Shown: positions 1 through 64,000 of the stretch, one piece after another
Position numbering within the stretch: the first letter of the stretch is position 1
Layout of the letters: every line of letters begins with the position of its first letter
Source of the DNA: Microbotryum violaceum
Lineage: Eukaryota
DNA: 64,000 bases
Assembly (NCBI GenBank): GCA_001244265.2
Contig: CDLV01000010.1
Coordinates: forward strand, 1,302,001-1,366,000
Direction: 5' to 3'
Notes under the pieces: generated by a model
What the model was told of the DNA's origin: nothing
Seen by the model: the letters and a program-made list of their open reading frames with translations, nothing else
Databases searched by the model: none
Translations under genes and position numbers: made by a program

Positions 1-2416
1 GGGTGGCCCGAACGAACGCACTGCCAGTAGCGCTCTTGTTCGCGAAGATCAAGACCAGTCGTATCGGGCAAGAACATCCAGGTGAGGACGGCACCAATGA
101 GACCGAACCATGGCACGAACCAAAACTTGGTGTGGTTGTCGATGTAATTGTAAAGGACGGTGGGGACGAGGGCTCCGAGCTTTCCGGAGGCAGCTGAGAA
201 CCCGTGAGCACTACCACGCACGTTGGCGGGGTACACTTCGGCGGCGACGAGGAAAGTGGTGCAGTTAGGACCGAACTGTCAAGGTGGGAAGGCACAACGT
301 CAGTACCTCTGCAATGCCGAGATCGAACTGAGGATCCTGCGAGAGGATTGCGTGAAGAAGACGGATGACATACCTGAACGAAGAAGGACGACATGAAGTA
401 CAAGAACTGGAACATCTTGATCGGAGCTCCAGGCTTGCGGACTGAGGAGCCCAAGAAATGAGCAGCGGATGTCAGTCAACCTGGATCAAAATCACGCAAG
501 AGACCGGTTCCTTCAGGAAAGAGACTTACGCTGATCGTACCAGATGGCACAGGCGAGGAAGGCAGCAAAGTTGAAGGCGAAACCGATCTGCTGCATCCTT
601 ACGCGACCATAGCGCTTGTGATCGATAAGTCCGGCCGCGACGTAGTAACCGCACATGGAGACGACAGCGTTCTGTAGGGGCGCGAGCAAACAGTACCAAC
701 GTCGGCGAAAGCTGCGGGTATTGCAAAAGTGGCGCGTGTGCAGCGCGAAAACGTACAAGGAGAGAGTACTCCCAAGTGACCCACAGCGAGGCTCCAGGCT
801 TGATGATTTGGATGAAGATACCTTGGAAGACCTTGTTACCGTAGAAGCTATGGGCAGACAAGATGAAGCACGAATGTCAGAGGAAGCGTCATCCCACCGA
901 GGCGAAACGAGCCGGACTGACAAGATATCGGTCGCGAACCAACCAGCAGCAGTGGCGATCAAACGACCCCAGTAGTGCGAGCAGACGAGCTTGAGCGAAA
1001 CGGTGTCGTAGCCGGAAACGTTGGAGCGCTTCTTGGCGGCCTGGACAATAAGATCGGCGTCCTTGATGTGGTAGTAACGGAAGTAGGCGAGCCATGCGTG
1101 AAGGAGGCCGATGATGCCAAACGATACACGGAAGGTGTACTGGGCAGCCTTCTCGGAGTAGGGGGGTTCGGTTCGGCCAGAGTGGAAGATGAACAGGAGC
1201 AACATAAGAAGCGCCTGATTGAAGACTTGTCCCCAACCTTGCATGAGGAAAGCTAAAACTACGTTGCGACCACGGTGCAAGCGATCATCACGGGCACCCT
1301 CCGGGCCGGCCAAGTCCCGCTCGATCGAACGGGTACCGCAAGTCGGATATTCACCACCAACGCCTTATTGGGGAAGAGCATATACAGCGTTAGTTCCCGA
1401 TGGTCTTCCATGATGGTTTGACGCTCTCAGAAAGTCACTCACCGATACCATAGATGAAGAGGGAGATGGTGTAGGCGATGACCCATCCTTGGAGGGTCGC
1501 GCCCCACACGGAGGTGAGCATGATGACACCGATCAACATGACGACGGCATCCTGGACAAGACCGAACTTGCGGCCGATGAAATCCGCCTCCCAACCGACG
1601 AGGAGTTGACCGATGATGATACCGACGATCTCGAGGTAAGTGACACTTGCGATCAAATTCTTGTTGCAAACCTGGTGCGTCTTGCCCCAGCACTGAGGCC
1701 AGACGGCGGCGAACAACGGTTGCAGATTGCCAATCGAGAACAGGACGAAGCCTTCGACGAAAAGACCCATACCTGTTCCGAGTCATGGCGTAGCGCATCG
1801 CGAGCGTTTGTCAGTCTCCAGTAGTCTTGGGCGTACCCCGGGTAAGCTTTTCGGTGCAAGTCGCCGACTTGACTTGCTTAGGCGCCGACACCGATTTTGA
1901 ACTGACCGTTGCTGACATATTTGCGGAAGTAGGCGCCGAGGGGAGCCAGAGGATCGATCTTGGCCGAAGCACCGATGGCCTTGAGTTCTCGGAGAGCCTC
2001 CTTGTTGCTCTGTTCATTGATCCACTTGCGCCGCTCACCGTTGGGCACTGCGAATGAGCATCAGAGTGCGGAGGAGGCTAGACCCGTCAGCGCGCGTAAT
2101 TCGAAGGGTGGCGGAGCGAGCCTGTTGGAAGGCCCAGCTAAGCGTCTGCAGCCAACGCCGACCGCGACCGCGAGACCGACGTGCGGCAACGACGAATACC
2201 CTCCCGAGCAGCCATGAAAAGTAAACACAACTCACAGTCAGCCCAGTAGGTACCGTTGGCGGTGTAACTGTCGTCGGGGTAGAGCGCATCTTGCAAAAAG
2301 GCTTCGCGGTCGGCGTTGCTGAGCGACGTTCGTCCGGAGCCAGTCCCGCTCGAAGTCTGCTGCGAAACCGGCTGCTTCTCAGTTATGGAGTCGTGAGAAA
2401 GCGGCATCGTAGCCAT
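1..2416 (-). CDS. MFS inorganic phosphate transporter (Pho84-like); multi-exon, 3' end runs off the window
   Basis: ATG at 2416 (MATMPLSHDS). Spliced pieces read GLFVEGFVLFSIGNL, ADFIGRKFG, GVGGEYP, HRGRNVVLAFLMQGWGQ, FYGNKVFQ, YGRVRMQ, FGPNCTTFLVAAEVYPAN, all typical of the PHS (Pho84) subfamily. Confidence 0.85.
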
Positions 2417-2935
2417 GTCCGCGGCGCACGCAGTACAACTTCCTCTAGGGAGGGGTTAGAGAAGAAGATGAAGATGGGTAGGGACCGATCTTAAGGTGCG
2501 GAGAACTTAAGAGAAGGTGTGCGAAGGAGAGCAGAGGGACGGAAGATTATCTTGAGGTTAGTCGATCTAGTCGCCCGTCGGCTCGGAAACTTGATCGACA
2601 CGTTCCATGCTCCCCTTGCCCCCCGTTCGACACCCCTGGCTGGTGGCCTCGGGACGAAAAATGTTTGCCTCCAACACTTATGCAGATGCATTTTTAGAAA
2701 GTCATGCTGTCCCACGACCTGACGTCTGTTGCGTGATTGGTTCGGCATTGGGCAATTTGGGCATTGGGAACGGCCTATTGCGAGCGAGTTCCCAGGGCCC
2801 GATACGGCAAACGCGCGATGCACGTTTGACCAATCAAAAGCGCCGTGCCAGGCGTTTGCGCGAGGTGGATCACGCTCCTCTTGTGAAGCATACTGCAGTC
2901 ATGTAGCATCAGGGGCAGATGACAACTTGGAAAAA

Positions 2936-3157
2936 TTAAAGCTGAATCCTCTCTGACAGCCACAAAAAAACTGGCATCTTCCACGTCGTTGTAGCACGTT
3001 TGGTAACTATTTCATCGACTCGAGCACTTGAGCGCACGTGCGCTCGTTCTTGCACGTCTCGAGCAATTGTTGGTGCATCAAGAGGAGCGGCGATCGAGAA
3101 GGTCGATTGGAGGACGAGCAAGGTCGCGGCGAGGAGGCCGGAGCGAGCGAGGACCAT
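2936..3157 (-). pseudogene. Short secreted pre-pro-peptide ORF, or the truncated 5' end of a secreted-protein gene
   Basis: AAA-ATG context; hydrophobic signal peptide (MVLARSGLLAATLLVLQSTFSIA-AP); propeptide ending in KR; only ~19 residues follow, through a T7 run, before the stop. Confidence 0.4.
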
Positions 3158-3229
3158 TTTGACTTGGCCAGGATCGTTTAGGGGCAGGCGCGAGATGTCA
3201 CAGTTAGTTTTTTTAGTATCATTATCATT

Positions 3230-3232
<3 letters not shown>

Positions 3233-3274
<42 letters not shown>
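3233..3274. repeat. Poly(T)42 homopolymer in an AT-rich patch, at the left edge of the accessory block
   Basis: Read directly; TTAGATTT occurs at both ends (3228-3235 and 3273-3280). Confidence 0.95.
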
Positions 3275-3277
<3 letters not shown>

Positions 3278-3313
3278 TTTCAGTAACAGTATAATTGTAT
3301 TAATACCTAGAAA

Positions 3314-4560
3314 CCTTCGGAAAAGTCCGAAGGAATGCTTTTACGCACACTGGCGGAAGCCAGTAGTGTAGGACTCATCGACCCTTCGTCACAACCATAC
3401 CTACCAAAAACCCCTTAGGTGGCTTACAAGACACAAGGCGACCCGTGGACTCCTGGATAGACGCTCGAAGCTCCTCGAATTCCGTTTCGGTGATCGGTTC
3501 CAAAGGATCCGACGAGAGTCTGAAGAGTTTCTATTCTGATTAGGCTTGAACTCCTGATTCTATTTCTGATATGCTAAACGGAAGATATCCTTGCTTTAAA
3601 AATTTTGCCTAGGCCTTACAAGTAATTAGCTTGTTCGTATGTTTAGTGCGCCTGGGTGACACTTTACTTCTTGGTCTCTTCTCCGTTCGCTCTCGCAACG
3701 GTTCTGACTGAAGTGTCATTCAGTGCGAGATACAAAGTGTCCCAAATCAATCATACGAGCGAGGCGAGTGCCCCGGAGTAAACTTGAGGGGGCTAAGAAC
3801 TCTCCGAACGATGGAGATGGTATAGGAAGGAAGGAATGAGAAGACATTCTGTCGGGACCGGAGGACGTTCACCCTTCTGCATCTCATTCCTTGCCCGGGA
3901 GTGATTTTTGGAGCCTTTGGATCCCGCCACTTGGAGGAACGAGCTGCAGGGTGTCTCGGATGCGCTGGGACGGAGGACTCGCCGGCACCGAAATTACGGG
4001 CCGCGCGGTGATTCGACGGCTCGGTAGCCGATAAATAAATCGGTGAAAACCCACCCGTTCCCTAGTAGCTACTTGGCACTGCAGTGCAAGTGGGTCCGGG
4101 TGGTTTGCTTGTCCCGGCGAGAGCGTTGCGTTATGACCGAGAGGTGCCTGGTAGTTACACAAGATGCTGACATTTGATGATCCCTTGGGTCGATGACTCG
4201 ATCATCTCGGTGACCTCGCCATGTCCAGTCAGAGGCAGTATGGTTTTTGGGAGACGAGATCGGATTCGCCAAAACGGCTCGTCCTGAAAGGGCGGGACGA
4301 CAAGGCGGTAACCGTGCGTTTAATGTGAATGGTTTGGTGTGACGAGTCGCTCAGTCGAGAGTGCGAAAGGGCGCAAACTGGGATCGGCTCGGCGGGAGGA
4401 GTCGAATGCATCGCGCTCGGTGAGAAAGAAAGATTGATCGATTCGAGCATGATTGGCACTGAAGACGAAAACAAGGTGATGCAACCCAATCTACTCTGCC
4501 CAGTCGACGCTCGAAATGGTTTTCGGGGATAGCGTCGACCTGCTCCGACCGTTGTTTCTG
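3314..4560 (+). ncRNA. Candidate large structured non-coding RNA (~1.25 kb) of unknown family, convergent with the Fanzor gene
   Basis: No convincing ORF. Stems: 3314-3321/3326-3333; 3349-3354/3359-3364 (GGAA loop); 3630-3641/3752-3763; 3658-3665/3734-3741; 3831-3841/3882-3892 (11 bp, perfect); 4176-4182/4200-4206; 4343-4349/4385-4391; 4503-4511/4531-4539. The non-Watson-Crick pairs I found read as G-U on the + strand, and GNRA loops lie on +. Confidence 0.6.
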
Positions 4561-4695
4561 AAGCTGACTGAACGAATTGGATAACAGGCTGTACATATTG
4601 ACCACTTCACCCATCGTTCTTAGCACCGACCCGATCCTCTGCTTTTTGACTGGCACGATGGCAAGCAATCTGTCACTGCCCAGGAGACTCGGCTT

Positions 4696-7600
4696 TCAGG
4701 CTTCTCCAACTCCCCCTTCCCTCGCTTCCCCTTCGCGCTCCTTGTTCCTGCCCTTTCCTCCGGGCTTGCTCCCTTTGGCCTTGCTGCCTTGCTGCCCCTT
4801 CTCGTCCTGCTTGTCCTCGTCCTTCCCGGCCTTGGGGTACCTGAAGGGGTGTTGTTGGAACGCGGCGACTTGTAAGCCCACAGTCGGCATGTTGCGTGCC
4901 GCGACAATGTCGCGGTGGATGGGCGGACGGCATTCTTTCTCGCACAGCATGACCCGCAGATTATTATGCTCGGCCCCGTGTGCTCGGCCATCCTTGAGAA
5001 GTCTGTGCGACCGGCGCGCCGTGACCGGTGCGATGTGACACCAGCAGGACATAGTCCCGTCGTTAGCATAATCCGGCAACGCCTTGGAACTCGTTCACGA
5101 CTGCTAGAATGTCCTGAAGGAACCTACCGGGATCGCTCCCCTGTCACCTCGTTGCGGCAGGTGGGGTCGCTGCAGACCGAGGAGGTATTGTATTCGTCGA
5201 CCGAGACGATCTCCACCACGAATCCTCACTCTTTCAATCTGTTGAACTCTTGAACGAGGTCTCGGCAAAGGACATTCGTCCTATACGTCGCCTTCTGTGT
5301 TCCACGACTCGAGCCTCCCTCGCCAACGAAGACCAGCACCGGACGTTGGCGCGGCGACAGGATGTCCTTTCGTTGGAGGACCTCTGCGGTCTTAATCTTG
5401 CTCAAGTCCGCTTGCTTTAACGTGTCATCGCGGGCCCTCTCTACAACAAGGTTGAAGCACGAGGTTCCATACGACAATCAGTATCCGGCTTGAACTTGTT
5501 CGAGAAGACTCCCTGCGGCGTGAAACGGAGGACGAACCTATCGTCCTCAAACCTGAAACCTCCATCACCTGCTCGACGAAGCGTCTTCTCGAAGCCTTGG
5601 TTAAGAGATTGGTCTTGGCCGCCCAGGCCTGTCGATTCGGCTCGCCGAGAAGGAGACGAGAGGAGGATCCACGAGCGAGCTCGGCGCGAGTGCGTGCGTC
5701 GGCGTCGTCGCGCTCGGTCGTATTCGAGTCAGAGGGGGCTGAAGCAGGACCGTCGAGGGTGGCGGCGGAGGTGGCAGGGCGTTGTCCCTCAAGAAGGGTT
5801 GCTGCGTGGCCGGGAGGTTTGGCGTGACCGAATCGGAGGCTGCCGGCCAGTTCAGCCGAGAGCTTCCGAACGTGGCTCTGCACCTTCCTCAACGGCTTGT
5901 CCAGCGCATCCGCGTAGATGACGACATCGTCTTGAATCTGAACCTCATTTCGGTCAAAGAGGGTAGCCGAAACGGCAATAGGACATTTCGTGCCCAGGTC
6001 GATGCCAATAACGATGGAGTCGTTGGCACCGTCCTGGACGATTTGTCGGAGTGCCGCATCGGTCGTGTAGTGGGTTCCGATGCGATCTGGACCAGCCCAG
6101 TCCTGCTCCGGCGATGGAAGTAAAGGCGAACACGGTTCGTCAGCTGGATGATACTGGATCCATTCCCCCCGGCCCGGAGACGGGTGGCCCCCGCGCCCGC
6201 GCAGCGAATACGCACCCCACCCTTGCCGTGGCTGTAGAGAAGTTTGAGGACCTTCTCGCCAGCATTCTCGACCCTCTCGAGGCGCGGCATACCGCCTCGT
6301 ACTGTCGGTAATGGGCGCAGGGTCGAGGCGGAAACCCACTTGACGAGCTCGTTCGGAGTTGCGAGGAGCGACAACCGTGCGACACAATCGTACGTCGGGT
6401 CGAACGCCACGGTTCCACTACTGGTCACGTGCTGGAATGTATCCGCGATCGACTGCGGGTCACGCGTGGATGCCGGGGCAGGGGTGTCGGCGCAAATTGG
6501 GCGGAGCAGGGGCAACTTGTTGGGGACCGCCTTGGCGACGTTGTAGCCTAGAAGCCGGACCGTTTGTCCATCCGATCGCCATTCTCCGTGGGGCACAAAG
6601 CCATTCGCCCCAAAGCACTCGACGTTGAAAAGAACCTTCGCCACGAGGGCTCCGAGATGATCGAATGGGGTGTCGATCCCACCCGAGTCAGGCCGACGGC
6701 TGGGGGGGGCCGCCTTCTTGGCGCGCTTGAAAGGGGGAGGATCGAGCGTCGTTTCGGGTGAGGGCTCTTCGAGATTGGCCGTGGATGAAGAGGCGGTAGC
6801 GAGAGCCGGTGCCACGTTGGCCGGGGCGGTGGTGGCACGAGGGGTCGCTTCCCCGAGCTGCTGATTGAGGTGACGGCGCAGCACCTCCCAGCGCTCGATC
6901 CATTCTCGCTTTGACGCCCACGAGTTCGTTGAGGTCTCGACAAAGGAGTAAGCGGAGGAGCGAGGGGGCTCGATCTGCGCGAGTAGCACGGTTGCGACGT
7001 GGTCCACGGGGTTGCTCGAGACGTGCGATCGCCAAGGCACCCAAACGCATCGTAGCCATTCGAGCAAGGTCTTGGCCACGTCTTCACCTTTGTAGATGAG
7101 GGTAGAAGTGCGTCGTAGGGTCATGGTAATGAACTCGCCCCCCAAATTCTGTACAAAGAGGTCGGATGGTTGAACAATCGGATCAGTGCAACTGCACTCG
7201 CATTGGAGCGCGTCGGCCCGGTGAGAGCCGGCGGTGCCACCACTCACCAATCCAAGGCCTCGGGTGTGCCCGCTCGCAACCTTGAGCGCGTGGAGGACCG
7301 GGAAGAGACAATGGGGGCGGTGTGATACCCCTCGGATCCAGTCGCAGATCGTCTGCTCGGCAAGACAGGAGCGCTCGTCGGGTGTGAGCATCCGCGGCGA
7401 GTTGTGGCGGATGATTTGCACCGTAACTTGGAACGTAGACCTTGCCACCGACGCTAGATCATAAAGGTTTGCCGCCTTTTGTGTCTGATTGGAGGCCTTG
7501 TCGTGTAGACTCGCGATCTTTGTGGTCAGGTCGCAAAGGAGTCGAACGTCGTGGCCGTCGGGCGAGTCGCGAGTCTGGCTTCGTAGACAGCCTCAACAAC

Positions 7601-8408
7601 GGCCTTCTTGACGCTCGACTTGAGTAACGAGCCCAGATCCTTGCCCCTTTTCGCGGGTGACGAGTACTTTGCGTCGTCCGCATCGTCGTCCTGAGGGGGT
7701 GTATTCGAGTTGTCGACGAAGCGACTGTCGACAAAGGCTGCGACGATTTGGTAAACTCGGTCTTTCCATCCAAAAAGCGCTTCGACGATCCTCATCGCAC
7801 GGTCGTCCCACCATTTGGGGGTGTGGGGGATCAGGGGGATCGGAGGGCGATTGCGTTTGGTTGCCTCAACGGCGTAGATCAAGGTAACCCACGCCTGTGC
7901 GAGGACCGATTCAGGGAACCCGTACCAGCGTGCCACCAACGAGCCGTCAGCCCCGTGCTCGTTTCGTCGCTGGTGTCTCGAACCATACGTCACTTACACC
8001 AGAAAATCCGATCGAGTCTTGCCCCCCCGATACGCGACGAAAATGCTCGTATTCTTGAGCACGTCGTTGCGACCCCTCGGGCGCATCCGAGGTGAGCCGA
8101 TCCGCGAATTTCGTCAAGGTCCTGCCGGGCGTCGCCTTGCCGCCGTCTTCTCGCAAGAGGTAGAGGAAGGCAAAGAGCAAGGTCCGCCACGCGTTCTTCT
8201 TGTCGCCTAGGTGTCTTCACTGATCGTCGGTGAGCTTGGTCAGGGTATGCCCTAGGGCCTCGCCGAGAATGGACTCGATCTCCCTGTGCGAGATCACAAG
8301 GAGGCGCACGAGCGGCTGCAGCGTGTGCAGACTCGGCTTTCGATCGGAGCCGGCAAATGGAGCGTCTACCGGAGCGGCATGCTCCGTTCGTGGCACTGGG
8401 GTCTCCAT
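4696..8408 (-). pseudogene. Fanzor1-type (eukaryotic TnpB) RNA-guided nuclease, six exons, ~1,060 aa when repaired; disrupted in this copy
   Basis: Exons 8408-7998, 7894-7248, 7148-6216, 6102-5538, 5440-5128, 5002-4696. Motifs in order: FVPHGEWRSDGQTVRLLGY (WED-type TDG motif), IVIGIDLG (RuvC-I D, 5998-6000), LVFVGEG, VDEYNTSSVCSDPTC (RuvC-II E, 5193-5195), CEKEC, HRDIVAARNM (RuvC-III D, 4909-4911). In-frame TGA at 8217-8219 and 5226-5228; frameshift near 7530-7600. Confidence 0.88.
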
Positions 8409-9269
8409 CTTCGCGGGTGAAATTGATGATGGTGCGACGTGGTGCGAGGCGAAGGCGCTTGACGGGGACCGGCGCGCTCCTGGCTCATCAGTTCGATCTT
8501 CTGATCCCTCAAAATGACTCCGAACCATGGAAGGGCAACACGAGTAATGGGTCGTTGGACTCAGAGTAGTACGAGCAGATGTGTGAAAATATGAGCCTCG
8601 TGTTACAACCATCAAGAACACTGCTTTGCGCATTGTTGCTGCTACAAATCAGGTCGACTTGGTGACCTCGGGTGACCGAGGGGTCTCCTTTTTCGGAAGA
8701 TCGCATCGCAGACGAGCGGCGGCGGCGCGGGCTAGCGTCGTTGGCACGGATGAACCAAGAACTTGACGTCGAGTCGATTGATAAGCGCCAAGCCTGGCCT
8801 CCGGGCGAGTATAAAAGCGCCACCCCGCTCTCACCTCTCTCACTCCTTCCTTCTTCTTCGTTGATGAGTACCTCTCACATGGCTCCTCCACCACTGGGCC
8901 GAAACCGACTAGCGCATCGACGCAGCACCGAGGCGGTAGGTGGTGGAAGTCGGCAGTAGTGTACCATCAGCCACCGTGAGTTCACCCCTCCCACTTGTTG
9001 CAAGTATGTACCACCGTCGCTGACTTGGGCACTGCCCTCCTCTGGTCTTGACTCGGATCGTCACCAGCCTCCGATCTCGCTCTTGATCGAAGAGGGGCCC
9101 ACGGCAGTCCTGGTCGTCTTGCGAGGTAAAAAGTTTGGGAGAAGTTGTTGATTATCATTGTATCGGGTCAGTCCCGCTTGTGGCCACCTCCGAGCATGCA
9201 CCCCCACCGCCACCGCAGCTGCCATCATCGGCCGGACACGACCTCGTACGACAGACTTGGGCTGACCTT

Positions 9270-9590
9270 GCTCTGACCTTCACCTTTGCATGCCCGTTCA
9301 TCTTCATCTACCTTCACATCACACCATCTTCACCTCTATATCGATTCTCGTCTTCACCTTCACCCTTCACCCTTCCCCATCACCATCACATTCGCTTCCC
9401 CCTCGAATCACCTCCACCTTCATCCTTTGCCTTCATCTCTACGTCTGTTTCTCCCCATTGTACCTCCACCTTTGAATTTACCGCATTTCATGCTGCTCGT
9501 TTTTGACCTTGATCTTGAACGCCAACCTCGCCTTCACCGCACCGTCCACCTCTTGCTTACGTCATCCACCTCCACCTTTGCCTCCACCTC
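9270..9590. repeat. Degenerate C/T-rich hexamer low-complexity tract (CACCTT/CATCTT-like)
   Basis: Recurrent caccttcacc, catcttcacc and cacctccacc units; produces spurious HLHL/SSSP ORFs. Confidence 0.7.
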
Positions 9591-9862
9591 GGGTTTTGGC
9601 GTTACAGGGGATTTCCTTGTCCGCCAATCGGCAGTGCAAGACGTCATGACCGGTATCAATGATGAATCAACAACTTTGTCCACAAAAAGTGAGTTTTATG
9701 CACACCAGGTATCACTGCATACTAGTAGTTCCGTCTGCTCGAACGTCAAGCTGCGAGCTGCTGCTAACATGCATGGTCACCCGCCGCCGACAGCTGCTTC
9801 AACTGGCAATGCGGCGGGACAGGTCAGACTCGAGGAGGGGATGATGGAGCGGAAGTGTGTGG

Positions 9863-10010
9863 GTTCGCTGTGTTTGCTTTTGTTTTTGTTTTTTTCTCAC
9901 GTGCACGTATCAGGCCGCGTTGCACAGCGACTCCGACGATGGTCCTCTTCTTTGTTTTCTCATTGTTTGGGTAGAACAGAGTCCGAGGATTAACCGTACT
10001 GAAATTCGAT
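9863..10010 (+). repeat. Short interspersed repeat, copy 1 (T-tract plus ~115-bp core)
   Basis: Shares TTCTCACGTGCACGTA, GCGTTGCACAGCG, GTCCTCTTCTTTGT, GGTAGAACAGAGTCCGAGGA and TAACCGTACTG colinearly with 19104-19265. Confidence 0.9.
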
Positions 10011-10341
10011 AGGTTCAGGCGCGGTCTCCACTTCATGTTGGTCGGGGCTAGGCATATGCATCCTTTAACCGTCATTCATACGTGCGGCGAAATGATTGAG
10101 CGGTCATCTCTCGGTCTACTCCAGCAGTCCTTAGTCATGTTAATCTCGTCATGCAACCCGGCTAAACGAGTCCTCGTCCCGGATTTCCGCACACGAAGTG
10201 GCTCGGGGCGGGGGACGGCATTTTACAAGGGAGACCATATCGGGGACCAATTTCACAAGAGACACGAGATACCATTGGCAGAGAAAGACATCAAAAAGTA
10301 CCTCTAGCTACGAAGGTATCTTCTAAAAGCTAGTCGTAATC

Positions 10342-11265
10342 CTAACCAGAAGCTTCCAACGAAGCGATGCGGTCGACCAACTGGCGGTTCTGCTCTTTTA
10401 GCTGCTCGTTCTCCGTCTCAAGCTCTTGCACCCTCTCCATTTTCCTCATCCTCGACTTTCTCGCCGAGATGGTGTTTTGCAACCTCTTCTTCTCGACAGC
10501 TGCAACGACCTCTTCAGGCAAGTCGCTCGGGGTCGCTAAGGACTCGAAGGTGGGCTCGATCTCGCCAGAGGCGATGCGCTTGACGATCTCACGCTCGGCA
10601 GCGGTGGTCTTGCGCTTCCTTGTCGTCTTGGAAGGCAGTAAAACGGTGCGAGCTTGAACCGGGGCCGCCAAGTCAAGCATCTGCGTTTTACGGAATCCAT
10701 TAGGAGCGGGCTTGACGCCGGATGAGTTGGAAGACGAGGCGACGGCGGGCGAGGCAACCGCCGCGGGTTCGACGGCAGGGGCGAGTGGCCTGAGCGACGA
10801 CGAGCGGGGCGTGGGCAAGGACGCCGTACCTGACTGAGCAGTAGGGGTCGGCGGTGGCGCGACGAGAGTTTTGAGGGGCGCAAAGAGCGAGTAGTCGAGG
10901 GGAGGCGGTAGTTCGCCGGCGGCGAAATCGTCGAATAACGGTGAGCACGAAAATTCGGAAAAGGTACTATTCTCGAGGCCTAGAGGCGAGTCGAGAAGTC
11001 GATCAAAGCTGATGATGCCTTGGTTCATCGATGGGAGGTTGCCCATCAGGGCAGCGAGAGCGGCTGTGGTATCAGTCGACGCGGACGGAGATGTCTCGAA
11101 CGACGAGGCATCGATTGCGGGTAAGTTCAGCGATAGAGCGGGGGGAGGCGAGTACGACGAGTCCAAAGGCATGTTCAGAAAGTCTGAAATGGCGGTAGAG
11201 GACAAGCAAGCAAGGATGAGCCTGAGAATAACCCGAAACTGAAGAGCCCGAGACTGACCCATCAT
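10342..11265 (-). CDS. Gcn4/Cpc1(CpcA)-like bZIP transcription factor
   Basis: C-terminal bZIP KKRLQNTISARKSRMRKMERVQELETENEQL. Likely main ATG at 11265 with an in-frame 75-nt intron at 11258-11184 (MMDFLNMPLD). The leader carries uORFs. Confidence 0.8.
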   Translation of the reverse strand: MMGQSRALQFRVILRLILACLSSTAISDFLNMPLDSSYSPPPALSLNLPAIDASSFETSPSASTDTTAALAALMGNLPSMNQGIISFDRLLDSPLGLENSTFSEFSCSPLFDDFAAGELPPPLDYSLFAPLKTLVAPPPTPTAQSGTASLPTPRSSSLRPLAPAVEPAAVASPAVASSSNSSGVKPAPNGFRKTQMLDLAAPVQARTVLLPSKTTRKRKTTAAEREIVKRIASGEIEPTFESLATPSDLPEEVVAAVEKKRLQNTISARKSRMRKMERVQELETENEQLKEQNRQLVDRIASLEASG

Positions 11266-11903
11266 GAAGGCCTTGGCAAGCAGTTCCTCGTGTCTAAATT
11301 TGTTGAGTTGTTCTTGTTGTGGGACCGTCGGTGTGATAGGATGCGGTGGTGAGATTGTTTCATTCCGTCGACATTGCTCGTGCGTTGCATCGCTCAAATT
11401 CAGCGACGGGATCGAGGCGAGGTCGCTGATCGATGCGGTCGAAGATGGCAGGGCGAGACCGGCACTCAGCGAAGGGGACAGAGCGGGAGATACGTGACCA
11501 GGATGGAAGGGATTAACGTGACCATGGCGTCCATCATCGGCCGGAGCGGGGGGATGGACGAGGTCGACGAGCGACGCGGTGGGTTCGAGACTAGGGCACG
11601 GACGGTTTAGATACGGGACCCGTTCGTCGTCGGCACGGCACGCGGCCTGCCTCGGAACTGGGCCGGGTTGAAATCCGCCAGAGTCAATTCGCATTTTTGA
11701 ATGTTGTTGTGCGTGCGAAGGCACGAAGTGGTGGGAGTGAAGGTCTGCATCTTGGCTACGGGTAAGGAAGTCGAGAAGCCTGATAAGATGTGGAGGGTCA
11801 CTGGGTCAGCGACAAGGCCTTCCACGGGAGATCAGGACCGTGCATAGAGCCAGGTCACGGCGAAACCCGGATTGAACTAGAACTGTAGGTAGTGAGTCAC
11901 TCA
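11262..11903 (-). promoter_or_regulatory. uORF-containing 5' leader of the bZIP gene
   Basis: Out-of-frame AUG ORFs at 11750-11607, 11537-11466 and 11390-11262; the last stop overlaps the main start (ATGA). TGACTCA at 11899-11893. Confidence 0.6.
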
Positions 11904-12477
11904 CTCGGTGGAGGTAATTGGAGCGGTGGGTTGAGGTTGCTTGGAAAGGCCCGACGAGGTGGGCGCGGGGCGGAGAGGACGAAAGGCACTTGAAGGGGGT
12001 CTACTTGCGGGCTGACCAACTTTTGAGGGGGGGACCAGCCAGGCGCACAGAGAAGGGGGCGAAGGTGCGACGATGCGACCTGGGAGAAAGTGAAAGTGGA
12101 TGGAATGTGGAAGGTAGAAAGAGGAGAAAGCAGGCGGGGCGGAAACGCACACTTCGAGCCCTGAACTGCCCCAAGCGTGAGGTACTGGGAGGCCCTGGGC
12201 TGCTGTGGGCCTGCAACAGCGCGTGGGAGCCGGCGCGGCCGGGGGCACGCGTGGGCCAGCGCGTGCGCCGGTGTCAGCAGCACGGTGGGATTCGAGTCAT
12301 CCCTCGCTAATCGTCGGTCCATCGGCTCGGTATCGTTGCCTCACGTTCAATTTCATCACAAACCTAATGCAACACACGTACTAGTGACACGTCACACGCC
12401 CATCGTACCTGAGTAGCCTCCTTATCCCAAAAGTTGTTCCTGTTCCATCCACTACAGGTATCTCGTATTCGTTGTTT

Positions 12478-15471
12478 TTAGTGAGCACCTTGAAGAGCCA
12501 CTGTGCGAAAACGACAATAAATGTGGCTCAGCCAAGCTGCTCACGGGCGTCGGTACCGGTACCGGGTGTTGGGTCAAGTCGGCTTACTCAGCGCGGCCGT
12601 GAACGTCAGGATGAGACGCGGTCGGACTTCCACAATGTCCTCGGCAACGATAAAGATGAGGGAGCCTGCGCGCACGCAAAAGAGACTAGCGTCAGCGTTA
12701 CAGAGAGCGCACCCACGCAGCCCCGACAGCAACTTACCGAGCTTCCGGGCGATACTAATCGCAAGTTTGGCTATACGGAGATGACCATGTCCAGGTCAGA
12801 GTCTACCTGAACGGAAGCAAAAGATTCACCTAATCTTACCATTTGCCTTGCACTCCTCTTCGTTCCTGCCCTCGTACACGAGTGTGTAGTCGACGTAGCC
12901 GGGCTTGAGCGAGTCCAACAGATCGAGGAAGAAGTGACCGGTCTTCAAGCTCGGGTCCTTAAAGTTGCGCATGGTCGAACGCTTGCCTCCCTTGGCAACT
13001 TGGTCGTTCGCCCACTTGACGATATCACTGTCCGTAATCTCGCGACCACCCTTGCTGAGACTGGCCATCGTGGCGAGGATGTTGCGGCGCATCATTTGCC
13101 AGACCAGGCCGAGCGTGAGTGTGCGAGAACCATCGACGAGATCCGAGCCTTGAATGCCGACCATCTGCATCCTGTTCGCCTTGGCGAGGTCGACAGCATA
13201 GTTGGTGTTCTCAACGGCCTTGAATCGCGAAAGAGGAAGGGGTGTCTTGGCAACACGGCGCCAGACCACCGAGCCGGGGATGACCTTGTCGAACGCTTGG
13301 AGCAGGACCAAACCATCCTGGTGGGCAAGGTCGAAGGCCACGATCAGATCAACTCGCTTATAACCATGGAACACCAGTGGCACCGACCCACCCTGAGATC
13401 CTCGAACAAATCATACACTCCCGGGTCGACATCAAGCGAGTTGAGCCAGAGCGTGAACACGCGGGCTTCGCGCTCTCCTTCGGCATCAAAGTCCTCAATG
13501 ACGGGTCGCTCGTTCTCCTCGAGAGGTTCAAGGCACGGCCAAGTGTTGAACAGGTTGGCGACGAAAGCCAGGTTGAGCTTGGCGTTCCCGGCAACGAGCG
13601 AGCTCGCTGTCAAGTATTTGCGGCAGCCAATCGCATCGGCGTTTTGCAAGACCTGCAACGACAGAGCGAGAGAGTGCATGAGATATGGGAAACCTCACCA
13701 AACGTGAACGCCCCACATGATGCCACAGTTGCTCACCTGCTCGGCACGGTTGTGCAAATCTCGCTCCTGCAAAGGTGCACGAGAGCAGGACTCGGGCTTG
13801 AGCTGATTCAACAGTACGGTGTAGTTCTCTCCATCCGAGACGTCCTTCGAAAAGTTGGAGACTCTGCATGTGGTGGGTGGATATCTCTGGAATCAATCTT
13901 TGCTAGAGTGCGAATATCTTCCTCGCCATATTGCACTCACCGTCGAGGCCAGTTCGCGGCCTTCAGATGATAGTTGAACCATCGCAGTAAGATTTGGTCT
14001 GGGGGCAAGCGTAGGAATTGCTCGAGGGTCTCATCATCCTCAAGGAGTCGATACAGCTCTGGGTGGAGCTTGATGTCGATCTTGTTGAGGAGACCTTTAC
14101 GGATGATCTGCCAAATAAGACCGAGGATGAGGTGTTCACGGCCTTCGACCAAGTCCGAGGCGCCGATGTTGACGACGGACAAGCCGAGCGCTTTCGAAGA
14201 AGAAATGACAAGGTTGTTGTTTTCGGTCATCTGGAAGGCGTTTATAGATTTAGCCGCTCCTCCCGAAGGTGCGGGCATGGCCGACGGCGCCTTCTTGGCT
14301 GCCTTGGGCTTGTTGAGTACACGCTCATCGATCGTGTCGGGGACCGAGTCGTTAATCAATTTGGAGAGAATGAGCCCATCTGTGGTTATGTTACACTGTG
14401 AAGGATCAGCCCGACAAGGGGTCGTTGTGAAAAGTGGGAGCTCGACCTACCTCGGCACTCGTCGAAGATTTGCATCGTGTCGGTCGGGATGGGCAGCCTC
14501 GATCCAATATCGGCATCTCCAGCGAGGACCTAGACCATACGCGAAAATCGTACACAATACGCAGTCAGCTCCTACCGACCCCTGCTGGTCATTCAGCGAC
14601 GATCAGAATCTTCTGACCTGGTTGATGTGCCTCGTGAACTCGGTTCGTTCGTCCTCGTTGATCGAGTGGGTGATGTTGGTGTTGGATCCCTGAACGAGCA
14701 CCTTTCCACCACCCCCAGTCGAGCCAGCACCTCCCCCAGCGCCGGTGGGACCAGTGCCAACAGCAGCTTTTGTTCCCGAGTTGGCCCCGATCAGTCCGCT
14801 CAAGGCGCCGCCCCTCAAGACCTGACCTGCTCCCGCTCCTGCACCTTCTCGCAACTTCGAGACGAGATCCACAAAGTCTTCGAGCTCGACCGCTCCCGAA
14901 GAATCGAGGTTGACTTGCTTGAGTGTCTCGCGGACTTGGTCGTAGGTGTACTTGCCGGCGGCGGATGACGACGAGGCGCCCGAGGACAAGGAAGTTAGAA
15001 CGGTCGACTTGGGCAAACGGCCCGTGGAGTCGAGATCGATGGTGCTGCAGACACACAGACCCCAGAGGCTTGAGTCAGCCAGAAACAACTCGACGGCCGG
15101 GATGAATCACGAGCCGTTCGGTTCGATGACGACACCGTCCCGTCAGTCCGCGCGTGCCCGTCGTGCGCCAGTGATTTGGAACCATCATGCTGCTAGAAGG
15201 CGCACTCTTGCCTCCGGTCCCATCTTCCCTCGGAAGGTCCATGTTTGTGCACGACTCGCTGGGCCGAGCGTGCAGTGGACAGGCTCGGCCCCTCGGCGGT
15301 CAGCCGGACGGGATCGATCGAGCTTGACATGTCGTGTAGATGGCATCGAAGGGAAGATCGAGTGGAGTACTTCGACTAGGCTCGAAACACTCACTTGAAT
15401 TGATTGACGAGACCCATCATCTCCTCTTGAGAGAAGTCGGGATACTTGCGCTGCAGCTTGATGACGTTCAT
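12478..15471 (-). CDS. SAC6: Fimbrin (actin-bundling protein; EF-hands and four CH domains)
   Basis: MNVIKLQRKYP start; THSINEDERTEFTRHIN, INDSVPDTIDERVLN, HLILGLIWQIIR, LPPDQILLRWFNYHLK, AEGEREARVFTLWLNSL, EDIVEVRPRLILTF. Confidence 0.95.
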
Positions 15472-16407
15472 TTTGGCTGAACGAACGAAGTCGGGGGTGT
15501 CCCGACACGGGTGAGATCAGGTTTCGTCCACAGTGTGCAGAAGGGGTGAGCGCGTGTCGTAGATTTGGACACAGAGGTGATGCATAGGCGGGTGGCGGTG
15601 GCGTAGGGCGGGAGAGGTGTGTCGCCACGAATGTTCGCGAGCCATGACGAGTGTGGGGAGACCGCGTCCGCAGTTGAGCGTGCGATGGGAAGAGAGTTAC
15701 AAGGTTGATCGTCAGTCTGAGATCATAGAGTGTCATCTTTGGATTAGGTAGCGTACCTTTTCAAAGTTTGGACGTCGAGGTAGAGCGAGGAGCGAGAGCG
15801 CGGACAAAGGGGCTCGCCGCTCTTCAGAGCTTCAGAATCGAGCCCGGGTGCTTCCACTGCCCCCACCCGTCCAAGGTCCCGATCGGGAGCAGGCCGGCCG
15901 AGACCCCGAAGGAGCCGCTAGCAGAGCCTTCGGCGGTGAAACACGGTCTGGTTTTTACACACCGTGCAGCATTTTCAAATAAAGCTGGCTATGACTACAA
16001 AAGAGAGAGAGATCACACGTCCACAACCCGTGAAGCAGAATCTTCGAAAAGTGAGACAGCGGCATGCGCCACTGCCGCCGCGTCATTGTCACCGTGCTGA
16101 TTTCTCGAAGCGAGCCGAGGGGTTTCCAAAACTCGTCGAACCGTGATGAAGAGGTGAAATAAAACCAGGCGCAACGAGTAAAGGCAAAGGAACGACGATC
16201 TACAAAGGTGACCTGGGGCAATACGCTCTGACCTGCCAGAACGAAGAAGTGAAGATGACCGAATCCACTGCGGAACGACGACATAAAAGTGAAATCGCAC
16301 AAGTGGGGCTCGAGAAGAATGATTGCGAAAAAGCAGAATAATGACTGTCACTTGGCCTATCACATCCACGTCTCAACACGCTTCACAAGTCGTAGTAGCT
16401 TGTTCAA

Positions 16408-18488
16408 TTAAGCCCATTGCCATGTGATGGCAACCATGCCTTCCTCCTCGGTCGCGATCTCGGTGAAGGCTCCCACCGAGAGATCGAGGCACTCGTTGTT
16501 GACGCAGGTCTAGTAGGCGTGACCGGGTCAGTCAAAGAAACCCTATTCGTGCCGCAACCCGTATATTCAAGAAAGCTACTTACAGGGCACGAGTCACGGA
16601 CGGTCGCGGTAACCTGGGCTCCGTTCGAGACCCGGGTGATGACGATTTTTTGGCCACAGTGCGAGCCTCCCGAGTACATCGCGGTGGGCAAGGCAATAAC
16701 CTTGTCCGAGTCCTGCGCTACGGAACCGCAGTTGCCGGTTACACCGTTCTGCGAGTAGAACGTAGCGAAACCACCCTTGTGGATCTCACCACTTCCACCA
16801 CCACCACTGCTGCTTCCATTGTCATCACCATCGTCATCATCGCCGTCGTCGTTGTTTTCCTCCGCGTCGGCCTTGGCTTTGTCGGCCTTGGCTTTGGCAG
16901 CGGCAGCAGCAGCGGCTTTGGCCTTTGCTTCATCTTCTGCCTCTTGCTCGGCTTCAGAAGCATCAGCCTTCACCTTAGCGGCTTTGGCGGAGGCCTTCGC
17001 GGCGGCGGCAGATTCGGAGGCCTTTGCAGCAGCGGCGGCAGATACAGAGGCCTTTGCAGCGGCGGCGGCAGATACAGAGGCCGAGGCTTCAGCTGCAGAC
17101 TCGGACGCAGAGGCAGCAGCAACGGAGGCCGCCTTGGCAGAGGCCTTGGCACCCGCCGTGATACTCGCTCCTTGCGCTGACGCTTCGGAAGCTGCACCAT
17201 CTGCTGAGGCTAACAGCGACGCGGCCAAGGCAGAGCGAGATGAGAGGCGAGCGTTGGCCACGGAAGAGCGAACAGCGCCGGCGTTGGGCGTCTGTGTTGG
17301 GGAAGCCGCCGGGGAGGCCGTCGGGCTCTGAATCGCAGGGGTCTGGAGGCGTGTGTTGTTGGGCAGCAAGACGAAGGTGATGTCGATCATTCCCGTGGTG
17401 AGGTTCTGAAGCTGACCATATGCCGCCTTGGAAAGCGTGGTGTAGTTATTTCCCGAAGCGTCGCCGACAAGGGCCACGACGCTGATGTGGGGTTGACGGA
17501 GTTGTGCAACATCGTTAGAAATGTTTTAACGCATCCTTAGAGCGGACCCATGGTAAGCTTACCTCCTGCCACGCATGCTGACCTGCACCTTTTGACCGCA
17601 GAGAGTAGAAACGCGGCCGGGATGGCGCCAGAGGGCGGTCGACAAGCCGACAACGTAGTCGTAGTCACTGCAGAGATTATGTCAAGTCCGTGTTAGTGAA
17701 AACTGAAATTAAAGACGGCAGACCGTCTTGTGGGGATGAAACGGAGAATCCGACTGACCTGTATTCGATCCCGCACGCTCCCTCCTGGCCATCGCTCGGG
17801 TACCAGATCGCTGTCGACGAGTACACCTCGGAGTCCGCGACCGTTTCAGTGACGGACGCCGCAGGACTGTCATCGACAGTTGGAGTTTTGTCATCGATGG
17901 AGAGCATGTCTGTGTGAAGCACCGGATGACGTAGAGGGCATCATTGGGCCAAGCGAGTGCATGGAGCCAAGCATTAGCTCGCGTCGTGAATGAAGGCAGC
18001 AAAGATAAATGTTGAGCGACTGCGGCACGCGGCGCGCGTCGTCGAGCTCCGCAATCAAGCAGCCCCAAAAATGGTGTCGCTTCTTGAGGGTGTGTAGAGC
18101 TCGATGCAGCCTTGGTGCCGGGAGGATGAAGCAATGTAAACCAACTTACAGACTCCCGGGACAGCAGCAGCACCTGTGAGATGGCAGCCAGCAGCAGGGT
18201 CAGTACTTTGTCAACAGTGACGCGGGCTCCGAGCGATGCCGACAACGCGCCGAAACGCGAACCTCTCGATGTGATTCGCAGAAAGTCGCGCAGGCATCAG
18301 AGGATAAGACTTCGCGAGAGGGTAGCAGCGTAACACGAGCGAGTAGAAAAGGCAAACTCACGCTTTTTCAACGCATCAGCGGCACGGTGGTGCAAGCCAC
18401 GGCGCCCAAGAGGGACATCGGCATGTGTGGCATGCGACGCGAGCGCCGAGGCGGCCAGCGTCGAGAGGACGAGGCACTTGATGTGCAT
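16408..18488 (-). CDS. Secreted expansin/loosenin-like protein with two RlpA-like DPBB domains and an Ala-rich linker
   Basis: Signal peptide MHIKCLVLSTLAASALA. Domain 1: AIWYPSDGQEGACG...LCGQKV. Domain 2: GGFATFYSQNGVTGNCG...HCGQKIVIT...VRDSCP...CLDLSVGAF. A 27-bp tandem repeat (AAAAKASVS) lies at ~16990-17085. Confidence 0.8.
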
Positions 18489-18535
18489 TTCGTCGACTAG
18501 GTGTAGGGCGAGACTCGAGTTCTGTTCGGTGAGGA

Positions 18536-18560
18536 AGGTAAGGTAAGGTAAGGTATGGTA
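18536..18560. repeat. (AAGGT)n microsatellite in the leader of the expansin-like gene
   Basis: aaggtaaggtaaggtaaggtatggta read directly. Confidence 0.85.
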
Positions 18561-19103
18561 CGAGGGTATAGTGGGGTGCCGTCGCGCGGAAGGACTCGGA
18601 CTCGAGTTCCGAAGGCGATACCGCCCGGTGTCCAACTCACGGTGTTCGATGCGCGACGACGGATGCCAGTTGTGGACTGTTTCGCGAATGGGATGGGACA
18701 ACTTGGCGAGGGCCGTAGGGTAAAGAGTGACGAAAGTTGGATGTCGGGAGTACCTTTTTGTGTATCTACTGAAAGCGCGTTGTTGTCGAAGGGGTGAGAG
18801 GAGGGGATGTCGAACTTGAAGCTCGGCTTGTCGTTTAATCAACACCCTTATGAGCGCTGTTTTTAGAGTTTCAACATCATCGCAGCGCCAAGGCGCTACC
18901 GCGAATGCCGCGGCAATGCTCTGCGACGACCCTGCCGGCTGGACCGGCATGCCAGCTTCTCGCTGAAATTAAACGGGACGGGGCCCTTTACCACCCTTTT
19001 ATAACTGCTTCCAAACTTCGTCTCCACTTTCCAGCGCATCTGGGAGCATATAAATCAGGTTCCCCGACCAGCAGTCGCGGCGCCGAGGGATCGACGATGA
19101 GGT

Positions 19104-19265
19104 GTTCGCATGTTTTTTTTTTTTTTTTTTTTTCTCTTTTTTCTCACGTGCACGTAATACGTACCAGCCGGCGTTGCACAGCGGCTCCGTCTGGTGTCCT
19201 CTTCTTTGTGTTGTCATTTTTTTGGTAGAACAGAGTCCGAGGAATAACCGTACTGTAAAGTCGAT
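19104..19265 (+). repeat. Short interspersed repeat, copy 2 (T21 tract plus core)
   Basis: Colinear match to 9863-10010, including an exact 20-mer (19224-19243 = 9970-9989). Confidence 0.9.
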
Positions 19266-19397
19266 GCCACCGAATCCGCCGTTCCTCTTGACTCCGGCTC
19301 AGCGGGAGCAGCTCCGAGCGGACGCTCTGCCGCTTTGCGCCGTGAAATCGCGCCAGGTGCGTAGACCCCGCTCTCCATCCCCCACACGACTTGAAGC

Positions 19398-21274
19398 ATG
19401 GTGTCCACTTCGCGCATACTGCGGCCACTGCTTCTACGGCCGACGCTTACATTACCAAGACCTGCATCTAAATGGCTTTGTTGCACGTGCTCCTACTACA
19501 CCGCAACATCCGAGGCGTACTCGAGCTCGGCGACACAACGCGAGCGTCGCTTGACTCCTCCACAATCGCCGGCCCCATCGCACGCGACCGCCTCGCCGCA
19601 GGATCTCTTGGCTCATTACTCCCAAATCCCAACACGCACGGTCAAGCTGAGCGATCTGACACAGTATGGGACCCCACCATTGAGTCAGGACAAGCTGCTC
19701 GAGAGCGGGGAGCGCACTCGCAAGCAGCTTCTCGCAGGTCTCGCAAGACGTGTACGTCGCATACGCCTTCCAAACGGACGTTCATCGTGGCAGGTTACAT
19801 CTTATTGACGATAATTGCGTCTCGTTCCCCTATTAGGTCACGCAACACCTCTCGCTGCCATTCTTACCGGCGACGAACCCATCCCTGCAATCCATTCACA
19901 AGCTCTACTCGTCGGCCTTCTTCGACCTGGTGGCGGTACCCGAGATCAAGACGCTTGAAGGCAACGATGAACTGTGTTCTGCCATGTCGAAAATGGTCGA
20001 GGAACATCGAGACAACATTCCGATACTCGCGAAGGGTGAGCAACCCGCCGCTAAACTTGGTGCCCCAACTTGAGGTGGATCTCCCACGCTGACTTACACC
20101 GTTATCTTCTCTGTTCAAGGCTTCCAAGAGACACGGAGATACCTTGCCGATACGGCCGTCACTCAGTTCCTGGATCGAGCCATCCGGGACCGCATCTCGC
20201 TTCGACTGATGGCCGAGCAACATCTTTCGCTCTCATCAGCATCCATGCCGGCTCTACGGCCATCATCCACCCCAGCTCAAACAGCTTCATCTTCCACGGA
20301 TCCGCGCGTCGAGCCATCAGCACGTGCTCCGTCTCATCCATCAACGTCCTTGGCACCGTCGCGAGTCGGCGTACTTGATCTGTCGCTCAACCCGCATGAA
20401 CTCGTTACGGCCTGTGCCGACTATGTCACTTTGCTCTGCGAGGCGACGTATGGCGTTGCACCGGCCTACAGAATAGAAGGTGCCCCTTCGAACGCGACGG
20501 TTGGCTCGATTGGCAGTCATCTCGAGTATATCCTGACCGAGTTGTGAGTCTCTAGTTGCAAGTCTCCCTGAAGGATCGTAGACTGACGACAGGCCTGATG
20601 GTCCTTGTTTCCGTAGGCTGAAGAATGCTTTCCGAGCGACCGTGGAGCACCATACACCGGAAGCAGAGGAAGAGGACCCCGATGTCTTCCGCTTCGACGA
20701 CCTACCTCACGCCCATCTTAACAAGAAGGACTTCCCTGAAGTGGTCGTGACGATCGGAGTAGTGAAAGGCCTGTTGACGATCCGCATCCGAGACCGAGGA
20801 GGAGGAGTTCGTAAGTTTTGGTGACCATAACAGCTTGCGTGTTTCTCTTTACCTCGGTCTAACTTTCACGCCCCATTTACAGCCCCCGAGAACATTGCCA
20901 ACATCTTCTCCTACGCTTTCACATCGGTCAAGGCTCTGCCTGATCCCGATGCGGACCCCGACTCCCCAGGCAGCGACTTGTACGGAGGTGCCAGTGGAGC
21001 CGGGTACTACGGTGGTGTTGGAGGTGGTCAACAGGGCGGCGAGTCGACGCTCAAGACGTCGATGGGGACACTTGCAGGACTAGGATTTGGGTGAGCGACG
21101 ATGATTCTACCGAACGGGGGCGAAGGAGTGGCTTGTGCAATATGCTGACGCCGGACTCCATCTTTCAGGTTACCGCTGTCGAGAATCTACTCGGGTTATT
21201 TTGGGGGCTCTCTCGAGCTTGTGACGATGCACGGATGGGGCACGGATGTGTACTGTGTCATCCGCGTTGTTTGA
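19398..21274 (+). CDS. Mitochondrial pyruvate/branched-chain ketoacid dehydrogenase kinase (PDK/BCKDK family)
   Basis: Arg/Ser-rich presequence; FLDRAIRDRISLRLMAEQH, HLEYILTELLKNAFRAT (N box), IRIRDRGGGV (G1), LAGLGFGLPLSRIYSGYFGG (G2), GWGTDVY. Confidence 0.9.
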
Positions 21275-21359
21275 GTAAATCAGGTCGTGTAACTATGTTT
21301 TCATCTCAGTAACACTTCAGTCTACCTGGAATCACCCCTCTGTGTTATTTGAAGGCAAG

Positions 21360-22287
21360 TTATGCCGAGACAGCTCCTGGCCACTCGCTCTTGCCTTCCA
21401 TGCCCGTCTCCATATCCCCGACCTTGATACTCATTCCCGACTTCTCATCCTCCCCGATCAACCAAGCCAACCTCTGCTTCGGCGTCATCCTGTTCACCAC
21501 CACCTTGTTCGCTGCGCCGTGTTCTCCGAAGCCGGCCAGAGCGATCGCACGAGCAGGGACGATGGTCCTTCGACCACATTTCAGGACGACTTTGGAAAGA
21601 GACGTGGCGTGCAGGATGAGTGGACCACCTTTCTGGGATTTTGTTGTGAACGATGTGATGTAGTACATCTGGAAGAATAAGTTGCGGTAAGGTCAGTGAT
21701 GGCGGCCTTGATCGACAGCAAAGGTCGGAGGAAAAACTTGCCCACTTCTTATCATACGCGACCAGCTCTTGTGTGACGTCGAAGGTGGCCCCAATATCAA
21801 TCTGTTTCGTGAACTTGAACGCCGTACTCCCAAGTGCGAAGTAAACATTCTTCAACGACAGTGGCACCGGCAAAAGCGAATAGATGTGAGGTCCTCGCAC
21901 GTGATCGGCGGCCCAGGCGTAGGATGAATTGGACAGGTGGAAGCCGAACGCATCGGCCAGTCCTGGACCGGAGAAAAGCGTTCGGGTGAACTTGAAGGTG
22001 CGAGGATCAGGATCCGAGGTTGTTGGAGTGGAGAGACCTAGACGAGCTCGGGCCATCCAGTTCAACCAGGGGACGAGGACGGTCACGTGCCATCGGCCGG
22101 GAAAAGTCTATACTTTGGGGCAGCGAAAGGTCAGTGGTGTGACAGGTACCATGCTAGTATCCCGATGGCTTACCTGGAAGTTGATGGCTAGCCATGCTAC
22201 CAACGCGACCTTGAGCGAGGTTGGGATCGTCGAAGGCAGGAGACGAAGCACTTGGGCTTGATAATACTGAATGGTAGCCAACGACAT
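21360..22287 (-). CDS. HotDog-fold thioesterase-like protein
   Basis: DAFGFHLSNSSYAWAADHVRG, FKFTKQIDIGATFDV, AYDKKW, SKVVLKCGRRTIVP; three exons. Confidence 0.7.
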
Positions 22288-22901
22288 AATGTTGAGCAAT
22301 CAAGAGATAACTACTGGGAGGGTAATCCGGAGTGTCTGGTAAGAAGGAGACGAAGCTCGGCCCCTTCGACGCCAGAACGGAAGCTGCCGACCATCCGTGC
22401 CTCGGATCGTCGCTCGGTCGGCATGCACATACCCGAGCCGAAGGAGCGGCGGAGGAACGCCCAACGGTCGTACGAACCTACGCTTCACTCCTGATGAGTC
22501 ACTTGTACCGGGATGTGCGGGTTCAGGCATTGAAACTGTTGCAAAACTTCGATGATCGAGCCCAGGCAAGTCTAAGGTACACATAGATCACGTGACTTGG
22601 AAGTCAAGCGCTGATCGTCAAGGTGTCTGTCGTTGACCTGACATTTCAGGCCGCCGTCACGGCGTAGGCACTGTATTGGAAATCAACATTCAAATGAACT
22701 GAGTTACCACCGCATCATTCCGAACGTTGCGAGATGTGGACCTGACCCCACGTGGGACACAAGAAGAATAGAGTACTGTAAAGCTCGCAGCCCGGAAAGG
22801 GCTCGAGGCTGAGAAGCAGACAAGGTTGAGAGTGACGGCGCCCTACGAGTCATCTCGCAGTGAAGAAAAAACGCTAGGTCTGACCGAAACGGCGAGTCCG
22901 A

Positions 22902-24272
22902 TCAGACGTCATCGCCGACGTCGTTCTCGCTGTTGGTCGGTTTGAACTTAAGATGTTTGACGAAAAAGTCGAGTGCTGCTTGCGGACATTTCCGTCGCCA
23001 TATCGCCTCGGGTAAATACGAGTGTGTACCATCAATTTTCCATACCGCCATCATCCGGTGACCATCCTTCTTGTCCCCAGCGACAATCGTCTCGATGTGA
23101 TCGACGATATCCTGCCACGGATGAACAGTGAGCAAATCAGACTCACAAGCTCGGATGAGGCAGGCCGCCGCCGACGGAAGGTAGGCAACTCACATCGAAT
23201 GTTGCACGATCGGCATACTTTGTGAGGTGATAGTCTGTTTCCTCCCCCTCGGCCTCGTACCCATCGACAGTATCATCTCCATTCGAGCCGGCATCCTGCT
23301 CACCCGCCACGGAAGTCTTCTTGTCATCGGTCTTTTCCGGAGATTTCGTCCCGTTCCTTATTTTATCATCTTTCTTATCCTTGATGTTCTCCTTTGGCTT
23401 CTTCCCCTCTTCTTCCTCCGCCTTGGGCTCGACCGGAATGACAGGCTTCTTGCGAGTTGAGGCCGAGTTCGGCGCTCGGTTTCCATCCGCCGTCGGAGTG
23501 GTGGCCCTTGCTTTCTTGGGTGGGTGACGGCGATCCTCGTCCTCGTCCGTCTCTGAATCTGAATTGTGGGCTTGGGCCTTGCCCTTGCCCCTTGCGGACT
23601 GCTCGCTCGATCGACGCTTCTTGGCTAAGGCGGCCGAGGGGGAGGGTGCCAGTTTGGACAGTTTTTGGTCCCCTCGACGGTCCGCCGAAACGGTCCGCCA
23701 GTAGGCCTTGACTTTGGCAGACGCAGTTTCACTAGAGTATTATGGGGTATTATTGTGAGCTTACGTGTATGAAGATTAGAATACTCCGAATACAGGAGAA
23801 GATGGGACTGACTTGACATTCGACTCGGGCTCCCATGTGTCTTCGCTGGGATCCTCGTAGCCCTTCCAACGGATCAAATACTGAAGTCCCACCTTTGCAC
23901 GATCAAACAAGGTTCGTGTGGATGAGCAACCTGGGCTATGCGCGGGGAACGCTCGCACATTTTGGTGTCGGACGATGTCCGCGACGCGTCGTCGTAGAAG
24001 AGGCACCACCCCCAACGCCGAAACGACGCCACATGCCCATGGAGCCCACTCACCTTGGGCGCATGCTTGTGATCCAATATCTTGGACACCTCAACTGTGA
24101 TGAAGGTGGTAGGGTGCACGGTCAGCCTCACTCGCTTGTAGGGCATCTCGCGCGGCCTGGGGAGCGACGCGTCGCGTGATGCGTTTGGCAACAGTGTCGT
24201 TCACGTACAAATTTCCTCTTCTTCTTCTTCCTCCTCATCAGACTCGGGGATAGCTACCGCTCGCTTGGCCAT
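22902..24272 (-). CDS. HP1/Swi6-like chromodomain plus chromo-shadow protein
   Basis: EVSKILDH...YLIRWKGYEDPSEDTWEPESN chromodomain; C-terminal W...IETI...RRKCPQAALDFFVKHLKFK chromo-shadow. Confidence 0.85.
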
Positions 24273-24816
24273 GGTAGGAAAGGATCGCGTGTACGAGGGG
24301 CGTTGGTGTTGAGGCTTGGCAGACCGTGGCGAAGCGATGCGCTTGAACACAGCAGGCGCGGCGCGCTTCACGGAAGCAGACGGAAGCGCACGGAATTGCA
24401 CGAGTGCGTTGACTTTTGGTGGGTATTGCATCGTCGGTGAAGTGATCACTCATCATCTTTTCAAAACGCATTACGGCTTCGCGTCCATACCGCCACCAGC
24501 TAAGTGGTGTGCTGGTAGCAGGCTGACCACAAAATGCAATAGACTTTTTTTTCGAGCTCAGACCTATGTCGAGAGCATATGGGGCCCCCCCGCCCCCTGT
24601 TGGCTATTGTAATCATCTGCTCGGCAACGCTCCGCTGCCAAATTGAGCGCCGGTTATTGGCTGCGATCGTGCGCCAAAATCTCCGAGCGTAGCCCGTTTG
24701 GCGCCCGTTCGGCTCAATCTACGTCCCGGACCCGGGGACCGCGACTGACCCCTTCGAGGCGATTTCGACTTTTGTCCTCTCGCCGCACCCATTCAGAGCA
24801 CAAGAAGCCACTGAAC

Positions 24817-26771
24817 ATGTCAAAATCTTTCACATCCGATGAAGTTGCCAAGGTCAGTGTCAGAATGAGATGTACCCCCTCTATACCCCGACAACAAGAC
24901 GCATCCCTCCCCCGCAATTGGGGTTCTGTGCATAGGGGACCTTCATAAATGCCAGCTGACCTCGATGATCGTGGAATCTTTGATGCAGCACAACACCGAA
25001 GAAGACCTCTGGACCGTCATCAATGGAGATGTTTACGAGTGAGTATCCCACACCCTGCCGTCCTTCTGCTTGTGATAACCTCGCCGGGTTCCCCCCCACT
25101 GATCTCCCCTCACTGCCCCACATCACATCCCGTGCCAACCAGCTTGACCAAGTTCATCGACATACACCCGGGCGGCACCAACGTCTTGCTCGCGACAGGC
25201 ATCGCAGGAGGTGATTCATCCGAAGCCTTCTTCTCCATGCACCGCTCCGAAGTCTTGACCAAATACCAACGCCTCAAAATCGGCCGTGTATCGGACCCGA
25301 AAAGTCGACCGTATTTGCTTCCCATCGCAGGAGAGCTTTCGCCTGTCCCCATGGCTGAACCGGGATGGTTGGTCAAGGAGTTCAGGACACCTTATTACGA
25401 TGATAGTCATCGGAGGTTGCAGAGGGAGATGAGGAAGTTCTTTGATACCGAGGTCAAGCCTGAGGCGAGGGTCAACGAAGGTGCTGCTGAGAAGCCCTCT
25501 CAGCGCGTCATGGAGCTGATGGGTTCGCCCGAGTGGGAAATTAGTGAGTGTCCTTCCGAGCGGTTTTTGGATACCGAAGAATCTCCGTACGGATGTATAG
25601 CTTTTCCGGTACCTTAGACGCGATGCGAATGGGACCCGGACCTCATCTCCAAGGCCGAAAATTACCGGGAGGCATCAAGCCCGAGGAGTTCACCTACTTC
25701 CACGAGCTCGTCGTCATCCAGGAGCTCGTTCGCGTCGGCGCACCCGGGTACATGGCCGGTCTCAACGCTGGAATGGTCATCGGCCTCCCTCCCGTGCTCA
25801 ACTTTGGTTCCGAAAAGATGCGCAAAGAGGTTCTGCCCGACATCCTGCGAGGTAAAACCATTATTTCGCTTGCTATTTCGGAGGCCGCAGCAGGCTCGGA
25901 CGTACAAGGGATGACGACCAAGGGCACTAAGACGGCCGATGGAAAGTACTGGGAGGTCACGGGTAACAAGAAGTGGATCACGTGCGGTCACTATTCCGAC
26001 TACTTCATGACGGGTGTGCGCACCGGTCCCGGGCAATTGTCCATGATGCTCATTCCTCGCAAGTGCGAGACCCGTGGCGACGGCGTCGACACCCGCATCA
26101 TCAAGACGTCGTACTCTTCGTCGGCAGGAACGGCCTGGGTCACTTTCGACAAGGTTTTGGTCCCCGTTGAGAACGTACTCGGTGGCGAAGGCAATGGTCT
26201 CAAGGTCATCTTGTCCAACTTTAACCACGAACGATGGGTCATCTGTTGCCGCATCGCTCGCTACTCTCGGGTCATCTACGAAGAGACCTTTAAGTGGGCC
26301 CATTTGCGCAAAGTGTTTGGCAAGCCTTTGATCGAACAACCCGTCGTCCGAGCCAAGTTCGCCCTCATGTTGGCCAAGATCGAAGCGGGTCAAACTTGGC
26401 TCGAGAACTTGACCTTCCAGATGTGCAACATGAAGTACGAGCAACAGTCCAAGATGTTGGCGGGACCGATGGCACTTCTCAAGTACTTCTTGTCGAGATC
26501 ACAGGGTGAGGTCGTTGATGAGGCGGTGCAGACATGGGGTGGTCGTGGTATTACCGCGTCAGGGATGGGCGTGTACATCGAGCAGGCGCAACGAACGTAT
26601 AAGTTTGACTCGATCCTCGGTGGTTCCGAAGAGGTTTTGGCTCAACTCGGTGGTGCGTGTGCTTTTTGTGTGGACTTCGGTGATGACTTACTCGCTGATG
26701 CTAACCACTTTCCCCCGATCATGTTCGCAGTCCGTCAGGCGTCCAAGCAAATGCCTCGCGCCGTCCTCTAA
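24817..26771 (+). CDS. Cytochrome b5 / acyl-CoA dehydrogenase fusion
   Basis: HNTEEDLWTVING, FIDIHPGG (heme motif), LAISEAAAGSDV, GNKKWITCG, NFNHERW, QTWGGRG, ILGGSEEVL. Confidence 0.92.
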
Positions 26772-26992
26772 TTTAAGAAGTTTCAAAGTTGTATACCGCA
26801 ATCACACTGTTGCAATCCATGGAAACTGCTATACATCGAAAAAAAAAAGCTAAAAAAGATCACGCATCCTGCTGATTGTGTTTTTATGGATGCGGTTATT
26901 TGCCTCCAGAAACCGAACTGGATCCCCACTTTGTACTACAGGCGCTCGCAATATAGGCGCAAATCGACACGATGTCCAATGTGATGAATCCC

Positions 26993-28307
26993 CTACACCA
27001 ATTTTTCTAACGAATTCGGGGTGTCACACACGGTGGTCTCGATTGTCCCCCTTGATAGGGCTTCATCCTCTTTCCGTTTCCGCTCCTCTTGCCTTCGATG
27101 ATACCGCGGGTTCAACACCGGCACCAATGCCAGTATCCCAATCTCCAACACCACGACAGCGGCATAGGACAAAGCTGCCAGAGTGTCGAAAGAACCTTTT
27201 GCGAAGACGAGGGAAAGCGTCGACATGACTCCACCGACGAGATCGATGGTGATGAAAATGAGCGAGATGCCGATCACGGCGCGATATTGGTAGATCTCGT
27301 AGTATTGGGGTAAGAGACCGAGGACGATGAAGATGGCTGAGATGGTCCCGATCGCGGTTGTGAGGCGCCTATTGCCGCGGCTTTCGAGATGCTGTGTGTG
27401 GTCAGGTCAATCGAAAGGAGAAGCGACAAGGTTCAGCGCTTCGTCGGCCGTGGCATGCAGAGACAGGGGCGCGCGGGCGGGAATGAGACTCACCCTAGCC
27501 GCAAAGATGAGACCAGCCTCAAGTCCACCAGCGAGGGAGCAGCAGACGACGCAAACAGTTGTCGCGAACGTGGCGGTCCTGTTCTGGTCGTAGTAGAGGC
27601 ATTGTGCGTAGGCGACGGCGGCGAAGAAACAGAAAAGCTGCGGTCTGATGCATCAGGAGCGAAGGGTAGGATCATGTCAGCGACGGCTCGCGGCGACAGT
27701 AGATCGTGCAGTCACTTGATGTGCGATACGGCAGTCCGGATGCAATGTGAAAGGCTTAGCACGAGTGTTGTGGGAGGTACAACTCACTGTATGAGTAGCG
27801 GGATCGAAAGGTTTTCAATGAGCACGTAGGCACCTGAAGGAGGTGGAGATGGCGATCGACGGCGACATGTCAGCTCAACTCAAATCGTGTTGGTCCAAAA
27901 AGTGTTGTAGATGACCTACCAAGCCAGATGCCTGCAAAAAACCAGATCCCGAGCATCGCGCTTGACAACCCGGCTGTATTCTTCCGCCTGTACGACTTCC
28001 ACTGAGGACAAAAACAAGCTGACAAGTTAGTACCAGAATTCTCATCCGTGAAGAATGTGGAAAGCACATGTCCAACGACGACCACATGCACCCGTGGCGA
28101 GCTCCAAAGTAGCTCGGTGACCGATGACTGCGTGCCTCGCGTTCCGTCGGCTCTAGTCTAGTCGAGGCCGCTGCGAAAGTGCGGTGGGCGCTTGACAGCG
28201 CTCGGCAATGGAACGATGAAACTCACCAGCTGGGGGATCAATTGAATGCTCCATAGGATCGCCCCGATCGTACCAAACAGGTTCTCCAACACGGCGTTCG
28301 CGTACAT
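26993..28307 (-). CDS. PQ-loop vacuolar amino-acid transporter-like protein, paralog 1
   Basis: ENLFGTIGAILWSIQLIPQ, SYRRKNTAGLSS, LSIPLLIQ, GLLPQYYEIY, GISLIFITIDLVGGVMS. Confidence 0.85.
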
Positions 28308-29319
28308 CCCCGTCTCTTCGTAATTGGGATCGTTGGTGGTGTTGTAGTGAGTTGAGACGAGGGGGAGGAAAGCCGAGGTTCGGTTCAGCTCGCTGCATCC
28401 AGCACGCCGCCAGCTGCCGCCAGCCGCCGCGCTACTAAACGCCGTAAGCGCGCCAGTCGAGCCAAACGATACGAGACGCGCCGCTGGCACGGGCCACCCG
28501 TCAGCTTGAGCTGATGACCCAAATTTGTGGTGTCTTGGAGCGCCTAAGAGTCATCATCATCATTGGCTTCAAGAATTTCACTTCTGGTCGAGAAGCCGTG
28601 AAACTTCCCATCGAATCGACCAACATAAAGCCGCCTCAACGCGTAGAGAAATTTCCGGAAATTAAAGCCTGAAATGCTTGTAAGCGCCGAAGCCCATCTG
28701 TCGGCTTGCCTTTTGAGCACCCCTTGCGCATTGTCACTCGAACATACTGGAGAGGTCCACGGAACTAGTTGCACCGAATATGATATACACGTACCTAGAG
28801 GGAGTGACTCCCGTACGCGCACGATTGTAGGCCTACGACTCGTCAATTGTCGAAATTTCGGACAGAGGCTTTGCGCAGTCGGCCTCGACCGGGAGCAGAG
28901 CTTGTGGCTATCGCGGGGCGACCGGACCGCGGGTCAGGAAACAGTTCGAGGATGAGCGAGAGCCAGATCACTTTGGACGTCCAACCGGGGTCGTGCGAAG
29001 CGAACGTCCGCCAGCAAAGCAAGCAAGTCACAGGAAGGAACATCACCACTGCAACAGGAGAACTATATGCCAGGACATCAGCATAGACGGTCCCTGACGC
29101 CGAGTGACGCTCCGGATCCTGCGGATGCTATTCGGATCCATCGATCTATTTGTCAAGCTGACAACATGTAACAGTTTTACGATCGCGGTGTGCTAGTAAT
29201 GTACAACAATGGCCGTGCATGGTCTATGGTCCGTCCTTCTAAAGTCGGTGAATCCCTTGTGAATGCGATCGATGAAAGAGCGACCGTCTCCTTGCGCTTC
29301 GATCGCGCACCATCTCAAC

Positions 29320-30328
29320 TCATCTTCCTTCATTTACAGCCCGAGTCCCTGCATTTGAATCCCCGGCTTCTATAGGTGGTTCTTCTAGACCGCGAGCTGT
29401 CGACGATGTTTCGGACTTGAACTCGGTTTCCCCCTTCAGACCCATCTTTCGCTGATGCCGGGGGTTCAAGATCGCAGCAAGGATGAATATGCCGATTTCC
29501 AATACGACGACGGCGATGTACTGTAGGAATATGGAGGGATCTCGTCTCAATACTCTGTATCCTGGCCGGGTATTCCCGAAGTCGAGTGTCAGAGAGATCA
29601 AACTCACCGAAGCCGAAGCAAGCGCATCGAACGAGCCTTCGCTGAAAGCCAAAGCGAGGGTCGAGAAGACACCACCGGTGATGTCGACGCAGAGGAAAAG
29701 GTATGATATACCCGTGACATAGCTCATTCGGAAGATGAGAATGTACTGGGGCAAGAGGCCGAGGACGATGAATGCTGCGCTCAGAACGCCCCATGCTGTC
29801 GTGGGTCGGTCGTTGTGAGCGATCTAGGGGAGGCGAAAGGTGCGATGTGAGCTGGTATGGTAAGTCCTAGGTCTCCGAGTCGTGACCTACCCTCGGGAGA
29901 AAGTAGAATAGCACTTCCAACGCTCCGCCGAGCACCGAGAAAGCGGTGACGAGCACGATGGAGCGCCATTTGGACACGTTTTTGTCGTAGTAGAGGGTCT
30001 GACCCCATGCGATGGCGGTGAAAAAGGAGAATAGTTGGGGTCTATAGACAGAAATAAGGCTTGTCAACGGGTGATGTAGTCGGACGTTAGACTGCTGCGA
30101 AAACCCTTACTGGACAAGAAGGGGTATCGCGAGGTTTTTAATGAGCGCGTAGGCCCCGAGGAAGATCCCTGATGCGAACCAGATCATCAACAACAGAGTC
30201 GAAGATAGTCCTTCGGTCTTGCCATCGTGGTACGATTTCCAGATCTGGGGTACGAGCTGCAGCGACCAAAAGATGGCGCCTATCGTGCCGAGGACGTTCT
30301 CGGCGATCGAATTGTGAATCTTGGTCAT
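29320..30328 (-). CDS. PQ-loop protein, paralog 2
   Basis: ENVLGTIGAIFWSLQLVPQIWKSY, LAIPLLVQ-PQ, LLPQY, GISYLFLCVDITGGVFS, YIAVVVLEIGI. Confidence 0.85.
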
Positions 30329-31027
30329 GGCTACGGGTGCGGGGCGTGGCGAATTGTCCGTTTGTTGGACGACGATTGATATTAGGAGTGCGTTCGAATG
30401 ATTGAGCTCCTGGACTGGCCCACTAGATGGTGGTCAGACGTTCGCCGAGCTGTTGGCGATCTCTATCGAACCGGTCGGGTGTTGCTGGTCACGATGAAGT
30501 AAGAAGCTGCCAAAGTACAGAGTGTTGATGGAAGGAACGTAGGGTTACGAAGGAAAGGGATTCAATCTTGTGTGAGGGGATAGGCGTCCATCATTACTGA
30601 GTCAACGATGTGGCAACAGGCTAGATTAGAAGTCGGCTCACTATCGCATCGCCAAGCGCTCGAACCGCCGAGCCAAGCGCGACCATCCGGCGCTGACTGA
30701 GTCCAGCGCTCATTTCCATTGGCCACTGCAATCCGTACAAAGACCCTTCTTCGTCCTCGTCAAAATCTGCTCGTATATTTTCCACTTGATTTTCCACTGC
30801 TGTCGATCGGGGCTAGGCGAGAGCTGTGAATAGTCGGCGTCGGACTTGCAGTGGAAGGTTGCTCGTGCGCCCACTGCAGCTACGTCATCGATCGCAGAGG
30901 ATCGCAGTCGCAGTCGCATGTCGCCTGCTCTCGCCAATACGTCTCGGCCGCCTCTCGGGGTCCCATCACTGCACTGCGACACGCCTCGACCCAGCTCAAG
31001 GGGTGTAATGACCCCCAAGCACGCATT

Positions 31028-33875
31028 ATGAGCACATACTACGCTGCGTACACTCCTCGCCCAAAGTCGTCGGCTGCTGCTGCTGCTGCTGCCTCGTCAT
31101 CCGGCACCTCTGGCACGAGACCATCATCATTGACCACGTCAGCCGAGGCCCCCCCACTGCTTCAACCGCCGGCCGCAGCTTACATCGCGCCGCTCACACC
31201 TCCGACAACGCGTCCGCGCACCCCAGCTGCTACACAGGGAGATTCAGCCATGCCTGGACCGACGTCGTACACGGGTTCTTTCTTGCGTGCACGAGCACTG
31301 GCCAAGGTACACAAGTTCACCAACGACGTCTCGCCGCACCTCGAATCGGCCAAGCAGTCCGCAGCCGGCAAGCTCGCACAACTGAGGGACCTGCAACATG
31401 ATCGCGATGCGTGGGGCGATGATCCGAGGATGGCCAAGCAGGTCAAGCAGAGGCAACGTGATTATGCTGATCCGACGAGGAGGGATAGCTCCAGTTCGAC
31501 CGTGTCCGCTTCTCCGACCTCGACGAGGGAACGGTCGGGGTGGATCGCGGGCGTATCGAGCTACTTTGGGGGCGGGGGGAACGGCGGTCCTTCCTCGAGT
31601 CGACAGGCGAGCACATCGGCATATACGGATGAGAAGGTTGTCTGCTTTCCAGGCGTGAGTGGCTCTCTCAGCTGTTGGCTTCACTTGTCAAATAATCTCG
31701 AACCCGCTGACATGCTCGTTCCGTCATGAACAGTGGGCGACATTGCGGCCTTCGGCACACTCAGCATCAGAACCCGCTCTCGTGCTCGAGATCGTGGCAC
31801 ATGGATATGCGTACCGACTACGACCGGTCTCGCAAGCCTCGCGCTCGCAGCGAATCTTTGGCTCCCTCGCTCGGTCGTTCGCAGCCTTGCCCCGTCTATC
31901 GACCCAGCTTCCACCGAATGGCCAAATCGACTCGACACAACCGATGGATATCCTACCACCACCGGAAGCTATCAAAGACGAGGCCTTGCTGGATGGCAAC
32001 ATTTTTGAGCGCTTGCTCGACATTGGTGGACGGGAAGGCACCTCGGAGGAAGAAGCGGAGCTTGCTCGAGCGACTGAAATTGCGGTTGAGCCGGAGACTA
32101 TGACATCAGAGGAGCAGGCCAAAAGTCCGCTCAAGCCAGGTGCTACTACGGAACAAGACTCGCCACACCGTGTTGCCTTCACCCCTGCACAGATGCATGC
32201 CCGTGCGACCGAGGATACCCATGGTCACCCCCAGGTCCATGTCACTCCAGCGTCATTTACGAGTTCGGCTCAGCACACCATGACTCCACCATCGAGAACG
32301 CATGCCGATCGAGCGTGCACAATACCGTCGACTTTTTCTTCCTTGAAAGCCTCTCGGGCCTCATCCATCTCATCGCAAGCCACGACCCTCTCGAGTCGAA
32401 CTGCTCCAACCCGGCCCGCTTCACCTTACCGCGACGCCGTCTATCGGGAAGAATGGCCCAAGCCGTTCGAGTTCACCGACAGCGATCTCCCTAGGCTACA
32501 CTCGAACCTGCAAGATCGTCTCTTACCCTTCTTCGGTCAGAAATTGCCGAATCGCAAGGTAAGGCTCTCGGTCGTACCCGTTTTCGATGACGCCGACCCG
32601 ACGTGGGACCGCCCTCTGGCGACCAAAGTCGTATCGACTCTTGGGGGTGGGGCTTTTAGAACGGTTCTCGAGATGCGTTCCAAGGAGCTACGCCGCTTGC
32701 TGGAAGCCACGGGCAAAGGCGTAGAATCGCTTGAAACGTTGAGGGTCCGAATCGTCGCTGAGCTGCTCGAATATGATCCGATCGTCGATGCGATGAGTGG
32801 AGGTGCTTTTACGGGCGATCAAGGGATGAAGGTCGTCGCCGAGGACTTTACAGAGTTGGCCGTGGCGCATGACGGGGGTGTTCGTGTCATCTCGGATGTC
32901 GACGATACGTGCAAACATAGTCAAGTCGTCGAAGGCACCAAGACCCTGTTCAGGAACGTCTTTGTACGAGAACTCTACGAGGTCCAAGTTCCCGGGATGT
33001 CATCGTGGTTCCGCAAGATGGAAGCGCAACAATGCGCTTTCCACTACGTCTCCAACTCGCCTTGGGAGTTGTGGCCCGTCATTCGGACGTTTTTGGACTT
33101 GGCCAAGTTCCCCAAGGGAAGCGTGACGCTCAAAGAGTATGGTGGGGCGGGATCGGCGTTGGCCAAGTTGTGGGAGGAGCCAGGGATGAGGAAGAGGGCC
33201 AATGTTGAGAATATCATCAAGGAATTTCATCATTCGCAGTGAGTTCACTTGGGATTCAATTATGTTGAGGCAGAGGCAGGAATCGTGCTGAAACGTCTGT
33301 CGGTCTCTAGATTCATCTTGATCGGTGACTCGGGAGAACAGGACCTCGAGCTCTATACCCAACTCGCGAGCGAATACCCGGACCACATCCTTGCCATCTA
33401 CATCCGAGACGTGACCACACCCTTTTCGCCCAACGCCCATTTCGACCTCACTCATTTGTCCTCCCAACATCCGCCGCACAACAAGTCGGACTTAATGGAC
33501 AACGGACAGGCGAACCCTACCCAAAAATCGGTCCGGCCTCCAATTCCTCCCCGTCCCACGGCCGACTCGAAACGATCCTCTTTCCTCCGTCGAGGAACGA
33601 ATTCAAGACCCTCTTCACCCCCTCTCATCGACGCGGACTCGGATCCTCTCTCACCCAACAACCCCCTTCGGGCCACACCCATGACCCCCACCGTAGCGGA
33701 AGAAGCACAAATGCGTATCGATACGTTCTATGCGCGTATCGCCGAGGCGGAGAGAAAATTGTCGAGGGGGATTTTGCTCAAGATTTTTAGGCATGGGAAG
33801 GAGGTGGAGAAGGAGGCGTTGGAAGTGATCAAGTTTGGGCAGACGGGAGGTGTGCCGAGTGATAGAGTGCGTTGA
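31028..33875 (+). CDS. App1-like phosphatidate phosphatase (HAD-like catalytic domain)
   Basis: GVRVISDVDDTCK (DxDxT), FHYVSNSPWELWP, FPKGSVTLKEY, FILIGDSGEQDLELY, IYIRDV. Confidence 0.88.
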
Positions 33876-34095
33876 GGGGGGTGGGGCGCCGGTCGGTTGA
33901 CTCGGGGTTTTCATATACTAGACCTTGGTTTCGGGTGATGGAATGTATTCGTTGTGTTGTATGTCAGCCAGGCACGTGCTCTCGGACAGAAGCCAGACTG
34001 TTCGGTCCATGCGTTTGGGATGTGGGGGTATTTGCGAATAGAAGTGGCATGTACAGGAAAGGGAAGGAACGCCCTTGAAGGAACTGTTAGAACTA

Positions 34096-34915
34096 CTAGG
34101 CTGTCACGGGTGTTGCTGCTGTTTTCGTCGTCGTCGATGCGTCTCTATCTTGTTGTGCCAAGAGTTGCTTGTTGACCTCGTCGACGGCCGTACGCACCTC
34201 CTGTTCCCGGACATCAGCGTGGACACGTCAGCGCTCAACTCGGTATGTGCAAAGTCGAGCCAGTGGACGCAGGCTCGATGCGGTGGAGGACATCCACGAA
34301 GAGAGTGGTACGACGTCCAATGTAACTCACCTCGGCTGTCGGATCGAACTGCAATCCCAACAAGAAGGCCTCCCTCGCCTCGTGCAACCTGCCCATCGCG
34401 GCCAACGCCTTCCCTTTCCTGAAATGACCCTTCATCCACGGCCTCTTGATCTGAATCACCGCATTCGCATCGACCAAAGCGTTGACATATTGCCCTGCAC
34501 CCATGTACGCGGCGGACCTATTGCTCAAAGTGAGAGCCAATTCATCCCTTGCGTAAACGCCGGCTTCGAAAACGGGTCGACTGGCGGCGATGTCCGCTGA
34601 CAAGGTGTAGAACTTGATCGCCTCCGTCCAGTTCTTGACGCGGAAGTATTTGTTGCCTTCTTCCTTGGCCTGGGCGACTTGGCTCGAACGTTCGTTCGGT
34701 TGTGGCACGGGCGGAGGGGGGAAGATCGCTTTCGGGTTCGAGAGCAAGACGCGCGCGAGTTGGTTCAGAGAGGTGAGGTCCGAGGGGGTGAAGTTGGGCG
34801 GCGGGGTGCCGTCAAAAGTGATCGGCGTCGGGGTTTGGACGGTTGGGTTCACTTTGAGAGGGACGAAACTGATCAACGAGTCGTCCACGCCGACGCTTTG
34901 GGGAGCGGCGTTCAT
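34096..34915 (-). CDS. TPR protein, Sec72-like
   Basis: AKEEGNKYFR, AASRPVFEA, LSNRSAAY, ALVDANAVIQIKRPWMKGHFRKGKAL; one intron near the 3' end. Confidence 0.75.
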
Positions 34916-35324
34916 CGTGGGCGGCGATGGAGGTGGTGGTGGTGGCTGGACCGGCGGTGTGTTTTGCGAGGCGGGCTCTCGGGCGCAATGAATTGCGTAT
35001 TAGATCGTACAACGTTGCCGGGAACGAAAGCGCGTCGAGCCGAGGGGGAGAGGGGTGGTGGTGAATGATGGGAATGAGAACGAGAGAGGGGCCGAGAGAC
35101 CGAAGCAAGCGGACGTGGCGCTCGTCTGCTCTCAAGATCTCAGGCGCGAGCGCGGCCCCAGCTCAATGGTCGATTGTCGAATTGGAGATGTAGACGCGAT
35201 TTGGGGTAAACAGTCGGTCTTGTCAGTCACGTTATCGGTGTGTTGGTTCGAAATTATTGCATTTTTATGATAGCTACAATGCACAAGCAAATTGGGGGGT
35301 CGTCGTCGCAAAAGCAGATGATGT

Positions 35325-37157
35325 TCACGCTTCTTCGGCCTTATTCCTCTTGACCTCGCTCTCACCCTCGGCACTGACCTCAGCACTGCCCTGGCCAGTC
35401 CCACTCTCGATCTCGTCGACTTTCCTTTTGGACCCACTCGTACGGTTCGTACTTGACGTTGATGTCCTTTGGTTCCCTTCTTCCCTCTTCTCCACGGAAG
35501 CAGCAGATTCTGCGACCGGCGCGGCAGGTTGCTTCTTTTTTTTGACGAGCGAGTTGAGGTTATTGACCTGACCCGACTTGAGCGCGTTCGTAAAGTCTGA
35601 CTTCTGAAGCAAAGCATCAATCTGCTTCTCTGCTTCCGTCTTGGGTGCTTCCTCAGGAACGAACTTGAGATCTTCAATCTGCCGGGGCCCCGACAACAGA
35701 TCATCAGCTCGTTCTGTCACCAACAGACAATACATGATCCGCTCGTTCAAGCGCACCGACCTTTTCTTCCAATTCCCCAATCAACTCCTTGATATCGACA
35801 ATTTCCTTCTCTACTCGATCGTCGCCAGTACCGGCGTCACCACCCTCCTTCTGGACCTTTTCCAACTCGGCCAATTTGGTTAACAATACGGCCTTGGATT
35901 GCTCGGCGTGGTGAACGGCTTGAGGTACCGAGTCGGGGATCATGTCGTAGGCCAGGGCGATGAGCATATGTAGTTCCGAGAGTGTTCGGTTCGACGGTTC
36001 GAGGACGGAGGTGAGGATCGCGAGTGCCGATTCGTATTCCTTGATGGCCAGATCGAATTTCTCTAGCTCGCGGTGAAAATGACAAGGTCAGTATAACACG
36101 AGGAAAGAGGCGCTTTGAAGGGATAGTGCGATGGGAACTGACCCGATTCACGCTCTACCTCGCCACACATCCTCTGAGCTTCGGCGATCTTGATCTGAGT
36201 TTCCTTGCTCCCATCATTATCTCTGGACCAGATCGCTCGCACCATCTCGAAAGCCGAATAGGCGCCCTCGAGTTCGTCATCACGATCGACCATCATGGCT
36301 TCATCGCCACCGTCTTCGTCGTCGTCGCCTTCTGCGCCTTCCTCGTCGTCATCGTCCTCGTCCTCGGCATCCCCACCGAATGAGAACTTCCATGAAGCGG
36401 CGACGTTTTGAGGGTTCGTAGCGGAGGATGAGGATCCAACGGCTTGTTCTGGGTTGTTGCTCATAATCAGACTCTGTGATGAGCTGTGTTGACTATGATA
36501 GTGCATAGTGTTTGACTCACGAACGGCCTCCTCGGTCTGCTCGGCTCTGGCGTTGCCACCACCCAGGACGGCGGATTGACTGATGGCGTTCTGCAAGGCG
36601 GCTTTGCCATAGAGCATCAACGCATCGGCCGACTCTTTCGAGAGTTCGCCATGTTGCTTCTCGCTGTTGTTGTGATGAGGAAAAGACACGGTGCAAAGGG
36701 TCAGTCATGGGAAATACCAGCGGGTCGCCCCCCACCGAGGCTGCGGTCGCCGGTCATTTGACAAGCTCGCTCGCGCCGTTCTCGACGCGTCGCGACGTGG
36801 CCGCAAGAGAAAGTCGAGAACTGACATGGCTTCAATCGCATAACTGGCCTGCTCAGCCGCGAGGGACCATTGCTTCAATGCGAAATGACGGGTCGCAGCG
36901 GCCATGCATTCCGCAATGTCGATAGGCGCCTCTTGCGCATCGGCGTCGCGCCCGGGTGGCTCTGTAGGCGCTGTTTCGGATTCAGCTTGAGCTGCTTCGG
37001 AAGCGGTGGTGGTGGGAGCGACGTCCGCGCCGGTCGGCTGCGAGTTTGAGGCGTCCGAGGTAGCGGTGGTGGGTGTCAGGGAGCTGTGCGTGAGAAAGGA
37101 ATGGATCAGTCTGAGCTACAATGTGCCTAACCAGTCGGGTCGAGCGCCTTACGACAT
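35325..37157 (-). CDS. NASP/Sim3/Hif1-like histone chaperone (SHNi-TPR)
   Basis: HGELSKESADALMLYGKAAL, acidic insert, ELEGAYSAFEMVR, GEVERESEKFDLAIKEY, C-terminal VNNLNSLVKKKK. Confidence 0.85.
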
Positions 37158-37502
37158 GGTGGTGTATACACTTGTGGATGGAGGGGCAGAGTTCAGACAG
37201 TCAACCGGCAAGCGCGCGCGCGGCCCTGGAAATAGAAACAGAAACCCGGCAGCTTATTCGGGGATAGAAATGCGCGAATTCCAAACCCCAACGGCCGCCC
37301 CCCGTCCTGCATTTTCGTGTACGCTCTGATTCGCCTGCTCGTCAGGCAGCCTCCAACAACCCCTTTTGATACCCGGTTATTTTATCGACTCTGCATCCGG
37401 TACGATCGTGTTGGCAAAGGGCAGCTTCTTCCCCTTCGACGAGTCGCAGTGCCACGGGACCGCGGGACGGGCCAGGCACAACAGGGTCGACCAGTCGTCG
37501 CG

Positions 37503-40500
37503 ATGACCTCGTTGATCGTCAAAGCCCAGTTCGGACCCAACAGCTCGCTCAGTCGTAGAGTGACCTTCCCCAACTTGGACACCGTGAGCCACCGGACCAC
37601 TTGGACCACGACATCGTCTGGGTTGCTTTTCGGTCTCACTACCCGGCCGGCGATCAGCCGCTCGATGGACTGATAACGGGGCATGATCGTACGTTACAGG
37701 TCTATATCGAGGCCTTCAAGGAAAAGATTCGACATTGTTTCTCGCTACCCGAGGCTTTTAGGATCGCATGTGAGCAGCCACGACTCTCTACACTGCGCTG
37801 CCGCTCAGGGCGTAGACGACCCGCACACGAGCATCCCACCCCACTGATTCAGCCTTCCCGTTGTCGCACACAGACCGCGACGACGATGGCGACGAAACCG
37901 AGATCTTCACCTCGGACGATCTCATCGAAGCCATCCACTTTTTCGCCGACGATGAATCGGCCTCTTCGTACGACGGTGCTTCCCCCTCACCGACCGATGG
38001 ATCTTCACCGTCCACATCGAGAAAGAAGATCACGATGAAGGTCTACATCCTCGTTGATATTGTTGGGCCGCCGTTGAGTGGTTATGGTGCCGAATCGATG
38101 TATGGTGGGACAACGAGGACTGAGAGTGCTTCGGGCAGGGGTTCGACGAGTCGCTCGTCTAGGTTCGATGAGGGGAGTCGGAATGCCGATAGTTGGAGTC
38201 AGGACGTTGGGAACTACCGTGGGTACGACCATGACGAGGATGCGCAGCCTCTGGTATCCTTGTCGCATTCCTCGGCATTCAACAGGACGAATGAACACGA
38301 AACCCGACGGAGCTATGGCCAACGCAGGCGCGACAGAGGTCAGCTCTACGGCGGCAATGACCACCCGAAACAGCCGATCTCGAGGCATTCACCCTCTCGG
38401 ACGGGCATCGATCCTTATGTATACCCGTATCCGAATCGCTACGAACCTCACGCCTTCCGGCCTCACCCCTCGGCATCTCCAACCCCCTTCGCTCAGTCCG
38501 ACTTTCCCCCAGCTCGATGGCAACTCTCTCCACCGGCCCAGACCCCACGGAATGCCACCGTCAACCCTTTCATGGATTCCGGGAGCGACGTGCTCTCATA
38601 CGCGGTGCCACCCGGTCGACCTGCGAACGTGGCACCGCCATCGTACCCTTCCCGACCTGCCTCTGACGGCGAATCGGTCCGGACGGCTTCAACGGTCGAT
38701 CAGCCTTCATCAACGGGCTGGGCGTTGAGAGTCGCAGGATCGTCCGTATCGTCCAAAGTCGCTGGTACTACGGGAAAGCTCTTTTCGGCACCACCGACGT
38801 ATATGAGTGGTAGCTCGAATGGGTCGACAGGGTCCGGCCCCTCACTGGGTGAACGTTCAGCTCGGCCACGGCTCAGCGAAGAAGAGCATCATCTGGCTCG
38901 CCTCAACCTTAACGAGGGCGCGAGTGGGAGAGGTACGGAGCGAATGATCGGAGCTTATCCTTCTGAAGAGATCTTCCCAGTCGAAACGCACCTCAACGCC
39001 CGTCTGCTCGACAATGTCCTTCCTTCCTCTTCGCATACCAACCACACTGGGTCCAACTTTGACCTCCCCGGATTCCTCGCCGATCTGTCCCGCTCGAGCT
39101 TGCCCGCTCCTTCGGTCCTGTCGGCCGTGAGGGACGATATGTTGAGGTGTTGCGGTTGCGCCAAGGTCATGAGCAGCTTTCGGTACATCTGCGCGAGCTG
39201 TGGGCCTATCTTACCGGATGGGATGGCGACAAGCGATGATGGCACTCAAATTGGATCAACAACTTCCGACTCTGCCTCAAATGGAAAGGTTTCGGAGCGG
39301 GAAGAGCAAGAGGCGGCGAAAGTACACGAGGATCCACTTGGGGTCAACGTTTGGAACTCGGATGCATCGAAAGGAAAAGCAAAGGCTGAGTCACCATCTC
39401 ATCACCATGACGCCTCTTCCCCACTCCTTGCGCACCCGCACGAAGGCACGAGCTCCGACCTTCTACAACATGAAGAAGCGCGCCACCACTATGGCCACGA
39501 TGAACGAGGCGGCTTCGAACTCTGTTCAGACTGCGTCGAGACCGAGGGCGCGAGGCATGCGAATGCGATGAGGGCATTGGAGAAAGAGCGTGCCGTTTTC
39601 GCGCACAATGGAAGTGGAGAGAATGGGGATGAGATGGTTGCGGTGGATGAGTTGAGCGAGACCGTGCGGACGAGCGTGTACAGTATGGAGCTGTCGCATG
39701 CTTTTGCAGAGGTCGTCAAGATGAGTGCTACCCATGGGTGGAGAGAAGTCGGTCAGTTCAAAGTACTGGGTCTTCAGATCGTGCTTGCTCGGCGACTGAT
39801 TTGAACGGGCTCCTTGAATTGGCAGACTACGACGACGACGTCCATTGCTCGACGTGCGGTACAGGTCCAGTACAGACCAATCGGTTCAAGTGCCTTTCAT
39901 GCAGCAAGTTCGAGCTCTGTCTTTCGTGCTACCGCAACGTTGAGGACATCCACCCTATCCATTCCTTCCTCACCATCCCTGATCGACCCGCACGGCCGAA
40001 GATATCACCCACCGGCAACCATAGCTTCGGGATGAATAGTCCGGACCAGAGTTCCGGCTTTTCACCGCTCAACACGCGAGGGGTCGAGCATTCTCGGTAT
40101 ATGCTGAATGGGGACAACTCGTTCCTTACGAGTCCGACGACACCGTCAAGCTCGATAGTCAGGCATGAAGGGGTGGTGTGTTTTGGATGCTCGCAGGATA
40201 TTGTGGGGCCTAGGTACTCGTGTTCCGTTTGCCCGTCGTTCGATCTGTGCACGCAGGTATGTTCGGAAATTCAAGGCCTGAGGTAACGGAGCCCTAATGG
40301 CTTTGATGCTGGCAATGCAGTGCGAAGCGAATGACCTCGTCATCGAACTATCGCAAGGCCGTCATATCCCCGACCACATCCTCCTCAAGATCAACATACC
40401 CGTTTCCAAATCCGAAGTATTGGACGAAGCCGCTCATCGAGCACAAAGTCTAACTCATAGCCCACAAGTTCACCACGGCAATGCCCACGGACGACCTGGG

Positions 40501-41538
40501 CCAAGGTGGTTCGCTGGTCCTCTAGCTACGAGATCGGGATTCGGTCCTTGGACTCATGAGCATCACTCATCTTTCCCTCCGAACGGGATGGATCTTCGAC
40601 GTCATCATCTGCAACTAACGACTCCATGGGGTGGATCATCACCTGCCGGGTATGCTCATTCGGCTCTTGCGGGAGGAGCGCAGAGTGCGGCACAACCTCC
40701 AGCTTGGTCGGCGGTGGTGCATCATGTACCTTGTCAGGGATGTGGGCAGAGGTATATTAGAGGGACGAGGTGGACGTGCGCGCAGTGCCCGTCCGTTCCG
40801 TCGACTTATGATTTGGTACGTTTGAAGTGTCCCAATATAGGATAGGGCCAGGTTGACGACTGACGCGTCTTCTATGTCTGTGTGCAGTGCTCGAACTGCG
40901 AGCCCTCATCGCACAACTTACATGACCCGCTGCATTGCTTCCTGGTACGTTTTATTGGGTACCAAGGGCGTACTCGCATACTAACGAAAGTTCTCGTCTT
41001 CGTACCCGCCCCATAGCGTCTAACCCAACCCCTTCAGAAGCCCCTCCCATCCCTAAATCAACTTCTCCCGATCCTCTACGACCCGTTGTTCCCTCCTCCA
41101 AGGCGAGGCAAAGAGGTCACCGCGCGAGGAAGCGATGACAGCTCCCCGACGTCGTCCTTATCACCTCGCGATCAGGAAACATCAGACCCGGATCACGACT
41201 CCATTCCGTTGGATTTGATGGTGTTGCACGGTCAGGTGTATTGCGATATCTGTGCCGAGTTGATTCAGGGACCTTGGTTACGATGCTGTGAGTTGCCTTT
41301 CCCTCCTTCGGTACCTCGAAGAGAGATGGCACTGAACATCAAGGACCTTCTCTACCAAAACCCAGGCCACTGTCCGGCCTTCGACGCCTGTGTCGCCTGC
41401 CTCGAACGATCGTCCCACCACGCTCCCCACGTCTTCGTCAAGTTCACGCGCCGCGTTGATCTCCCTCTCTTAAGGGACTTGACGAGGATGTCAACGCATA
41501 ATCCTCAGCCTTTGCTGACATATAGCGTTTATTCGTAA
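37503..41538 (+). CDS. PB1-domain protein with multiple ZZ-type zinc fingers (p62/Nbr1-like architecture)
   Basis: N-terminal LIVKAQF...RRVTF and acidic DRDDDGDETEI (OPCA-like). ZZ fingers: CSTC..RFKCLSC..FELCLSC, HEGVVCFGC..RYSCSVC..FDLC, HHVPCQGC..RWTCAQC..YDL, HGQVYCDIC..FDACVAC, plus one split ZZ-like finger. Confidence 0.8.
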
Positions 41539-42893
41539 GGTTTTTGAAGGAAGGAAGGGTTGTAATGAACACAGTTGGACTATGGATTTTCTCAGCTCGC
41601 GGGAAGAGGGACAAGTTAGCTGGTGGTGTGAGAAAGAAGCCTAATGTGAAAGGCTGCGGGCAAGGAGGGCGCATCGGAAAGCAATGTGCAGTGACAGAAC
41701 GGAGGCAAGGGCTCCTTTTCGAGGCCGCATGTAAGGCGTAGAGCTATAAATCACACTCTTGGCGTAGGCGATACCGAGAGCCGGGCCCATCGTCTTGTGC
41801 GCAAATGCATGCGCCACGTGAAACGTTCGAAGGTCGCAACGACGATGAGGTGTCGCACAAGAGGTCGGTGACGTGTTTTTGGGATCGCGGGTCGGAAACT
41901 AGATCAAAGCGCATGTACTATCCTTCATTGTCACATCTCCAACTGAACCATAGGTACGGCACTTCGTGGGTCACTGGCTGATCCTTTAGCGAGAACACTG
42001 CCGGTTTTTAGCGCGTTGGCAGGTCAGCTTCAGTGGGTCAATAGCGAACGCCGACAAGCGTAATCGGGAACGTAATTGAGCCCATCAATTCCGAGCACGA
42101 AATGGATATTTGGGGATCCGCAGGGACCAATGAGTCCACCTTACATTCCGCTCCAGGAGACGTCTTGCAGTGTTCGCCACTTTGAGGCCTTTCCCCGGAC
42201 GGCCCTCAGGCTCACTGTGTTGGCGTGGAACATTTCCTTCGTCTCTTGAGCTCCCTTCAAGACATTCAGGTCTCGGGTGGCAGCTAAAGGTTGTGTTTCG
42301 CCACCCCCTTGATTTTGCTTGGCGTGGGACGAATTAGGTGTGAATGTGAAGGATAGGCAACATGCCCCTTCGGAAATGTGACTTGGGAGGCGATGCTCTT
42401 GCGGAAGTATGAGCTGGAGCTCGGGCCGGCGCTGATCTCGCTTCTCCAGTGAGCCCGCATGGCCGTCGCCGATTCCAACGATTCGGCGAAAGCGGCTGGA
42501 GGGTTGTGTTTAGGTTCTAAAGCACGCGCCTCCTTGACGGTCTAGTGCACTGACTCGCGAACACGGATTGCCCGAGCTTCAAGCGCGACTCTCCACTGCA
42601 TTAGATGCGCGGCTCAAATCACATCAACCTCCCACTTGCAAGTCCCCATGTCACGTCACCTCAGATCCCGGGTAGACATCGCGGATTCGCGACTTTCTCG
42701 ACGGAGGATTGAATAGGCTCGACTATTTGAGCCCCTGGCGTTTTAAGCAGGGAAGATTAGGGGGGGGGGGGGGCGCTAGTTTGGATTCGGCGGCAGCGGC
42801 CGGTCTCACATGTCACACACGTCGTAGTTGCTCACCCGTTCCCCACGGCGCTTAACCTCACGAGACAACGTTCGCGACGACAGTGGGCGTGGT

Positions 42894-45037
42894 ATGCGAA
42901 CGACAATACTAAGCATTGCAGACTACGGACTGAGAGCCGCCTTCACCTGCATCTTTGTCAGTTTCGGTACGCCCCATCCATCCTCGACTTTGCCAGGGTC
43001 AGCTTGCTGCGCACTGTCCATGGATTGTGACCCCCTGAGATAGCGCCGGACGTGCGGTGCTCGCAGGAGGCCGAACGTGCCGAGGCTGACCCCAGTGTTG
43101 TCTTGACTATTGTTCAGGTGGCTTTATTTTTGGGTGAGTGGTGGACCTGAAGGTATTTTTCCTGACTTCGAGGCTCGGATCACCTTGTGCCGGCGTTGGT
43201 TACTGGATAGGGTGCCCTCGTTCGGGATGCCATACCGGCGACGTTCCGGTATCTATTTGCATCACTCGCAGCGCTTCAGGAACCGAAGGGGAACTGTTTC
43301 CATTCGAATGAGTAATGACATGTTTTTCGACTTGTATTCCCCAGATACCATGCTACCGACATCAACGGTATACTTTCCATGCCAGTACGTGTAGGCGGGG
43401 CCCCGCAGCGTTCTACGAGCTTCTCCGGCCCATACTCTCGCACCCGGGCTGACTCGCAATGCCGTACCATGATGCTGGATCCTGCAGAACTGGCTTTACA
43501 CATTCGGATATAGGTCCGCCGATGGCGTCGGATGCGCCTTGCAAGCCAAGTATCAAGGTGGCATCTACTGCATCAGCTCGCTGGATCGTGCGCTCATCAC
43601 GTCGCTGCTTTCCCTCGGCACACTCGTCGGCGCTCTCTCCGGTGGGGTCGTGGCGGACGACTGCGGTCGCCGAGGGGGTATTCTCTTTTCCTTGCTTCTG
43701 TTCCTTGCCGGAGCCTCTATGCAGGTATTTTTCACCAACATCGTGGGGCTCATCGTCGGTCGCGTTGTCGCGGGGCTCGGCGTCGGCTCAGTGTCGATGC
43801 TCGTTCCTATGTACCAAGCCGAAGCTGCGCCACCTCAACTTCGAGGAGCCATCGTCTCATGCTACCAGCTCTCAATCACGCTCGGTATCTTCGGCTCTCA
43901 AGTCATTTCCAGCGCCACCCGAAGCATCGAATCGACGGCATCCTGGCGTATTCCGATCGGCGCCCAAATCCTATGGGGTCTGCTCTTGATGGGCGGAACC
44001 TTCGTACTGCCCGAATCGCCCCGACATTTGATCAACCAGGGCAAGCTCACCCAAGGTCGTCGCTCGCTCGCTACGATGCGCGGTCGGCCCGAAAACAGCG
44101 AAATTGTCAACGCTGAATACAAGGAGATCTTCGCCAGCATCGAAGCCGAGAGAGTGATCGACCAAGGCTCCCTCCTCGATTGCTTCAGAAGCAAGATCAT
44201 GCTCAAGCGAACGCTATGCGGCGTCTTCGCTGGAGCGTTCCAACAACTCACGGGCGTGAATTTCATCTGGTACTACAGCACACAATTCTTCACCCAAGTG
44301 GGCATCTCGGAGCCATACCTCGCTTCAGTGGCGCTCAGCATCGTGAACGTGTGCATGACCGCCCCAGGTATCATGCTAGTCGAGAGGCTCGGTCGGCGCA
44401 AATTGCTGCTAAATGGGGCCTTGTGGATGTCGACGTGTCAACTCATCATTGGCGCAGTCAGCATCGGAGTTGACGAGGGTTCAAGCGCGGCAAATAGCAT
44501 TCTTCTCGCTTTCACAACCTTCTTCGTCGCTGGATTCGCTTCGACGTGGGGTTGTGGGACGTGGGTACTGATCTCGGGTAAGCTTGGGGGTGCCACCGGC
44601 GGATTGAGGGATATGCTAGGTGGCTCACCACCATATCGGCGCTGATCTTGACCCTGATAGAGCTGTACCCTCTTCGTCTTCGGGGCAAGGCGATGTCGCT
44701 CGCCACGGCCTCGCACTGGCTTTGGAGCTGGGCCGTCGCGTTCTCGGTCCCCTATCTGACCGACCCAAACGAGCTCGCGATGGGTTCCCGCATCGCCTTC
44801 GTTTGGTTCGTCACCACCTTCATGGGAGCGATTTGGACGTTCTTCTGCGTTCCTGAAACGTCAGGATGGTCGCTCGAGGAACTGGACGGGATGTTCGCTT
44901 CTGGTACACCCTACCGCTTGACGCCGCATTGGAAACCGTCTACGGATTCGAGGGCTTTGGTCGACGCGTCGTTCGTGGTTCCTCACTCTGAAAATTATTT
45001 CTTGGAGCAGACGAATAGCTCTTACACCACTGTGTAA
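42894..45037 (+). CDS. MFS sugar porter (hexose transporter-like); 5' exons look degenerate
   Basis: ADDCGRR, GRVVAGLGVG, PMYQAEAAPPQLRG, SWRIP, LPESPR, FQQLTGVNFIWYY, VERLGRR, ELYPLRLRGK, VPETSG. The start is uncertain. Confidence 0.8.
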
Positions 45038-45398
45038 AACGCAAATTTCTGGGTTTGGGCCTTTGACTCTACATCGTAGTTCCTCCTTTGGTTCGCTTCC
45101 GACTCCCGTGCTCCCACTGTCAGGCTGGCACTGGCTGTGTATCTCGTTATCTCGATCTCGATCTCCGTTCATTCGCTTCTAGAATCCATTCTTTGATATA
45201 TAAAAAAAGTACGACGCCTTCACTGATCTTACCCGGTTTTATCGGATGAGCTGCCATGCACGGTGAAAACGGGGTGGATAATCCGGATCGATTATGTCCG
45301 GTGGGTAAGACCGGTGAGATCTGAGAAGCGCGGGCTCCACATTCGGCTTTTGCCGGTCTCCTCTGTGCTGCGTCACCCCACGCCTGCGACACCACACC

Positions 45399-48023
45399 AT
45401 GCTTCGACGATCGCTCAGCACCACAGCCAATCTGGCCATCAAATCCAGGGCCTTGTCTTCGGTTGCTTCCTCGTCTCGTGTGCCCCTTGTTGGAGTAGCC
45501 ATCGATCGAATCGCCCCGACCTGTAGCCCCACAAGTTGGCGACCGGCACCGATTGGCGCTCGATCCGCTTCGACCTCTACCACCTGTGAGTACAGCCATC
45601 TCGCTCAGTAGCTATTGGTTTTGGTTTGCTGATCGGATCTCACGCTGTTCACAGCTTCCGATGCTCCCAAGGTACGGACTCCATGCTGCCCGAGACTGGC
45701 TGATTGACGCGCCATGAAGGAGGCACTGACGTCAATTCGCTCGCTGGACTGCTTGCGGCGCCTACAGCTCAAGGATACTGGCTTGTGGATCACGTCGGGG
45801 TTGATTAACGGCGAATGGACCTCTGGAACGGCGACCAAGACCTTCTCCGTCATCAGTCAGTCTACTCTGGACGTAAAGTTTCACCCAGCGGCCGATGGGC
45901 GGCGGCTTCATTCCGCTGTATCCATTCCACAGATCCTGGTACAGGAAAGGAAATTGGTACTCTGCCTGACATGGGCTTGGAAGATACCAAGCAAGCCATC
46001 GACAGAGCATACGAAGCCTTCCAGACGTGGGGCAAAACCTCCGAGTACGAGCGGAGCAAGATCCTCACCAAGATGTTCCAGTCAGTCGACGATCATCATC
46101 ATCTGACCTCTCTGACAGTGCGTGAAGACAACCCTGATTCCGGCTCCACCCCCAGATTGACTAATGAGTCCGCCGAAGATCTGGCGCAAATCCTGACCGC
46201 CGAGAACGGCAAACCTCTCGTCGATGCTCGAGGCGAAATCAGTTACGGTGGCTCATTCTGGGAATGGTATGCCGGAGAAGCTGTCCGAAGCTACGGCGAC
46301 ATCATTCCTAGCTCGGTTCCGGGAGTCCAAAACACCGTCATCAAGCAGCCTGTCGGCGTGTGTGGTATCAGTGAGCCCATCACTGCCTAGGCCGCTTGCT
46401 GAAAGCTCCAGCTAAACCCATCTACTTCAATCTCAGTCACTCCTTGGAACGCGAGTCATACCTACTTTTCATCATTACTTCAATCTTAATCATCCAACTG
46501 ATCGAACGAATAGGTTTGCAGTTCCCCAACGCCATGGTCACAAGAAAGGTCGGAGCCGCCCTCGCCGCAGGCTGCACCGTCGTCATCAAGGTCAGCATAG
46601 CGAGTGTAAAATCGTTCACAGCTTTCCGGGCCTGAACCTTTTGCCCCACCTCAGGCGCCTTCCGAAACACCCTACTCGATCCTCGCCATCGCCGAGATCG
46701 CCAGACGAGCCGGCGTCCCCGACGGTGTCATCAACGTCATCCTCACGCAAGAATCCACTTCTGCCGTCGGGAAAGAACTTTGCGAGAACCACAAGGTCCA
46801 CAAAGTTTCCTTCACCGGTTCGACGAGGGTTGGTAAGATCTTGATGAAGCAATCGAGTGAATCCTTGAAGAAGTTGAGCATGGAATTGGGTACGTACGTT
46901 CGCACCGGCTGGCCGTTTCGAGATCCTGCCTAACGGACTCGTCTTTCGCACACAGGTGGGAATGCGCCGTTGATTGTGTTTGATGATGCCGATCTCGACA
47001 AGGCCGTGGCGGGGACGATCGTTTCCAAATTTCGTTTGAGTGGTCAGACTTGGTCAGTTCGCGAAATCGAGCCATTAAGCTTTTGCCAAACACAGGTTGG
47101 ACTAAACGACGACTCTCTCGCCGAACAGCGTCTGCGCGAACCGTATCCTCGTCCAGGATAGCGTATACGACAAATTCGCGTCCAAACTCGCCGACGCCGT
47201 ACGCAAGTTCAAAGTCGGGGAAGGGACGGGAGAGGGTATTACGCATGGTCCTTTGATCCATGAGAATGCGGTCAAGAAGGTCAAATCCCATGTCGAGGAT
47301 GCGAAGAAGAAAGGAGCCAAGGTCGTTGTTGGGGGGGATGTGTTGGATTTGCCGGGTTACTTCTTCAAGGTCAGTCGCAGTATGGAATTAAAAGCTTGTA
47401 GTTGCGGGGACAGTGAGCTGACGATCTTACCTTCGAACATCAAAAAGCCAACGGTTCTCACCGAAGTCCAACGCTGCGCCATCGACGAGGACGAAACCTT
47501 TGGTGAGAAGGAAGCACAAGGAGACACAACAATGGTTCCCAGAAAGCTAATGGTTCGCCTTGGCCTTTTTATTTATTTACCTTTCTCTAGGCCCGCTCGC
47601 GGCCTTGTACCGCTTCAAGACTGAGGCCGAAGCGATCGAACGAGCGAACGAGCCTGATGTTGGTTTAGCTGCGTAAGTACAATCCTCGCCTCCCCATGCA
47701 GACATGTACCTGATCTGACTTTATTTTCTCAGTTACATCTTCACCGAGAACATTTCCCGCCTGCATCGCGTATCCGCGGCTTTAGAAACGGGAATGGTCG
47801 GTGCGAATACGGGGGCCATCTCGCAAGCTGGGATCCCGTTCGGCGGCGTCAAACAATCTGGGTTCGGGAGGGAGGGGTCGAAGTAGTACGTCGTTTCAAT
47901 TTGGTCATCGAGTGTGATTGTGACGACGAAGCTGATGCACGTTTGCGGTATTGGTCCCCTTTTTAAAGTGGTCTCTCGGAGTATCAGATCATTAAATTCG
48001 TGGCGATCGGGGGATTGAACTGA
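45399..48023 (+). CDS. UGA2: Mitochondrial succinate-semialdehyde dehydrogenase (ALDH5 family)
   Basis: [76 protein letters not shown]; many short introns. Confidence 0.9.
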
Positions 48024-48155
48024 ACGGATCTTTAATGATCGGCATTGTACACTCGATTGTAATCTATGCTGCTTCACGAAACCAAGACTTCTTTATTGCA
48101 CCATGAAACCCAAAATTAAAGGACCACCAGACTTTGCTCGAGTTCCTTCCTCCGC

Positions 48156-51100
48156 TTATGCGACCTGCTGTACCGCTTCTTGCAACTTGTCCTTGACGAC
48201 ACCCGGGGTCGTCATTGCTGAAGTGGTGACGAAGCCGTATTCGGAACGGATCACTGCTTAGAAAAGGTTTAGATGCTGCTGTTACTCATAGGTAGGAGAG
48301 GTTGTAAGTGGACGCACGGTTATAAAAAGTCGAATAGGTATCGAGGATTTCGTCCTGTGATATCCCGCCAAGATCCAAAGACGTCAGCCTTCCCACTCCC
48401 GAGACACGACCAAGCCCGAAAGCGTGACTGACCAACAAAGGCGGCAACAACACCGCACTCGTCTTCGGATCGTTCAAATAGACCTTCAACCTCATCGCGA
48501 CTCTTACGACCTTCCCCTGCACCCCTCCAACGAACGCGTCATGTAAAGCCATCACTCTTTCCGCCGAAGCCCAAGCTTGACTTGAAAGATCCTTCCCTTG
48601 CCCCGCCCCAGCCCCAGCAATTGCAGTCCCAGCCGTTCCAGCGGACAAGTACGTTCCGCACTCGTCCAAAAAGCCTTGTATATCCCTACCTATCGTCCGG
48701 GCTGTTTCGGCAATCAATTCCTCACATGCGCTTTTCAGCGCCGAATCCAAGTCGGTTTTCGCATCACGCATCGTTTCGGTGAAGGAAGGGATTCCCCTTG
48801 AGGCGAGTTCGAATAGGGCGTTGCGGTTAAAGATGACGGAGGTGTTACGGAGGAGGTTGATGAGGGCGTCTGTTTTTGTGGTGGAGGGAAGGGCGGTTTT
48901 AGTTTCGCGTTTTTCACTGCGAGGGTAGAGTGTTGGAAAGTGGCTTACCAGTGACGGTGGAGAAATCCGCTGCCCTTTCAATCTGGACCATATCAACACT
49001 CCGAATCATCTCCTTCAACAACAACAAATGACGAATTAAGAATAATTGCCCGTCGAGTTGGCGCGGATCTTCGTCGTTCAAGTTGGTCGAGGTCGTGGTG
49101 GGTTCTTCGGACGGTACGGCGGATTTGATGGGTAAGGGTCGGGAGCGGATTTGAGCTGCGGCAGTCGAGAGGGACTGGCGACACAAAGTGACGGCTTCTC
49201 CAGCAAAGTCTTCGAAAATGGCATTCTGTTCGACGCAGAAACGCAAATAAGAATCAGCTTAGATACAGCCCGTCTCGACTTCCCACCCTCCCGACTCACA
49301 TTAACATAAGTATTCAATTTACTCAACACCCAAACCGTCCTCCTCAAGGTCGGGTACCAATCCCCCTGCACCTCCTCCCTCGGCACCCTGAAAGCGCCTC
49401 CCACCCCCTCCGTCTCCCTCTTCCTCTCATCCTCCGTCCACAACGCCAATTCCTTCGTTCTCCCTTGCGAATCAAGTAGTTTGGCAGGGTAATCGAGGTC
49501 TTCTAATGTTGGTGTGTAGTGCAGCACTTCGGATTGAATGACGGCTTGGGCACGGAAAACGAGACGCGTTTGAGCGTCTTGTTGGATCGTTTGAAGAAGT
49601 TTGGAGAATTTGAGACGACCCAATGGTGTTATCGTCGTCGAATTGGGGGAGACGAAAGTCGCGGCCGAAGCGGTCTGGTTTCCCAAACGAATCTCAAGCG
49701 ACGTATCCCCTTCCTCCAAACCTCTGCCCCCGACCTCATCGTCCTCTTCATCTTCCCCCATTTCCGCATCCAACCCACCCATCGCGCCGAGGATGGTACA
49801 CAATTCGCACAACGTTTCCAACTTGGGTTCGTGCAAGATCCGGGGCCTCAACGAGTCGTATAAATAATCGCATAAGGATTCGAGGAATCGATAGGCTTCG
49901 ACTTCTCCGGTCGCGAAAAGTTGTTTGTAGAGGTCCCATTCGGCCATGCAGACCGAACGGAGGTGATTACAGCCTGCTTTGGCCTGTAAAAGGAGCGAAG
50001 GGGAGAATGATCAGTCGAGGTCCGGAGATGAGGGGGGATCCGAGTCGCCGACGCACCAATTTAATCAAATCACTCGCTACCGGATCCATCCTCCTGACCT
50101 CTTCCTGCAACTCGGCACTCAACAATTGTCCCCGACTCGCGAACCAAATCGTATAACACTCGCCCAACAAACTGCCGTACTCGTTCCGATCGACGCTCGC
50201 CCTCTTTTCCAACTCGTAGGTCAAGATCCTCAACGTTTCTGCGATGGTGGAGAATTTGGTGTAGAGGAGGGCGTGGGAAGCGGTTTCGGAGAGGTCCTTG
50301 ATGGTCATCTTGTCGAGGACTTCGGTGGTGAGTCGCTTTATGGTCGAGACAAAGTACATTTTGATGAGGGTCATGGAACGGGTGAGGCATTGTTGGAAGC
50401 GGATGAGGTAGATTTCGGCGTCTTTAAAGTCGCGCTGAGGGGAGAGAGGGGAAGAGGGGAGAGAATGTGGGGGTTAGCCAAGGTGGTCCGAGGGGCGGCG
50501 GGTTCTGAGAGAGAACAAGGTACATTGGCCTTTAGGTAATCCAAACAAAGGTCCAAGCGATCGAGTACGTTGAGGAACTCTTCCTGCAGGACGAGGTCCT
50601 CTCCGGGGAGGTTCAACATGCGCGTCGCCGTTTCGAGTTGTCGAAAGTAATCGAGTCGAGCCGAAAGCGCTTCGGTGACTTGGATCAGATGTTTCTGCGT
50701 GGACGCGGACGTGCACGAAAGAGCAGAGGGGTCAGAGGGGGCGAGACAGAAGCGGGGTCTTTTGCTTCGAAAGCGGCGTACCTGCTCATCCAACATGGTC
50801 TCACACGCCAACTGCAACGCCCTCGAATTGTCCTCGACGAACCGATAGTTGGCCTCGATCTCACTCAACAGACCCCTCGCGTCGTCCAAGTTTTCCAAAA
50901 CATGCTGACAGGCGGCGAGGTGGTGGGAGAGAGTTTCGAGGTGGTTGACGTAGACTTGTTCTTGTTCGATCTCGAGCGAGCGTTCGACGAGCGCGAACCA
51001 GTCGTGGAATTGTTGGGTGGTGGTGATCGGCGCCAAGGTCGGTTCCTGCTCGGCTTGCTGCTGGGTGGCGTGGTCGGGGTGTGGAGGGCGTGGTGTGGTC

Positions 51101-51494
51101 AAAGGCGAGCAAGATCGGTTCAGCACGGGTGAGGCAGCCACGTTGACGTGGGAAGCGGCCCTCCTCAGGATGGAAGGCGTGGTCGGTCTGGACCTGGACC
51201 GATTCGTGTTCGGATTGGCTCGACCCGACTGGACTTGCGAGAGTAACAACAGCTGGGAGAAGTGCACGACAGAGGCGCGGTCAGGCTCGTGCTGTGCAGC
51301 GTGCGAAACGGGGTACAGGGTACAGGGTACAGGGTACAGGGTACAGGGTACACTTCTCTCACCTGGGCCGGGATCGGCTTGCTCGAGGAAGCGTGTTGGA
51401 CGCGTGAGATCAACGCCGCTTCGGATTTGCTGAGCGGACAGGATTGGTCCCAGTCTTCGAGACTGAGGCGAGAGGTGCTGGCTCGGGTGGACAT
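48156..51494 (-). CDS. COG3: Conserved oligomeric Golgi complex subunit 3 (Sec34)
   Basis: LSLEDWDQ, QQFHDWFA, ACETMLDEQ, RLDYFRQLE, LYDSLRPRILHEPKLETLCELC, DAQTRLVFRAQ, WYPTLRRT, DGQLFLIRHLLLLKE. Confidence 0.92.
51311..51352. repeat. (GGGTACA)x6 tandem repeat in the first COG3 intron
   Basis: Read directly. Confidence 0.95.
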
Positions 51495-51519
51495 GCTCCG
51501 GGCAGGTCCTACCCCGGCG

Positions 51520-51591
51520 AGATGAGCCAGATGTGCCAGATGTGCCAGATGTGCTAGATGTGCTAGATGTGCTAGATGTGCTAGATGTGGG
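51520..51591. repeat. (AGATGTGCY)x8 imperfect tandem repeat just upstream of the COG3 start
   Basis: Read directly. Confidence 0.9.
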
Positions 51592-51767
51592 GTGCAGTCG
51601 GAACTCGGAAGGGAGCACGACCCGACGACGACGACGTGTTGGGAACGCGCGCGCGCAAAAGGGGTATTAGCCCGTGATTAGCAACCCGTTTTGTAATGGA
51701 ATGGCCCAATTCACCACCCTGCCGACGCCGTCTTTCACCGCTCTCGCTCGAACGCACCACAGCAACG

Positions 51768-53295
51768 ATGGACCTCGACCACGACCCCTCCCAAGCCGAC
51801 GCCCTAGCCGAAGCCTTGGGAACGCGCACAACTGAACGTGCTTTCCCAGCTTCGGAATCGGACGCGGCCAAGATCGTACAAGAGCATCAAGCCGGTCAGG
51901 AGCACGACCAGGACGACAACGATGGCGATGACGATGGCGACCAACAGGAAGACGGCGATCTGTCCAAGGATTTGTTTGGGGATGATGATGATGACGACGA
52001 CGACGACGACGAGTGAGTGTGGATCAGGATAAGACCTTGCAGCTCACACGAAACTCACTTTATGGCTCGTGACCGCGTCCGCGCAGGCCGGCCGAAGCAG
52101 ACCCCACCACCACAACCGAGGCCGTACCCTTGCCCGAACTCTTTTCCGACAACGACAACCCAAACGAGATGAACGACTTCATCGACCAAGACGACCAAGC
52201 TCTCACCCCCGAAGAAGCCGCCCGTCGTCGCCAACTCGAATACGGGGAACGCACGCCCTCCCCCGGCACCTTTGTCACCAAGACCGAGACCAAAGTCGCC
52301 CTCCCTCTCGCCAACTTGGACGTTCCTCAGGGGGGCAAAGTGTGGCATGCGAGGCTGCCTCATTTCTTGGGCTTGGAGACGCAGCCCTTCGATGACCTCA
52401 TGTGGGAACCACCGGCGGCGAAGCAAGCCCACGAGATCATGGACGAGAATCTGATTAGGTGGAGGTGGTCAAAGCACGAGCTGGACCAGGTGGTGAGTCA
52501 ACACTCTCTATACGCTTTCAACCAATCACACCACTGAAAACCCCTCGCCACACCCTCGAAATTCGCCTCGCTGCCTCTCGCCAGATCAAGGAATCCAACG
52601 CGCGCATCGTACGCTGGTCCGACGGGTCCCTGTCCCTCCAACTCGGTTCCGAACTCTTCGACATGTCCGTCGCGCTCGACCAATCCGCGCTCCTAACCTC
52701 CTCTTCTTCAACGATCCCCGTCATGCCTTCGTCCACCACTTCGCTCTCCCTAACGACCTCTTCCGACCGAGCTCACGGCCTCACTTACCTCGTCGCTTCC
52801 CACGACTATACCGAATTACTCGAAGCCCAAGCTTCCGTACACGGTACCCTCACCTTCCGACCTACCACTTTACAATCCGCGACTCATCGAAAGTTGGCCG
52901 GTCACATCCATGCGAGGAACCTCAAGAGTGTACGAACCAAGATCGCCGACTTGCCCGCGTTCGATCCCGAAAAGTTGAAGGCCCAGAGGGAGAGGTTGGA
53001 AGAGGACAAGAGGAAGAAGGCGCACAAGGAACGTAAAAAGGCCCAAGGTGCCGTCGGCCCGAGAGGGGGGAGAAGGAATAGGGGGACCGTTAGGTTGGAA
53101 GGGATTGAGTTTTCGACTGATGAGGACGGGGAAGACGGCGGGATCGCCGGTGGGAGGGGAGGCGCCGGCAGAACTCAACCCAAGCGCGGCAGAGGGGGTC
53201 CTTTGGCTCAGGACTATGACGACGACGACGATGATGACGATGGCTTCATTCGACCTGATGATGAGGAAGAGGAAGAAGGGGAAGGGGGTCGACAA

Positions 53296-53342
<47 letters not shown>

Positions 53343-53532
53343 ACGGATGGACGTCGATGATCAGATGGAAAGGGCCGAAAAAGCGATGGAGTTGGAAAGG
53401 AGGAAGAAGAAGGAGGAGAAGAGGTTGGGACACAGTGCGGGGAAGGATACACAAGCGTCGAACAATGAGGCGAGTGAACCGGTTCCGGCTCCAAGGAGAC
53501 GCTTGGTCGTCGAATCGGATGAGGACGAGTGA
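51768..53532 (+). CDS. LEO1: Paf1 complex subunit Leo1
   Basis: RLPHFLGLETQPFD, DENLIRWRW, ESNARIVRWSDGSLSLQLGSELFD, TFRPTTLQSATHRKL, acidic tail with a (GATGAC)n repeat. Confidence 0.92.
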
Positions 53533-53615
53533 ATAGCGTGTGTACGATGAGGTTGAAGCGGGGTGTATTCCAAAATTGAAATGAAACGCAAATGCTATAC
53601 AAACGAAGACGTCTT

Positions 53616-55947
53616 CTAGAAATCTTGGGTATGACGACCATCGGATCGGAGAGCCGCAGGCAGATCCCTTAACTCGCCATTCCGACCGACGACGTAGCGT
53701 GGCTCGAGGCCGGCTCTGCGGGAGAATCCAAGGCGATGGTGGTCAGCGAGTTGGTATCATGCGATGATACGCCCCGGAAGCCTTTTACTCACACGAGAGC
53801 CTGATTCCTCTCATTCCCCTTGAGCAAATTCCGTATTGCGAACAAGGCATGTTCCCTCAACGCTAAAAAAAGCACCAATCAAATCCCAACCCATCAGTGT
53901 GCCACTCCCAAGCCTCAACTCAATTTTCTCGCTACACACCCAAAACTTACTAGGATTCGAATCATCAATCTGACACATACCTAACACCATCACCAAGCCC
54001 CCTTTCTCGCGAATCTCTTCTTGGGCTTTGAAATGATCCGATGATGCGATAGAGAGGAAGCGCACGCATTCGCGTTTGATCTGCCCTATCGCTGGGGGAT
54101 CGATCCATGTCCGTGTTGGGGATGTGGAGGTATCTTCGGCTATGGGCGATAGTTTGGGTAAAGGCATCTGAGGTGTTGGGGTGGAAAGCGAGTTGGCGAA
54201 GGCAAGGAGGGCTGCAAAACTCAAAATCAAAGTTCGCACGGAACCCCGAATGCATGAGCTTCCTCTTCTCAGAAAGAAAGGACAACCACAGTACTCACCG
54301 ATCGTTGGCCCAATCCCCACTGCAATCGCTTCCCTCCCTTTCGTCCCATGCAACCCCAAACTATTCAAACACGTGACGGCCAAGACGGCACCTTGAAGGG
54401 TGTTCGCATCCCTTCCATCTTTTGATCGGTCCCGAGTTGATAGCTCTTGAGTGAAGGAGGCGAGAAGTTGGGTGAGAGAGGAAGGGAGAGAGAGTATGGC
54501 TGGTGAGGGTGGCGAAGGGGTGCTTTGAAAGTGTTCGGAGAGGTAGCCGTCGAGGAATTTGAGAAGGGTCGTTTGCGAGGCTGAGATGACGAAGCCTGAC
54601 ATACTGTAGGCAGAGAGTTGACGCAAGCAACGGTCGATCAGTTGAAGTTTCCGACAGGGCTAAGATGTGGAACTTGTGATCAAGACTCACGCTCGCTGAT
54701 TCTCATAGGCCTGTGCCCAAGCTCCATTTTCAATCAATTGCTCCCCGATCGCGTATCTGTCGACCGGGCAAAGGCATCGTCAGTCTCGCCACACCTTCCC
54801 ACGATCTACCTCAACGCGCCACGATGTTACTGACCCAAGACTAAACACAGCTTCTTTTCCTTTGACAGCACTTGGATCCGCGCCATCAACTTGCTCTTCG
54901 TCACAGGTGAACGAATCAATGAGGACGAGCATCCGATCGAGCACTTTGGGCCCGTCACCCCAGGTCGCCAAGAGGGTTCTGATGGCATGTTCGGAATAAG
55001 CAAGTCAGTTTTGGATACGCCTGATATGGTAAGCATTTCGACTCACGATCGCTCCTGACTCCCATGAATGACGTTGAGCAGAAAAATGAGCAATGCTTCG
55101 AGCGTTTGAGAATCTTGACTTGCGAACAATCGACTGTAAAAGGCACAAATCATTTAAGTTCTGATGCTCGTTCGTGGAGGTACCTGTACGCGTCTCACGA
55201 AATCAGTTTGTCGTCCTTTTCCAGCACGAGCCTTGCTTTAAGGACCTCGGTTGCCAATTCTTCATTGCCGGTGATGAGGTTCGCGAGCGCTTGACAGCAA
55301 GCTCTTGTCATAGGGGTGACTGGGAGAGCCAAAGTGGGTTGAGATCAGTCGAGCTCTTGGAAGATAGGCGAATACTTCACCAAGCTCACACTGCTCATTT
55401 TCGAGATTAGTCAGCGATGAAGCAGTGAGCAGGACGGAGCGAAGATGGGGTTCGATCTTGGAGCTGTCTCGAGGGATGGGATAGAGGGATGACAATTCTG
55501 CGCGTTAAAGAGACCGCCAGATTGCCTCACGTTCCGAGACTGGTGCCGACTCACGCTGCGTTTCTCTGATTGTGCTGATCATTCGTACAGATGCTCAAGA
55601 GAAAATACGCCAACGAGGTGATCGCTTGTCTTGAAGTAGAAGCCAACTCGCTCGTCGAATCGCCCCGGGCGAGCAGTTGAGCTTGATTGCGCCAAACTTG
55701 GGCAAACGAGATCCAGAACGATGAAGATTGGCCATAGATGGATCTGTGAAGTATCAGGAAAGAATGAATTCCTACTAAGCACGAATGCCGCTATGACCTC
55801 CCCTGGGAGCTCCGCACGAACGAACCTGAGTTGGATGTCATCGCGGAGGGCGAGACGAGCAGTCTTGACGACTTGGATAAGCTCTTCGGGCAAGGATGAC
55901 ACTCGGGCTAGCTGTTGAGCGAGATGCTCAGCGGTAGGTGCTGCCAT
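53616..55947 (-). CDS. Ataxin-10 domain (Ctr86-like) armadillo protein
   Basis: C-terminal IKRECVRFL...AQEEIREKGGLVMVLGMCQIDDSNP-TLREHALFAIRNLLKGNEENQ; many introns. Confidence 0.8.
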
Positions 55948-56274
55948 TGTGGAGGTGCGAGTAGATCAGAGCCCGGGACGATGAGGCGGAAATGAGAAAG
56001 AGGTCCGTGCGTGCGGCGGTGGGGCTTGCGAAGTCGTTCGGCGGACCGGGATTCCCGTGACCCAACGCTCCGTGCTCCCTTTCAGCTTGCATCCTCACCC
56101 GCGTGTGCCACCTTTACGAGTCCCAACCCACCCGGAAGGCCACATCTCCATGGACCATACTTTACGGTAGCTTAGCACCCCATACTCTCCTCTCTCCCCG
56201 CGTCCCGATCAGCTGGCAGTCGCGGGTCGCTCCGCACGGTGCGCGTTACCCCCACTTGTCTCACGGCCGGCGCT

Positions 56275-58080
56275 ATGAGCGAGGTGATCGCAGAAGTACT
56301 CGAGAACGCCATCACCGACACGACGGCCCAATCCCAAGATGCGCTCGTCATAGTCCCCCAATCCTCCACTCCAGTCGACCCCACCTCTACCTCCTCCTCT
56401 CAGCCCAAATCAGGCAGTTCGAGCTCCGTCTTGGCCGCCCTCACTCGCGCCTTATTCCTCTCTTTGGCGTTCCTCTTCAAGCGCCCGATCCGCCTCTTTC
56501 GCCCCGTCAAGATTTCCACCTGGACAGGTCTTCAAGCCATCGCTCACGAACATGGTCATTCAAAAGTCACCCCGGCGTTCGTACGAAGTCTGATCCGCAA
56601 ACAAGGCTGGAGTTTCATCCCGAGGCATCTGGTACCCCCTGTCTTGGTCAATGGCCTGATCGGCCTGACCCTTTTCGGCGTTTATACCGTGAGTAGGCAA
56701 GTAAAGGCAGGGCGCCCTGCATCAAATGACACCTCTTTTTGGATGGTCTTCTCACCAGTCCTCCGAAAGTTACCTCAACTCGCATCTCCCACCCGACGTG
56801 CTCTCCCACCCCTCGACCCAAGTTTTGATCCCTTTCATCTCCGGTACTCTGGCCGGTGCATCCCAATCCATCATCTCCGCGCCCCTCGATAACGCCCGCC
56901 TCCTCCTCCTTCGTCGACAACACCATCTCCGTCTCTACGGTCATCGAACCTCCCGAAACCAGCCCGGTCGACCGAACTCTAAACCTTTCGTCAGTTGGTG
57001 GCCTCTATTGAGGGATGCCGTCTTTCTCAACACAGGATCGGCGGAGAAGTTGTCGAATGCGCAGAAAGTGAGGAGAGGGTATACGCTCTGGTTGTTGACG
57101 TTGATCAAGGATGGGTTGGGGTTTGGGGCGTTCTTCGCGACGTTCGAAGTCGGACGATCGGTGTCGAGGAGGATGGGGTTGGCTTGGGATGGGATTAAAG
57201 AAGGTGATCAAGTCGAGGAGAACGATTGGGATGAAGAGAAGAATGAAGCGATACTTACACCGACGCCATCGAACGATCTCGCGGTCAAGAAGAAACGACG
57301 CAGCGCGACGAGTTTGCTCCTTCAAAGTTTGGGCATCCTCACCGCTGGTGGAGTAGCGGGTTTGTGCTTCGCCTTGGTCGCAAGACCTTTTGACAGGATG
57401 AGGATGGTTATTTATGAAGGAAGGATGAAGGCTTTGGAGAGAGAGGAGAGGTCCAAGCACGAGATGGATAGACGAGGGGAAGAAGGGACCTCCAAATCTG
57501 GAGCAAGACGGAACCAGAAGGAGCACGTACGGATCGTACGCACACGAGGGAGATCACGACTCTCATCACTCTCCGCCAAGGCCCTCCTTGGACGACCTTT
57601 TGGACCCAAGCCCAAACCGAAACCGATCTCGGCATCCTCGCTCCCCAACCCCGCTTCCGCCAAACTCCACCCCGATCCCTCGGCATTCCACCTCGTCTCC
57701 GAAGCCGCTCGTCAAGCAGGGCCCATCAACTTCTTCTTCGGTTCCACAGCATCACTCGGATCTTCAACCTCAAATCGAGCCACTGGGACCGGTCCTCGAC
57801 TTCCTTCAGGAATAAAAGGCCGTCATTTCGGTCCGACGCGATTGAGTGCTCGAGCGCGGGATGCCAAGGCGAAGATGGTGCATGGTGCTGAGAGAGGGTT
57901 GTTGGCGAGAGCTACGAGGGTGTTGGCTTATGGTAAGTTTGACCGAACAGGTGTTGAGGCCCCTAGAGATGAACGGGGGCTTATGGTATGTGCGGCTGCT
58001 GATTTTTTCGTTCGATCACAGTCCCGGCTTATTCGGTCGCGTTCTTTGCTTATGCTTTGATGTCGGGTGATTTAAGGTAA
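56275..58080 (+). CDS. Divergent mitochondrial-carrier-like membrane protein
   Basis: Px[DE]xx[KR] signatures APLDNAR and RPFDRMR; KDGLGFGAFFATFE; FKRPIRLFRP. Confidence 0.7.
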
Positions 58081-58127
58081 TGTGACTTTCATTTAATAGA
58101 CATTCATCCTTGTTGCAACAGTATATT

Positions 58128-58206
58128 GAGGCCGAATAGCTACGCGTGAGACCGAATAGCTACGCGTGAGGCCGAATAGCTACGCGTGAGGCCGAATAGC
58201 TACGCG
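58128..58206. repeat. 20-bp tandem repeat x4 (GAGGCCGAATAGCTACGCGT) between convergent genes
   Basis: Four head-to-tail copies, one substitution, no spacers. Confidence 0.95.
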
Positions 58207-58336
58207 ATTGGAAGGAGACGTAGGCTGTGTGAAGGACTACAAGCTCTCATGAACGGGCTCAATGCGTTGCGTAGAATGCAGTCACCAGATGGACGTCATG
58301 AAAGGACGAAGCGCTCTACTTGTATCCAAAATCAAA

Positions 58337-60929
58337 CTAACACTCGAACAACGCCACATCCAAGCTAACCGGATACTCCCTCGCCAATTTGCTCACTTCC
58401 CATCTCACCTCCTGTCCCATTGTGCCCGGACCACATACTACGACCAAACTCTTCCCTTCTGCACCTCCAACGAAGCTGGGTAACAAGCCAGGCCAATACG
58501 GTCGTCCGGCGGATACGGTTAAAGCATCGGCCATAGGTGATATTTCCATCAGCTCGTCTAATTCAGGGGACGTGACCGCTGCCGCGGCCGCGGCTGAAGT
58601 TGAGATGATTCCTGTTCGAGCGATGAGAGCCGTCAGGGGTGGTGGAAGAGGGAGATCTTCCCTTGAGGATTTCGTCGTTGTTGTCGAGGAACTTGAGTTC
58701 GAAGAATGAATCGTTTCGTGTTCTGAGGGGACTCGAGTTCCGGAAGGGGTTCGGGTGACGTAGAGTTCGAGCCGGAGTTCGACGTCGGCTTCGAAGGCTT
58801 CTTTCGCGCTTTCGAGAAGGGAGGAGAGTGTCCAGATGGATTGTTCTGAGGGGTGAAAGACGGAGTGAGCTTGGTGATGAATTCATCGAACCTCATCTCT
58901 GACAATGAACTCACCGACTGATTGGACGGTCCAAATGAGTCGAATGACTCGCGCTTTGGAATAGGAGACCCGCGCCTTGTGGATCACGTCCTCGAGCACT
59001 GTCAGAACCAACGGAGCGTCCAGTAAGCTTCCCCTCACTCAGTGGGTCCCACACGATATAACTCAAACTTACTACTCATGATATGCGAAATACCGGTCCC
59101 CCCAGCCAAAAACAGAATCTCCTGAAACTCTTCCGTATCCACCGCGCCACCATAAGGTCCCTCCACACTGACCATCAATTCCATCGACGCCGTCGGACTC
59201 TGCGCCAATCGATCCGCCACGATCCTGGTCATCCCCTCCCTCGTCCGAATAATGAATAACATCTCATGCGCTGTGGGTGTATGACCTGCTTGTCGGACCC
59301 CTTTGTATTTGGCGAGTTGGGTCTCTTCCCATTCGTCCAAGGTCCCCGAACGAGGAACGTTGGCGATCGAGAAAGGGTGCAGCTGGCCATAGACTTGCGG
59401 TTGGGAGGCGAAGGCCTTATCCCAAATACCGATATATGCATGTTGACCTGCTTCCCAAGTGCCATGGAAGGGGACGCGGAGAACAACGGCACCTTCGATC
59501 AAGGTTGCGGAAGCTTTGACGACGGGAGGTCGTAACTGGAGCCGAGTTAGGAGTCGAATCGAGACGAGTTTGCACAGCCGCAAGAGGCGCTCGACGCCCC
59601 ACAGGCCGATCGCCACCCACAGGAGAACCTTACTCGACGAGATATCTGCACGAGGTAGAAAGCGATATTCAAACTTTTGAGCTCCGACGTTACGCTCGTT
59701 TCTGGGGCTTACGATAGGCGAGACCACCGAGAATCAGGCCCGCTCCAGCGATATGCATGAGCAAAAAGAGCTCATAACACCGTCTTCGAATGGCCGGCAA
59801 GCTGAAGAAGACGAGTAGGAAACATCCACCAACAATGACCAGCCCCGTGATACCAAGGTAATTGTTACGATACAGCCTCTCAACCCCTTCCCTACCAAAC
59901 CATTTGTTCGTGGCGATTGATGCCTCGATCGTGTGCAAGGCTCCAAAGAGGACCATCCACCAGGCGAAAGCTCGATGCGCCAATCGGAGATGCTGATATT
60001 GGATGCCCGTGACAAGTTGGACGAGTGAGTTGCGACCCGTCAAAGCGACGATGGCGGGGAGTTGAGCAAGTGAGAGCCAACCGCATCGGAGAGCGACGAC
60101 GTCTGAGGAGGGATAAAGCAAGCGTGCGCGAGGTCGGGTTAGCTGGAGCGCCGGTCGTTCTAGGGGGCTTTGCAGCAATTCCATCACTCACGAATCGCAT
60201 TCCAGTGCGCATCATTGGCTTGTCTCCAGTCGATCGAGATGACCAAAACAGAAACGGTGTTGACGACCAGCAACAAGACGATCAAACCAACCTGCAGAGG
60301 GTTTGCCAAGCCCAGCCACCATTTCGACGCCAAAGGGGTCAAGAGGAGTGCCTCGAAGTGTTCGACCAAGTTGCGTGTCCTCGGCGGGGGTTCGAGACGG
60401 TGGAATCCTCGGATCTCGTCGTTCATGGCTCGGATTTTGTGTAGTGCTAAACGCCATGCCTGTATGTGGAAGCCGTCGACGAGTGAGCTACTGCGAGACT
60501 TTCACTCCGAAAACGCGCACTGACCCGATGACGTCGTTTGACGGTATAAATGAGATGTCGGAGCATTAATACACCAATTACACCTAAGACGATCCACTAA
60601 AAAAGGGAGAGACCGATTGAGCATCAGTACATGTAGCATTGCAAAGTCTCAAGGTTCAACAACGCAGAAGTTATCGACCTCTGTGGACCTAAACCGAAAA
60701 AAGCAGCAAGCCCGGGGGTGGATTTCTGTATCCGTTGAGGGCAGGCGGCGCGCGATCTATCCCTGGGCCACCTTGCCGCGCGATGGTAACTGACCTGATA
60801 CCCGATGATGATCTGCAAATTCGCATGCACCTGGCGATGCTCCTCGTTCGTCATCATCTCGACAACATGTTCTTGCTCAACGGGTAGACTCCTGTGCACC
60901 AGTGCACGTCCTTCGGGAATTGCGACCAT
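58337..60929 (-). CDS. Ferric/cupric reductase (FRE/NOX family)
   Basis: GRNSLVQLVTG...LAHR...ALHT and YELFLLMH heme histidines, HPFSIAN (FAD), VEGPYG, LAGGTGISH, VVCGP, terminal FEC. Confidence 0.9.
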
Positions 60930-61970
60930 CGAGTCGGATGATGGAATGATGATGCGAGGACGGCTTGAAACGAGCGAGTCGGGTTCCGGAGGGTCGAGAC
61001 CGAGTTCGAGGGAAAGCGCCCCTTTGTCGGATGTCCTGAACCGGACGAGCTTGAGAAGGAACCGAAACCAGTCGGATTGGAGGAAAGGATAGAAAAGCTG
61101 GGTGACACCCGGTCAACCAACCTAAAGGAGGGATAAGGGCAAAGAGACGGTCGACGTCGAACACGAGATGAAGAAAGGAAGGCAGATGAATCAGGATCCG
61201 GGTTGATGAGATTGCGACGTCCGGGGTTCGACTCCGAGCGAAGCCCGTCCCGCTCGCGGCTTGTGCCCGACTCCGAGCCGCGCGCGCGCTACCAGGGCCG
61301 AGTTTTTGTGCCACTGCAGTTGCGTGAGGACAAGTCTTTCTACAGATGGCATTTCTACAAGGAAGAGGGATCTACCAATTAAGCGCTGGTTAGTCCCGAT
61401 CATTTCGAATTACCGCGGTGTCCCGAAGCCCGGCTTCAAGTTCTCGCAGTTGAAGTTGCAGCATGCAGCGGGGGCCGACCCTACGCGTGTGTGTTTCGCC
61501 GCTTCCGGCCATGCTCGACGTCGATCGCTCTCTACAAATACCCTTTATGCCCAGGCCCCATCCGCCAGCCAGAACGACGAACAGAGAACATCACACGAGC
61601 CTGCTGGTTTGGATGAGCCCATGATGTGAACTCTAGTACACTTCTTGTCTTACCTTGATGAACGCAGGCTCAAAGGGAACAAGTCAGGAAAGAAATGCAC
61701 TCGTCTACACCTGAACCTGCTGACATTGTCCAGGCCGACCAGGCACACGGCAAGAGGGATCGTTAAGAAGCGTTTCAATTTCGAAGTAGAGCTCAAAATA
61801 TTAGAGTAGAACCGGGTCGGTTGGAAAAAGTGAAGACAAAACCTTTAGACAAGTGTAAAAGGAGTAACAAGTTAATTGCGGAAAAATAGGCATAGCATCG
61901 TCATCCCGTCACATGTCGCCTCCCAAGTCGGCGGTAAGAAAAAAGCCCTCGTCGCCTCGAACAACCCTCC

Positions 61971-63937
61971 TCACTCCTTAGACGGCTTGGGACCCGACTT
62001 TTTCTCTTTTCGCTTCCTAGATGCCTCAGCCACGAGCTTCTCCAGTTCTCTCCTCTCATCGTCGCCTTCCTCGGGTTTGACCGTCTTGAGAATCGCTCCC
62101 GTGAACATGATGGCCTGAGCCCGGCGGGTCAAGATCGCGTCCGTCACCTCGGGTGAATCCTTGACGAGCACTACAGGGTGGGAAGTGGATCAATCAGAGT
62201 ACATCCCAACAATCTTCGATAATAATAAAAGAGTGTACTCACCAGCATCAACGACTTGTCGCAACACGGTCGACAACTCGAACTTGGACCCCTTCCAAGC
62301 GACGAGCAACAGCTTCCCACTCATGTCGGCCTCAATCTTCTTAGCCTCAGCTTCATCCAATTCGCCCTTCTCTTGTCGTTTCTCCATCTCGGCCATCGAG
62401 CGTTGCACCTCCATCCCGACGCTAAGGAACGACCACCCCTCTTTGACCATCTGCCCCTTCTCCTTGACCCTGGACCACCACCCCGGCACACCGAGCGCGT
62501 TGGAGAAGAATGACTTTTTGTGCAGTTTGAGGTACGATGATGCCTTTTGCATATAAATCTGGCCAATCAAGTGGCACAACTCGACGCCAAAGCTCTCCAA
62601 GGCCAAGTCCATTGTCTCCTCTTTGATCCTCGCGAGGTAACGCTGCGTCTCCGGATCGTCGTTCGCCCCGGGGTTCTTGGCTTCAACAAAAGGACGGATA
62701 CGATCCTTGAGCTTGGATGAGAGCATCTTGATGCGTTGCTTCTTCTCCTCGGCCCTTTCCCGCTCGAACTGCTCCAACTTTTCGCGCTTCTCGGCTTCGA
62801 GCTTGCGCTTCTTCTCCTTCTCTTCGGCCGCGTCGGCAGCTGACAACGAGGCGTGAGCACCCGCAGCAGCAGTCGAGGCACCTGGGATGGGCGAGGTAGC
62901 CGTGGCGGTACCTAAAGAAGTCGATGTCGTCGGCGCGGACTTGCCTTCCATCGAAGCCGGTCCTGTCGTCGTTACGCCAGGACCCGCGGGAGTATCATCG
63001 ATGGTCGCGTGACTGATGTAACTTTGGGGAGGCGGCACGGTCGTGTTGTTTGAGGTTCCCAACGTGCTTGTTGTATCTGCTGAAGTAGATGCGGCGCCGA
63101 GGGTCGCGGTTGGGTCGGCGGCCTTTTGGGAAGGATCTGTACCCATCGTCTCGGCCTTGAGCTGTTCACGCTCCTCTTCTGTCGTGCTCAGTTCCTGCTG
63201 ACCACCAATTAAGCATCAGTCATTCCATTTGAATGATAGTAGCTTTAACTTCGTGCTTGACTTACGAATGCCTTGGACACATCTTTACCGAGCGAGATCT
63301 CGCCGATCCAATCCTCGAAGGCCTTGCCGCCAAAGATCTGACCAAACATCTCTCCCGGGTCGGGCATCGCCGCTTCGCCACCGGCTTCATTGACGGCTGA
63401 CTTTTTGCCCTGTTGAATTGTATCGGATGAGGTGTGGGGGCATGGTCAGCGAATCCGAGTGATGTATTCGTGAGCGACGGCACGGGTTCAGTGATGAGAT
63501 GACGAGGTAAAGACGTACCTGCTTATTGTACACCGCTCGTGCGTTTGAATCGGACAAGATGGCTGGTACGATGAAGGAAGTAGACGAATATGAGTATGGG
63601 AGATGTGCTTCGCGTGCCTTTGTTACGATGGGCCACGAACCATAAGCTTCGCCGATCTCTTGGAACCTCGCAGCGGCGGACTCGTCTCCAATATTCCGAT
63701 CGGGGTGGTTCCTTTGGTGTGGTTCCACGTGAGGAACGAGAGGTCAGAAGCGAAGCAAGACATTGCACATGCGTTTTATACTCACTTGAGGGCCAACTTC
63801 CTGTACTGCTTCCTGAGGATCTCTTGATCGACGTCGCCCTTGACGCCGAGGATGAGGTAGTAGCTCGGATCGACAATCTTCTCCCCGTCCGGACCGAGAC
63901 CGATGTTGTCCGCAGTGATGGGGTCGACGCTCGCCAT
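61971..63937 (-). CDS. J-domain protein with DnaJ-X domain (Djp1/Caj1-like)
   Basis: YYLILGV..ILRKQYRKLAL..HPDRN..FQEIGEAY, FGQIFGGKAFEDWIGEISL, DLALESFGVELCHLIGQIY, WKGSKFELSTVLRQVVD. Confidence 0.9.
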
Positions 63938-64000
63938 GTTTGAGTATGAGTAGTTGGACTATGTAAGAGTGTGCGGGTGTGTACAAGTGGGATGGGGGCG

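Follow-up and report, generated by a model that had tools for sequence, protein, structure and literature searches.

The DNA analysed here is a 64-kb window from Microbotryum lychnidis-dioicae, an anther-smut fungus; the exon at 5539-6102 is MVLG_02280 at 100% identity. The stretch 3314-4560 lies in a spacer of 1,539 bp, which runs from the stop of a nuclease gene at 4696 to the ATG of a short ORF at 3157, both on the - strand. For comparison, the mean inter-CDS length stated for this genome in the cited portion of PMC4469406 is 1,181 bp. The following features were placed in and around the spacer:

8408 to 4696, - strand: Fanzor/TnpB-like gene, MVLG_02279 plus MVLG_02280, from spliced joints, gene model, identity, motif, Atlas neighbours and tblastn
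7149-7247, 6103-6215, 5441-5537 and 5003-5127, - strand: introns of the nuclease gene, from spliced joints in RNA contigs
4476 to 4587, + strand: alternative canonical intron GTGATG..CAG, from one contig each in X17 and X18 (depth 23-29, shorter side of the joint 27 nt)
4420 to 4503, + strand: canonical intron GTGAGA..CAG, from the joint in one RNA contig (X18; depth 5.4, shorter side 43 nt)
4400 to 4695, - strand: putative 3' untranslated tail of the nuclease gene, from the depth pattern in RNA contigs; 4369-4545 is common with a diverged paralogous contig
3760 to 4400, no strand: unique non-coding part of the spacer, G-rich on +, with low-depth cover in a relative's RNA contigs
3630 to 3763, + strand: the only strong local hairpin, with an outer stem of 12 pairs including two G-U pairs and nested stems inside
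3314 to 4560, no strand: the spacer stretch under study, read as composite intergenic DNA and not one RNA gene on the basis of folding, Rfam and comparison with a relative
3275 to 3514, - strand: retroposon-like piece of putative class, apparently 5'-truncated and ending in an A-run, from RNA-contig junctions
3233 to 3274, - strand: 42-nt homopolymer, T on + and A on -, readable as the retroposon-like piece's A-tail or as the expansion of a T(n)AGATTT unit
3196 to 3744, no strand: AT-richer block (GC 0.39-0.47) with TG..CA ends, apparently repeat-derived, interrupted at about 3208-3514 and with inferred boundaries
2936 to 3157, - strand: 73-codon ORF with a signal-peptide-like start, where organism C has very deep RNA cover

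The RNA contigs come from four runs of relatives that were taken as RNA by guess; their spliced joints attest to cDNA, and the contigs are unstranded. Positions that they leave uncovered were given no weight.

The gene on the - strand is Fanzor/TnpB-like and points its 3' end toward the stretch, as originally predicted. Clean CT..AC joints confirm three of its introns, and the fourth is confirmed once shifted by 2 nt. The exons in the window carry GIDLG, DEYNTSSVCS..C, C..C and HRD, to be compared with the published Fanzor/TnpB motif D-X(125,275)-[TS][TS]-X-X-C4 zinc finger-X(5,50)-RD (PMC3627910). Family member P0010 fits this motif with a spacing of 241, while the spacing of 297 in P0012 is slightly above the stated range. 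In Pfam, the single match is to PF07282, and its 15.7 bits (E 0.017) fall below the cut-off of 26.3; P0008 and P0009 have no Pfam match, and PDB sequence searches with the family returned no Fanzor or TnpB match. The AlphaFold model of P0010, built from a 17-row alignment, is poor (mean pLDDT 41). Neighbours in the ESM Atlas, at a score of 0.96, are clusters from giant viruses, green algae and Mucoromycota that carry PF07282, which we take as a lead only.

The family was found in the genus Microbotryum only. In its proteins of about 935-970 aa, no relatives could be detected for the long N-terminal half, and the genes occur in several copies per genome, contain introns and are transcribed and spliced in relatives. 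Two paralogues of the nuclease in M. saponariae are 35-38% identical to it, and at least three near-identical loci are present there. Further loci related to this one lie in M. silenes-dioicae and M. intermedium, and the present genome has another, MVLG_04795. Motif, multiple copies and introns are shared with the Fanzor1-type nucleases of eukaryotic transposons (Bao & Jurka 2013, PMC3627910). In contrast to those, the Microbotryum family was found in one genus only, is invisible to Pfam and PDB sequence searches and has the N-terminal half described above, and transposon ends or a partner transposase were not identified at this gene. A Fanzor/TnpB-like family missed by standard profiles is a small addition; among the paper texts covered, none pairs Microbotryum with Fanzor. 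In this genome the gene is a pseudogene. It is broken by a frameshift near 7568 and by an in-frame TGA at 5226-5228, where the relatives encode Arg.

The stretch itself was originally described as a densely structured RNA of about 1.25 kb, transcribed from the + strand opposite the nuclease gene and free of any credible ORF. The last point holds, and none of the ORF translations tested from 3314-4560 has a Pfam match. A protein gene on the + strand built through the two + strand introns was considered and rejected; its frames stop after roughly 39-60 codons. A scan for promoter and terminator patterns gave matches at chance level only. BLAST of 3150-4700 against the 64-kb window found no further copy except for the T-run, and an exact 24-mer scan of metagenome contigs gave no matches.

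The stems on which the description was based do exist. All ten named stem pairs are present at or near their predicted places, seven of them as perfect Watson-Crick stems and three (3630/3752, 4343/4385 and 4350/4377) as imperfect stems that read as G-T on +. Short inverted repeats reach about two to three times the shuffled expectation in 3314-4560. Perfect inverted repeats of at least 6 nt with loops up to 60 number 25, compared to 14.0 +/- 3.6 in 300 dinucleotide shuffles, one of which reaches 25; for at least 8 nt and loops up to 150 the count is 7 versus 2.3 +/- 1.5, with two of 300 shuffles having as many, and for at least 9 nt it is 2 versus 0.55, a number matched by 33 of 300. The region's count is also matched by two of 51 window segments of the same size for 8-mers and by five for 7-mers. 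The excess over chance is modest. The stems exist as short inverted repeats, a type of sequence usual in repeat-derived and non-coding DNA.

Two further arguments for a + strand RNA hold in part. GNRA loops had been placed on + at 3355, 4045, 4119 and 4139; those at 3355, 4045 and 4139 are closed by at least three Watson-Crick pairs, the one at 4119 is not. With 3-pair stems we count four GNRA loops on + (0.86 +/- 0.96 expected, a count reached by 7 of 500 shuffles) and none on -, while with 4-pair stems there is one where 0.27 are expected, and 118 of 500 shuffles have as many. The imperfect pairs were said to read as G-U on + and as A-C on -. This asymmetry is seen in the near-stems, with G-T:A-C ratios of 20:14, 12:3 and 6:0 at lengths 9, 10 and 11, counts in which windows overlap and few stems dominate, but it is partly a product of base composition. 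The base fractions are G 0.288, T 0.241, A 0.234 and C 0.237, so that a ratio of 1.25 is expected.

Folding statistics do not describe one structured RNA. The whole-length fold of 3314-4560 has a z-score of -1.90 on + and -1.67 on - (30 shuffles each); five control segments of 1247 nt range from +0.17 to +3.24 on the + strand, and the stretch has the lowest whole-length value among the six segments tested, equally so on both strands. Locally, the 22 windows of 150 nt inside the stretch have mean z-scores of -0.41 (+) and +0.04 (-), and the 132 windows outside have -0.10 (+) and -0.34 (-), with no difference between inside and outside by Mann-Whitney test (p = 0.125 on + and 0.84 on -). Windows with a z-score of -3 or lower are found in coding DNA too, at 1051, 5901 and 5951. 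The two halves of the stretch fold best on opposite strands. On +, a better fold than in shuffles is confined to the left 480 nt (3290-3770), with z = -2.67 (0 of 100 shuffles as good) on + and +0.05 on -. This half contains the hairpin at 3630-3763, and 3600-3800 gives -3.05 on + (0 of 200 shuffles as good) versus -0.85 on -. For the right 800 nt (3760-4560) the + fold is at the level of shuffles (z = -0.63; 26 of 90 as good), and the - fold reaches -2.26 (3 of 90 as good), or -2.39 in another run (1 of 20). With weak whole-length values on both strands, local values like those of the flanks and halves that disagree in strand, the description as densely structured does not stand.

Comparison with a close relative gives a similar picture. 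Over 3474-4145, the relative differs from the window at 25 positions and by one gap. Placed on the + strand MFE structure, the 25 listed substitutions from this one relative fall into 11 at unpaired positions, 3 that keep a pair, 11 that break a pair and none that is compensated; paired positions take 56% of the listed substitutions and make up 65% of all positions. All four listed substitutions inside named stems of at least 8 pairs break them on + (3636, 3735, 3834 and 3887), among them 3636 C>A, which opens a pair of the 3630-3763 hairpin. Among those listed, the substitutions appear neither to spare nor to compensate the stems; compensating changes may be present outside this list. In addition, an indel of at least 265 nt sets the relative apart at 4144/4145, within the stretch, and contigs of organism C diverge at this point.

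These data bear directly on the proposal of a single giant + strand RNA of about 1.25 kb that serves the Fanzor-like nuclease as scaffold, ribozyme or guide partner. It can draw on the existence of the stems, the whole-length z-score on +, the nominal GNRA excess on + and the wobble-type near-stems, which favour the + strand. However, the + signal comes from the repeat-derived left 480 nt alone, pairs are broken by 11 of the 14 listed substitutions at paired positions with none compensated, the indel falls inside the stretch, and the partner gene is a pseudogene. An RNA of this kind would also lie on the strand opposite to the nuclease and be about ten times as long as any omega-RNA described in the cited portions of PMC11423790 and PMC10432273. 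The proposal is largely refuted, and we regard it as highly improbable; the removal of this false lead is our main result. The other original suggestion, an unannotated host RNA gene merely beside the nuclease (telomerase RNA, RNase P or MRP RNA, spliceosomal or nucleolar RNA), fares no better. The size of about 1.25 kb falls within the range of fungal telomerase RNAs, and the lack of an ORF would fit a non-coding gene. But Rfam, group I/II intron families included, has no match at the gathering score in the whole 64 kb, and in 2900-5000, with E up to 10 allowed, gives only three matches of E 1.6-8.1, far below gathering and at noise level; the tRNA scan of 2800-4800 found no genes. The telomere repeat of the genome is TTAGGG (cited portion of PMC4469406). 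A telomerase template would have to span 1.5 or more of these repeats; we found no TTAGGG-repeat 9-mer in any of the six permutations, with up to one mismatch, on either strand of 3150-4750. Together with a folding that is weak and inconsistent between strands, this makes a host RNA gene highly improbable.

We conclude, with a probability of about 0.7, that 3314-4560 is a spacer between two - strand genes, the decayed Fanzor/TnpB-like gene and the short ORF starting at 3157, that it holds no single RNA gene and that it consists of three unrelated parts. The part next to the nuclease, 4400-4696, would be the 3' untranslated tail of that gene and a member of a duplicated unit. The middle part, 3760-4400, covered at a depth of about 9-12 in the relative's RNA contigs, is probably unique non-coding DNA under free drift, as argued by the pair-breaking substitutions and the large indel in the close relative. 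The left part, 3196-3750, would be AT-richer repeat debris that also supplies the sequence upstream of the short ORF. Taken as a whole, the stretch most likely has no function; one gene probably draws its terminator and 3' UTR from it, and the next gene its promoter or leader.

The arrangement at the nuclease 3' end nevertheless invites comparison with omega-RNAs, as in SpuFz1, where hairpin-bearing non-coding DNA likewise follows directly past the 3' end of a Fanzor/TnpB-like gene. According to the cited portions of the sources, Fanzor1 omega-RNAs are 75-150 nt long (PMC11423790), and a Fanzor omega-RNA of 88-90 nt lies downstream of the gene on the nuclease strand (PMC10432273). The original remark that known omega-RNAs are much shorter and share the strand of the nuclease agrees with both. 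Described omega-RNAs also span the right-end repeat of the element. The proposed RNA differs in being on + with the gene on -, in its length of 1,247 nt, in folding incoherently and in adjoining a broken gene. An omega-RNA would be expected only at 4400-4696 on the - strand, and none emerged there. An extended version of this idea takes the right part, about 3760-4700 on -, as a long structured tail of the nuclease transcript that contains or yields an omega-RNA unusually long for Fanzor. Strand and position directly downstream agree with known omega-RNAs (PMC10432273, cited portion), 3760-4560 folds better than most shuffles on -, 4369-4545 recurs in the paralogous contig, and RNA-contig depth is 78-87 at 4514-4861 compared to 31-33 at 4862-5035, although contig depth is a poor gauge of RNA level. 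Against it, the stop-proximal 4400-4720 folds on - no better than shuffles (z = -0.11; 43 of 100 as good), the Fanzor1 length range is exceeded, the relative has its indel at 4144/4145 and the gene is broken in this genome. We consider such a tail unlikely.

The original expectation of a + strand transcript survives in a restricted form: the relative's two canonical + strand introns at the gene-proximal end of the stretch indicate that some + strand RNA is probably made there. The two GT..AG joints hint that in the relative a + strand transcript, spliced and antisense, covers the 3' end of the nuclease. One could extend this to a spliced non-coding transcript that starts in the spacer, runs antisense into the nuclease 3' end and acts as a regulator, for example through dsRNA and RNAi silencing. 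The two overlapping joints agree with this, as do low-depth contigs over 3474-4398; the other two joints flagged 'between: not known', in the nuclease gene, proved to be real introns, and the genome keeps an expressed RdRP, two Argonautes and Dicer (cited portion of PMC4469406). However, the joints come from assembled, unstranded contigs of the relative, have shorter sides of 27-43 nt and lie in runs labelled RNA by guess, the + fold of the right part is no better than in shuffles, and a transcript does not imply function. An antisense regulator is therefore quite unlikely in our view. Natural antisense or convergent transcription over transposon genes in RNAi fungi is the nearest known parallel. 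It shares the opposite-strand spliced transcript apparently overlapping a mobile-element gene at its 3' end, where the genome has RdRP, Argonaute and Dicer, and differs from the present case, which is seen solely as two splice joints in a relative's contigs. The hint of antisense transcription is a second small addition. Combining both ideas, one may picture a two-RNA locus at the 3' end of a gene for a Microbotryum-specific Fanzor-like nuclease of about 950 aa, with a long - strand omega-RNA (about 3760-4700, z about -2.3) and a spliced + strand antisense RNA that pairs with it and controls it, directly or via RNAi. If true, an RNA-guided nuclease would here be under regulation of a eukaryotic style; we judge this very unlikely.

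Returning to the composite spacer, its left part is best described as repeat debris, a class suggested by contig depths and loose contig ends. The sequence of 3196-3744 is abundant and variable in the RNA contigs of two relatives, with several variant flanks, summed depths of about 200-1,900 (organism C) and at most 212 (organism D), and loose contig ends at 3385, 3429, 3514-3521, 3588 and 3744. Contigs that match up to 3514-3517 continue with other sequence, while those that begin at 3515 or 3521 are preceded by the window's 3196-3207 sequence. This pattern suggests that 3275-3514 may be a retroposon-like piece on -, with an A-tail and a truncated 5' end, that went into another dispersed repeat. 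Likeness to 5'-truncated A-tailed non-LTR retroposons (a LINE tail or SINE-like element) lies in the terminal A-run on -, in the perfect hairpins at 3314-3333 and 3349-3364 within about 100 nt, in the abrupt boundary at 3514-3517 with other copies running on and in the high RNA abundance in relatives. Unlike such elements, the piece has no reverse-transcriptase remnant and no tRNA, 5S or 7SL head, with the tRNA head looked for by the scan of 2800-4800, and the T-run may instead have come from expansion of a simple repeat; the window contains no second copy of the piece. If the outer block is read as a solo LTR, its flanks CGAGA and AATCA do not match as a target-site duplication. For the retroposon-like piece there is an imperfect candidate only, so that neither proposed repeat has a clean one.

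A retroposon-like repeat that may be unclassified, in a genome from which SINEs are reported to be absent, is a further small addition; like the antisense hint and the nuclease family, it is a modest one to known kinds of elements. The cited portion of PMC4469406 gives the unclassified share of TE space in M. lychnidis-dioicae as 41.6% and places TEs close to genes for small secreted proteins. The 73-codon ORF beyond the repeat debris had no homologue among the proteins of 40-128 aa searched, and RNA-contig depth over 2948-3121 in organism C reaches 1,614 and 6,622.

The 1,247 nt at 3314-4560 are an ordinary composite spacer. A 73-codon open reading frame on the minus strand (2936-3157) starts at 3157, so the stretch is contained in the 1,539 bp that separate two coding sequences of the same orientation; for the source genome, the published mean of this distance is 1,181 bp (PMC4469406). 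The frame has a signal-peptide-like start, and in organism C, a close relative of the source, the summed depth of RNA over it is very high (1,614 and 6,622); no homologue is found among proteins of 40-128 aa. It may represent an unannotated gene for a small secreted protein; transposable elements are reported near such genes in the source genome (PMC4469406). About 75 nt upstream of its start lies a 42-nt T homopolymer (3233-3274), and a similar T-run is found at 19110-19142.

The original prediction placed a densely structured plus-strand RNA in this spacer. All ten of its stem pairs are present: seven are perfect Watson–Crick inverted repeats, identical on both strands, and three are imperfect with G-T on the plus strand. 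We observe a modest surplus of inverted repeats over chance. Perfect repeats of at least 6 nt with loops up to 60 nt number 25 versus 14.0 ± 3.6 in 300 dinucleotide shuffles, one of which reaches 25, and those of at least 8 nt with loops up to 150 nt number 7 versus 2.3 ± 1.5 (2/300 reach 7). Among 51 window segments of the same size, 2 match the count for 8-mers and 5 that for 7-mers. Three of the four GNRA loops named on the plus strand have closing stems of three pairs or more, but the fourth does not. On this strand, GNRA loops with three-pair stems number 4 versus 0.86 ± 0.96 in shuffles (7/500 reach 4), and with four-pair stems 1 versus 0.27. The preference for G-U over A-C, taken as a sign of the plus strand, is present in near-stems (G-T:A-C of 20:14, 12:3 and 6:0 at lengths 9, 10 and 11, in overlapping windows dominated by few stems), but it is weakened because base composition alone predicts a ratio of 1.25. 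The absence of a credible reading frame is borne out, as tested translations have no Pfam match and the longer minus-strand open frames agree with low T content.

Folding energies say less for the stretch than the stem counts. Its z against shuffles (negative being more stable) is -1.90 on the plus and -1.67 on the minus strand with 30 shuffles per strand, compared to +0.17, +0.19, +3.24, +1.44 and +1.15 for five control segments of equal length. It has the lowest z of the six, equally on both strands, which is the pattern expected from palindromes at the DNA level. Windows of 150 nt average -0.41 (plus) and +0.04 (minus) inside (n=22) versus -0.10 and -0.34 outside (n=132; Mann-Whitney p = 0.125 and 0.84), and values of -3 or below are also found in coding DNA at 1051, 5901 and 5951. 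The better-folding strand differs between the halves. The left half (3290-3770) reaches -2.67 on plus (0/100 shuffles as stable) and +0.05 on minus, while the right half (3760-4560) has -0.63 on plus (26/90) and -2.26 on minus (3/90), in agreement with 20-shuffle runs. The sole strong local element is a hairpin at 3630-3763, with z of -3.05 on plus (0/200) and -0.85 on minus for 3600-3800. With a weak whole-length z, local values like those of the surroundings and halves that disagree on strand, the shuffle comparison does not favor the proposed RNA. The stems are real and short palindromes modestly in excess, but a single structured unit is unsupported by folding.

No known RNA family accounts for the stretch. 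At gathering thresholds Rfam gives no match in the whole window, and between 2900 and 5000 only three matches with E of 1.6-8.1; no host-RNA family is matched, including group I/II introns, RNase P/MRP and telomerase. A scan covering the stretch returns no tRNA genes. Telomerase RNA was also rejected as a candidate on its template: 9-mers from all permutations of the telomere repeat, reported as TTAGGG in PMC4469406, are absent from both strands of 3150-4750 even when one mismatch is allowed.

Comparison with organism C separates the spacer into parts of different origin. The middle part (3760-4400) is unique, with a depth of about 9-12 in contigs assembled from X17 and X18, two presumed RNA sequencing runs. 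Over 3474-4145 we find 25 differences and one gap, and the nuclease exons differ at 11/322, 16/313, 25/567 and 55/865 nt; divergence of the middle part is thus about equal to that of the exons. The contigs lose their match at 4144/4145 from both sides and extend beyond this point by at least 265 nt in one case and at least 104 nt in the other, which indicates a large indel within the supposed RNA. The stretch carries at least 25 substitutions in organism C. Of those listed, 11 are unpaired in the plus-strand MFE fold, 3 keep a pair and 11 break one, and no compensated pair occurs among them in this one lineage; 56% fall in paired positions, compared to 65% of all positions being paired. All four listed changes within those stems of the original prediction that have at least 8 pairs (3636, 3735, 3834, 3887) break a pair on plus. 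This is evidence, though with one lineage compared not proof, that the structure would be without detectable constraint. A giant structured partner RNA of the Fanzor-like gene is therefore unsupported, given the strand-discordant folds, the pair-breaking substitutions, the indel and the lack of an Rfam match.

The left part (3196-3750) appears repeat-derived. Its GC content is 0.39-0.47 compared to about 0.56 in the surroundings, and summed contig depth is about 200-1,900 for organism C and at most 212 for organism D, a second relative. Contigs of the relatives carry several sequence variants with loose ends at 3385, 3429, 3514-3521, 3588 and 3744. Those matching as far as 3514-3517 continue into different sequence, and where a match begins at 3515 or 3521, the contig has the sequence of 3196-3207 ahead of it. 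We read this part as one repeat with putative TG..CA ends at 3196 and 3744, broken up by a second piece. On the minus strand this piece would end in the 42-nt A-run at 3233-3274 with its 5' side cut off, as in truncated copies of non-LTR retroposons; alternatively, the T-run could reflect expansion of a T(n)AGATTT unit. The left part holds no reverse-transcriptase remnant, and no clean target duplication was found for its repeats. The published annotation of the source genome contains 0 SINEs; its LINE copies number 392 and its unclassified copies 1,942 (PMC4469406). The A-run is no more than about 100 nt away from the first two predicted hairpins.

The right part (4400-4696) forms the nuclease gene's 3' tail. 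It belongs to the duplicated unit, since 4369-4545 is also carried by a paralogous contig of greater divergence. In organism C, contig joints show the gene to be transcribed and spliced, with these introns:

5003-5127, minus strand, intron, spliced joints in X17 and X18 contigs
5441-5537, minus strand, intron, spliced joints in X17 and X18 contigs
7149-7247, minus strand, intron, spliced joints in X17 and X18 contigs
6103-6215, minus strand, intron, fourth joint, canonical after a 2-nt shift

The spliced frame runs from about 7592 to a stop at 4696-4698 with one in-frame TGA at 5226-5228, where relatives' proteins have Arg. Those proteins begin further upstream, at the equivalent of 8408; the frame changes from about 7568 upstream, where organism C contigs have one extra base. 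The window is of eukaryotic origin; its exon at 5539-6102 (minus) encodes a sequence that shares 100% identity with MVLG_02280 from Microbotryum lychnidis-dioicae p1A1 Lamole. Frameshift and TGA explain why the public annotation divides the gene into MVLG_02279 and MVLG_02280, omitting the exon part with the TGA, and from its sequence the gene is a pseudogene in the source genome. The strongest local folds of the 7.6 kb scanned on both strands lie at 5901-6100 (z -3.2 to -4.3), in the exon with the first catalytic motif and with short inverted repeats such as 5994-6008/6023-6037.

We call the gene Fanzor-like, and the predicted Fanzor neighbor holds in this sense, from the motif D..[TS][TS]xxC4..RD in full-length family members (spacing 241 in P0010 and 297 in P0012), as defined in PMC3627910. 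Pfam gives a single sub-threshold TNB-domain match (E 0.017), PDB sequence searches with the family return no relevant match, and the AlphaFold model of a member is too poor for use (pLDDT 41). As a lead only, when the C-terminal half of P0010 is looked up with a language model, its neighbors at 0.96 are PF07282-bearing clusters from giant viruses, green algae and Mucoromycota. The family comprises 19 matches at E ≤0.001 among 1.84 billion representatives, with proteins of about 935-970 aa, and all 13 members seen with source names are from Microbotryum species. One species carries diverged paralogues (35-38% identical), and the source genome a second fragment, MVLG_04795. The literature search found no paper naming both Microbotryum and Fanzor; supplementary lists of Fanzor surveys lie outside its scope.

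Transcription of the plus strand, also part of the original prediction, is hinted at by two joints in organism C contigs:

4420-4503, plus strand, intron, joint GTGAGA..CAG, X18
4476-4587, plus strand, intron, joint GTGATG..CAG, X17 and X18

These overlap and would be alternative introns. Both have canonical GT..AG ends, and two other joints with the same flag, 'between: not known', are real nuclease introns; organism C therefore likely makes a spliced plus-strand transcript antisense to the 3' end of the nuclease gene. Frames from these introns end after roughly 39-60 codons, read by eye, so the transcript is probably non-coding. According to PMC4469406 the source genome has expressed RNAi machinery; the idea that the sense/antisense pair feeds RNAi is speculative. 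Read on the strand of the nuclease, the right 800 nt are somewhat more stable than expected by chance (z about -2.3), and the 320 nt closest to the stop codon, with z of -0.11, are not; folding downstream of the stop identifies no omega-RNA there.

Elsewhere in the window, minus-strand open frames at 1-2400 may represent a gene with introns for an inorganic phosphate transporter of major facilitator type. The region 9150-9600, downstream of a plus-strand ATG at about 8880, is C-rich and of low complexity; its GC skew falls as low as -0.63, and CACC/CTTCACC-like units are numerous.

What the first reader, a model, noticed from the sequence alone, without database searches (positions are those of the whole stretch)
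4696..8408. Hidden, intron-split, unusually large Fanzor (eukaryotic RNA-guided nuclease) gene
Seen: ORF fragments in different frames join through five GT-AG introns with branch-like motifs: 7997-7895 (GTAAGT, phase 0), 7247-7149 (GTGAGT, 99 nt, in frame), 6215-6103 (GTGCGT, phase 0), 5537-5441 (GTTCGT, phase 1) and 5127-5003 (GTAGGT, phase 2). The spliced length is 3,176 nt, one base short of 1,059 codons. The product has RSDGQTVRL, IGIDLG, LVFVGEG, VDEYNTS, CxxxxC...CxxxC and HRDIVAARNM in order. Known: this is the TnpB/Fanzor RuvC-ZnF layout, and Fanzors have a rearranged RuvC-II in which the catalytic Glu sits in the DE-x-x-TS motif before the zinc finger. Inference: this is a Fanzor1 from a basidiomycete yeast, larger than the characterised ones I know, and easily missed by ORF-based mining.
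Basis: partly seen in the sequence, partly recalled or inferred. Interest (0 to 1): 0.92.

Follow-up and report, generated by a model that had tools for sequence, protein, structure and literature searches.

The report
Dead copy of giant fungal Fanzor-type gene
This is a broken copy of a five-intron gene from an anther-smut fungus whose intact relatives encode an unusually large Fanzor-type (TnpB-like) nuclease with a long front part of unknown role.

Summary
All five GT-AG introns exist at the stated coordinates, and the spliced length is 3,176 nt. Spliced contigs of two coded runs of a ~95%-alike relative confirm four of the five introns exactly. Intron 2 rests only on homologue alignments.

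The window's copy is a pseudogene. Intact relatives read W, A and R there.

The host is Microbotryum lychnidis-dioicae, and the locus is partly annotated as hypothetical protein MVLG_02280. The family is multi-copy in Microbotryum and was found nowhere else that I searched.

The C-terminal ~430 aa is of TnpB/Fanzor type:
- Pfam PF07282 passes its cut-off only in full-length spliced models.
- hhalign against 34 TnpBs gives E 1.1e-6, against 0.1-0.84 for controls.
- The alternative Glu sits six residues before the zinc finger, and three sister lineages carry DPG.

The N-terminal ~525 aa matches nothing. The Fanzor1 subtype, the guide RNA, the transposon ends and convergence of the catalytic triad are all unshown.

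The parts
7998..8408 (-). Exon 1 (ATG at 8408), with an in-frame TGA at 8219-8217 where intact relatives have Trp
   Evidence: Intron 1 joint seen in X19 and X20.
7895..7997 (-). Intron 1, 103 nt, GTAAGT..CAG, phase 0
   Evidence: Spliced contigs in X19 (depth 11.9) and X20 (depth 46.3).
7248..7894 (-). Exon 2 (647 nt), with a 1-nt deletion in an Ala codon between 7569 and 7568
   Evidence: An extra base behind 7568 is present in X19 (25 of 25 depth) and X20 (46.3 of 46.3), and absent in X5 (0 of 11.9).
7149..7247 (-). Intron 2, 99 nt, in frame and free of stops. No RNA evidence that it is removed.
   Evidence: GT..AG. Retained in X19 contig record 10. Absent from paralogues and annotated models.
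6216..7148 (-). Exon 3: end of the family-specific N-terminal region, a KRAKK NLS-like stretch (6728-6714), and W-R-S-D-G (RSDGQTVRL at 6578-6552) at the start of the part that aligns to TnpB
   Evidence: The hhalign match starts at residue 527.
6103..6215 (-). Intron 3, 113 nt, phase 0
   Evidence: A joint skipping 113 nt in X19 and X20.
5538..6102 (-). Exon 4: RuvC-I motif IGIDLG (6009-5992, Asp699), followed by a low-complexity insertion
5441..5537 (-). Intron 4, 97 nt, phase 1
   Evidence: Joint in X19 and X20.
5128..5440 (-). Exon 5: strand LVFVGEG (5336-5316); in-frame TGA at 5228-5226 where relatives have Arg; alternative Glu in VDEYNTS (5201-5181); first zinc-finger pair CSDPTC (5174-5157)
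   Evidence: 5228 A>G in X19 and X20 (all depth) and in 13.2 of 20.8 depth in X5.
5003..5127 (-). Intron 5, 125 nt, phase 2. It splits the zinc ribbon.
   Evidence: Joint in X19 and X20. The Pfam match runs across it in P0031, P0007 and P0009.
4696..5002 (-). Exon 6: second zinc-finger pair CEKEC (4944-4930), RuvC-III HRDIVAARNM (4917-4888, Asp988), Lys/Gly-rich tail, stop at 4698-4696
4357..4695 (-). 3' flank also conserved in a copy on another chromosome of a sister species. Part of the repeated unit and the place to look for a guide RNA.
   Evidence: The tail of P0031 aligns by tblastn down to 4357. No fold signal (z +0.31) and no Rfam match.
8409..8600 (-). 5' leader. Transcript contigs reach 8574. 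Summed DNA contig depth rises to 64.5 and 158.8, against about 11.9 inside the gene.
   Evidence: tables 2 and 8.

Best explanation
Window 8408-4696 (minus strand) is a decayed copy of a six-exon, five-intron gene. The gene belongs to a dispersed multi-copy family found only in Microbotryum.

Intact members encode proteins of about 935-1,100 aa in two parts.
- Residues 1 to about 525 are a family-specific, mostly helical region. It has no detectable relatives and ends in a KRAKK-type basic stretch.
- Residues about 527 to 1,000 are a Fanzor-type member of the TnpB superfamily. In order, this part holds a WED-like strand (W-x-S/T-D/N-G), RuvC-I (GID-P/L-G), a disordered insertion, a strand whose canonical Glu position is not conserved, the alternative Glu (VDE) six residues before a CxxxxC...Cx2-3C zinc ribbon, and RuvC-III (HRD..A..N).

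By homology, which is inference and not shown here, intact members would bind an RNA made from their own 3' end and cut matching DNA with the D-E-D site.

The window's copy cannot make this protein. It carries TGG>TGA (Trp64), a 1-nt deletion (Ala246) and CGA>TGA (Arg924). A closely related intact copy in a sister organism is transcribed and spliced.
For: Gene structure: five GT-AG introns, of which 4 of 5 are seen as exact joints in contigs of X19 and X20. Exon pieces align without breaks to full-length paralogues across junctions 4 and 5.

Lesions:
- Found.
- Intact relatives P0005, P0022 and P0031 have W, A and R at the three sites.
- X19 and X20 carry the extra base at 7568 and CGA at 5228.
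- Run X5 lacks the extra base (0 of 11.9 depth) and holds both forms at 5228, so two of the three lesions are not assembly errors.

Family:
- Named relatives occur in 4 Microbotryum species.
- By locus tags, the window's lineage sits at about 8 loci on 6 chromosomes of one M. saponariae strain.
- Paralogues are 34-36% identical and keep every catalytic motif.

TnpB/Fanzor nature:
- PF07282 scores 32.5 bits (P0009) and 27.2 bits (P0031), above the 26.3 cut-off, and 22.1 bits for P0007.
- NCBIfam guided_TnpB gives E 8.2e-6 and PHROG 506 transposase gives E 5e-6, both at the C-terminal end of those profiles.
- hhalign of the family against 34 non-redundant TnpBs gives E 1.1e-6 and probability 91, aligning residues 527-1031 to TnpB 20-400. 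Residues 900 to the end alone give E 2.4e-8.
- Controls for that comparison: reversed 0.5, N-terminal half 0.52, and 8 of 8 column shuffles between 0.1 and 0.84.
- MAFFT puts GIDxG, VDE.LTS and HRD..A..N on the TnpB motifs. G649, D651, G653, C931, C935, D942 and N948 are nearly invariant over 39 rows.
- The relaxed Fanzor pattern (GIDxG...E-x6-C...C...C...C-x6-D) matches 3 of 3 complete family sequences and 0 of 34 TnpBs.
- The ESM Atlas places the C-terminal parts of P0009 and P0007 at scores of 0.96-0.97 next to eukaryote and giant-virus clusters carrying PF07282 and DUF8286.
- In the AlphaFold model made with TnpB rows, the RuvC module has block pLDDT of mostly 64-92, with dips to 51-60. 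All 50 listed VIA-align rows are RuvC nucleases (Cas12f 12.3, ApmFz2 10.2, PpFz 9.6, SpuFz1 9.5, ISDra2 TnpB 9.0).
Against: Weaknesses in the homology evidence:
- Significant sequence similarity lies mainly in the last ~130 residues. Residues 527-899 alone give only E 0.014.
- Neither the family profile nor single proteins hit any PDB sequence.
- The good structure model used an alignment that contained 32 TnpBs, so its TnpB-like fold is partly built in. The family-only model was unusable (pLDDT 37), although it predicted the same order of strands and helices.

Departures from the published Fanzor fingerprint:
- The strict RegEx of Yoon et al. is not met by any member. The D-to-E spacing is 233-292, not 120-160. 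The first Cys pair is CxxxxC. The gap between the Cys pairs is 28-29, not 12-18.
- The window's lineage has DLG, not DPG.

What was not found:
- No guide RNA, terminal repeats, target-site duplication or neighbouring transposase.
- Whether X19 and X20 are RNA is the run index's guess. The intron-less contigs are what suggest it.
Confidence: 0.82

Rival explanations
1. The family is a domesticated host gene family, not a mobile element. Its RuvC module and large N-terminal domain would serve a cellular role, and the window holds one redundant paralogue that decayed.
For: No terminal repeats, target-site duplication or transposase gene were found around the locus. The neighbours are ordinary host genes: an MFS transporter-like ORF, a bZIP protein and a fimbrin-like protein. 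Three paralogue lineages at 34-52% identity keep all motifs, which points to long-term selection. An intact copy is spliced and covered at contig depths of 93-157.
Against: By locus tags, near-identical copies sit at about 8 loci on 6 chromosomes of one strain. The 3' flank is conserved together with the gene in a copy on another chromosome. Partial and rearranged copies appear as loose ends in DNA-type run X5 and in X18, whose kind is only guessed. Stop codons and frameshifts accumulate. This is the pattern of a young repeat family.
Confidence: 0.12
2. The locus is a working gene in this strain that makes the annotated 719-aa MVLG_02280 product, or another truncated or alternatively spliced form.
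For: The public annotation carries such a model. Intron 2 is in frame and free of stops, so isoforms are possible.
Against: That model starts after the frameshift. It also jumps from LKE to LLKDG, removing the stop together with the alternative Glu and the first Cys pair, so it would lack the active site. No spliced contig of the window's own sequence was seen. In X18, 7 of the 22 laid contigs are 99% or more alike to the window, and the zero-difference ones listed run unspliced into introns 2 and 3.
Confidence: 0.05
3. The C-terminal module is only a zinc ribbon with a TnpB-like tail attached to an unrelated protein, not a complete RuvC nuclease.
For: Profile significance is concentrated in residues 900 to the end. 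Residues 527-899 alone give E 0.014.
Against: GID-P/L-G aligns to the TnpB RuvC-I motif with nearly invariant G, D and G over 39 rows. The full-length hhalign alignment is colinear over 368 columns. Both structure models predict the strand and helix order of a RuvC fold, including the one made without TnpB rows.
Confidence: 0.05

Closest known systems
Fanzor1, for example SpuFz1 of Spizellomyces punctatus (PDB 8GKH; Saito 2023, PMC10432273)
   Same: It is a eukaryotic (fungal) TnpB homologue with RuvC plus a TNB zinc ribbon. The Glu lies in the loop between the fifth strand and the TNB domain, and the third Asp lies on the following helix (Xu 2024 passage; strand order). VIA-align gives Z 9.5 over model residues 637-968.
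   Different: It is about 1,058 aa against 638 aa. It has five introns. It has a ~525-aa N-terminal region with no relatives. The spacing from RuvC-I to the Glu is much longer. No inverted-repeat ends or omega RNA were found here. The Fz1 hallmarks (TDG motif, REC2) are not shown.
PpFz1 of Parasitella parasitica, with the ~100-aa FRI insertion in RuvC (Xu 2024, PMC11423790)
   Same: It is a Fanzor enlarged by an insertion inside the RuvC domain. VIA-align gives Z 9.6.
   Different: Here the insertion is low-complexity and poorly conserved, and acidic and ~140 aa longer in P0009. It is not a folded domain. The main size gain is N-terminal.
Fanzor2 / pro-Fanzor IS607 TnpBs with DPG and the alternative Glu (Yoon 2023, PMC10711439), for example ApmFz2 (PDB 9B0L)
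   Same: The Glu sits exactly six residues before the first Cys. DPG is present in 3 of 4 family lineages. ApmFz2 is the best Foldseek row (E 7.9e-3), with VIA-align Z 10.2.
   Different: There is no IS607 TnpA. The gene is nuclear, fungal and intron-bearing. The zinc-finger spacing is CxxxxC...CxxxC. The protein is more than twice the size.
Canonical TnpB (E. coli InsQ, ISDra2 TnpB)
   Same: The motifs are colinear, with hhalign E 1.1e-6 and VIA-align Z 9.0 to 8H1J.
   Different: The canonical RuvC-II Glu is not conserved in this family. The relaxed alternative-Glu pattern matches 0 of 34 TnpBs. The host is eukaryotic and the gene has introns.

Membership tests
TnpB superfamily (RuvC + TNB zinc ribbon) | Pfam Cas12f1-like_TNB (PF07282) at or above its gathering score | tested here: met
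   P0009 scores 32.5 bits and P0031 27.2 bits, against a cut-off of 26.3; P0031 is the window's lineage, 88% identical. The window's exons 5 and 6 scanned alone give 12.6 and 15.3 bits on adjoining profile positions 17-35 and 36-60.
TnpB superfamily (RuvC + TNB zinc ribbon) | Profile-profile homology over the RuvC domain | tested here: met
   hhalign gives E 1.1e-6 and probability 91 over 368 columns. All 10 controls (reversed, N-terminal half, 8 column shuffles) give E of 0.1 or more. The signal lies mainly in residues 900 to the end.
TnpB superfamily (RuvC + TNB zinc ribbon) | RuvC fold of the C-terminal module | tested here: inconclusive
   VIA-align Z is 8.9-12.3, and all 50 rows are RuvC nucleases. 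However, the model's alignment held 32 TnpB rows. The family-only model had pLDDT 37.
TnpB superfamily (RuvC + TNB zinc ribbon) | The three acidic residues meet in one active site | not testable with these tools
Only positions in secondary structure were seen, in P0007 numbering: D651 at a strand end, E890 just after strand 882-889, D942 at the start of helix 941-959.
Fanzor (fingerprints of Yoon et al. 2023) | Alternative Glu six residues upstream of the zinc finger, with the canonical Glu lost | tested here: met
   E-x6-C is present in the window model, P0007 and P0009. Neither candidate canonical column keeps an acid: E/V/K at VGEG and E/S/D/D at VMEV.
Fanzor (fingerprints of Yoon et al. 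2023) | DPG in RuvC-I, at family level | tested here: met
   P0006, P0007 and P0009 have GIDPG.
Fanzor (fingerprints of Yoon et al. 2023) | DPG in RuvC-I, in the window's own lineage | tested here: not met
   The window's spliced model and all seven relatives of its lineage whose sequences I read (P0001-P0005, P0022, P0031) have GIDLG, the hydrophobic form typical of TnpB.
Fanzor (fingerprints of Yoon et al. 2023) | The published strict RegEx DPG-x(120,160)-E-x6-CxxC-x(12,18)-CxxC-x(4,8)-D | tested here: not met
   0 of 9 family sequences match. The D-to-E spacing is 233-292, the first pair is CxxxxC, and the gap between pairs is 28-29.
Fanzor (general) | Encoded in a eukaryotic nuclear genome and adapted to it (introns) | tested here: met
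   The host is Microbotryum. There are five introns, four with spliced contigs.
Fanzor (general) | Cognate omega/fRNA at the 3' end, and RNA-guided cleavage | tested here: inconclusive
   The 3' flank 4357-4695 is conserved in another copy. It shows no fold signal (z +0.31) and no Rfam match. No small-RNA data were available.
Fanzor (general) | Residence in a transposon with defined ends | tested here: inconclusive
   The family is multi-copy and dispersed. No convincing inverted repeats were found (best 16 nt), and no other copy lies in the window.
Fanzor1 subtype | TDG motif in the WED domain | tested here: inconclusive
   W-x-SDG or W-x-TNG lies N-terminal to RuvC-I in 3 lineages, but the WED region was not modelled (pLDDT 24-44 for residues 401-630).
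Fanzor1 subtype | REC2 of kinked helices; placement inside the Fz1 clade | not tested
   No reference Fz1 or Fz2 sequences could be obtained, and the REC region of the model is of low confidence.

The most novel reading that the evidence does not exclude
Intact members, such as the M. saponariae proteins P0031, P0007 and P0009, form an undescribed and still active Fanzor lineage confined to anther-smut fungi. Their ~525-aa N-terminal domain, conserved across paralogues at ~35% identity, would add a function that other Fanzors get from a separate transposase or host factor. The function could be self-mobilisation or chromatin or target-site choice. The unit would then be a single-gene RNA-guided mobile element.
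Probability: 0.2. Interest if true: 0.75.

Novelty: new variant of a known kind. Interest (0 to 1): 0.45.

Why it matters
Fanzors are the only known eukaryotic RNA-guided DNA nucleases and are being developed as genome editors. This family would extend them into Pucciniomycotina. Its architecture is about 1.6 times the usual size and includes a long conserved front domain of unknown role.

The family also shows concretely why intron-split members escape ORF-based and pattern-based mining. The Pfam domain reaches its threshold only after exons 5 and 6 are joined. Public annotations cut the last exon off as a separate 110-122-aa 'gene' at several loci.

The particular copy in this window is dead. 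Its value is as a pointer to the intact, expressed relatives.

Tried and rejected
Searches that found nothing:
- Sequence searches of PDB with P0005 and with the family profiles A1 and A3 gave no Fanzor, TnpB or Cas12 hit at E up to 10.
- Word-index protein searches with P0009 residues 470-850 and 695-860 found only P0009 itself.
- The exhaustive representative search with the 567-aa ORF found 5 proteins: 4 from Microbotryum and one odd metagenome repeat.
- A viral-contig scan with A1 gave 64 pattern matches and 0 relatives.
- A metagenome-contig scan with A1 gave 117 pattern matches and 0 relatives.
- tblastn of P0009 against phage records gave no match.
- Pfam, NCBIfam and PHROGs gave nothing for the N-terminal ~525 aa.

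Locus features looked for and not found:
- Rfam on 3000-10500 gave no match.
- An RNA fold of 4430-4730 gave z +0.31.
- The repeat search on 3000-10400 found no convincing terminal inverted repeats; the best was 16 nt at 3826/8838.
- A self-BLAST found no second copy in the window.

Models and comparisons that were too weak to use:
- The family-only AlphaFold model had pLDDT 37 and was not used for fold search.
- hhalign of A3 against the single InsQ sequence gave only E 0.049.

Data that were not available:
- No whole genome is held for this window.
- No RNA holder is listed for the window's exact sequence.
- Parts of the stretch have no cover in X18, and no joint over intron 2 was seen in any run.
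- Notes of the earlier scan held nothing for this genome.

Considered and dropped:
- An alternative genetic code reading TGA as sense. The frameshift remains, and relatives read TGG and CGA at those sites.
- Calling LVFVGEG the canonical RuvC-II strand with certainty. The model's strand order favours it, but hhalign and MAFFT place the TnpB IEDL motif elsewhere.


Full report
WHAT IS IN THE SEQUENCE

All five are GT..AG, with lengths of 103, 99, 113, 97 and 125 nt. The spliced length is 3,176 nt. Each intron holds a CTRAY word near its 3' end (read).

The spliced frame is not open. It has TGA at 8219-8217, a missing base in an Ala codon between 7569 and 7568, and TGA at 5228-5226.

ARE THE INTRONS REAL?

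I laid contigs of four coded public runs on 4500-8600. Two runs of one study, X19 and X20, hold contigs about 95% alike to the window. Their organism is coded C, and their kind is only guessed to be RNA.

These contigs join 5002>5128, 5440>5538, 6104>6218 and 7893>7997. They skip 125, 97, 113 and 103 nt, at contig depths of 93.1 and 157.4 for the first three joints and 11.9 and 46.3 for the last. These are introns 5, 4, 3 and 1.

The 2-nt offset at intron 3 is what an aligner gives if these contigs read GAG where the window has GGG. The named relatives do read GAG there (GKGEDW in P0003-P0005).

Intron 2 is different. It is in frame and stop-free, and it is retained, with a 30-nt insertion, in the only X19 contig that crosses it. 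No run shows it removed. It rests on the paralogues P0007 and P0009 and on annotated models that lack those residues. So 4 of 5 introns have transcript-type support.

HOST, ANNOTATION AND FAMILY

Exon 4 finds the 719-aa hypothetical protein MVLG_02280 of Microbotryum lychnidis-dioicae p1A1 Lamole at 100% identity. It also finds relatives in M. silenes-dioicae, M. saponariae and M. intermedium.

MVLG_02280 starts behind the frameshift. It also jumps over the second stop, and with it over the Glu motif and the first Cys pair.

Most models in the sister species stop at ...GERSR, because they read into intron 5. The last exon is annotated there as a separate 110-122-aa protein at several neighbouring locus tags.

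Models that carry the last exon are P0031 (1,104 aa, window lineage, 88% identical to the window's spliced product), P0007 (968 aa), P0009 (935 aa) and P0006 (935 aa). In P0006 the stretch with the Glu motif is garbled.

By locus tags, the window's lineage sits at about 8 loci on 6 chromosomes of one M. saponariae strain. Two further paralogue lineages, 34-36% identical, lie elsewhere in that genome.

An exhaustive HMMER scan of 1.84 billion representatives with the 567-aa middle ORF found 5 proteins. Four are from Microbotryum and one is an unexplained metagenome repeat. Scans of viral and metagenome contigs found no relatives.

THE COPY IS DEAD

At the three lesions, P0005, P0022 and P0031 have Trp, Ala and Arg. 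X19 and X20 carry the extra base at 7568 (25 of 25 and 46.3 of 46.3 depth) and CGA at 5228 (all depth).

Run X5 matches the window perfectly over 6128-7614. It lacks the extra base (0 of 11.9 depth) and shows both forms at 5228 (13.2 of 20.8 depth with G). Two of the three lesions are therefore real, and a second, better-preserved copy exists in that organism. The state of 8217 in the runs was not among the rows shown.

The M. silenes-dioicae model P0002 omits exactly the 20 residues around the first stop. This suggests, but does not show, that the first stop is shared.

IS IT TnpB/FANZOR?

Sequence evidence:
- On single exons Pfam gives only weak but adjoining hits. Exon 5 matches PF07282 positions 17-35 and exon 6 matches positions 36-60.
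- On full-length models the same family passes its curated cut-off of 26.3 bits. P0009 scores 32.5 bits and P0031 scores 27.2 bits across the intron-5 junction. P0007 scores 22.1 bits.
- NCBIfam guided_TnpB (E 8.2e-6) and PHROG 506 transposase (E 5e-6) match the same stretch at the C-terminal end of their profiles.

Profile-profile test. I fetched E. coli insQ and 110 TnpB loci and reduced them to 34 sequences below 70% identity. I then ran hhalign against a family alignment in which the window's product carried X at its three lesions.
- The full comparison gave E 1.1e-6 and probability 91 over 368 columns, aligning residues 527-1031 to TnpB positions 20-400.
- Controls gave E 0.5 (reversed), 0.52 (N-terminal 525 residues) and 0.1-0.84 (8 of 8 column shuffles).
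- Residues 900 to the end alone gave E 2.4e-8. Residues 527-899 alone gave E 0.014.

Firm homology therefore covers the Glu strand, the zinc ribbon and RuvC-III. The RuvC-I assignment rests on colinearity and on motif alignment: GIDxG on the TnpB GxDxG, with G649, D651 and G653 nearly invariant over 39 rows.

The ESM Atlas puts the C-terminal parts of P0009 and P0007 next to eukaryote and giant-virus clusters that carry PF07282 and DUF8286, at scores of 0.96-0.97.

Structure:
- A model from the family alignment alone failed (pLDDT 37).
- With 32 TnpB rows added, the RuvC module reached block pLDDT of mostly 64-92, with dips to 51-60.
- Foldseek's best rows were ApmFz2, Cas12f, SpuFz and PpFz, with E 8e-3 to 0.1 and probability up to 1.0.
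- All 50 VIA-align rows were RuvC nucleases, with Z 8.9-12.3.
- Because TnpB rows shaped that model, I count it as consistency, not proof.
- Both models give the RuvC order of strands and helices. In P0007 numbering, D651 ends a strand, E890 follows strand 882-889 just before the zinc ribbon, and D942 opens helix 941-959.
- This is the layout that Xu et al. describe for Fz, TnpB and Cas12a, with the Glu in the loop between the fifth strand and the TNB domain (PMC11423790, passages read).
- I could not measure distances, because no coordinates are given.

FANZOR FINGERPRINTS

Yoon et al. (PMC10711439, passages read) define Fanzors by two features: DPG in RuvC-I, and an alternative Glu six residues before the zinc finger.
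- The Glu rule is met exactly in the window product, P0007 and P0009.
- DPG is present in P0006, P0007 and P0009. The window's lineage has DLG.
- Their strict RegEx matches none of 9 family sequences, because the spacings are longer and the first Cys pair is CxxxxC. A relaxed form matches 3 of 3 complete members and 0 of 34 TnpBs.
- Jiang et al. (PMC10530073, passages read) put the alternative Glu about 45 residues after the lost canonical one. From the VGEGG strand to E935 is 42-43 residues. However, hhalign and MAFFT place the TnpB IEDL motif elsewhere, so the canonical site's position is unresolved.
- Neither candidate column keeps an acid across the paralogues.
- Fz1 hallmarks are not established. 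SDG or TNG stands where TDG might be, and the WED and REC regions were not modelled.

SIZE

The product would be 1,058 aa. The Fanzor mean is 620 aa, most Fz1 are 600-700 aa and SpuFz1 is 638 aa. The excess is mainly residues 1 to about 525. This region is conserved among paralogues but has no match in Pfam, NCBIfam, PHROGs or TnpB profiles. A disordered insertion after RuvC-I adds more.

SURROUNDINGS

The neighbours are ordinary host genes, and there is no transposase. No convincing inverted repeats were found. There is no second copy in the window, no Rfam hit and no fold signal in the 3' flank.

The 3' flank down to 4357 is conserved in the M. saponariae Chr2 copy, where the P0031 gene model reads into it. 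The repeated unit therefore extends at least 340 nt past the stop. That is where a guide RNA would be expected by analogy.

LITERATURE

No paper in the searchable library holds both 'Fanzor' and 'Microbotryum' or both 'Fanzor' and 'Basidiomycota'. One unrelated red-alga preprint holds 'Fanzor' and 'basidiomyc*'. Bao and Jurka 2013 is recalled, not read here.

VERDICT

The Fanzor-type reading is well supported at family level. The specific locus is a pseudogene that was already partly annotated. The subtype, the guide RNA, mobility and catalysis remain inference.

Noticed in passing
window 8336-8600 (and probably beyond): Summed contig depth in run X5 rises from about 11.9 inside the gene to 64.5 (8336-8472) and 158.8 (8473-8600). 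Several different continuations start at 8595. The leader or upstream end therefore looks far more repeated than the gene body, perhaps as solo ends or a separate repeat.
   Followed up: no
proteins P0008 and P0010-P0020 (ENA metagenome contigs of 3.8-5.7 kb): A tandemly repeated ~58-aa unit weakly matches the family's middle region around ...WVPWRS..NPVDHVA.. (E 2.1e-5, 4 stretches). Its origin and meaning are unknown.
   Followed up: no
window 8028 and 8265: Contigs of X5 and X18 match up to 8028 or from 8265 and then run on into unlike sequence. This points to other, rearranged or interrupted copies of the element in those organisms (table 7).
   Followed up: no
window 3232-3274: A long A/T homopolymer-like run reads as poly-Lys or poly-Phe in the ORF lists. 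It lies beside a small ORF with a signal-peptide-like start at 2936-3340.
   Followed up: no
window 9878-10010 and 19124-19265: A 142-nt direct repeat at 82% identity, outside the Fanzor unit.
   Followed up: no
window 10342-11805 (-), 12826-14446 (-), 2-1364 (-): Flanking host genes by eye: a bZIP-type C-terminus, fimbrin-like calponin-homology repeats, and an MFS or phosphate-transporter-like ORF. These names come from reading the translations. I ran no family scan on them.
   Followed up: no
M. saponariae and M. silenes-dioicae annotations (P0028, P0029, P0030, P0032): The last exon of the family (half of the zinc ribbon plus RuvC-III) is annotated as its own 110-122-aa protein next to the truncated main model at several loci. 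This is a systematic gene-model split.
   Followed up: partly
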